In this document: positions 1-64,000 of the stretch, piece after piece
Layout of the letters: each line of letters starts with the position of its first letter
Position numbering within the stretch: the stretch's first letter is position 1
Source: Guillardia theta CCMP2712
Taxonomy: Eukaryota; Protista; Cryptophyta
Assembly (NCBI RefSeq): GCF_000315625.1
Contig: NW_005434578.1
Span: forward strand, 153,018 to 217,017
Length of the DNA: 64,000 bases
Direction of reading: 5' to 3'
The notes under the pieces: model-generated
Told to the model about the DNA's origin: nothing
Database searches by the model: none
What the model saw: the letters and a program-made list of their open reading frames with translations, nothing else
Translations under genes and position numbers: made by a program

Positions 1-260
1 GGGAGGAAGGCTGCAGGGGGGAAGAGGTACAAGGAGCAGGATCAATAGGTGTGGGAGGACTGGGCCCTGGTCAATGATGCGAGAGTTTGGAGAGGGAGCA
101 GGCAGCAGAGGCAGGATCGGTTCGGAGCTGCATAGTGAGAAAGGTTGATGAAGAACTCCTGCTGTCTTTCACCTTCTACAATGTTTCATAGGAAAGACAG
201 AAAGAAGATGCTTTCTTATATGTGAGAAACAAGGATCCTAGGGCAGAGGATGAGGTGTAA
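1..260 (+). CDS. Possible 3' end of an upstream gene (last exon ERQKEDAFLYVRNKDPRAEDEV*)
   Basis: Coding-like composition, candidate intron gtgag(135)...catag(191), TAA at 258-260; no recognisable motif. Confidence 0.3.
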
Positions 261-432
261 GGGTTTCGGAAGCATTTACGGAGGGCTGACACTGAGCTCC
301 ATTCTGATGCTCTCTTGAATTTTTATACCTCAACTCCCCTGCCTCTGCCCGCACCTCTTGCGTGTTTCCTGACGCCGAGCATTCTCAGCCTGCGTCGGAT
401 TGAAAGAGTCGCGGGGTCTGACCAGCGTCGCC

Positions 433-1301
433 ATGAGCTCGAAGCCGCTGGACGTCGGGACAGTCACGCCTCCCCTCGGGGGGAGCCACGACTCCACCAT
501 CGTCATGCTGCACGGGTCTGGGGACTCGGGGCAGGGGCTCAAGGAGTGGCTGGAGATGGAGGGAGACTTGTTTCGATTCGAGAGGACTAAAGTTATCTTC
601 CCCACCGCGCACCTGCGAGCCTACTCCCTGCTGGGGCCCTACGGCATGCAGCGCGTCTGGTTCGACCGCCTGCGGCTGGACCCGACAGGAAAGGAGGACG
701 TGCCGGGGATGAAGGAGATGGCGGCGCTCGTGAAGGATGTCATCAAGAGCGAGGTAGACGCGGGAATCCCTCTGTCTCGGATTGTGCTGGGAGGTTTCTC
801 CATGGGAGGAGGACAAGCGCTGTTCACTGCCATCTCAGACGACGAGCTTTGCTCTGGCCTAGTAAGAGTGTGCTTGGGGAGGACAAGGAGGCTCTGATAC
901 GGTTCTAGGCCGGTTGCTTTGCTCTCTCGACTTTTCTGTCAGAGAGATCCGTGGTGCCGGGCATGATAGAAGCACACAAGGCTGCGGGGAGGAGGATTAT
1001 GCCCATGTTGCAGGTGAGACTTTGCAGTTGTCAAAATGGAGTGTGAAGGCTGGTGCAGTGGCATGGAGAGGATGATGATATGATCTCCTGCAAGTGGGGA
1101 GAAGATAGTGTCAAGAGGATTCAAGCAGCTGGAGCCGAGGTGGGCCGTGCCCATTCCCCTTCAAGAGGAGGAGAGTTAGCGATGAGAAGAGTAACCATCG
1201 TGCAGATCGACTGGAAAACCTTTGTTGGACTGCAACATAGTCTGCGCTCAGATGAAGTCAAGCAGTTAATGGTATGGATCAACGAGCGTTTATCAGTTTG
1301 A
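433..1301 (+). CDS. Phospholipase/carboxylesterase (acyl-protein thioesterase / LYPLAL1-like), 4 exons
   Basis: LHGSGDSG, nucleophile elbow GFSMGG, HGEDD and LQHSL complete a Ser-Asp-His triad; GT-AG introns 862-908, 1014-1058 and 1140-1205 restore the frame. Confidence 0.9.
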
Positions 1302-1418
1302 TAGCCTTCATGTACAAAAGAAGAAGATCAAGCGCGAAGTTGAGATTCAGATAAAGGGTCTCCAAGTTTTATTCACTCCGTGCTCATAATGTCTGGCTGT
1401 TCGCTATCATCGAACTTG

Positions 1419-3294
1419 TTAGTGATCAGCAAAAAGTTTCAAATCTACAGCGCTGAGGGATAGGCGGGGAAAACGAATCGGTTCCAAGAAGGAAGGGATA
1501 GAGAAAGAAGTTGACATGAGAAGCAATGGAGGGGAGGGCAGATGGACGAGAAGGTTTGGGGAGGACACACAAGGCAACTCACTCTGCTGACGCATGATAG
1601 TTCGACGCGTTTGTTTCAGCTGCCCCTGATATGCAGATGGATGAGTTGCGAGCTGATCGAAGAGCTTTTTCACCTCCCCGATAGAGATCTTCGTTGTCAA
1701 GAGCGCGATCTTCTTCTTCAGATTGATCAACTGATCCCCCTAAACACGAATGGGTGAGGATCGGGTGGAAGCCCCAGGGGGATTCAAGCCTGTGCGATGT
1801 ACTCGATTACAGGAGGAATATTGTTCGATGTCTCCAGCTGCTTCTGTAGAGTCTGCATATACCGATCAGACTAGACAGCCCAAAATCGCATCACCTTCTG
1901 CACATTCTGCTCCTTCACCAGCATCAATTGCACCTGCTCATGTGCGTCAACTATCTCATAAAGCATTCATGTCAATGTTTCGACATGTTCAAGCTCAGTG
2001 CGAATGTTTTCCATCTGCTCTTTCTTGGTCTGTTCGGTCTTGACCAGCCAATCCGTTGACTGCAATTCTCTTGTCATCGACATACGACAGACGACAATCG
2101 TAGGGAGTGGTGAAAACAATCGACCTGTTGTGTTTGCGACAACTCTTCCTTGATCTTATTCAGCCTCCATTGCGCTCGTCCAAGAGTAGCTTTCAGCGAA
2201 AGGGCCTGGAGAAAACAAGCCTTCAGCATTTGCAAAGTCCGAGCTCCATCCATTGCGCATTTGACTGCTACTAGTACAAGAGTTTGGCTGCTACATACTT
2301 CAGCATTCCTTAGGTCAATGTTTTCTAGCAGCTGTTTGTTCTCGATCTGGAGCTGTTCAAAATCTTGGCAGCAAGTCAGCGGCAAGGAATAGCAGTTGGA
2401 AGGCTCCTACCAATCTTTTTCAAACTCTCTCCGGCTTCCTCCTTGTGTTTGAGATCCTCCTCGCTCTTGGACAAAGTGGCTCTGAGACCACGATTCTTCG
2501 TCTCCAACTTGTCTAGCTCGTTGTCTCTCCTCCTCAATGTATCCTGTCACAAACCTTCAATGTCCATCGCAAGAGACCGAGAGCACGGTTCACCTCAAGG
2601 TATGCTATCAGTTTGTTCTGATTCACAGGCAAACCATCCTTGAGAAAGTTCTGCCTGAACTGAATTTGCTCCATCATAGTGTTGGTAATGATCTCTTCCT
2701 GGGTGTCTATCTGAGCCTGCAGTGAGTCGACCAGCTTGTCAAACTTCGCCCGGATCTGATTGAGCTGCTTGCGCTGCTCGTCCGACACTCCGTTTGCCAG
2801 TGTCAGCTTCTCGTTGATAGTCAGCGACAGAGGAACTGCCCTTGCGCTGGCATCCTTCTCCTTCTTCTTCTGCTTGCCAGTTGTCGGCGCATCCACCTCG
2901 ACCCTTCCAGCCGGCTCTGTGAGATTCAGCGAAGCGATGACCTGCATTAACCTACAACAAATAAGGAAAATGAGAAGTCAGTCAGCGCCAGTGATGGTCC
3001 ACTCAGGTGACTCAGGCATTGAGTCACTGTCACTGACAAGTGGCCAGCCGTCACTGCCGCGGCTCGCCACCAAGGCAGTACCGTACTGCCGTGAACTGGA
3101 GCGGCCAATCCCCGGCCAGTACGGTGAGGTGTGACAGATCGGATACCGTACGGTACTGGCCCGTATACCGTACAGCCTGTGGGCTGACAGGAGCAACGGG
3201 AGGAGCAAGTGACTTACATGTGGTTCTCAGCCTCGAGCGCTCGCGTCTCTCTCTGCACCAGCTCGAGATCCGCCACGCTCGCCTCCCCTGCCAT
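1419..3294 (-). CDS. CCDC113: Ciliary coiled-coil protein, CCDC113/CFAP263 (DUF4201 family)
   Basis: Spliced product contains LTINEKLTLA and EEAGESLKKI/DFEQLQIENKQLLENIDLRNAE, typical of DUF4201; exon 1 MAGEASVADLELVQRETRALEAENH (3294-3218); intron 1 2952-3217; 3' end approximate. Confidence 0.8.
2975..3190. repeat. Micro-hairpin-rich tract in CCDC113 intron 1
   Basis: ggcagtac-c-gtactgcc (3074-3090), taccgtacggta palindrome, tgactca...tgagtca. Confidence 0.75.
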
Positions 3295-3388
3295 GCCGTC
3301 GAACCCCCGCTTGTCAAACCGTTCAACGGTTCAACGTTCGGTCCTCATGTAACCGTTTGCAACCGATGATGGATTGAACAGTCCGGGT

Positions 3389-4800
3389 ATGATGGCTGAC
3401 CAGATCAGCGGCATCATGCAAGGCAGGCAGCAAGGCAGGTGCAGGGCAGCGTGCGGCGCCTGATGCGGGCGCGTGGATGGACTTGCGCGCGCTCTATGGG
3501 GTTGGGACATGGCTGACTGCTAACGCTCATGACGGCGCGGGAAGGAGGCGGCAGAAGGCCGCTCATCGGTACTGGGCTGGAGGAAGAGGCGACGTTCGAG
3601 TACGACGTACGGGAGTACCCCTGGAGAGAGGTAATCCAGTCTATCCTGGAGGTGGAAGGAATGCCTCTTGAGGAACTTCACAAGACTGAGGAGGCGAAGC
3701 TGCACCTGCTGGAGGCTGGGGACAAGGAGTTCCAGCAAGGTTGGGGCCCTGGCCGCAGAGCAAACCCTTTCCTGAGAAAGTGGAAGACGTTCTGGAGCAG
3801 GGATAGCACCGTACAAGACCCCCGGACAAAGCGGTGAAGAGCTCACATCTCAGTGTTGATATGTTCGATGATAATACATCGTGCTATGCTCGATCATGGT
3901 TGGTAAATTTTCTTGACATGCTCGTCGTGTGTTGATGATCCGTGTTGCCATGTTGATGATGATCGATCAGTGTTGAAATGTTGTATGATGGTTGAGAATC
4001 GTTTGTGCAGATTCAATGATCTCCTGCACCGATTCGTTCGAGACTTCATATCTCCCAGGATGGGCAATGAAACTATCATATACCAGAGGGAGCCAACACT
4101 CCGCGTCGTTTTCCCCTCTCCGTTTGTCCCTGGAAAGAGGCACACAGACAGCGAGTACCATCATCAGCCAGCAGAGGTATGAGCTGCTTCCCAGCTGCGA
4201 GCACGGCTGACCCGCCTGCTCCTCCAAGGTCAACTGGTGGTTCCCCGTGTCTTGCAGGGTGTGGGGAACCAACAGTCTATGGGTTGAGTCGGAGCCAGGC
4301 AAGGTGAGCAGCGAGCGGCAGGTGCACGGGGTGAGAGCTCGGGGCTGACATGTTAGCAGGAGGACTTTCACTCCCTCGACTTGAAGTACGGGGAGGTGAA
4401 GACTCTTGGGAGATCACATCGAGCCCTCTACATGTCAGTGACTGTGAGGCTTCAGGTTTGCCGTTTCTATGGCAATCAGTGCGTGCATTACTGCGAGCCG
4501 AACTCGACCGAGTACACGCGCGTCTCTATAGATCTCCGTGCGATCCCATGTACTGATGCAGTGATGAGCTTGAGCTACTTCGAGGGCCGTGACACCACTG
4601 ATTGATTGATGCTCGCAGTGTCCAAGTTCGATCCCCTCTACTCGCACAGGAGCGACAGAGTTTCCTTCCGGCTTGGCGGCTATTACCTCTCTACGCATGG
4701 AATCGGCGGCGAGAGTAGCAGGCCGCCCCATCAGCAACGGTCAACGGCCCCGGAGGCTCCCGGGGGCATCATCGGATCAAGCTTCCCGACTCACTACTAA
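3389..4800 (+). CDS. StrG-like 2OG-Fe(II) oxygenase (PhyH-like DSBH fold), multi-exon
   Basis: YQREPTLRV, HTDSEYHHQPAEVNWWFP (HxD), NSLWVESEPGK, FYGNQCVHYCEPNSTEYTRVSIDLR (distal His and RxS); start uncertain (3389 or 3529). Confidence 0.75.
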
Positions 4801-5730
4801 TTTGAACAATAACCGTACTGGCAAGTTGTCCGAAGTGCAGCGGCTGAGTAGTACTGACACAGATCTGAATTGGACTGTGTCTCCGCGGCACTGAGTGTGA
4901 GTTGACGGTGAGCCTGACTATCATATCGTGGCTCAGCTCCGGGACTCGAGTCAGTGCGGCCGCAGCCCAGGCTGACCGACTGAGCGGCCTCGGAGCCCCG
5001 GGCCCGAGAGCGCCGCCGGCCGCCAGCCGCGGCCGGGGCCCGCCGTACGGTCGCCGCCGGTGGCAGTGAGTCACGGCGGCGCCGCAACTCATCAACGGTT
5101 TACGTTGCCAAGTTCGGACCGTACCGTCCGGCGGCGTACCGTCCGACTCGGTGCCCGGCCAGTGACGCCGGGCGGCCCATACTGATACCGAGTAATACCG
5201 TCACTGCTGAGGGCGGCCCGCCCAGGCCTCACTCAGCCAGGCTCCGAGCCCGGCCGGAGCGGCTACCGTACGTGACCGTACGGGTAGTACCGTCGGAGGC
5301 TAGCGCCTAGGCTCCGGGAGGCCGATTGCCGCGCCATGATTGCCGCCGGCCGCGCAGTGACTCGCCGTCACGGTCCTCGGCGGCGTACGGTCACTGGGCG
5401 GCCGCCGTGATGATGTTCAAGTACTTAGTACGCCGGTACTATATCTCAGGGCCGAATTTTGAGTAACTTACTTAGCCCGGGGGCCGACTCTGTGACCGTA
5501 TCGGACGGTGACTCGGTTGACCGTACTTGAACGGCCGGGCCGGGCCGGGCCGGGCCAGTCACACCGTACTGTGTGTTTTAACAATAATGTACGGTCGCCG
5601 GATGTTTCTTTATGAACATTTAACCAGCACAGCTTTACTCATTTTTAACTTAACTTTGAGTAGACTACTCAAAGTTAAGTTTTCAACAAGTGTCCCTCGC
5701 CGGACTCCGGGAGTAAAGCAGTCAAAACTT
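4801..5730. repeat. Micro-hairpin/palindrome-rich intergenic tract
   Basis: Dense gactcgagtc, tgcggccgca, ccgtacgg, (ggccg)n, and a perfect 17-bp-arm hairpin at 5647-5681. Confidence 0.8.
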
Positions 5731-6592
5731 GACAAGTTGACAGACGCCGAGCCAGCAGCTACCTGGTTGAGTGAAATGATTCGTACACCTCGAGATATCA
5801 TCGGGTTTATCCGGCTCTTTCGAACATACCGAGGTGACAGTCACGTTACCTCAGGTTCGTGAGAATCGGAATGAGTGTTTGTACCATAAACTTTTAGTTA
5901 CCCTGGGGAGAGCAGCGTTGATATGCCGCGCAAACCCTGATCCGCTGTAACTGTCAATGTAACTGATGTCACGTGGCCCATACAACTGCATCGCCCCGAC
6001 GGAGTGCGGATAATTTTTTTATTGACCAGAGCGAAAACAAATCTTTTCGTTGCGGTTTCGGACATCAACGGCCAAAAGAAGAGTTATCGTTTTTCCTCCG
6101 GTCAGCTCGGAGCTTTAGGAGAGTTTCACGCGTGGCCCAGAGGTCCAGATTCCCAGATCCCGTGGTACTAATTTTACTCAATAAATTTGAAATAATCTGG
6201 ACCAATGGCATAAAAGAGAATTTTATTCCCAAAGGTCCAGTTTTTGAACCGTTGTGGTCGAGTTTGTCAGCAGGGCAGTTGCACCCCCACAGGGGCCCAC
6301 CGATAGAATCAGGGGGTGGGGTACTGACCGGACCGTAAATGTGCCTAGCCCAAGCTCCATTCTATGCCGCAATACATATGATGGTATTCAGAAAATATCT
6401 AACCCTTCCTATACCAACCAATGTAAACGACAGGCTCGGGCGGAAAAGACCGTGACACGATCGTGACAATTTCACATTTAAAAATATGTATATTTGAAAT
6501 ATATTTCAAACAGGTTCTGGGAATCTGGACCTCTGGGCCACGCGTGAAACGCTCCTTAATAGGAACCTCCGCTAGTTTCGCGGCACAGAGCT

Positions 6593-7162
6593 ATGGCACA
6601 ATGCCATGCTTCTGTGCTCGACCTCGAGGACGCTATCGAGTCCATCTTTCCTTCAGAGAGCCACCAGCACTGCCAGCTCCCTGCATCCTGCTTTGAGTTT
6701 GCGCCGCAAGTAGACCTGGGGCTTCTGCTGCGCTGGGAGGACGACGAGGCTTCTTCGAATGATATGTACCTGATGGCCAAGGACGAGTGTGCGGAGAGGC
6801 AATACGACAACAGCGACTGCTCGTCTGCTCAGAGTCAGTCGCCCGTTCAAATCCACCCCGAGCCCTTGCTGGACAACGTCCCAAAATATCGCAGGCAAAA
6901 GAAGCGTCAGGCCAAGATCCAAGGGAGCGTTCAGATGCGTTGGAGCAAGGAGGAGCATAATCGTTTTTTGGAGGGAGTTGCAAGGTTCTGCCCGTATGCG
7001 GAGCTTTCACGATCAGGAGACGGAGAGGGCAGAGTTTTTGTGGGGCTTGGTCCGGGGATTGCTCAAGCCATTGCGTGCGTGGTTGGGACGCGAACAGAGC
7101 TGCAGGTTAGATCGCATGCGCAGAAGTATTTCTTAAAGGAAAGCTCTCGTCGAAGCAACTGA
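6593..7162 (+). CDS. MYB-related transcription factor, SHAQKYF class, intronless
   Basis: RWSKEEHNRFLEGV ... IACVVGTRTELQVRSHAQKYF. Confidence 0.92.
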   Translation: MAQCHASVLDLEDAIESIFPSESHQHCQLPASCFEFAPQVDLGLLLRWEDDEASSNDMYLMAKDECAERQYDNSDCSSAQSQSPVQIHPEPLLDNVPKYRRQKKRQAKIQGSVQMRWSKEEHNRFLEGVARFCPYAELSRSGDGEGRVFVGLGPGIAQAIACVVGTRTELQVRSHAQKYFLKESSRRSN

Positions 7163-7920
7163 ACCTCTCAAAGTTTTCTATAAAAAGTTTTGTGTTGTGT
7201 CGTATATGAGTTGATGTAAGTTGTACCTGGGAGAACGGAAGGGAGGGTTGGTTTCCTGGCCATCTCCTCTTCTTGACTCGCAGTCTGCCGCCGTACCATC
7301 GAGTGCCTGGTGGTGGGTAGAACGGCGAAGTGCCTGCCATTCGCAAGCTCATGACAGAACATGTAGACTAGCATGCATCACAACTCTTTCCTTGTTCGGA
7401 AAGACTGCCATGGCTGCGACGAAATCGATAATCGGTCGTGCAAGGATAATGCTTCAAGCTGATGAGAAAGCACTTTCATACTCTCACAATCATGCACGAT
7501 ACTGCACATGCTTGTGGTTTCGACTCTGATTATGATGTCTGACTTCAATATCGCTGTTCGAACTATCACGATCACGCTTCCAAATCGCAACAATGCTTTT
7601 TTTTTTGTTATTATTTTTTTGTTTTACGCATTTTTCGGGAGATGACTATGCAGCACCGCCGGGTGTGAACTTTAGGGAAGGAGGAGAGCGGAAGAGGAGG
7701 GGGAGGAGGTGAGGAACAAGAGGAAGAGGAGACATAGGAAGAGGATCTTGCTAGGGAGAGAAACTCCCTGTCCTAGTGGGTCAAACGGAGGCATGTCCCT
7801 GGCTCGGATCCCTCTTAAGCGCCCAGAGCGGTAGGGTGCAAGGGGGGGCCGTTGAGCGTTTGGATGTGCCAGAGCGGTTGGGAGTTGGCTTCGAGAACAT
7901 TCTTTCCTGCGATCCTCAAC

Positions 7921-11735
<3,815 letters not shown>

Positions 11736-11749
11736 GAGGCAGGAGGTGC

Positions 11750-13283
11750 TAGCCGACCTGTTGCTCCATCCTCTTGTATTCTCAGCATTAGACATCGACC
11801 CGACAGGTCGCTCGCACCGCCAACAACTCAGCATGATACGCTACCATCCTGGCTGTCCCCGGCATCCCAACCTCGTCGCTCTGCTAAATCACAAGGGCCA
11901 ACACGCACTTTCCTCTACACTTTTAGACATACTGAGTCCCCCCAAACGTTCCTCCAGCATTCCCGTATCCTGTTCACCCTCAGCATCAGCATCTCACTCC
12001 TCCCCTTCTGCCTCCCTCCTCAAACCTGTTGAATATCCTTGTCCGAAGAACGGCCCTCCTCCTGGAGGAATCTCTTCGTAATCCCTGCCCTCCCTTGCCC
12101 TGATGGTCCGGCTCTCGTCACTCAAGACCTCTCCCTCCTCTCTCCTCCCTCCTCTCACCTTGCGAACGCAGTACAGCATGCACAGCAGCAGCAGCACAGG
12201 AGCAGGATCCATAGAGGGTTAAGGAGGATACTCAGGGGCCCTCCAAGACCCATGGACCCAGCGGAGCTCGCGGCGGCCAGCAGCATCACGATCACTCGCG
12301 GCTCATTAGCCAGCGTCTCCGGCATCCCCTTCCTAAACGTTGCCGACCAGGCATCAGTCAGCTGTCCCCATCCCTTGGATATTGTAACGAATCTCTTCCC
12401 CGTCGACTGATCGTTGATGTCCACCTCTGTCCCGAAGTTCCGGCTCATGGTGGATATGGCGACTATGTCGCCCTCCTTGTTCTGGATGGTGTACTGGGAG
12501 ATCGCCGAGCTCGACGCGGCGATCTGCTCCGAGATGGTCGCAATGTCCTCCTTAGCGCAGTCCTGCACGTAAATGTTGGTGACAGTAGTGATGGCGTCCT
12601 GATGGCTAGAAGCCACGAGTTTCCCGTCGTTGTCCTGCCATGTTTGCTCGCTTGCGAAGCTGAAAGGTTGAGACCTGACAAGGCCAAGAGGAACGACGCT
12701 CTCCTTGCCATCCTCGTCCACTTTCACTCCAGACACCTCTAGGGTATGAGACCAGGTCCAGAACAGCTGGTTGACATAGTAGGTACGAAATTTGGGAGGG
12801 AGTGGACAGCCGTCCGAGCTCTTCCCAAAATCTTCTGTGGAGGAGACAGTATAGTTCGCTGTTGCTGTGCTGTTGTCGGTAGAGTTAGACAGCAGAGACT
12901 CGAGAAGCTGCATCGCTGTCCCCCTTTCATACAGATTTGATTCCATGCGCAGGCTGAGGTCGGCCTTGTTCCCATTTTGAAGGGTCGCCAACACGCAGAT
13001 CAGCAGACACGAGCATGCCACAGCTATGATACGAAAGGATCTGGAACTTTCCCTCCTCCTGCGCTGCACTGGCGCTACCTGCTCTACACTTTGCAACTCT
13101 ACGTCCATGTTCCCTTGCAAATTCAATTCTTCTCCATCACAGTCAGCTGACAAGCTCTTCCTCAGATCCCCAGTCTACACAACCCAAGTTGGAGGACAAG
13201 AAAGAAGCGCTTTCTTGGATTTCAGCTCCTTCTCCTCGCTCTCATGCTCTCCCCCTCCCCTCCTACTTCACTCCTCCGCCCAT
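11750..13283 (-). CDS. Membrane-anchored LURP-one/Tubby-C2/scramblase-like domain protein
   Basis: N-terminal [17 protein letters not shown]; repeated beta-hairpin pattern ([64 protein letters not shown]); Cys-rich C-terminal TM; main exon ~12155-13108, termini approximate. Confidence 0.65.
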
Positions 13284-13489
13284 GGCGCTCAGAGCTATTT
13301 TCGTCACTTGGAACATGGTGGGGATGAGGGTAATTGAACTGTATGAGGGACCGGGCCAAACTTGAAGCCCAATATGATACTGCGAAAGTTTGAAAGTTTG
13401 AAAGTTTGAAACTTTCAGAGTTGAGCAATGAAAGTTGAGCAAATGAAACTCGTTTGTCCCGATGGCGAACAAGCGCTAGCCCAGCCATG

Positions 13490-13549
13490 GCTCCTGCTCC
13501 TGCTCCTGCTCCTACCCCTGACCCTGACCCTGACCCTGACCCTGACCCT

Positions 13550-13648
<99 letters not shown>

Positions 13649-13828
13649 GCACTCTGATCCTGCTCCTGCTCCTGGCACTCTGCTCCTGCTTCTACTCTTG
13701 TTCCTCCTGCGGACCCCTCATTCTCTCTCTCTCCATCCACCCACCCACTATCCATCCATCCATCCATCCATCCATCCATCCATCCATCCATCCATCCATC
13801 CATCCATCCATCCATCCATCCATCCATC
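13490..13828. repeat. Compound microsatellite (CTCCTG)n, (ACCCTG)n, (CCAT)n
   Basis: Directly visible. Confidence 0.95.
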
Positions 13829-14020
13829 GTACTATACCCTTTGGGCCTCTGTGATGGTTTCTGTTTGTCTATTTACCTTCTTTGGTGATCAATGAATTGC
13901 TAAACGAGTTGCAGCAGGCGTTGTACGAGAAGCTCGAGCTCTAGCAAGGAGCTGCATGCTTGTAGATACATCATGGTGGTCTGATTAGCAAGCATTGGTC
14001 TCCCTGTTCAACGTCGAAGC

Positions 14021-15309
14021 ATGACGGAAAGCAAGCGGTCAACCGCCAAGGGCATGCAGAGAAGAAACGACAGTTATGATTCTACCTGCCTGGTGTGTGA
14101 AAGACATGTCAGTACGAGGCAGCAAAGGCACTGCAAGCTCTGCCTCCCAAAGGTGCTGCAGGAGCTGAGAGGTCATGTCAAGGAGGTATCACAACGAGCT
14201 GCGAGGGCGAGGGAGAAGCTGGCGGGTGAGATCGAGAGGAGAGACAAGAGTGACAGGAGTCGACCCCAGGCAACAAGGTCACTGACAGGAGCAGCGATAC
14301 TGCAGGACCGCTGCTCCTCTATCCGCGATCAGATCTTTGAGGGGCGGATCGATGCGGCAGACCTGAGGTTTCAGCAGCTTGAAGCTCAGAGGAGGTTGGA
14401 GCAAGCCTGGATGACGCTCTCTCAGAAGCACGACCACATCTTGGAGAACGTGCTGTTCTCGACTGAGAGGAGACTTCACGGCTTGCTGGCTGAGAAGGTC
14501 TCGGAGTTGGCCATGCAGAGGGCGCAGAAGGTACATGAAGTGGTGAAGCTTTTTCAGGTGTGAACTTGTATCATTGTCATTGTCATTGTCATCATATTTC
14601 AATCTGCGTTGCCATCTTGCATCATAGTCGTATCTATCATCCCAATCTTCTTCTACTACTTCTTGTTTCCTCTCTCCTCCTCTTCCTCCTCCTTCTCCTC
14701 CTCCTCCTCTACCTCCTCCTCCTCCTCTACCTCCTCCTCCTCCTCCTACTCTTCTGACCTCAATCAAGGTCAAAGTCACGAGCACTTGCGCGGAGATCCA
14801 GGGGCTGCCTTGTCCGAGGTACATGCACTCACTCAATAGGAAGAGAAACGACGCCGAGTGCAACGCGATGGCGCAGGTAAAGAGACCATGATTTGATGGT
14901 AGATCTGCTCACTGTAGCCGTTGTTAATCTCCTCTCCTCTCTATCTCGCTCTCCTCCACGTCCCCCCTTCTCTCTCACTCTTCCCCCTCTCTCCCTCTCT
15001 CCCTCCTCACCCCTGATTCCAATCTCTTCTTCTGACTTGTCTTGTCGCTGCAGCTCTCGCGGCTCACTGTCCTCATCGCCAAGTATCTGTCCGTGTCGCT
15101 TCCGTTCCGTGTTGACGTCAGGCCGTCGCACTGCGTCATCTACGGGGGAGGAAAGGAGGGAGGGAGGGAGTACCCTCTCTCTTCTCCTCCTAACGGCAAC
15201 GAGATCGTAGATGATGAGCAATGGGCTCGTCACCATCGCCATGCTCTCTACCTCCTCGCCATGAACGTCCGGCATGTCATGCTGACGCAGGCAACATCTC
15301 CTCCGCATA

Positions 15310-15388
<79 letters not shown>

Positions 15389-15989
15389 CCCTCCTGATTC
15401 TCTTATTCCTTACCCTACAGCAAATCTTCCCTCCTGCTCTGCATCTGCCTCCCTCTACCCCAAGCTCGTCTCTCCCTCCACATTTTCATCCTCCTCTTCA
15501 CCTGCCCACCTTTCCTCTTGATCCTTCCCACGTCCTCTGTTCACTAGTGCTCCGCAGATGGCAGTGGGGACAGAGGAGGAGGAGTTGTACCTGAAGATCT
15601 GCGCCACCAACGACGTCTCTCCTCTCGCCATCATCCGCAACATCCTCGCTATCTGCGCACAGGTCTGCTGTCTCCTTGCCTTGCCGTCCTCCCTCACGCA
15701 GCTGCAGACGCGGCTGGGCTACGGGGAGGCGATGAGCTGCGAGTACGCGTACGAGGAGGAGCGGAGGTTCGCGCTCAACACGGTGAGGAACGATATCGTC
15801 ATCCTGGACCCAGCGACGAGCGAGCCGTCGGCTATGGCGAAGAGGAGGGCGAGCGGGGGCGGGAAGGAGGGGAAAGAGGAGGCGGCAGCAGGGGTCGCTG
15901 TGGAAGCAGGAGGGGAGCTGCAGTTCGGGGACGGGACAGATTGGGCGATTGTGCTTCCTCCTCCTCCTAGTGAGACCCCGGACTTTTGA
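14021..15989 (+). CDS. ATG14/UVRAG (Vps38)-family class III PI3K subunit
   Basis: N-terminal CxxC...CxxC, long coiled coil, EIQGLPCP, LIAKYLSVSLPFRV, EYPL, ALYLLAMNVRHV; one intron apparently has a GC donor (15291). Confidence 0.75.
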
Positions 15990-16115
15990 GGAGGAGGGAA
16001 AGGAGGAGGAGGAGGAGGAGGAGGAGGAAAAGGAGGAGGAAAGAGTATGGGGACAGATATGCATTGATTATTATTCGTTACTTGACATGCGAATTTCACT
16101 TGTGTTGTTACATGC

Positions 16116-19798
<3,683 letters not shown>

Positions 19799-21107
19799 CG
19801 TTGCCCACTGTTATCCCTTGCTCAGGAGCTCATCAGTGTACACCAGGGCGGGTGAAGCACGCAACTCAAAGTTGGTAACGCTGTCCGCTGCCAGCTCTCA
19901 TATACTGCTCGTCACGCCCTCACACTGCTCTCATCATCGTCTGTCCATCGTCTGCTCGCATCGACTGCTCATCGTCTGATCACGCGCCTCTCTCCTCCTT
20001 CTCTTCGTCGCGTCCTTGCATGGCTCCGCATTCGTCCCATCTCGCATTTCCCGCCTGCTCTTCAACTACCTACCCCATGCCAATCGTGTACAACTGTACC
20101 CTTACCCACCTTAAAATTTGATAACCCCTGTATTTGCCCATACTTTTTCTGTTGAGACCACGGGTACAAAGGGCAGTGGTAAGGGTTAGAATGCTACAGC
20201 TGATCACCCCTACCCCACCACCTTCATGTTTCAAAAACCGAAATGAGCGTGGAGGCATCGGTTTGGGCTGAGGGGTCGGAAGAGGAAGGAAAGGCGGAGA
20301 GAGGGACGGCATGTGATAGTTCGGAGGAAGTAGGAGATGCTTGCATGTCAGTCATGGGTCAAAGATTGGCAGAGGAGTTGCTGCTGATCGCGGGACTGAA
20401 CGTGACTGTGAAAAATTCGAAATCAGGCAATTTCGCAAGTGCAAGGATAGAAGTACTGCAGTTGTTCTATTGTCATTTGTTTGTTTTCTCATCCATGCTT
20501 CATGTAGAAACATATCAGAATTGTCCCCGCATGTTCTATCTCAAGGTGAAACGAGGGCGAAGGTGCAAACGCCCTTGGATTGATCAAGCGAACAGGAATA
20601 GGGGAGGATGAATGGATTTCAGGACGATAAAGCAGCACCTAGAATGTACAAGTCTTCTTGAAAACATGCAAATGCAGCATGGGCACACAGGCAGTGGGAA
20701 AGGAGGGAGCCATCATTCAGAGTGGACTGAACTAGAAATTTGAAACTTGAACTGAAGACAAGTTATGCTGTGCATGTTGTTTCATGAGCCTGCATGTGAA
20801 TGATTTGTACCATGCGATCAACTTGAAGGGAATGACACTTCAGGATGATAGAGACGCTGCTTTGAACCCGTGCATTTGCAAACTCTCATCACTGCTGTGC
20901 CCTACCGTCACAGCTTGCATCGCCGTAAGTCAGGGCTAAGGTAGGTATAGAGGTTTTCTAATAATAAAACAGAAGCACAAAGAGAACATGAAGCACATTC
21001 TCAAAGGCAAATCTAGCAGAGCCAACCCCAATGATTCGCTCGTAACTGAAAAAGAAAGAATACACCAGCTGCCAGCTGACCGCCGTCCCAAGCTGCTCAC
21101 TGCCCGG

Positions 21108-21703
21108 CTAGCTTTCCTTGGCTCCTTTCAAGGTTCTCCTCCAAGAAAGAGACACGAGGTTGCAAACCATGCCTGCTGTCGCTATCACCAGCATCGTCTG
21201 CATGAGACTCCCGGGACCTGAGCATCCAGAGGTGAGACATGGTGGTAGCACGGTCATCATATCCAGACCTCTCTTGGGCGACCCCTTGGCTCCTGTGCCG
21301 GCAGGAAACGTTTCGAACGCATACAGCGTGTTGATGAGGAAGATGATCTCTGCCAAAAGGCAGCAGGTGACAGCGCTTCCTCCGACGAACGCTGACAGCA
21401 CGCATGCAGAGGCCCTCGCGATGTGGGAAGCACCAAGGATAGCACAAAAATGGCGCAGGAGAAGTTGCCTCTCCTTCGAATCCTCCCATCTGGGCTTGAA
21501 GGTGAACCCCATCGTACTGAGATCTGCAGAACGCATGTAAGGATCCACCAGATCTCACTTGCAACGGTATGCTCTCTCTTCAGGTACTTACTTCCGTCCT
21601 CCTTGAACAGGTGCCCGAAGCCAATCTGCCCAAACACAAAAGCCAAAACGAGCAAGGAGGCTTTAGAGAGAATCAGCGCGATGGTGCGCAAGCCAAACTC
21701 CAT
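21108..21703 (-). CDS. Small multi-pass membrane protein of unknown function (2 or more exons)
   Basis: Hydrophobic exon MEFGLRTIALILSKASLLVLAFVFGQIGFGHLF, gtaagt donor near 21591, second exon with three hydrophobic segments. Confidence 0.5.
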
Positions 21704-22169
21704 GTCTCTGTTCGCGTGTGAAAACCAACAAGATGACGAAACTGATGATGTTGACGTCGAAGGAAGAATGTGTAAGGAAGATAGACCTTCAAGGCAGTAA
21801 GTCAGCACGATCCAGGAGCAATATCATGCAGCGACCTTCAGGGCGACCTCTCCTTCATCGTTCCTCTCATCAGCTCCTCGGCGATGCGGCAATCCACGCC
21901 TTGGCCATGCTCGGACGAAAACAAGTCAGTGCCGCCGCCTCGGTGATCAAAGGAAAAACAGGACCCCACCCTCTTTCTGAAACATATTTTGAGAGGTAAG
22001 AACCGGTAGTATACCCCTTGAAACCTCCTTACGGATTTCACGACCCGCCCCAGAGTCGGACAGTAGCGTAAAGTACCCCATATTCCAACCAAAAAGTTGC
22101 TTCTCAATGGGGTAGGGGTAAATATCAAGTCCGCCTCATTAGACAAGACTGGAACTCTCAATTCGAGAG

Positions 22170-23410
22170 TTCTCAGTAATCATGAATGTGAGTGGGCTTC
22201 GGTCAGACCGGACCCGGCGTCACACCGGGGGCGTCACACGGTCGGCCCGGACCGTTCGGACTCCATGATCGGACCGCGGCCCCGGGGCCGCCCGCGGCCG
22301 GGACTCAGCGCGGCGGCCCGGGCCGGCCCGCCGGCCCGGGCCGCTCAGAGAGTCAGCCCGGCCAATACTGAGGAACACAGTGACTGCTGATCTAACTTTT
22401 CAGTCACATGATTCAAGTACGGTCACAGCCTGGTGACACCCCGGATTGCCGTTGAACTCAAGTTGCAGCGCTGGAAATGGATTTTCAGTGACAGTCCTTG
22501 GATTTTTTATTCACACACAATTTTGTACTGGTCTTTGAATGATCCTGTATCCGAGGCTCAGAGACGGTTTCTTCACTGAGTGGCAAGAAGTTGAGCCCGC
22601 CGCGCTCGCCGCTCGAGCCCGTGTACAGTACGGTCCGGTCACCGTTACCGAGGCGCCCGGCGGCCCGTACCGTACCGACGGACATCCGAGAATCAGTTCG
22701 ATGATGGCATCATATGCCAGCCATACTATCGGACTAGTCAAGTCCTTCCGTTCGTGACACTCGGACCGGGCAGAGCCTGAACTTAAGAGCACCGTGACTC
22801 GCGGGGCCGTACTACTAGTACCGTCATGATCGGATCCTTACTACGGTAGTATCATATCATCCGTCAACCGGGGCGGCCCGGCTTGCAGTGGCAAGCATGG
22901 TGTACCCCGGTCACTGAGTTCAGTGCCGCAGGCACTATGGAAGAGCCAGTGCGTCTGCCATCTTTTCAAGCCAGGCTGAGGGCCGCTGATTTAATGAGTT
23001 GTACGATTAAGAAATTGCTGAGCCTGAATCATTGAACTTGCGAGCCTTATGTGATGGTTCCCGTTTTGCTACCTTTCAGTCACACCCGCCGCCTTTCACA
23101 GACGCCGCGCAGCATCACTGGCCCTAACTGATAAATAACTTCACACTTTCCTCCTCAATCATGCCTATGATCAGCAGTTTCTCTACGCGAGAGGGCCCGG
23201 GCATCATCCCGGTCCATCGGTTGACCCTCAGGCACACAAGGCTGGCCGGGGCAATCGGACGCGCGGCCCAAGCCTCGCCGCAGGGCAGGCTTGGCCATCA
23301 TACTAGACTAGTCTAGGCCCTGAGGGCGGCTGTTCTCTGAGCGGCTACCGACTGGCACAGTCGCAAAGCGGCAGTGACCGTTCAGTGGCCGCAGACTGGC
23401 ATAGCAACTT
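22170..23410. repeat. Micro-hairpin/palindrome-rich intergenic tract
   Basis: tactac-g-gtagta (22839-22851), ctagactagtctag (23303-23316), many ggcccgggcc, ccgtacgg-like and tcagtgac words. Confidence 0.75.
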
Positions 23411-24707
23411 GTTTATTTCATGACGTTCGCCACAATGATATCGACTAAATCGCTAACCGTGAACAATCCGTCCAAGTCACCGACCGTACTGAAAGCTCGT
23501 ACGACGGTAGGCGGCCGGTTCTGCATCTACTCGAACATGGACTTGGCCAACCTCTCCATGTACACCAAAGACGGCATGATCAACGATGCAATCGTCCACC
23601 GATTCACCGTTTGCAATCACCGTTGTAGACGCTGGCGAGGCTGCTCGGACTCCAGAGTTGCAGCTTTCACCACTGCAAGGCAATTCAAAGGCTGTGGACA
23701 GCGCGAACGCAGGCCGGGGTGTAGTAACAGATACATTACATGTGGCCCGTACCCGAGGACTCCGAAAGACTTTCGGATCCCAGGGCTACTCCCAGCATTG
23801 CATGAGTCTGATAGCTTCGTTGCGTTGCTTGAAGGCTCTGCAAAGTCTGCCCAGTCCAGGGTCCGTCCGTTGGGTACGCACACACCATTTGCATTCACCT
23901 CGCACAAATGCTGCCGCACAGGAAAGAGCGCGTACACGATCAGGTCTTGTTCTATGGAGCCACAGCCTCTAATGAGAGGATCGTTGTACTGTGTATTGCA
24001 TTTGAAATTCATCGAGATTGGTATTTGAAGATTTCGGGGACACAAATTGCAGACCTTGATTTTTGCCGTTTTCTTGATTTTCGGCAAGTTTTCTTAGGGT
24101 TAGGGAAATTAATAGGGTAGGGGTCCATCGCTCTTTGATTTGTCCCGGTTGCTTCAAAGCACAAAGCAGTCAAAATATAGGGTAGGGGTATTTGGAGATG
24201 TGGTGGGGGTCTATTTACTGCCGAACAATGGCGCGCGGTAGTCGCAGGAAAGCTGATGATGAGGATGTAGCTTGATATTTTAACATGTTTCTTGCACTTG
24301 AATCACAACCAAGATCATTCTAAAAGTATATGACTCACGAGAAAGTTGTAACATCATGAGTTATTCATCATGTTGTAATATGAAAATGTGATTTGGTCGC
24401 CTCGCCAAAGTCATGAACCCTAAACCCAAAGATGGCAATGGAAGCATGTTGAGTGTGTTGAACACTTCATTCGATTGCATTTTCATACTATGAACATATT
24501 GCAAGCATGTCGAAGTTCATCAAACAGATTCAACAGTTCTTTTTGTCATCGGTAATCATTGTCGATTCGTACTGCATTTTCATCTCTACATTCTGAATGC
24601 GATGAAAGATCATTCAAGTGCACTAATCCCCACCTGAACCGATGTTTTACACTCTGTTGAACCTGTCCAAGTCAGAGATAGTTGAGTGTAGGCTTATTAC
24701 ACAACGA

Positions 24708-24775
24708 CAAATGGACTTTTTATACAGTTTTTCTGCTTGTCAAATGGACTTTTTATACAGTTTTTCTGCTTGTCA
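24708..24775. repeat. 33-bp perfect tandem duplication
   Basis: caaatggactttttatacagtttttctgcttgt x2. Confidence 0.95.
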
Positions 24776-25296
24776 CTCGGGCAGCACATGACAATGGACG
24801 TTAGCTTCATCTTGCTACCATTCTGCATGGTTGTTTCTCGACCACAGTATGATTCTCCATGACTGGCATTTCCATTTTTGACGAAAGAAATTTGCCATCA
24901 AGCACTCCTCTCGTTTTGAGGACAATGTTCTGCAGTCACATAGTGAACTAGAACAGTCAATGCTGCATTTACTAGAACACAACATGCACAACAGAATACT
25001 GCCGCCGTTGTTGGCTTGTACATAGAAAGCCTTCTCCTGCTATTGCAACTGGGGGGGATATAGGAGCAGAGCAATTGGTCTAGTGTGACCAAAGAACCTC
25101 TGTGTTGGTTGTGTTGCTTCCTAAATGAAGTTGATATCAAACTAAGTTGCTTGGCAACTATGCGTTATCCAGCCGAGGTCGTTTAAGCATGTGCTTGGTT
25201 TGGTTGCAACCTGTGCACCTTCCATTACACGATGCAAACCCATCACGTCAGGCATCAAGCGACTCACCTGGCAACTTCCTCATCAATGTCGCCGGT

Positions 25297-28200
25297 CTAC
25301 CGTCGCGTTCTGGGATCCATACCAAACACCTGCGCTTCGATCGCTTCATTGCCGCGGGTCCACCCGTACCTTGCAAGAATGCCTTTATTTTCCACATTCT
25401 TCACGCTGAAGCTGTTGAGAATCTCCTCGGGAACGACAAACACTATCTCCACCTTCCAGCCTTCCTCCTTCCCAATGCCCAAAAGTTGCAGGCACTTTGC
25501 CATGTATCGCAGTTTGAGGTCATGCGACTGCCTAGTCGTTACCTGCACAAAGCGCACAAATTTTTCACTCCAGTCAACAATCACTGCATCGTAGCCCCCC
25601 TGATTCCATTTCAATGGCTTCAGGCACACCCTTGCTACTTTTGTCTTTTCCTGCAGCTTATGGATTTGCATAGCTTCCAGCCTTATCACGTTACATCTTT
25701 TCCAATCGTCGACTGTCACGGACCTCGTGGTAAGCTGCAGCCCTGCCCCTCGTATCCGAGCAAAGAACAGCATCTCAAACAACCAACCCCGAAGTGTCGG
25801 ATTCCCAGTTGCGTCAACGAGTTCTTCAATCTTCCTCACAAACGTTTCTCCAAGCCTCTGTGCTAGCTCCATGGAAACAAACCTGCTGACAAGCGTCCAG
25901 TGCACCTCGTCTCCGACACGATACTTCCCATGCAGGCGATTCACAGCATTGTTTGCACGCTCTCCCATCCCCATGTCAAACAGGGACGCAAAATCAGGAA
26001 CAGCCTCTATCCCGTCACGGAGTTCTTGGATCGCTTCATCTGTCCTACGTTCAAACATATATCGGCATGAGCCTCCTACAATCTGATACTTTGACTCGAT
26101 TTCTCTCGACCTTCTCTCTTGTTCTGTCTCATCCATGCTTCCCTCGCCTTCATCCATGCTTCCCTCTTCTTCATCCAAGCTCCATTTCATCACATCAGCC
26201 ACACTCTTATAGAACGCGTCGTACCTACAGGCTTCCAGATACTCTTCCATTGTCCACGAATACACCATCATTTCTTCGACCTTCTCATTCGCATCTTGCT
26301 CGGAACTCTTCTTTGCTCGAGAGCTCATCGACGTTGTGATAACAAGCCGCCGATTCTCCAGTTCACGATGAACCCAATACAGGCAAGCACTCAGCACAAA
26401 TCCATGTGCTTGCTCCCCCTGTCGGTAACCATCTATAGACACCAAAGTCTTCTTCCCGCTCGGTGCCCGTTCTCTGAGAAATTTCGGTATCCAAGCCCCC
26501 GCATTGTCGGCAGGCATCTCACATTTTCTCAATACGCCATCATCAACCTGTAAGAATTCGACAATTCCCCACTTCCACAGCCGAAAGCATATCACCCTCC
26601 ATCCCTCCTCCATGCCTCGCGATTGCATGAAGGACATCGTCGTCGTCGTCTTCCCCGTCCCCGGAGGCCCTAGAATCCAACCCAGACACCCCGCCTTGCA
26701 CACCCGGTCGTCAAGGAAACGCCACTGCTCATTGAAGGAATCTCGGCAGTACAGCACACGCACCCCTGCTTGTGACGAGCTGATTGGATCAAACAGCGAT
26801 CGATCGAGAAAGAAGAGTTTGTTCGCCTCCCTGTGCCCCACCAGATCACGACTCAAGGTTTTTTCTGTCCAAATTGCGCTTTCTGCCTCTTCCTCCCGGA
26901 CCTCGGCCCTGTGTTTGTCAAGCACGAGCTCCTTCCTCTCAAGCTGACTGGTCAGCCGTTGCTTTTCTGCCGGGTCTTGGCACATCTCGATCTTGTGCTC
27001 GAGCTCCTTCTTCTCGAGCGTGAGCTTGTGCTCGAGCTCCTTCCTCTCGAGCTTGACCGTGTGCTCGAGCTCCTTCCTCTCAAGCTGACTGGTCAGCCGT
27101 TGCTTTTCTGCCGGGTCTTGGCACATCTCGATCTTGTGCTCGAGCTCCTTCCTCTCGAGCGTGAGCTTGTGCTCGAGCTCCTTCCTCTCGAGCTGACTGG
27201 TCAGCCGTTGCTTGTCTACCGGGTCTTGGCACATCTCGATCTTGTGCTCGAGCTCCTTCCTCTCGAGCTTGACCGTGTGCTCGAGCTCCTTCCTCTCAAG
27301 CTGACTGGTCAGCCGTTGCTTTTCTGCCGGGTCTTGGCACATCTCGATCTTGTGCTCGAGCTCCTTCCTCTCAAGCTGACTGGTCAGCCGTTGCTTTTCT
27401 GCCGGGTCTTGGCACATCTCGATCTTGTGCTCGAGCTCCTTCCTCTCGAGCGTGAGCTTGTGCTCGAGCTCCTTCCTCTCGAGCTTGACCGTGTGCTCGA
27501 GCTCCTTCCTCTCAAGCTGACTGGTCAGCCGTTGCTTGTCTACCGGGTCTTGGCACATCTCGATCTTGTGCTCGAGCTCCTTCCTCTCGAGCGTGAGCTT
27601 GTGCTCGAGCTCCTTCCTCTCAAGCTGACTGGTCAGCCGTTGCTTTTCTGCCGGGTCTTGGCACATCTCGATCTTGTGCTCGAGCTCCTTCCTCTCGAGC
27701 TTGACCGTGTGCTCGAGCTCCTTCCTCTCAAGCTGACTGGTCAGCCGTTGCTTGTCTACCGGGTCTTGGCACATCTCGATCTTGTGCTCGAGCTCCTTCC
27801 TCTCGAGCGTGAGCTTGTGCTCGAGCTCCTTCCTCTCAAGCTGACTGGTCAGCCGTTGCTTTTCTGCCGGGTCTTGGCACATCTCGATCCGGCGCTGGAT
27901 TTGTGAGATAGATTCCACCAGTATGCTCATTTCGTCTGTCTTGCTCTCCTCTTTCTCTTCATCTCGCCTGTATTGCTGTCTTGTTCCTTTTGGTCTTGCT
28001 TTCTCCTTTGACTTTTCATCCTGTCTGTCTTGCTGCATTGCTCTGCTTTTTCTTGCTCTCTTACTTTTGATCTTGTCGCGCTGCTTTTTCAATGTTGCGG
28101 TCTGGAAGACACAGTGAGAGGAACGCAGGAGAGTCAGGTTGTGAACAAAAGCATCAGGATTTGGGCATAAGCATGAGGAAGATGGGAAAGGAAATGAGAG

Positions 28201-28506
28201 TGGAGAAAGCAACGGTGACAGAAGAAACAGTGGAGTTGCAACGGTAAAGCGCGCAAGGCAGTAAACCAAGAAATTGACAAGTGAATTACAGAAAACTACA
28301 CTCACAGAGTTCAATTCAACTTTCTTCTCTGCCTCGTCCTCTCCGCCTTTCAAGCGTAGAGATAGAGGAGATCCAGTGCCTTGGCGCGACTTACGGCTCT
28401 TGAGCTTAGCATACTTTCCTGTCTCAACGGATCGAAGCGCAGATTCGAAGGATAGGAAGAGCTGGAGGATGAGCAAAATTTCCAGAAAAAAATTCAATCC
28501 CCTCAT
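25297..28506 (-). CDS. Crinkler/RHS-type effector-like protein: signal peptide, LRLKGG, helical repeats, P-loop NTPase, restriction-endonuclease-fold domain
   Basis: LYCR, Walker A GWILGPPGTGKTT (~26647-26680), Walker B-like VSIDG, YSWTMEEY, GGSCRYMF, GWLFEMLFF, PLKWNQGGYDAV...FVQVT..SHDLKL; probable 204-nt in-frame intron 28102-28305. Confidence 0.82.
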   Translation of the reverse strand: MRGLNFFLEILLILQLFLSFESALRSVETGKYAKLKSRKSRQGTGSPLSLRLKGGEDEAEKKVELNSVSVVFCNSLVNFLVYCLARFTVATPLFLLSPLLSPLSFPFPSSSCLCPNPDAFVHNLTLLRSSHCVFQTATLKKQRDKIKSKRARKSRAMQQDRQDEKSKEKARPKGTRQQYRRDEEKEESKTDEMSILVESISQIQRRIEMCQDPAEKQRLTSQLERKELEHKLTLERKELEHKIEMCQDPVDKQRLTSQLERKELEHTVKLERKELEHKIEMCQDPAEKQRLTSQLERKELEHKLTLERKELEHKIEMCQDPVDKQRLTSQLERKELEHTVKLERKELEHKLTLERKELEHKIEMCQDPAEKQRLTSQLERKELEHKIEMCQDPAEKQRLTSQLERKELEHTVKLERKELEHKIEMCQDPVDKQRLTSQLERKELEHKLTLERKELEHKIEMCQDPAEKQRLTSQLERKELEHTVKLERKELEHKLTLEKKELEHKIEMCQDPAEKQRLTSQLERKELVLDKHRAEVREEEAESAIWTEKTLSRDLVGHREANKLFFLDRSLFDPISSSQAGVRVLYCRDSFNEQWRFLDDRVCKAGCLGWILGPPGTGKTTTTMSFMQSRGMEEGWRVICFRLWKWGIVEFLQVDDGVLRKCEMPADNAGAWIPKFLRERAPSGKKTLVSIDGYRQGEQAHGFVLSACLYWVHRELENRRLVITTSMSSRAKKSSEQDANEKVEEMMVYSWTMEEYLEACRYDAFYKSVADVMKWSLDEEEGSMDEGEGSMDETEQERRSREIESKYQIVGGSCRYMFERRTDEAIQELRDGIEAVPDFASLFDMGMGERANNAVNRLHGKYRVGDEVHWTLVSRFVSMELAQRLGETFVRKIEELVDATGNPTLRGWLFEMLFFARIRGAGLQLTTRSVTVDDWKRCNVIRLEAMQIHKLQEKTKVARVCLKPLKWNQGGYDAVIVDWSEKFVRFVQVTTRQSHDLKLRYMAKCLQLLGIGKEEGWKVEIVFVVPEEILNSFSVKNVENKGILARYGWTRGNEAIEAQVFGMDPRTRR
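26925..27895 (-). repeat. Coding modular tandem array (75-nt and 33-nt units) inside the Crinkler-like gene
   Basis: 9 x KIEMCQDP(AE/VD)KQRLTSQLERKELEH interleaved with 5 x KLTLE(R/K)KELEH and 4 x TVKLERKELEH. Confidence 0.95.
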
Positions 28507-29509
28507 AATGGACAGTAGAAGTGCTGAAGTTCAAATCAATGTCTCTTGATGCCACGAGTATAGCTGAGAGAAATGCGAACGCGAATCAGATTATTTGGAT
28601 ATCTTTCAAGCCTGCAAGCAGATAAATTGTCATGGGCAACAGGAGATGGTTCTGTTTAAGTTCATAATTGTGGAGTGGACCAGTTCGAACTTCACATCTC
28701 CCATCACCCTCTACCACAGCTCTACCTCACAAAAGTCAAAAGTTATTTTTTTTCTGCACACCTACTCGTACCACTTGGAATCAATCTTCATCTTTATCAA
28801 GTTCAATGTTGGTGCTACTTGAAGACTTCACGTTATCATATCCCCTTCTCTTTATCGGTACAAAGTTATTGTCCTTCCTTATCCCACTTCGCAGTTCAAC
28901 TCAGTCCTCTCGTTTCCTAAGGAAATTGTCCTTTATTTCTGAGGCGTGTTCACTCGCTTCCACCTGATCTCCACTTCACTCATCGGTGCGATGCACATTT
29001 TCCTTTGCTTTCCACTTCCCTTCACTTTCCTTCGCTTTCCATTTCTCATCCTCACCTCACCTCTTGACACTCTGTTTCTGCTTTGACATGGCTTGTTGTG
29101 ATTGATCTCTTCATCTTGGTTACTCTCTAGGCCGGCGGGAGACTCTGGCAGCGGCTCAGATAACCCCACCTCTGCAGCTCAGAGGAAGGGGTACTCTGCC
29201 CCCTTCCTCCCATATATCGCTCGACCTCTCCTCTCTCCTCTCTCCCTCTCCCTCCCTCCCTCTCGACTGCTCACTCTCTCTCCACCTCTTTCATTTATCT
29301 GGCTGTTTAAGGTTTATATGCAGAGGTTTATTAAGTCTTCCAAGGGGGCTGTATGAGGGCTCGAAAAGGGACCACAAATCAGATACTGAAAATCTGCAAG
29401 AGAATTTTAATATTATGTTTTACAATTCAATAATGTTTGCTCCGGTTCGGTTTTCTTTCCTCAGTCAGTAAACAGCTGCATAACCGTTGAACTGTAAAAC
29501 AGGGTGTGG

Positions 29510-29570
29510 ATGCTGGTTGGGTGCTGGTTGGGTGCTGGTTGGGTGCTGGTTGGATGTTGATTGGGTGTTT
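29510..29570. repeat. 11-bp minisatellite (tgctggttggg)n
   Basis: About four copies plus degenerate flanks. Confidence 0.85.
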
Positions 29571-29969
29571 ATTGGTGATTCAATGAAGTAGAATAACTCT
29601 CTCCTCCGTACCTGGTTTCCTTCCTTCCTTCCTTCCTTCTTTGCTCAGTTTTCCCGGGTTCCGATTCCTTCGTTCCTCCTGGCTTCCTCCCCTTCACTGA
29701 TCCATATGCCTGCCATCAGCCGCTGCGCCGCCTCCGCGAAGTCATCGGGCATGGGGACCTTTTCTGGCGCATTGAATGACTACCACCGTAAGTGCTCAGG
29801 TGCCGGGTGCTGTTTGACCACGCGTTCGAATCCTAAGGGCAATCGAAATCGGATTGCTTTTCAGCGTCCGATCAATTCCACTACCAGAATGCCCAAGACT
29901 TTTATGATTCTCGCCCACTCCTGAAACCCGACTACCTACCCTGACTTCATCTCTTGTGAAACTTGAACA

Positions 29970-30940
29970 TCAGCGGCGGGTGGCCCGGGTGCAGAGCCTG
30001 GTGATGCCACGGATACTAGCCTGAGGGCCGTCGAGACTCGGAGCTCAGTGGCCCAGCCCACGGGAATTGCTCACTGTCAGCTGAAAAGGGGATCAGCCTG
30101 ATACAAAAATCCTTGTGACGTGATCGGACACTGCGGCTCCGACTCAGCGGCCGGGCGCCGCCGGGCCCGGGGCCTACTAGGCTAGGCTACTTGCAGCGCC
30201 GCCGGGCGAAGTTTAGTACGGATGCGGCGGTCACTGCGGCGCCGGGCGTAGGCTCCCGCACAGGCCCGCCTCAGAGCTGTGGGACTTCAAGCCGCTTCAA
30301 CCGTATGTTGCCATGCATTATCCGCCCTCCGGTCCGGGAATACTTAACCCGGTTCCCTTTCGATAGGCGGCGCACCGAGATGCGCCCTTCACACGGAGAC
30401 GGTTCCCCTATCAACTAGTATCTCCGAGTTAGGACCGACTAACTTAACCCATCATGTCCAATCACTTATCACCGTGGCACGGTAAGGCGGCGGCGGGGCG
30501 GACTCGACTCGCCGGACTCGGAGTCGCCGAGTCGCCGGGGAGTCCCCGGCCGGGAGCCTCCGCTTCAAGCAAGGCTTTGAAAGTTTACTCAAACGGTTGA
30601 GTATGTCACAGCGCCGGCGGGCACTGCCGCGCATCCCGGCCGGGCGTCCGGCGATGATGCCCGGCGCTGATCGGACCCACCGGTGACCGGCGTGAACTCC
30701 GGGACCGTGATGATCATATCACGCCGGTCCGCCGCCGTCGGATTGAAGTCGTCACTGACTGAGACTGGCGCGGCGGCCCCGCCGGCCATGGGGCAGAGAC
30801 GTGACCGTACCGTCACTGTCACGGACGGTCGGACCGTACTACGTGACCGGCCCGGCCGGGTCACGGCGCCCGCCCGGGTCCCGGGTGCCGCGTGACGGTG
30901 CCGCCCGGGCCGCAGACGGTGCGGCGCGCCCTCAGTGGCA
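29970..30940. repeat. Micro-hairpin/palindrome-rich tract surrounding and interrupting the rRNA fragment
   Basis: gccgggga-g-tccccggc (30534-30550), gactcggagtc, ccggtgaccgg, gtcactgac, cggcgccg. Confidence 0.78.
30310..30605 (-). pseudogene. Degenerate LSU (28S) rRNA fragment interrupted by small insertions
   Basis: The + strand resembles the reverse complement of conserved eukaryotic LSU: gggaat(ac)ttaacccggttccctttcgatagg ... ttcccctatc ... ttaggaccgactaac ... ccat..gtccaa ... cttca..tttgaaagtt..ctca..tgagtat (recalled consensus GGGAATATTAACCCGATTCCCTTTCGA, TTAGGATCGACTAACCCATGTCCAA). Confidence 0.8.
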
Positions 30941-31436
30941 GACTCAGGCGGAGGCGAGCCTGCTTCAGATTGCCTACCCCTCCCTTGGATCCGACGGCGA
31001 ACAACCACCCCACCCATGGGATCAAGGCGCAAGGGTACTACCGTGATAGGGAATGGCGGGAAGGAGGGATCAGAATGGAGGAGGGGATTGAATGAAATAT
31101 GCGCGAGTTGAAACAGATATGAGATGGATCTGATCATCATGAACGCACAGAAGATTGATACGTGAGCTAGGCAGGAGCAGGATGAATGTAAAGGAGGAGG
31201 AGGAGGAGGTAGTCGTACTGCTCGGCTTTCGACATACGTTGGAGTTGATGGGACAGGATCTATCAGACACATGCCCCTTGATGCTGATGCGCTCATGCAA
31301 CCCAGAACCTCTTGACCCCACCACTCTCCTTGCATGCTGAGAAAGCATGAGAGGGTCGCACTGCCATGGCGCGAACTGAATTGACCATCATCGCAGACCA
31401 CGAGGAGGAGTGAGGCGCAGGAAGCGGAATGAGCAG

Positions 31437-34035
31437 ATGAACCGGGCGATATCAACACCTTCAGGTAACAGAAGAGATCACCGCTCCCTTCCTCTGCTCT
31501 TGCTTGCTCTCTGACTCTTTTCGTCGCAGCTGCCCACAGGAGCAGGCACACAGCAGAGGAGGACAAGGTTGCGGCATGGACAGCGCATGTGCGGAAGTCC
31601 AAAGCGTGACAGGATTGGGCCTGACCTGTCGCAGGCGCATCAGTTATGGACGAGATCGAAGGCTGCTCACAAGCACAGAGACGCATCTCTGAACAACATG
31701 CGAGGAGAACTGGGCAAGGAGGTATGCTGCCTGCTGTCGTATGGGCAGGTTCTGACAGGCTGATAGGTGACGGAGGCGGAGGAGCATCAGAGGAAGCTGG
31801 CGAGGTGGAGCTAGAGGTTGAATTGCGATAGGGAGTTAGCTGACATGCTTCTCTTGCTCCCAGCCAAAGGAAGGAGGAAGCTGCTTTGCTCATGGGCCAG
31901 CTATCGCAAGTTCGGCAGAACGTGGATAGTTTGCGGTCGATGATCCAGGCGCGAGGAAGAGGGCCCGAGTACATCGAGAGGTTGCGGGGAACGATGGACA
32001 GCATTGAAAACGAGATCTATCTGGTGAGGAATCAGGAGCAGGAGCATTTGGAGTTCCTCACCAGCGAGGAGAAAACCCTCAATGCCGAGTTGGCGGCGCT
32101 AGAGAGGTCGATCCAGGAATGGGCGACCTCGGACGGGGATAACCGTGTAAGACCCTCCACAGCAGGAGCCTCTTTGTCCTCCAAGCAGGAAGCCATGCCG
32201 GTGCAGAGCAAGATAGGAAGGATGCTGAGCCAACCCCTGCTCCCGCCCGAGGTCGTTGCTGTCGATCGGATCCTCAAGGAGGAAGGAGGGAGTACAGGAG
32301 GCTGGGACGACGCGGATCACGAGAGATTCTTGCGGTACCGGACTCAGTTCAAAGGCCAGCCGCACATCTACTGCGCTAAGACGGCAGATGACCTCCCCGA
32401 CCATGACCTTGCATCTGTCGAGAGGCACGAGCTGTGGTACACAAGGTACCTGACGCTGCTAGAGAAGAAGCGTGAGGCCATCAGGTCATGGAGGACGAAC
32501 AGGCAGCACGAGCAGGAAGAGCAGCGCACCAACACAACCGTGACCAAGGAGGAGGCGCCTTCTCGCCGTCCCCAGTCGGCCAAGAGCTCAAGCAGGGATG
32601 CTGATGTGTCGAGAGAGGAAGTGAAGGAGAAGTTACAGAAGTGGAAGGAGAGCAAGGAGAACGAGAGGCTGCAGAAGCAGGAGGAGGTGATGTAGCAGAT
32701 GCTGCTGTGTGTGCTTGCTGACATGAGTCATAGGAGGCCAAGGCAGAGAGGGAGCGGGCAGAACGGGAGAAGTTGAGGAAGGAAAAGGAACGGCTGGAGA
32801 AGGTGATGAGAGTGGAGAACTACAAAAAGAGCAAGAAGGTCAGTTGCGATCTCACAAAACGTCTGAGTGTAAATGATGACGACGATTTGATCGCAGGCGG
32901 AGGAAGAGGCGAAGAAGAGAGAGGAAGAGTTTCAGCAAGAGCAGAACAAGTCCAAGGTACCCCCCTCCATCCTCTCCGAAGTTCATTTGGTGTTCTGACC
33001 ATCTAAACAGATTTCTGCCGAGCAGCTGGAGCGGATCAGAGTCAGGAACAAGAAGGTTGGCAGCTTCACTCTCCTCCCCCTCCATCCCTGACATGTCGGA
33101 ACCAGCAAACAGAAGAGCATATCAACCTGATCCGCAGGAAGGAGGAGCAAGAGCGGATCAAGGTCTTCCTCCTACCCTTGCTCTTGCTCCCCTCCTTGTC
33201 TCACCGGCTGCTGCAGACGCAGAGGATGGAAGCTCTTCTTGAGCACGTCGATGCCCCCAAGATTGATCGAGATCCCAACAGGCTCGTCGCTCCCACCACT
33301 GCCAGGTATCCCTCTTGCTCCCTTCCCCCTTCATACCTCCTCCTTCCCTCCCCTTTGCCTTATTCCTCCTCCCCCTCCTTCCTACTCCTACATCCTCCTC
33401 CTCCTCCTTCACAACAAGATTCCATCTGATGATCTGGCGTGAGAGCATTGAAACAAACACTGAGGCCCTCAAAATCCTGCATCAAGTCCAGCAGACACAG
33501 ATACGGAAATTCTTCTTGGAGTGGAGTGTCAAAGTTGTTCATCGCAGAATCATAGTAAGCAGTGTCCATTCTATTCCGCTCTTCTCTCTGCTTACTCTGA
33601 TTGCAGANNNNNNNNNNNNNNNNNNNNNNNNNNNNNNNNNNNNNNNNNNNNNNNNNNNNNNNNNNNNNNNNNNNNNNNNNNNNNNNNNNNNNNNNNNNNN
33701 NNNNNNNCCTCCTCCTCCCTCCCTCCCTCCCTCCCTCCCTCCCTCCCTCCCTCCCCTCCCTCCCTCCCTCCCTCCGCCCCCCCCCCCCCCTAACCCACCC
33801 TCCTACCACCGCCTGCTCCTCTCCCTCCTGTGTGTAACCGCCCCCCCCTCGCCCCTTGCGTGTCTTCCTCCACTATCATGCTGTGTTGGTTGAGCTGCTG
33901 GCTGTCAGCATGGCGAAGTCGGAGCTGGAGTCACCGGACGAGAAGAACACACGAGGATACTACTCCATCATGAGACCCAACACAGTCATGCACGTTGCTG
34001 CTCGGGCGACCCCGACATGGCGGTCGGGGATGTGA
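31437..34035 (+). CDS. CCDC112: CCDC112-family coiled-coil protein (centriolar satellite/cilium)
   Basis: LTSEEKTLNAEL, LPPEVVAVDRILKEEGGSTGGWDDADHERFL, VERHELWYTRYLTLLEKKREAIRSWR, DRDPNRLVAPT, C-terminal RATPTWRSGM*; spans gap 33608-33707; start approximate. Confidence 0.82.
33608..33707. other. Assembly gap (100 N)
   Basis: N run. Confidence 1.
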
Positions 34036-34399
34036 GCGACGAGGATGAGGAGGATGAGTGGAAGTTAGTGCTGGTGGAGAAGAAGAAGATGATGATGATG
34101 TTGAAATTGCACACTGATGCTATAAGGCGACTTTGACATTCGCCCACACTCACTCCAACTCCCAACCCCCAACTCTCCTCGTCCTGCTGAAGCTGGTGCC
34201 GATGTTGGTGCAGGTGCAGGTGCAGGTGCAGGTGCAGGTGCAGGTGCTGGTGCTGGCTTCAAGCATAGACAAATGACCGTATTTTTGTCTTCAACAACAA
34301 CGATATCATCATCATCATCATCATCATCACCTGTTTGCCGTCTCGCCTATTCACATGCCACTTTACAACATTCATAATCTCCTTTGCTCTCAAGTCCCT

Positions 34400-37300
34400 T
34401 TAGCGCCGTTGGGCCGGGTTGACTGCCGTCTGAGGACGAGGTTTCTGCGAGAAAGACGTCAAAATGAAGAGAGGAAGGCAGGCAGGAAGGCAGGCAGGGA
34501 GGCAGGCTAGGAGGGAGGGAGGGAGGGAGGGAGGGAGGGAGGGAGGGAGAGGGAGGTGTATAGGTGCAAGGTACAGAGTGAGTGAGTGAGTGAGTGAGTG
34601 AAGGTAGAGCAGGAGGGAGGGATCAAAATACCCACCTTTGTGAGAGGAGGCCGAGGAGATTGAGACGCTCTTGCAGAAAGCAAACCTCCTTTCGACCTGT
34701 GCTGCCTTCAGGCGGAGGAGAGAGGAACAGAGGAAGGAAGGAGCAAAACAGGAGGAGGAAGAGAGAAGAGAGAAGAGGAGAGGAGAGGAGAGGAGAGGAG
34801 AGGAGAGGAGAGGAGAGGAGAGGAGAGGAGAGGAGAGGAGAGGAGAGGAGAGGAGAGGAGAGGAGAGGAAGGGAGTTCAACCTGGCTGAGGACACTTCCT
34901 GCGACAGGGCTAAGTTCATCTGCACGCTAATCCCGCTGCTCTTGCCCTTGTCCGCCGGCTTCCACAGGAGGAGGCGAGGAGAAACCCCGTGAGCAGTGAG
35001 GGAGGGAGGAGCTGCTGCTGCTGCTGCTGCTGCTGCTGTTACTTCCGCTGCCGCTGCCTCCTCCGGCGCCTGCGTGGATCCTTTCCTTGCTCGAAGCCGC
35101 GTCACGTCCCCCTTCCATGCTCCCACCGAGCGCCCGATGGAGTTGGAGGGCTCGGCTCTACCCCTGCTGGACAAGAGCTCGGCCTTGCCCTTCTCCTCCT
35201 CCTCCTCCTCCGCCAGTCTGATCGCTTCCCGCACCAGCTCTGGCGCCATGAGCAGGCGCTCGATCGTCTTCCTCGCCTGGTCGACCGTGAGGGAGATGAG
35301 ACGGTAGCTGTGCCATGCCGCCGACACGTCCAGCTGCTCCTTCACCCCCTCCAGCAGCGACCGCAGCGTCCCCGCAAACTCCCGGCCGAAGGCGAGGCGG
35401 AGGACACCGATGCGGAAGACCTCGGGGTCCATGCCCTCCTCCTCCTCCTCCCCTCCCTCTGGACTCGCGCTGAAGGGGTCGCGGAGGGAGGAGAAGGAGG
35501 CGGAGGAGGACTCGTGCCGGACCAGGAGGTCGAGGAGGAAGTCCACAGAGACGCTGACGCCTGCCCGCCATGAGCTTTCCGCCTCCTCCTCCCGCTGGCT
35601 GTGCGTCCTGAGCTCCTGCAGCAGGGGGCCAATCCTCTCCCTCCTCCCGTGCTTCGCTCTGCTCCTAACAAAGGAAGTCGCTTCCTCCAAGCTCAGCCAG
35701 CAGATCTCGCTCGAGTGGAGGGACTTGAGAAAGTGGAGAACGCGAGGAAGGAGGGCCTTGGAGGAGAGAGGAGGAGTCGCCTCCTCCTCCTCCTGCTCGC
35801 AGCGGAGGGGGATGGAGGAGAGAATCTTCATGTAGGTGACGAGCCTGTGCTGGGCAGTGTCGCGGAGGTTGTCCTGGTCCATGTTGAGGAGGGAGGAGAA
35901 GAAGGAAACTCGTAGACCCGTCGTCCTCACCCCCACCAGCCTCCCGACCCGGCCGAGCACAAGCTTGCTCCTAGCCTCTGCAACCTCCGGGTCCTTGTGC
36001 TGCTGCAGCATGTGGCGGTAGAGAAAGGAGAGCATTGTATCCTGCGAGCAATTGTTTGCCTTCTCCATGTACCAGCTGTTGTAGATCTGCACCCAAGTCA
36101 GGTTATTGTCTCCTGCTCCTCCTGCTCCTCCTGCTCCTTCTCTCCTCCTCCTCCTCCTCCTCATTCCCCCAACCTCCTCCGTGTCCCTTCAAATCTCCAT
36201 CCTCTCCTTCTCAAGTTCCTTGCCTTCTCCCTCCCGAGCTCCTCCTTACCTCAGCAATCGCGTCCAGCACCTCCTCCTCCCCCACAGTCTCGCCCCCCTT
36301 GCTCTCTCTGCTCCCAGCCTTGAGCCGGTCCAGGATGCTGCGATCTACGAGCTTCTCGTTGCGCCGAGCAGGTGCAACAGGTCCCCCCTCCTTCTCCAGC
36401 TCTTGCCGGACTCTTCCCCAGCTGTCTTCCGTCCTCCTCCTGTAGATAGCAACCTCCCGCTTCAAGTTCGCTACCCGCTCGCTCCTGTTCTTCACCTCCT
36501 CCCTCAGCCTCTCCCTCTCCTCCTCCAGCTCCTTTACCCTCCCCTCCGACACTCCCAACCTCAGTGCCTCCTCCTCCACCACCTCCTCCCACGATCTCGT
36601 CTGGCTCTCGCTGTCGGCCTTGTCCATATCGCTCGTGCTCCTTACCCCCCCCAGGTTGATCAGCTTCAGCTGCAACTTCTCCATCGTCCTCTGATGTGCC
36701 TCCATCAACTTCCTGCTCGCCCCCAGCTGCTGTCTCGCCTCCCCCAGCTTTTCCCTGAGCTCCCCAACTTCCTGCAGCAGCTGCAGGTTCCCCAGGGGGA
36801 TCATTCCCAGCTGATCCTCCAGCTCTCCGACGATCCTCCCTCGCTCCTCCACCAGCTTCCGCGCCGTCTCCTCCACCAGGTTCCACTCCTCCGGCAGGTA
36901 GGGCACATGCCGCGACGAGGCGGCGGCGGCGGCGGCGGCAGGAGGGAGGGCACGTTCGTACTCCTTCCTCCTCATCAGCTTGCTCGGGGCAGCGAGCGAC
37001 TCAGTGCGGGAGATACCAAGAGAGGAAGGGAGCCCCTTCACCCCTTTCTCCTTGAACCTCATCACCGCCTCCTCGAACTCCTCCCTTATCCTCCCGTCCT
37101 CCACCAGCACCAGCCCCAGCTTCTCCCGCAAACTTCTCTGCAGCTCGTGTAGCTGGGGCTCCTTCAGCTGCCCCTTGTCCGCCATCAGCCCCCCAACCTT
37201 GTCCGTCACCCTGTCCAGCTCCTCCTGCAACCGGGCCTGAGCTGCCCTCGCCTCCTCCTGTATGTGGTCGCGCTGCAGGATCAGATTCTGAACGCGGAGG

Positions 37301-38300
37301 TTGAGCGCGTGCAGTTTGTTCTTGTCCGAGCTCAGCTCCTCTCTCAGCTCTTCTATTACCTCCTCCCTCCCCCTCCTCTCCTGCTCCAGCCTCTCCACCT
37401 CCCCGGCCAGCGCCTCCATCCTCTCCTTGACAAGGTCGTAGTCGGCGAACCTACTCATCTGCTGCTGGAAGTACTTCACCCTGACCTCCGTCTTCTCCTT
37501 CTCCTCCCGCAGCCCCTGGAGTTCTTCCTCAAGCTCCCCTATCCTCCTCTCCTTGATCCTCTCCTCCTCCCTCATTGCGTCCATCTGCTTCTGCGACTTG
37601 AGGATGAACGCGTTCAGGTCCGCTGACTTCTCCTGCAGCTTCTCTTGCAGCTCCTCCTCCCTCCTCCTCATCTTCTTCACCTCCTCCTTGAGCGCCAAGT
37701 TTGCTTCGTTGAGCTCCGACAACTTTTCCACCCTCTTCTCCTCCCCGGCTGACGCCAACCGCAGCTCGAACTGGCTCTTTCTCAGCTCTTTCTCCAGATC
37801 CGCCTTGTCTTCCTCCCTCCTCCTCAGCAGCTCCTGCAGCTCAACAAGCTGCTTCCGTACCTTCTCCTCCCGCGCCAGGCACTTCTTCATCGCCATGGAG
37901 AAATGCCCGAACACCTGGAAGCGATAGAGAAGAGTATGCACAACGATCAGCCAGTTCTCTCTTGCTGCTCCTCTTGCCCCCGCTCCCTCTCGCTCTCGTG
38001 CTCTTGCTCCCCCTCTGACTCCTGCAGCTGCTCCCGCCAGTACACTTGCTCCAGCTCCCTCCCATGTTCCATCCTCCTCCTCCTCCTCCTCCTCCTCCTC
38101 TGATGTCTGCCTTACTCTCCTGAGGTCTCGACTCTCCTCCTCCTTGACTGAGTGTAAGAGGGAGGAGGAGGAGGAGGCAGCGGAGGAAAGAGCAGCGGAG
38201 CTTCCTCTGCTTCCTCTGTCGAGGCTGAAGGAAGAGCCTGCCCTCTTGCGGATGTCGAGGTACTCGCGGAAGGACACGTTGTTGCTTCCCCTGCAACTTC
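34400..38300 (-). CDS. Large coiled-coil protein, 3' part, with a TSNAXIP1-like helical region
   Basis: Long heptad exon ~36250-38300; QIYNSWYMEK..MLSFLYRHMLQQH..AE..RVSFFSSLL; last exon KPRPQTAVNPAQRR*; may be continuous with 39379-41730 across the gap. Confidence 0.65.
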
Positions 38301-38569
38301 GTAAGCACGAGATGAAACAGAGGAGAGGGAAGAGGAGGAGGAGGAGGAGGAGGAGGAGGAGGAGGAGGAGGAGGAGGAGGAGGAGGAGGAGGAGGAGGAG
38401 CTGCAGGAGTCGGAGGGGGAGCACGAGCACGAGAGCGAGAGGGAGTGAGGAGGAAGAGGAGGAGGAGAACTGGCTGATCGTTGTGCATACTCTTCGCTAT
38501 CGCGTCCAGGTGTTAGGGCATTTCTCATGGCGATGAAGAAGTGCCTGGCCGCGGGAGGAGAAGGTGCGG

Positions 38570-38669
38570 NNNNNNNNNNNNNNNNNNNNNNNNNNNNNNN
38601 NNNNNNNNNNNNNNNNNNNNNNNNNNNNNNNNNNNNNNNNNNNNNNNNNNNNNNNNNNNNNNNNNNNNN
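38570..38669. other. Assembly gap (100 N)
   Basis: N run. Confidence 1.
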
Positions 38670-39378
38670 CATGTTGTCCTCCTCTCCTCATCTGAAGAGA
38701 GCATGTTGTCCTCCTCTCCTCTCCTTGACTTGTCGCTCCTCTCTGTACAGGCATCACAATCACCTTTCAACTCGCCTTCCTTTTGTTACTCCTGCACTCT
38801 TGGATATTTCCAGCATCTTGCCAATTGAATCCTCGTTTTTATCGTTGGCGCGATGAGGCACTCATGCTAGTAAAAGGTGCACGATCAAAGACAAGTGTGT
38901 GACCAACAAGTTGGTGTAAATTGATATTAACGAAGCTGCTCCATTTGCATGTAAACATGTACAAATAAGGAATGTTGAAAACTGTTGTTGGTGGAAATTA
39001 CATGAACAGTCTAGAATGTGAGCTCATGGGCTAACAGACATTTGACTTGTGTTCTGCTTCTACGATTGGAGGTGTAGGAGTCTGAAGAGCTTGTCTGCAG
39101 GTCATGGAAGATCTTGAAAAGAATTTCAGCAAGCTGTCATGCAGCAATGTTGAAACCACTATATCTGAAGCTCCTGGGGAAAGAGGGGGGAGGGGGAGGC
39201 CTCGACAGGCACATGGAGGGGCTTCAGGAGAAGTCGGGGATGCCCAAGAGGAAGAGAGAAGAAGATGATGATGTTTATTGGCATGAGGAGGTGGAGGAGG
39301 AGGAGGAGGAGGAGGAGGAGGAGGCGGAGGATGGGTGAGGAGGAAGAGGAGGCGGAGGATGATGATGATGGGCGAGAC

Positions 39379-41730
39379 TTACTTGAGATCAGCACGAGGA
39401 GAAGGAGCGGGTGACCTGATAGGAGAAGAGACCTCTTTATCGCCCGCACGTTCCTCCTTTTCCTCCTCCTTCTCCTTCTGCTCCCTCTCCAGCCCAGACA
39501 CCAACCCTCCTTTCCTCTCTGCTTCTCCCTCCCTCCCCTCCCCTCCCTCCCCCTCCTCCTTGTTTTGCAGATGAAACGAGAAGAAGCTCATCATCCTCGA
39601 CGCTCTCTGCTCGCTTGTCCTCTGCAGCGTATTCCGGACGAGCAGCATGCGCGACGAGTGACTCGACTCCAGCTTCATGGCCCCGTCCACCCTGCTGACC
39701 TCGTGCTGAACGATCTCCCTCGCCAGCTCCTCCGTCGCCCTCCTCCTCTCCTCCTCCAGCTTCGCTGCCTCCTTCCTAGCAAGGCTGAGAGCCTTCCCCG
39801 TAGCCTCTGCCTCCTCCTCCTTTCTCCGGTGGGCTCGCTGGAGGTTCTTGTGCTCTTCCTGTAAGCCCTTCAAGGCTCCTGCTTTATCCTCTGCCTCCTG
39901 CTTCCACCGCTTCCTCTCTTCCTCCTCGCTCCTCAGCGAGTTTCGTAGAACAGCAACGTTAGCACAGACCATGTCAAGCTCCTCTGACAGCTCGGCTTCC
40001 TTCTTCTTCCTCTCCTCCACCTCCTCCTCCATCTTCCTGACGGAGGTCGAGAGCCGCAGAACCTCTTCCTCCGCCTCCTTCCCCGTCAGCTTCAGTCGAT
40101 CGATCATCTCGTTCATCAGCTTCTCAGTCCTCTCCTTCTCTGCCCGCAACCGATCCAACTCCTGCTGCTGCAGTGCTGCCTGCCTTGCCGCCTCCTGCTC
40201 CAGGTGTGTGATAGTCTCCAGAGCCCTCGTCCTCTCCATCAGCAGCTCCTCCTTCTCCTTCCCTTCCTCCTCCAGCTGCAGCCTGACAGACTTCAGCTCC
40301 TCGTCTATCTTCCCGTTCACCCGGCTCAACGTTGCATGCCGCACGCTCAAGTCATGGAGGCTCTTGGAGGCAGTTTGTGCCTCGTTCCTCGCAGCGTACA
40401 ACTCGGAGGTCAGAGCTTTCTTCTCGGAAAGATGCTTGCTCCTCGTCTGCTCCCGCTCCTCCGACATCTCCTTGTTCTCTCCCTCCAAACGCTCCAAGTC
40501 TCCTCTCAGCACCCCAGTCTCTTCCTCCAGCTCCCTCACCCTGCTCGACAGCCCTGCCACAGCCTGCTCCAGCTGCCTTATAGTCATCAGCTGCTCAGAT
40601 ATCTCCGCCTCCGCCTTGGCTGCCGCCGCGATCCTCTCCGCATGCGCCTTGTTGCTCATGTGGTGGGCGAACGCAATCTCTTCGTTGACGGTCTTGACCC
40701 TCCGGTCAAGGATCGTTTTCTCCCGGTCCAGGTCGGCTATCCTCCTATCCTTTTCCTCCATCATCTCACTGATCAGATCGTGGTTCTCCGCGTCCAGCGC
40801 TTCTCCTGTCAGTGTGCTGAACACCTGCCGGGCAGCGTCACGGCTCGTCTGATCCTTGCAGCAACGACAGAGAGTAGCAGGGGAAAATAGGAGCGGGCAG
40901 AGGCAGAGGGAGAGAGTGCGAGAGGGGGAGAGGGAGGAAGATTGAGTGGGAGAGGGAGAGGTAGAGTAACAGAGCAAAAAAGAGAAGCAAAGAATCGAAG
41001 CCCGCCCCCCCCCCCCCCCCCCTTCGCGCAACAGCAGGCCCGGCACACACCTGAGAGATTTGAAGTACAAGTTCCCTCCTGTGCTCCTTTTCCCTGACGC
41101 CTTCGATCGCCTGCCGTGCGATCGTTCCAAACCCGAAGGAGAAGGCATACAGACCGAGATACAACTTCTCGATCGTCTCCTCTCGCATCCCCGTTTTCCT
41201 GAGTTGACCATGATCGAGACCTGCCGCGGACAGCAGGCTCCTCCCCTCCTCCTTCCATGTCGGCAGGACCGTCTCCTCCACGCTCTGCAGCAGGTTGTAT
41301 GCAGTCGTGGTGGACTTGATCAGATCGGAGTTCCTCAGCTCCAGCAGCTCGTTCAGAACTGCCTCCCACGTGCTCAGCCCCAGCGACACGGTCGGTCGTG
41401 CATGCCGCTCCTCCTCCAGCATGACGGTGGTGCTGTTGTGCTTGTCCTGGTCCAGTGAAGACGGATCGCCCTCATCAGACGCCTTCCTCCTTACCATCAT
41501 GGCACACAAGGTCTAACCGCTGAACAAACCCGTTCACACGAGGCGTCTCATTCACACAGCATTAGCCATGCACCGCGGCATATTCCACCAAGAGATACAT
41601 CCATGCAGTCTGTATCGGCTAGCTCTCTCCTCAGTCTCTGTATCCTGCCCTCTCCTCTGTCCTCCTCCTCCTCCTCCCTTCCTCCCCTCAGCTCCTCTAG
41701 GCTGCGCCGCAAGGCCCATTGCGGGAGCAA
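39379..41730 (-). CDS. Large coiled-coil protein, 5' part
   Basis: GLDHGQLRKTGMREETIEKLYLGLYAFSFGF region spliced to a >400-aa coiled coil (39570-40825); start near 41719-41730. Confidence 0.7.
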
Positions 41731-42027
41731 GCCACCAACGGCTCTTATTCCCGTTACGGAAAAATAACGGGCAAACCCGGCAAGGATCGGGGAAACTACG
41801 AACTTGCTTGCAGTTGGCCGAATGGAGAGGGTCAGGACCTTTGTAATATCTACTATAGCCTCTATTATAATAATGATAACCTTCTACCCATGGGTCTCTA
41901 CATCAATTCGCCCCCTTTCTTAGCTCTTGTTACCTCTGCTCCTCCCTTCCCAGCAAACCTCCCCGCCCTCCTAGCTCGTTCCTGGTCACCCACCGGCCTT
42001 CCCTCCGATCTCCAACCCTTGCTCAAC

Positions 42028-43815
42028 ATGTGCCATGATCAAGAGAAGAACCAGGCGAACGCATGGAAGGAGTGCGACTCTGACGGAGATGTCCTGATAG
42101 CAGAAGATGGCTTCGAGAGTGCGGGAACCGAGGTTGTGCAGCAGGCGCAAGAGCCGCACGGCTCCCCAGTCAAGAAGAGGCGGACCAACACCCAGGCACA
42201 GCAGCATGACACCAGCAGTGACGAGATGCTCGACGAAACGGCAGACCCTGAAGACGATAAGACGGACATCAAGAGCCCCGAGGACCTCCCTCAGGTCTCC
42301 AGAGACCAGCAAGAGCTCGTCAGCAGCAGCTCCATCAAACAGGAGGCAGAGGCAGAGTTGGAGGAGCTGAGCAACAAGTGCAACGAGCTGAGAGAGAGCG
42401 TGAAGGCGCTGGAGCAGAAGAAGACAGAGAAAGAGCTCAGCCTGGCCTCCCTGGCTAAGCAGCACAAAGCCACGCACACCGAGCTTGACAACCTCAGGCA
42501 AGAGCTCAATGAAAAGGAGGAGAGAGGTGAGCAGCTCTCGGAGGAGCTCCTTCAAAGGGAGGGCAGTCTGCAGGCATGCAAGCAGGAGAGGGATGTCGTG
42601 GTGAAGGAGCTTACGGCGCTGCGGGAGGAGGCAGAGAGGGGAAGGCAGGAACTACAAGACATCAGCGAACTCAGGAGAGAGTATCAAGCTATCAAGGATG
42701 CACTTACTGCTGGCAAGACTAGCAAGCAGGCGGCAGAGGCAGAGTTGGAGGAGCTGAGCAACAAGTGCAACGAGCTGAGAGAGAGCGTGAAGGCGCTGGA
42801 GCAGAAGAAGACAGAGAAAGAGCTCAGCCTGGCCTCCCTGGCTAAGCAGCACAAAGCCACGCACACCGAGCTTGACAACCTCAGGCAAGAGCTCAATGAA
42901 AAGGAGGAGAGAGGTGAGCAGCTCTCGGAGGAGCTCCTTCAAAGGGAGGGCAGTCTGCAGGCATGCAAGCAGGAGAGGGATGTCGTGGTGAAGGAGCTTA
43001 CGGCGCTGCGGGAGGAGGCAGAGAGGGGAAGGCAGGAACTACAAGACATCAGCGAACTCAGGAGAGAGTATCAAGCTATCAAGGATGCACTTACTGCTGG
43101 CAAGACTAGCAAGCAGGCGGCAGAGGCAGAGTTGGAGGAGCTGAGCAACAAGTGCAACGAGCTGAGAGAGAGCGTGAAGGCGCTGGAGCAGAAGAAGACA
43201 GAGAAAGAGCTCAGCCTGGCCTCCCTGGCTAAGCAGCACAAAGCCACGCACACCGAGCTTGACAACCTCAGGCAAGAGCTCAATGAAAAGGAGGAGAGAG
43301 GTGAGCAGCTCTCGGAGGAGCTCCTTCAAAGGGAGGGCAGTCTGCAGGCATGCAAGCAGGAGAGGGATGTCGTGGTGAAGGAGCTTACGGCGCTGCGGGA
43401 GGAGGCAGAGAGGGGAAGGCAGGAACGTGAAAATCTCGACACAAATCTTGAGCGCTTGCGAGTAGAGCAGCAGACGTTGACGTCGGAGCTGACGAGAATG
43501 ACGACTGAGCGAACGACAGTCGGTGTAGAGCTGACACTCGCGATCGACATGAGGGCCCAGGCAGAGGCAGAGTTGGAGGAGCTGAGAAGCAAGTGCGAGG
43601 AGCTGAGAGAGAGCGTTAAGAGGCTGGAGCAGCAGCAGGAGAGCAAGAAAACGAATGCCAAGGCACTTGACCGGGAGCAAGAGACACTGGAGGCTATGAA
43701 GAGTCAGCTCAAGAACCTGCAGGAGGAATACGACACGCTCAAGAGGAGCAGCGAGGCTGGCAATGGGTCTGCTTTCTCTAGATTCTTCCTCTTTGGTGGC
43801 AGGTCAACCCAGTGA
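42028..43815 (+). CDS. Intronless coiled-coil protein with 129-aa internal repeats
   Basis: ATG at 42028, NLS-like PVKKRR, acidic N-terminus, heptad repeats. Confidence 0.8.
   Translation: MCHDQEKNQANAWKECDSDGDVLIAEDGFESAGTEVVQQAQEPHGSPVKKRRTNTQAQQHDTSSDEMLDETADPEDDKTDIKSPEDLPQVSRDQQELVSSSSIKQEAEAELEELSNKCNELRESVKALEQKKTEKELSLASLAKQHKATHTELDNLRQELNEKEERGEQLSEELLQREGSLQACKQERDVVVKELTALREEAERGRQELQDISELRREYQAIKDALTAGKTSKQAAEAELEELSNKCNELRESVKALEQKKTEKELSLASLAKQHKATHTELDNLRQELNEKEERGEQLSEELLQREGSLQACKQERDVVVKELTALREEAERGRQELQDISELRREYQAIKDALTAGKTSKQAAEAELEELSNKCNELRESVKALEQKKTEKELSLASLAKQHKATHTELDNLRQELNEKEERGEQLSEELLQREGSLQACKQERDVVVKELTALREEAERGRQERENLDTNLERLRVEQQTLTSELTRMTTERTTVGVELTLAIDMRAQAEAELEELRSKCEELRESVKRLEQQQESKKTNAKALDREQETLEAMKSQLKNLQEEYDTLKRSSEAGNGSAFSRFFLFGGRSTQ
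42345..43426 (+). repeat. 387-bp apparently perfect coding tandem repeat, ~2.8 copies
   Basis: Unit starts at 42346, 42733 and 43120 (period 387). Confidence 0.95.
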
Positions 43816-44284
43816 GGTCACAGGAGGCCTTGAAATGTCAGATGATGACGGAACTGAAGAAGCCGAGGAGGTGATTGTGTTGTGGTGACGTCTTTCTCTA
43901 TGATAGAAGAGGTTTGCGGCAGAGATACGTTGAGATCCTGTCTTTTGAGAGTGTGGTGTTATGAGACCTTTTTGGTTTCAAACATGAATTTGGAAAGAAC
44001 AATCGAGCCCCTCGTTCATTCACTCGTGCTATTGCCGCCTCCATTAGTCCCTGCCTTAAGTTGGCTCGTTCGAGCAAACAACAAACTTGCCTGGATACGA
44101 CAACAGGAAAATCAATGCAAGGATATATCCATTACAGGTACAAGAGCGAGGAGGTTTCAAACAGGGATCTCAACACCACCTATTGCTCTTCAGGCACAAA
44201 TCCACCGCGGAGAGACGAGGAGCCGACGAGGCCTTGTCTAGGTCTTCTGATTCATAATGAAACAACTAGGGGCGATTCTTCCTT

Positions 44285-44362
44285 CTCCTGCTGATGCTGC
44301 TGATGCTGCTGATGCTGCTGCTCTATCTTCTGCTGCAGCAGCAGCAGCAGCTGCTGATTCTG

Positions 44363-44419
<57 letters not shown>

Positions 44420-44830
44420 CTCGTCCTCGTCCTCCTCGTCCTCCTCGTTCTCCTCCTCGTCCTCTCCTCCCGTCGAGCACAAACTTCCTTACCGTCAAAG
44501 ATTACTTAACTATCCGTTACGAACGTTTCGATGCGATGCCACGACATGGGAGGGAGGGAATAATAAAATGATTGAGGGAGAGGGAGAGACAAAGAAGATA
44601 GGGGAGGAGCGAGGAGAGCGAGGAGAGCGAGGAGGAGAGAGGAGGAGCTAGGAGGAGAGAGGGGGAGAGAGGAGGAGAGAGGGGGAGAGAGGAGCTAGGA
44701 GGAGCTAGGAGGAGCTAGGAGGAGCTAGGAGGAGCAAGGAGGAGAGAGGAGGAGAGAGGAGGAGAGAGGAGGAGAGAGGGGAACGAGGAGGAGCTAGTAG
44801 GAGAGACGATGAGGAGCTAGGAGGAAGAGA
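44285..44830. repeat. Low-complexity tract: (GCTGAT/GCA)n, (CTCGTC)n, (GGAGCTAGGA/GGAGAGAGGA)n
   Basis: Directly visible. Confidence 0.9.
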
Positions 44831-45169
44831 GACATGTTTCGAAGCTGCCTGTGGGCTGAATGCATAACGTAGGAGGAAAGGGATAGTAAGGGAGAGGCAG
44901 TGAAGGAAAGAAGTGCATTTATCCCTTGTCAGTGAAGGAAAGAAGAGCGTTTATCCCTTGTACTTAGCCTCGATGGAATCAGCCTAACGGGGGCATGTAA
45001 AGAGAGACAATGATCTGACTGCTCACGTCTAGACACACGTGTTCACTTCATACTTCATTTCACTTCATACTTCACATAAACATTTACTTCTTGTCATTAG
45101 TTTGCTTTCTAATCTCTCCAATTCCTGCTCCGTTCCAGGTCCTGCTGCCCTTCTTTTCGTTGTGCAGCG

Positions 45170-46661
45170 ATGGAGTGCAGACAAAGTTTGCTGCTCGTGG
45201 GTCTGTTGGCGATGGTCGGTTGTGCTCATGGATTCTTCCGAGGAGATCCTGTGAGTCCCGGATCCACTCTGTGCTCCACCGCATCCTCGTCCTCGTCCTC
45301 GTCCTCGTCCTCATCCTCCTCGTCCTCATCCTCCTCGTCCTCCTCGTCCCCCCTTCACCCCTTATCCTCCTCCTCTTCACCCTGATCCCACTGCCACTAC
45401 ATCCTCCTCCTCTTTTTCACCCGCCAACCCTCACAGTTGTTCCTTCCTCGCGTCTTCAGCCGGCATGTCTGTGAGAGGCTTCTGACTATCAGAGCAGGTG
45501 CAGACGTTCAAGAGGATGCAGTTCCAAGGCAAGCGGACGATGTGGAGCGACGTGCTCGTCGGTCAGGGCCCCTTGTACGCCGTCGATCGATCGGTGAGCA
45601 GAGCATGAGGAGACGAGGGAGATGGAGTGGGTGAGAGAGGAGGGAGACTAGATGGAAGACAGGAGAAGAGAGGGAGTTGATGGTCCAGTGTAGTGGTGGA
45701 TGTACACACATACCCAAAGTTGAGTAGATGCGCACTCTGAATAGAAGAGATGTAGGAGAGGGCGTTCGAGGTCGGACAGATGTTTCGAGACAGGACAGGA
45801 GGATGATGGTTTTGTGATCATTGCGGAACAGGTGGAGCTGAACTATCCTTACAACGACATCGCGGCATCGGACACGCTAAAGATGCAGCTTGCGTACGAT
45901 CACGAGAAATTTTCGAGGTGAAGAGAGGGAGAGCAGGATCAAAAGAGATTGACAAAGTTGAAAGCGAATGGATCACAGTATCTGATGGGAACGGAAATCA
46001 CCTTGACGTGTAAGAGAATGGATGTGTTGTTATCTTCTCACCTTCTTTCCTTGCCTCTTGTTCTCCTTTTATTTTTTAATGTCCTCCTGCTGCATTTCTT
46101 TCCATTTCCTAGGGGTATCTTGTCCTCTTCTCTCTCTTCCTATCTGGCCTGCTTGACCCTTTCCTCCGTGTTTCCTCAGTACAAACTCTCTTGCCCATGT
46201 TGATCTCCTCCTCTCTCACTGCCTGCACTTTTTCTCTTCCTCTCCTGATCTCTTGGTGCAGGCTGACCGTGGAACTTGTTTACTCTGGCAATGAGATCCA
46301 TGAGATTCGTCACAAGTACAGATACAAGTAATGCTCCTCCTCCCCCTCCTCCTCCCTCCTCGTCTTCCTCTTCCTCTTCCTCTTCCTCTTCCTCTTCCTC
46401 TTTTGTTGCTTCACCTCTTCCTCCCTCCTCTTCCTCCTCTTCTTTCTTCTCTTGCTTCCCCTCCTTCTTCCCCTCCTTCTTCCCCTGCTTCTGCTTCTCG
46501 TCTTCTAATTTTTCCCGCAGGCAAGTTGAGCCTCACGAGCCTCATCCTGATCGCATCACCGTCGAGTATCACTGGTACCAGCCCTTCCCGTCCCCTATGC
46601 CCCATTCTCACCCATCCCACCCTGCTGCTGCTGCTGCTGCGGCTGCTGCTGCGGCTGCTGC

Positions 46662-46712
<51 letters not shown>

Positions 46713-46730
46713 GGCTGCTGCTGCGGCTGG

Positions 46731-46794
<64 letters not shown>

Positions 46795-47896
46795 CCTGGT
46801 GCTGCTCCTGGTGCTGCTCCTGGTGCTGCTCCTGGTGCTGCTCCTGGTGCTGCTCCTGCTCTTGGTCCACCAGCTCCTCCTGCTCCTCCTGCTCCTCCTG
46901 CTCCTCCAGCTGATTGTCGCGCTCCTCTCAACCATGGCAGGATCTCCGAGGCAGATACCGACACTCGCATGGGGTTGGACTTTCTCTTCGCCGCTGGCTG
47001 CTGCGTCACCGTCCTCGTAGTCTTTGTGGTAGGCTGCAGCAAGAGGGTGGAGGAGAAGAGAAGGGAGGAGAGAGGGAGGAGAACGAGGAGGGGAAGGAGG
47101 GAAGAAGGAAGGAGGAGCGAAAGTGAGGAAGAAGCGAGAGGGGGGTGCGGTGGTGGTCGGAAGGAAGGGAAGGTATTCATGCAGAATCGAGGAGAAATGA
47201 GAGGGCAGGAAGGAGTTGGGAGAGAGGATGAAGGAGGGGGATGTGACTGCATGGAGCAGACTTCCTCGGACAACGGGGATCTTTCGGCCAAGAGGGCCAT
47301 CGTCGTTCCTGAGTATGAGAACCCTGAGGCTCGCAAACCCAAGGTGAATCGCCTGCAGCTTCTCATCTTGCTCTTCCTCCTACTCCTCTTCCTTCTCCTC
47401 TTCATGCTCCTGCTCCTCGTCCCCTTGGTTCTCCTCGTCCTCGCCCTCTCCAACTTCTCCTCCTCCGCCGCCGCCTCCTCCGGTCAGCCTCTTCATCTCC
47501 CTGTGCTCATGGTGTGCGGCAGATCAAGAAGTTTCTGCTCTTCGACAAGGAAAGCGAAGCGACAGGAGGGCGAGTCATCGGAGACAACGACACCGAGAGC
47601 ATCGTCACCAACGCCGAAGAAGAAGTTGGACCCCTCCCTTTCCCTTCCCGTCCACCCCCTCCTGCCTCCCTCCTCCCCTTCCCTCCTATCCCTCATTCAC
47701 TTCCCTTGTCCTGCTCCGTTCCTCTTCTTCCCCACCCCCACCCTTGAAAGCCTTCAGCCCGCCACCCCTGTTCCTTCCTCCCCTCCCCTGCCTCTGCTCC
47801 TCCTCTGCCTGTCCGCAGGTGTTAACTCGCGGTTGGCAGGGGCTCCGAGCTCGGAAGGTGGAGGAAAGACCAAGCGATGCTAAGAAGGGCGAGTAG
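45170..47896 (+). CDS. Type I membrane protein similar to Arabidopsis NPU (NO PRIMEXINE AND PLASMA MEMBRANE UNDULATION)
   Basis: Signal peptide, then FFRGDP/VQTFKRMQFQGKRTMWSDVLVGQGPLYAVDRS/V, KMQLAYDHEKF, VELVYSG, PDRITVEYHW, D..MGLDFLFAAGCCVTVLVVFV; parallels recalled NPU motifs YRPGD, RTTWHDVIG..CP.FAVNREV, LRYSG, PKHVLVRYTW. Confidence 0.7.
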
Positions 47897-48271
47897 AGGA
47901 AGAGGAACGACAGAGAGTGCGCGAAGAGGGTAGAGACACCGAGGAGGAGGAGGAGGAGGAGGACAAGGCAGGAGGAGGAGGAGGAGGAGGAGGAGGAGGA
48001 GGAGGATTTGAAGTAGTCGGTGATTTCAATTATTGAGCTCAAGTATCGAGTCAAAAGCATAAATACAGGGAAAAAAATTCACAGAGGTAAAGAAAAGGAA
48101 AAGAGAAGAGAAGAGAGGGAGAAGCGAAGAACAATAGATCTCAACGAAGACAGGACGAAAAGGAGAGCAGGGGAGGATTCGGGTTAATGAACATGGAGGA
48201 AGGAGAGGCGAAGGAGAAGGAGGAGGGAACGATAACGATAGAGGGGGGGAGGGGAGGGGAGGGGTTCTTGT

Positions 48272-48700
48272 TCATGAGACAACACAGGAGCAGCCACCCT
48301 TGATGGTTCCTTCCCCTGCTATCGCCGTTGACTGCGCCATCGACTTGCTGCAGTCTCAATCAGAAGACCTTGAGATGAAACGCAACGCGGATCAAAGGCA
48401 GGGACGAGGATGACCACGAGGAAGTGAAGGAAAAGCGAGAGAAGTGATGGTTATGGTGGAGGTAGTGGTGGTGATGCTGAGGAGAAGGAGGAGGAGGAGG
48501 AGGAGGAGGAGGAGGAGGCAGAAAGAGGACGAGGAGGTAGTGGTGTAAATGGAGGAGGATAAGGGGCAGGATCAGGAGAAGAGCAGCCTTAGGTCAGCTA
48601 TTCACCTGCCCATGGGGCTTATCTCCACTGAAGGATCAGGCAGGCCTGGAAGGCCCTCGAGCTCCTGTAGCATCTCTGCAACATCGTCAGCATCAGTCAA

Positions 48701-48739
<39 letters not shown>

Positions 48740-51516
48740 TGCTGCTGCTGCTGCTCCTTTCCTCCTTCTCCTCATCCTCCGCTTTTTTATGCCCCTGTAC
48801 GCTCTGATTTGCACTCTGCCTTGCTCCTGTCTGAATCTTCCTCCCGCCCCTTATTCTCTCGCGCTCCTTCCCCCATGCCCTCCTGCTCCTGCTCTTCCCG
48901 CTCCTCTCTTCAACTGTCGCATCTCTACCTAAGGCCGTCGGGCGAGATTCGGGCACTCTGTTCCATCCCTTCTCAATGAGGCCTGCGGACATCTCAATCA
49001 CACAAGGAAGCAGAAGCGACGATCAGAATAAGATGAGGATGATGCTGATGATGAGGATATGAAGGAGAAAGAGGAGGAAAAATTGGAGGAGATGGAGGAA
49101 GAAGACATGCAGGAGACTTGAGCAAGCACGACTTGAGCAAGCACAAACGAACCTGCAAAATCTTTCCATTCAACCATCTCCAATGAGGGACGAATCTTCT
49201 CTCGATTTTTCTGTGCAACGTAGTGAGCAAGATAGGTAGCAATCCTTCCCTCTCCTTTCATTCTCCTCCTCCTCCTCCTCCTCCTCCTCCTCTCATCTTT
49301 CAATCTCCTGCTCCTTCCCTCCCTTCCTTTGCTGCTCTCTCCATTCTCCATCCCCTCCTTCCCCCCTGCCCAAAGTCCTCCTTCCCCCCTGCCCAAAGTC
49401 CTCCTCCCCCCCGCTTGCTGTCCATCTGCCTACCCTCTCCCTGCCTTCCTCCCACTCCTCCTCTCCTCTCCTACCACACTCGTAAGCTCAGCTGGAGGAA
49501 CATCCGAGAAAGGTTTGACCCCCGTTGCAATCTCCCACATGACAAGCGTGCCTGTAACGCATGCAACCGAAATTCAGCTGGTTGAGAGCTTGGGACACAA
49601 GGTTTACAGCTATAGATGTCAGCTTTTTCTGTGTACACGCCCTGCTTGCAGCCATACACCTGCTCGAGATCAGAGGAGGGCAAGGAAGAGAAGCAGGGGA
49701 AGGAAGAGGAGCAGACCAAGGGAGACGGCGGAGGGCGGAGAGGAAGGCGAGAGAGAGGAAGAGGAGAAGGAGAGGGGTAAGGGAGGAAGATGAGGAGGGG
49801 ATGAAGGGAGAGAAGAGAAGGAGGAGGCCGGGTTGAGGGGGTTGACCTCAGGTGCCATGTATCTTCTTGTGCCCGTCATGCCCGTCAGCGTTCGTTGCAG
49901 ACGATCCTGAGAAGCAGCAGGTAAGAGAACGCGAGCCCACAGAAGATACTCGCCTTCTTCTTCAACGTTCTGCTCACTCCAAAGTCTGCAATCTTGATCG
50001 TGCGCAAACCCTCTGTATGAATAAGTCACGGGGAGGAAACATAAAGAGACGGGAAGAATGAGGAGGACGAGGGGAGGGACCAAATCTCTACCTGCCAGCA
50101 AAAGATTCCCTGGCTTCAAATCGCGATGCATGATCATGGGTTCCTTCAGGAAGAGGGTTAGAAGCGGCTCAAGTAGCAGGAGGAGGGAGGACAAAGAAGG
50201 CGATGAAGAGGCAAGTCAAGTGTGAGAGGAAGTCAGGGCGAGGGATTCTAGCAGGTGATGGTGTCAAGGGGAGATTGCAGTAAGAGGAGAGGGTTAGCGA
50301 GAGAGAAGAGGGAGGAAGAAGAAGAGCGTGCAAGCGAGCACGTGCTGGGATGAGCGCAAGCCGTGGTTGCTAGGAGTTAAAGTCGAGACGAGGGACGGGG
50401 CAGCGGCTGACCCGATCGTGCAAGAACGCCAGTCCCTTGAGAAGGCCTCTAGTCCAGGCCGCTAGCGTTGGCCGCTGCTTCCTCCAGCTGCAGAGGATCG
50501 TAAGGAAGAAAAGCACATATCTCCATGAAGCAGCTCACTGCAGCTGCATGCCCTCCATGCTGGCGAGAAAGTGGTCAAGCGTGGGGCCGTTGACCAGCTC
50601 GAGGAGGATGACTGGATTTCCTCCGGGCCCCGAGCAGACACCGTAGAAGGCTACGATATGCGGGTGAAAGCTGGAAGGCAGGGATCAGCCTCGAAGGAGA
50701 GAGAAGGTGCCGTCTCACCCTATCTTGGACATAATGTAGATTTCCTTGAGAATGTCCTTGTACCTTGACGGCAGATGTCAGAAAACCTCCGAAAAGGGTT
50801 CAGTGCACAACATTTGGGAGCTCGTATTGGAGATGTGCTTTCCTTTCATCTGTTTGGCAGCACAATCGTGACCTCTCCACTTCACTCGGTGCACTTCTCC
50901 CATGGCTGAAGAGAAAACCATTAGATGGGGATCGCGAGAGCAAGTTTCGTCATGCGACTGGTGGGGATCGGGCAAGGGAAAAAGAGGGCGCAAGGCAGGA
51001 TGAAGAGGAAGGAACAGAAAGAGGGAGAGAGGGAGAGAGGGAGGGTGCAGGAGGTACAAAAGAATAGTGAAGGGACGGGGGAGCGAAGTTCTGACCTCCT
51101 TCGGAAAGGTTAGAAATCCACTGGATCTCAGAGAAAGGCACGTAGAACTCATGCGAGATGTTGGCTGAGTCCATCAGCTTGACATCTGCGGGGTTCGGCT
51201 TTGGACGAGGGGGTCCATGAGCAAGGATCGCACGGTTTGCGAAGTAATTTCTCTTCCCTCCAGCAACCGTCCCGTCCATGTTGTGCCAGCTCGAGTCGAC
51301 GCCATCGTTCTTCCTGCTCGTTCTCCTCACTGACGAGCCGATCTGTGAGCTACCGGAGATGTCGAAGCTGATGCCTGTCTCATCGATCGCATCTGGCTTC
51401 CTATGGGAGGCTTCATGCTGCGACCCCTCCGGTGAGTGCGGCTGCCCTTCGTCAGCGGGCTGGGATGGCAATGGCTGCGCATTGCCGCCGTCTTCCGCTT
51501 GCCCCTCCTCCTTCAT
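48272..51516 (-). CDS. TKL (Raf/MLK-like) protein kinase with C-terminal CaaX
   Basis: SEG/AMGEVHRVKWRG, CAAK, HPHIVAFYGVC, HRDLKPGNLLL, KIADFG, TGTRRYMAPE, EKADIYS, WEIATG..PF, SRPT; last exon ends GGCSCVVS*. Confidence 0.9.
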
Positions 51517-52254
51517 GTTAGCGCATGATGAATGATCCACCCAAGTTTAAGAGCAGCGAGTCTGACATGACTCGCAAGTTCACAACAGCTGCCCTCCATC
51601 CCACCCCTGCACGTCCCCTTTATCACTCGGATGAAGACGGCCAAGGCATGGGAGACTGTCTTATATGCCAGAATGTCACCATGTGCATCAAGCGGGCGAC
51701 CGATCGCTCTGCATGTGCTACCAGCTATCCATCCACTTGGTAGCAGTGGATGCCGCCCAAATTAGCTGATCGCCATGTCTGCTTCCCAGGTGTTATGCAG
51801 CCATCGAGCCGGTCAGATTACGGGAGGAGGGGAAGTACAAGGAGGATACAAACTTCTGCCTTGCATGGCTCTAATGGTTCACATAGGCAGGACAAGGGGG
51901 AGCAGCTATCATGCATGGTACCATTCACTGCTACCGACCTCCGACTATCACTTGCCCACCATCTGTCACTCTATATACAGAGCTGCCTCATACATTCATC
52001 TAGCCCTGATGTTTGATTGACTGAGACATCCTACTTCGTATGTTTGAATCCCCGTCTCTCCCCGTCCTATCTGACTCCCAAAACGTGCTGTCAACACATG
52101 TCCTCTCCCCCCTCACTCCTTTCATGGTTTCTTTCCTGTTCCCCTACATCTTCTCGTCTCGACTCTCTTCATCCTCCTGGCCTCTACCTTCTCGTTCATT
52201 TCCCTCCCCTCGTCTCTTCCTCCCTCCCTTCATCGCCTTCCATGACGTGCCACA

Positions 52255-52294
52255 ACCATGGCGCTGAAATGAACCATGGCGCTGAAATGAACCT
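52255..52294. repeat. 18-bp tandem duplication aaccatggcgctgaaatg
   Basis: Directly visible. Confidence 0.9.
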
Positions 52295-54146
52295 CCTTCC
52301 ACACACCCCTCCCATTAGTTTCCTGCATACCCCTCCTTGCTACACCCCCACCCTTCATTTTGTACCCCCACCCCCTTTTTACGATGTTTTCAGAGTACAG
52401 AAGCCGATTTGTTGAGCTTACCATTCCTGATCACCGGTCATAATTCATAAAGTAGACCCCCTGACCCCACACAAATTTCCTCGTACCCCTTCATTTTCTA
52501 CCTGACTACCCCCTATCGTAGTCATTCCTGGGCGTGTTGACCCACAAAATTTTTAGTATTTTAAATGTTAATATCAATATTGTAAAATATTTTATTCTCT
52601 ACCATATTGCTTCCTTTTCAATACAGAAGTTAGTTAAATATGCAAGTTTTTTTTTTGACGAGTACGTTCATCACCCCCCCTAGGTAAAGGGATTTTGACT
52701 ACAGGATGACCGGTAGTTGAAATTATTAAAAGAACGTAGTTGAAAGGGAGTGTTTTCAGATGTTCCTCCATCAGCAAAGGGGGTGGTACAAACCAGGGGT
52801 AATACCCTTGCAACTAGGAACCTTTGATTTTTGTGGCCCAACTACCCCACCTACCTCAAATCCTCCCTATCAAAAGTGGATATAGGGGGTACTGGGGTCC
52901 AAATGACGACCCCCCACCCTAGGATGAGGGCATATGAAATAAGGCCTCTTGTCTACTTTTTTGTGCACTCCCGCAAGGCAATGAAGTTTTACTAATAAAA
53001 GTCAATCTCAGTGACGGCGTCACTACCGGCCGTCAGCACTCGCCGAGTCTGCCGGGCCGCCCCTCCAGGACCAAAGTTAAGTTAACTTTGAGTAAAGATT
53101 TAAGTTAAATCACGAGTGCCAGTCTACAGTGACTAGGTCTGATCCGGTGCAGCTTCCGCCGGCCCGGATCAAATGGCTGGGGCGGGCTTGTCAGGTCTCT
53201 CCCCTTCCATTTGAGTAAAAATCTCTCCCTGCTCTTCATGCGTGATGTGGTGCCCCCAAGCAGCAAGGGACCCTTGCTAGCCCATGCTGATGGGCCCAGA
53301 CGAAGGCGGCGGCAGCAGCGATGATGACGATGATGATGACGATGAGATGAAAATGTCCATTCCCATTCCCATTCCCATTCCCATTCCCATTCCCATTCCC
53401 ATTCCTATGTCAGTGTCAATGTCGAGGATGGTGATGACGAGGATGATGCTGATGATGCCAGTGATGCTGATGCTCAATTGGGAGATTGTGGGGATTTCTT
53501 GATTGTGAGGATTACGAGAAGATCTTCTAACGGAGATGATGATGCAGATGCAGATGTTGATCTCATATCGAACATGAACTTGATGTTTAACATGGTGATG
53601 GAGAGGATGGTGATGATAATGGAGATGATGAATGTGGTGTAGATTGAGATGAAGGAAAGGCCAAGAGGATGAAGATGAATTCAGTGGCCGTAGTAGAATT
53701 GGTAGAAGGAGCGGATAAGATGTCGATGACGGAGATGGTTACCGTAATGAATGTGACGATAGAGCTGTTGAATAAAGGACCAAGGTGTAGGAGGAGGAAG
53801 AGGAGGAGGAAGAGGAGGAGGAGAAGGAGGAGGAGAAGGAGGTGGTAGTGGAGGTGCAGTAGTAGCGGCGGCAGCAGCAGAAGCAGCAGGTGTAGGCGCT
53901 GTGCTGGGATATAGAACGAGCCATATCACTCTGTATAAATGTCAGTGTTGTTCGCTGTTTGGTCGAAAGAGGCAGGCGTTGCTTGTTTGTATTCCAAGTC
54001 AGACAATATTCCTCATGGTATATTGACTGACACTAGATGAATATTGAATGACACTAGATCGTTTATGTTCTCCGGGACCCCCCTCGTGTATTCCTCTTCA
54101 CTAACACACCGTGTCCAGGTTCCTTTGTAATAACAGGGCTGCTCAG

Positions 54147-54597
54147 ATGTCAACCCCGGATCAATCGAACAATGCAGGCAACGCAGTCCCTGGTTAGTGG
54201 CAACGAGAAAATTTGCAGTGACAGTGACCCTGAAGCTTTCAGTTGCGCTTTCAAGGCCGCGGGAGAAAGCTCCTGAGTGGCAGAAGGATAGAGACGTCAA
54301 AAACTGCACCAAGTGCAAGGTCTGCATATCCTGACTGAGGTTGCCCTTGCTGATCCGCATGCAGAATCCTTTCTCCCTCTTTGTCCGAAAGCATCACTGT
54401 CGTCATTGTGGGCAGGTTGCGTTTGCTTGCGGGCGCTGAGCGTACTGAGGTGCCGTGGTCAGATTTTCTGCGAGGAATGTTCGGCGAAGACCTGCACCAT
54501 TCCACAATTCAACATGAACAGTCCCGTCCGAGTTTGCGACGATTGCTTCATAAGTATTTCCTCCAAGATCTCCCGCTCGCGTTCCATGGTGTTCTGA
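54147..54597 (+). CDS. FYVE zinc-finger protein (5' exons uncertain, possibly from ~53285)
   Basis: WQKDRDVKNCTKCK/NPFSLFVRKHHCRHCGQ/IFCEECS...VRVCDDC: WxxD, RKHHCR and RVC motifs. Confidence 0.9.
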
Positions 54598-54805
54598 CGA
54601 TGATGCGCAGCTATTAAGAGGACCAACTTCGATTTTCAGATCTGAGCGCATGCCTTCACTTTCCTCCCCTCTCCCGCTAGCTCACAACATCGAGCATTCC
54701 AAAATCAGCAAGGGCGGCAAGCAGTCTCCGCCGCATGCACGGATCTTGAGTGTTTCACTATGAATAAATCATCGATATACAAGCCTTCCTCTCTCACCCA
54801 CCTCA

Positions 54806-55951
54806 TCATAGAACTTTGCTGCTGCTCACATTCTCACCGCCTGTTCTCGAAGCCAACCATTCTCCTGCTCCTGTCTTGTTCTCGATGGGCCCTGCCGGGT
54901 TCGCACTCAATGCCAACCATTGAGTGCTATACGCTGTGTACAGCAGTAACAAGTAGAGAGGAAAAGATCGCGGGGAGAGAGCGGCTTTCAAGGACCAGAG
55001 CCTCTGCAAGTCGACATGATCAGCATTGTACATAGCAAGAGACGCGACAATGAGAGAAAAGCTCATCCAGAAGCACGACTGGATCCGAGTCCCCATGAGA
55101 GCGTTCGCCAGCATTGCTGTCAGAAGGATCTCACACGAAGTGGCGAACGCCTTTGTTATCGCGCTGAAGTTCTTGAGCGTGTAGGCTGTGCACAGCCCCC
55201 CGCTGACCAGGAGAAAGACGATACACGCTATGCGCCATGTTACCCGCGTCATCCAATGCGCCGCCCCGCTCCACGAGAGCACAAGAGCGTTGAGCACCGA
55301 CGACATGGAGTAGAGCACGAAGTTCGAGCGGTTCATGCTGGAGCTCGTCGCAGGGCTGGCCTTCTTGAGGAGGAGCTCGTTGCAAACCGCCGCGAGGCTT
55401 GAGACGGTCGCCTGCAGCAGCACGAAGAGGAAGTGAGAGGTGCGAAAGGAGGAAAGAATGCCCCTCGATAGCTTGTCGCAGTCTATGTTTGCAAGCGCGC
55501 AGCCCAAGGTGAGGATGATCAGAGACGTCAGAACTCGCAGAGTGATGGCCTTGTTGAAGAGGATGGACCAGAAGAGAGCGGTGATGAGGATCTTGATATT
55601 CATGAGGATTGTGTAAGTTTGTGGCTCGTAGTTGGCCAAGTTCGAGAACGTCAGCAGGTTGCAAGCTGTGTACAGGAAGGCAGGAACGACCATCTTCCAG
55701 TCATGGTGCAGGAACGCATGATACAGCTGCTGCTGCAGCGGCTGCTTTTCCAGCCTACTCTCGATGGTGAACATGGCGAAGGAAACAGCAGCTTTGAGGA
55801 TCTCCGAAAGCAGCACGAGGGACGATGGTTCATAGTCGAAGCTCCTCCCCCGGGTCGTCTGCTTGATCAGGACTGCAAGGAGGCTGAAGATGAGGACGTA
55901 GAGTATGAGTGGCGCATACTTGCTCCCCGTACTCCCTCCCCCTCCTCCCAT
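54806..55951 (-). CDS. Nucleotide-sugar transporter, SLC35A family, intronless
   Basis: VLLSEILK, VPAFLYTACNLL, YTILMNIKILITALF, SSLAAVCNELLLK, AITKAFA; about 10 TM segments. Confidence 0.9.
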   Translation of the reverse strand: MGGGGGSTGSKYAPLILYVLIFSLLAVLIKQTTRGRSFDYEPSSLVLLSEILKAAVSFAMFTIESRLEKQPLQQQLYHAFLHHDWKMVVPAFLYTACNLLTFSNLANYEPQTYTILMNIKILITALFWSILFNKAITLRVLTSLIILTLGCALANIDCDKLSRGILSSFRTSHFLFVLLQATVSSLAAVCNELLLKKASPATSSSMNRSNFVLYSMSSVLNALVLSWSGAAHWMTRVTWRIACIVFLLVSGGLCTAYTLKNFSAITKAFATSCEILLTAMLANALMGTRIQSCFWMSFSLIVASLAMYNADHVDLQRLWSLKAALSPRSFPLYLLLLYTAYSTQWLALSANPAGPIENKTGAGEWLASRTGGENVSSSKVL

Positions 55952-56094
55952 CCCATCCCTTCCCATCCCTTCCCTTCCCTTCCCTGCCCTGCCCTGCCCT
56001 GCCCCACCTGCTCTCTATTCCTCCACGACGATTATTGCTACCCGTCCTTTCGACTGGTTTAGGACCCCACCCCTATAGAGGAAGAGTGCCACAA

Positions 56095-61489
<5,395 letters not shown>

Positions 61490-61530
61490 AGAGCAAAGGG
61501 TGCATATAGACAAATGTAGATAATGATATG

Positions 61531-61645
61531 ATTGTAATTTTACACTTGAAGTTAGTTGAATCTCATGTAGATATGACATTGTAATTTTACACTTGAAGTT
61601 AGCTGAATCTCATGTAGATACGATATTGTAATGTAATACTTGAAG
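61531..61645. repeat. 47-bp AT-rich tandem repeat, ~2.4 copies
   Basis: attgtaattttacacttgaagttag(t/c)tgaatctcatgtagata... at 61531, 61578 and 61625. Confidence 0.9.
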
Positions 61646-61947
61646 ACGCGTATCTCGAAACATCTCATCTCTTCCCATCCCCATTCAATCCAACCTCCTG
61701 TTGTCTCGCTTCGTCTCAGATGAGATCTTATCTTGTCAGAATGTCCTTCAACCATGAATTGCTTCTGCCACTTGTTGCCCTCGCATCCTTTCTTCTTTTT
61801 TCAAGTCTTGCTCTTCATCTTCTTTTGTTTGTTTCACCGTCTCATCGTCATCCAATCTCATGATTATTCACTCGAGCCCTTCTACTTTATCCTTGATCCC
61901 TGCGTCTCCCTCGCCCTGTTTCAAAAGCCTGTCTCTCCCTCCCTCCC

Positions 61948-62047
61948 NNNNNNNNNNNNNNNNNNNNNNNNNNNNNNNNNNNNNNNNNNNNNNNNNNNNN
62001 NNNNNNNNNNNNNNNNNNNNNNNNNNNNNNNNNNNNNNNNNNNNNNN
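61948..62047. other. Assembly gap (100 N)
   Basis: N run. Confidence 1.
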
Positions 62048-62399
62048 CCCTCCCTCCCTCCCTCCCTCCCTCCCTCCCTCCCTCCCCTCCCTCCCTCCCT
62101 GCATCGCTCGCTCGCTTCAATCCTCCTTTTCTTCCTCCATTCCTTCCTTCCTTCCCAGGAATAACTTCAACCATGTCCTTGCTTCCTTCAACTCCAATTT
62201 GATTGCAAATTCTTGCCAGCCCTCCACTCAAGACCTTTACCTCTTGTGGTCAATCTATCTACCAACTCCTTCTATCTACCAACTCCCTCTGCCCCTGCCC
62301 CTGCCTCTGCCCCTGCCCCTGCCCCTGCCCTGCTTCTCCTGCTGCTTCTTGGTATGCCCCTACCTCCTCTCCTGGCCCCTCCTCTGCGTATCCCCCTCC

Positions 62400-62582
62400 T
62401 CCGCTCGGTTTTCCCCTCCCTCCCTTCCCTCTTCGTGCATTGCGAAAAGGTCAGCGGTTAAACTGTGGGATACCCAGTAGGTCCGTGAGACTGTCTGAGC
62501 GAACCGCATGGCACAAAAGGGGGCACATGCGAGAAGGGACGGCGGGGGCAGGAGGAGGAGGAGGGGGAGAGAGAGGGGGAAA

Positions 62583-62614
<32 letters not shown>

Positions 62615-63610
62615 AGGGCGTAGAGGCATGGAGCGGAAGTAGAGTCGCCTCAACATGGCGGGCAGGAAAGGGAGGAGATCTGAAGTTTTTCCTCCCATTC
62701 CAACAAACTCACGGGGATCTTGTAGACGCAGGCAGACGAGCGAGAGAAAATGACGAAGATGAAGTACATGGTGAGATTCCGTCTCTCCTCCCTCCTCCTC
62801 AACCTTCCCGCAGCCTCCTCCCTCCAAGAGGCTCAGCCCCCTCGACCCTCCTTACGCCATCAGGACGCTACAGCAGGAGCTGGTAGGAGGCGCGTCTGCG
62901 AGCGTGAGTTGACATGGTGATGGACAGGATCCGATGGTGGAGGGGATCCTTGCTTCCTCCGTCCAGCTGCCCAAGTCTACAACTCACGGGCATTCAGGAA
63001 GGCCCCTGTGCGAGCCGATGATCACCCCTCACTCTCCCCAGACCAACAACGGGTGGGGCTCCGGCCGTGCTCGCGTCCTCAGTTCTGATCGATCCTCAGG
63101 TACGCTCGCAACTCTCTAGGAGGATTCTTCACCACGTGAAAGAACGCGCAATCCAGCCCTCCTCCTGTACTCCCAACTTAACCCCGCTACTTCCCTAGGA
63201 ATGAACCTCCTCATGTCTTGCCCTCCTGCCTGCCATGGCAGGGAAAAAATCTTGCATCTCGAGTCGCTCGTGGAGCGTTAAGGAGCCCTACCCCATAGCA
63301 GCGTCGTATCGCTTCACCAGCCCGCCGTCGTGGGAGAAGGGAAGGTAGTGCCTCCGCGTGAGCTCCCGCAGCCCGTCGACCCACACCGGGACGGTAGTGA
63401 GCCACACGAGGGAGCAGATGACGAGGCCGCCGACTGAGTCTGCATGCCGCGAGCCCGGGAAGGAGCCAAACCTGTGAGCGTATGAGATGGTGACGTCACG
63501 AGCTTGCCTCCGCCACTCACTTGACGATGAGACCGCACACGAGGACGATGATGGAGCCTAAGACGTCTTGAGCCGTGTGTAGCCACCTTCGAGCACACGT
63601 CAGACATGCC

Positions 63611-63653
<43 letters not shown>

Positions 63654-64000
63654 GGAAGCAGCAGCAGCAAGAAGCAGAAGCAGGGGCTCACAGAGCGTAG
63701 ATGTTCATGTCGCGTTGCAGCTGCTCCTCTTGGAAACTTGGGCTGGGCTGCCATGGCTCTCAGCGATCTCCTCATCGTCCTCCTCTCCCTCCTCTCCTCT
63801 CTCGTCCTCCTCCTCCTCCTGGAGACATGCATGACCTGCAGGCGAGAGGAGCTCGTTGATCCTCCTTGGTACAAGCCTTCTTCTTCACAGCACTCCTTCT
63901 TCGCGTGCGCATGTCCATGGCCGTGCCCGTGTCCGTGTCCGTGTCCATGGCCATGGCATCCGCCATGCGCTGCATCGCAAGAATCGTCAACCGTCAGTTC
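62400..64000 (-). CDS. Cation diffusion facilitator (ZnT/ZRC1-like Zn transporter), 3' part; 5' end beyond the window
   Basis: His-rich loop HGGCHGHGHGHGHGHGHGHAHA (~63905-63968), then RDMNIYAL/WLHTAQDVLGSIIVLVCGLIV (TM5 HxxxD) and ADSVGGLVIC; 3' end uncertain. Confidence 0.8.

Follow-up and report, generated by a model that had tools for sequence, protein, structure and literature searches.

The GC-rich palindrome island at 30050-30950 of the window (the whole 64-kb stretch of Guillardia theta DNA that was analysed) holds an orphan piece of the organism's own LSU rDNA at 30304-30466 on the reverse strand, which lies outside the rDNA array and is a non-functional copy. Compared with its source, this fragment showed at least six insertions (27 nt) and neither deletions nor substitutions in approximately 136 nt of LSU sequence. 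The inserts are absent from functional rDNA and copy adjacent bases in direct or inverted orientation, the island sequence around it is polymorphic for small indels of a similar type, and the islands of the window carry a signature of odd palindromes. Overall, the favoured explanation, with a probability of about 0.7, was that template switching over short distances recurs in a fragile island on the promoter side of genes, with the late-captured rDNA acting as its recorder.

The fragment was identified with a eukaryotic LSU HMM that was built from 14 eukaryotic LSU segments of metagenome contigs, which were picked by a conserved motif and then aligned. The nhmmer search placed the match at 30466-30304 of the reverse strand (E=2.1e-16, envelope 30477-30289) and produced no other LSU match in the 64-kb window (128 kb searched). 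The best blastn match of the fragment was with L107 (62 nt at 92%), a genuine eukaryotic LSU with 2065 bits against Rfam RF02543 and a 5.8S upstream, and the fragment corresponds to approximately nt 1575-1686 of the LSU of L107. A multiple alignment of 12 diverse eukaryotic LSUs showed that the fragment is collinear with the LSU and that its GC-rich variable helix (GGGCGCA..TGCGCC) is normal LSU anatomy and does not count as an insert. A preliminary description made from the letters of this DNA had reported reverse-strand LSU motifs in the correct order with small inserts, and both the significant HMM match and the 12-LSU alignment confirmed it. Rfam missed the fragment both with the gathering threshold and with E≤10 because the inserts disrupt the covariance-model alignment. 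An LSU-motif scan of viral contigs produced one match, which was non-rRNA.

The loose ends of the rDNA contigs showed that the true LSU parts from the window just before 30304 and runs on differently beyond it, and the end of the fragment was therefore set at 30304. Nhmmer found no further LSU homology in the flanks of the fragment, including 30556-30610. With insertion-tolerant alignment, the reverse-strand stretch at 30250-30303, which ends with GGGAGCC, appeared as a possible rewritten continuation of the LSU; its score against the next 30 nt of true LSU was 18.9 (shuffles 15.4±1.5, P=0.004), a score that was equalled by 5% of other island segments. On the other side, possible upstream LSU-like text (TGAG..AACTTT..GAAG.GGAG) was seen at 30556-30603 of the reverse strand, where the local alignment of the upstream LSU segment ranked approximately 11th of 3162 window segments, and the anchored version of the insertion-tolerant alignment, run upstream through the palindrome block, did not reach significance (P=0.13-0.36). 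Both stretches may be heavier-rewritten edges of the LSU piece, and the earlier statement that LSU-like text resumes at 30556-30610 is thus suggestive only.

Contigs and reads of four public runs were placed on 29900-31100 at 80% likeness. The organism's own rDNA, in which nuclear and nucleomorph copies are pooled here, was recovered as short contigs of very high depth, with 1339-1562 in data set X1 (flanks 64-100) and 171 in X2 (flanks 8-21). These contigs had no substituted letters relative to the window at 30304-30443 and were without 1, 4, 10 and 4 nt that are present there. After removal of the inserted letters the window reads TTCCCCTATCTCTTAGG, which is universal LSU text. The alignment of the own-rDNA contig ended at 30443 with five letters left over and is therefore consistent with an absence of the ttaac insert; the absence of ttaac and of cat was established from the 12 reference LSUs, and the own-rDNA check is indirect for both. 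When the alignment to own rDNA proposed in the preliminary description was run, the four covered inserts were thus found to be absent from functional rDNA, and the other two were absent from the 12 LSUs. All inserts sat in columns without any indel among the 12 diverse eukaryotic LSUs. Written in the LSU sense, the extra letters were ATG, AGTTA (5 nt), CTCG, ACTAGTTGAT (10 nt), CGTC/CCGT (4 nt) and a single G.

RNA reads covered 30304-30398 only, and the letter at 30343 was missing from 21 of the 22 reads. These reads derive from rRNA, and no transcription of the locus itself was visible. Locus contigs carrying all inserts were recovered at single-copy depth in X1 (99.7) and X2 (21.2) and were also present in X5. 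The X5 contig, which came from a run labelled as a freshwater metagenome, combined the locus (30304-30763) with 220 nt of true LSU. This chimeric join probably arose via a 55-nt stretch common to the rDNA and the fragment, and it is a warning for de Bruijn assemblies at rDNA-derived fragments. The join aside, the contig was the reference version of the island, which suggests that the run contains the reference strain.

The letters of the five inserts given in the preliminary description (acgg, aactagtatc, cgag, ttaac and cat, on the forward strand) were exact, and a further forward-strand insert of one base, c at 30343 (G in the LSU sense), was added to them. This base was absent from the rDNA contigs of X1, X2 and X5 as well as from the RNA reads mentioned above. 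The 4-nt insert acgg at 30399-30402, absent from the X1 rDNA contig (depth 1339) and the 12 LSUs, was a direct copy of the ACGG found 2 nt upstream. The 10-nt insert aactagtatc at 30413-30422 was likewise absent from the rDNA contig, where the aligner split the 10-nt gap over 30405-30418 with no mismatches, and from the 12 LSUs. Its TATC end duplicates the preceding 4 nt and a palindrome ACTAGT lies inside it, with the remainder having no clear template; a single direct or reverse-complement copy of nearby ancestral sequence was considered for the whole insert and did not fit. The 4-nt insert cgag at 30425-30428 was absent from the rDNA contig (as 30424 and 30426-30428) and the 12 LSUs. It consists of a new centre C and the reverse complement of the adjacent CTC, by which the odd palindrome CTC-C-GAG is formed, and since its placement is unique the centre base belongs to the insertion. 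The last two inserts, both absent from the 12 eukaryotic LSUs, were the 5-nt ttaac at 30444-30448, a tandem copy of the preceding ctaac with one mismatch, and the 3-nt cat at 30453-30455, an exact tandem duplication.

An adjacency test that counts directly adjacent direct or inverted copies, with a centre of 0 or 1 nt and over all equivalent placements, showed that 22 inserted bases were explained by adjacent copying compared to 9.6 for random inserts (P≤5e-5), with a statistic that was designed after the data were seen. A looser k-mer test of templatedness produced P=0.02 at k=4 and a non-significant P=0.16 at k=5. Exact reverse complements of neighbouring sequence were found in the cgag insert and in a polymorphic 8-nt indel of the island (ACCGTG against the adjacent CACGGT), while cat, ttaac and acgg were direct copies and not the reverse-complement copies of the template-switch model. 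The earlier claim that every insert copies adjacent bases was thus upheld in part: it holds for cat, ttaac and cgag, and it does not hold for acgg and most of the 10-nt insert, which are not simple adjacent copies.

Comparison of the locus contigs showed that the island surrounding the fragment is polymorphic for indels. The 8-nt stretch caccgtgg at 30470-30477 (forward strand, as for the next two indels) was present in the window and X5 and missing from the X1 (depth 99.7) and X2 (21.2) contigs of the locus. When present, it produces a perfect 13-nt odd palindrome, ACCGTG-G-CACGGT, at 30471-30483; the indel contains the reverse-complement arm together with the centre G, which none of the equivalent placements moves outside it. 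A 3-nt repeat, CAC (CAC / GTG), borders the indel at 30470. A 6-nt indel, ccgggc at 30161-30166, was absent from X1 and X2 and when present gives an even palindrome in which CCGGG is directly followed by CCCGG. The third was a 3-nt indel at 30615-30617, where the window has CGG twice in tandem and X1 and X2 do not. Finally, X1 and X2 had 8 extra nt on the forward strand (GGTCCCGG) relative to the window at 30645-30646.

Between 30375 and 30705, the X1 and X2 locus contigs differed from the window and X5 by three indels and no substitution. Between 29900 and 30332 they differed from the window by the 6-nt indel, unlisted small gaps and one substitution site. This site, 30190, had three states (window C, X1 A, X2 G). 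Overall, at least four listed indels (6, 8, 3 and 8 nt) and one base substitution distinguished the data sets at 29900-30705; these indels were taken from contigs, so that alleles, strain differences and culture mutations are counted alike, and one of them could be polarised, weakly. In two cases, the 8-nt indel and the cgag insert, the inserted letters include the centre base of the odd palindrome that they create. The palindromes of the island come and go as discrete indels, and since indels of the same kind are polymorphic in the sequence flanking the fragment, the rewriting is local, insertion-driven and apparently continuing. Together with the absence of the inserts from rDNA, this bore out the view of the preliminary description that ordinary DNA is rewritten by local templated insertion. 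The indel spectrum of the fragment, with six insertions and no deletions or substitutions, was also not that of neutral pseudogenes.

The palindrome block described earlier at 30481-30555, including GCCGGGGA-G-TCCCCGGC at 30534-30550, was found to be real. The palindrome listing and the local-copy parse showed that it consists of overlapping odd palindromes and micro-duplications, such as GACTC GACTC and GAGTCGCC GAGTCGCC. Local copy phrases of at least 6 nt accounted for 45 of its 75 nt, compared to 8.6 expected from dinucleotide shuffles (z=5.3), and the parse required 21 phrases instead of the 25.8 in shuffles. The island itself (0.9 kb) lies between divergent genes, one at 25297-28506 on the reverse strand and an ORF starting near 31886 on the forward strand. 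It was present at single-copy depth and had no other matches within the 64-kb window, and its palindromes share no motif and are unrelated in sequence. The earlier statement that the tracts are not a repeat family was thus supported, and a dispersed palindromic repeat family was rejected on the search of the 64-kb window, the depth and the unrelated palindromes.

Islands of this type were found in the window at approximately 3000-3250, 5000-5750, 30050-30950 and 53000-53250, with a G+C content of 63%. Parsing of local direct and reverse-complement copies against dinucleotide shuffles gave z=-5 to -8 for three of the islands. For the 53000 island the phrase count was not significant (z=-1.3), and the long-phrase measure gave z=4.8. 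Control segments ranged from 0 to -3, and the LSU piece showed z=0.4, which is expected from its late arrival.

Palindromes with stems of at least 4 nt were counted in the islands by class. Those with a 1-nt centre showed the largest excess, with 66 observed and 11.8 expected (z=15), followed by even palindromes without a centre (23 against 12.4, z=3), while palindromes with a 2-nt loop (10 against 8.6, z=0.5) or a 3-nt loop (6 against 8.5, z=-0.9) were close to expectation. The centre base was G or C in 60 of the 66 odd palindromes (91%), compared to 63% G+C in the islands. In the rest of the window no palindrome class was enriched and the centre bases were evenly spread. The total excess of palindromes is partly circular because the islands were picked by palindrome density (loops of 0-1 nt); the contrast between odd and even palindromes and the identity of the centre base are free of this circularity. 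The lack of an excess of 2-3-nt loops speaks against snap-back within one molecule through a real loop and indicates opposite-strand copying after the addition of one base. The preliminary description had offered polymerase-theta or snap-back repair as one source of the tracts, and template switching or repair synthesis of this type would fit the data better than the excision footprints that it had also named.

Two further features were seen at the edges of the island. A low-complexity ORF of 471 aa at 30589-32004 on the reverse strand crosses the island and is probably no gene. The stretch at 29900-29962 had 10-20 times the depth of its neighbours in the DNA contigs, with other copies linking 29962 to 30053 via 38 different letters, and it resembles a dispersed repeat directly next to the island.

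In the favoured explanation, the island would recently have captured, in reverse orientation, approximately 136 nt of the central part of the organism's high-copy LSU rDNA, probably as filler at a break site. The island would be a hotspot of insertion-biased mutation that acts over a few bases. A neighbouring stretch re-copied in the same orientation would leave a micro-duplication, and a reverse-complement copy set behind one new base, nearly always G or C, would leave a perfect odd palindrome. Repeated rounds would convert ordinary DNA into palindrome tracts, and the LSU piece, having arrived late, would therefore still be readable and show the first few events. The events themselves are best read as short-range polymerase template switches during replication or break repair and would not be transposon footprints.

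The strongest competitor of recurrent template switching, with a much smaller probability, is a one-shot origin in which a slippery polymerase or reverse transcriptase, prone to template switching, made all inserts at once while it copied rDNA, or cDNA derived from rRNA, into a break, so that the piece would record its capture and not a continuing process. Six insertions next to zero substitutions in approximately 136 nt would also fit a single error-prone synthesis at capture, and templated and inverted insertions are known from break-repair synthesis (PMC11724301). However, the polymorphic indels of the same kind lie in flanking island sequence that is not rDNA, the whole island and the other islands bear the same signature in denser form, and the inserts are found at six separate sites with the sequence between them intact. 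Recurrent template switching was therefore preferred over a single error-prone capture.

Selection was considered improbable as the cause. The palindromes would in that case be kept as protein-binding or structure-forming promoter elements, and the inserts would be the retained fraction of ordinary indels. The islands do sit between divergent genes, and dimeric factors often bind to palindromes. However, no motif is common to the palindromes and direct micro-duplications without a palindrome are as common as inverted ones. An ordinary supply of mutations would also bring substitutions and deletions, of which the fragment has none.

Slightly less probable still are the stacked excision footprints of cut-and-paste transposons (hAT, CACTA or similar) that the preliminary description had suggested. 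The transposons would in this reading prefer promoter regions, and their target-site duplications together with hairpin-opening P-nucleotides would build the duplications and palindromes. The short filler flanked by direct duplications (TATC..TATC, CAT CAT), the palindromic additions and the position of the island on the 5' side of two genes would agree with such footprints. A hAT or CACTA footprint has a target-site duplication fixed at 8 bp or 3 bp with even P-nucleotide palindromes between the copies, whereas the duplications here are of variable length (3, 4 and 5 nt) and the palindromes belong to the odd class, with G or C added at the centre. At least six sites within 160 nt would each require an insertion and an excision, neither an element nor a terminal repeat was present nearby, and the island is unmatched elsewhere in the window. 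Excision footprints thus fit poorly. Finally, an error of assembly or sequencing in hairpin-forming DNA, or a fortuitous similarity to LSU, to which the Rfam miss and the X5 join (evidently made via shared words) could have pointed, has a negligible probability and was refuted by the read and contig comparison with own rDNA, given the nhmmer E=2e-16, the 100% own-rDNA identity outside the inserts at 30304-30443 and the recovery of the locus with its inserts in the independent DNA data sets X1, X2 and X5.

Among known processes, template-switch mutation or quasipalindrome mutagenesis (Ripley model; Löytynoja and Goldman 2017, PMC5453318; Mönttinen and Löytynoja 2022, PMC8794818) has in published cases produced scattered, mostly length-neutral replacements. 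The locus resembles it in that one event writes the reverse complement of the neighbouring bases and produces a perfect hairpin stem, and in that the ancestral state can be read from a reference copy, as in template-switch studies. Unlike in those cases, the events at the locus are pure insertions that are very dense and confined to discrete islands, with a stereotyped, newly added 1-nt G/C centre and direct micro-duplications beside the inverted ones. Templated and fold-back insertions at double-strand breaks (polymerase-theta end joining, SD-MMEJ and yeast fold-back inversions; PMC11724301; PMC5728401) are similarly short (about 3-30 nt), copied from the flanks in direct or inverted orientation and occasionally accompanied by return microhomology, for example CAC / GTG at the 8-nt indel. 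The yeast fold-backs use pre-existing inverted microhomology with a 41-nt loop (PMC11724301). Break-templated events occur at one junction and have loops of several nt or more, whereas the island has many sites and a loop of exactly 1 nt.

As with orphan rDNA, NUMT or NUPT filler, the fragment is a piece of abundant nucleic acid at an unrelated nuclear site, non-functional and usable as a molecular clock. Orphan rDNA and organelle-derived fragments normally decay by substitutions and deletions, whereas this LSU piece shows insertions only. Non-coding sequence full of short GC-rich palindromes is also found in green-algal organelle DNA, such as that of Volvox carteri, where the palindromic repeats are dispersed consensus copies and selfish elements (PMC2670323). 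In contrast to those repeats, the island is nuclear, unique and single-copy, and its palindromes are unrelated. No description of palindromic or hairpin islands in the nuclear genomes of Guillardia or other cryptophytes was found in the searchable literature.

Known cases of template switching and templated insertion are rare mutation events at scattered sites. Here, the functional rDNA and its stranded copy form a natural before-and-after pair that is identical base for base except for the insertions. This pair shows the process repeated within 160 nt without competing substitutions or deletions, and the fragment links the process to a sharp signature, the single added G/C centre, that fills islands beside genes. 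The de novo origin of hairpins, palindromes and possibly promoter elements, the existence of regional insertion-dominated mutation regimes in some genomes, and the enzyme behind the scar of one added G or C followed by copying back are now testable. A bolder and more doubtful extension is that the promoter-side GC islands of cryptophytes may form a genome compartment under continual rewriting by an activity that is dedicated to it or strongly localised. At a nick or break, this activity would first add a single G or C and afterwards make a backward copy of the neighbouring bases. If this is true, perfect odd palindromes would arise de novo far faster than base substitutions, and captured fragments such as the rDNA piece would be time-stamped recorders of the writing activity.

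Generally, the window is eukaryotic nuclear DNA of approximately 55% GC that is rich in microsatellites and has one N gap. tRNA and Rfam scans of the 64-kb window produced no matches. The N run (assembly gap) at approximately 33600-33700 is flanked by a CCTC/CCCT microsatellite. The gene at 25297-28506 on the reverse strand is an ORF of 1069 aa with a signal-peptide-like start that is transcribed away from the island; a coiled-coil repeat of 36 aa (108 nt) occurs in it approximately 8 times, and a weak P-loop NTPase match was seen. A 387-nt tandem repeat with 2.8 copies at 99% identity was found at 42336-43426, inside the ORF at 41719-43815. Finally, a nucleotide-sugar transporter was identified at 54806-55966, with its closest named relative in the cryptophyte Hanusia phi (77% identity).
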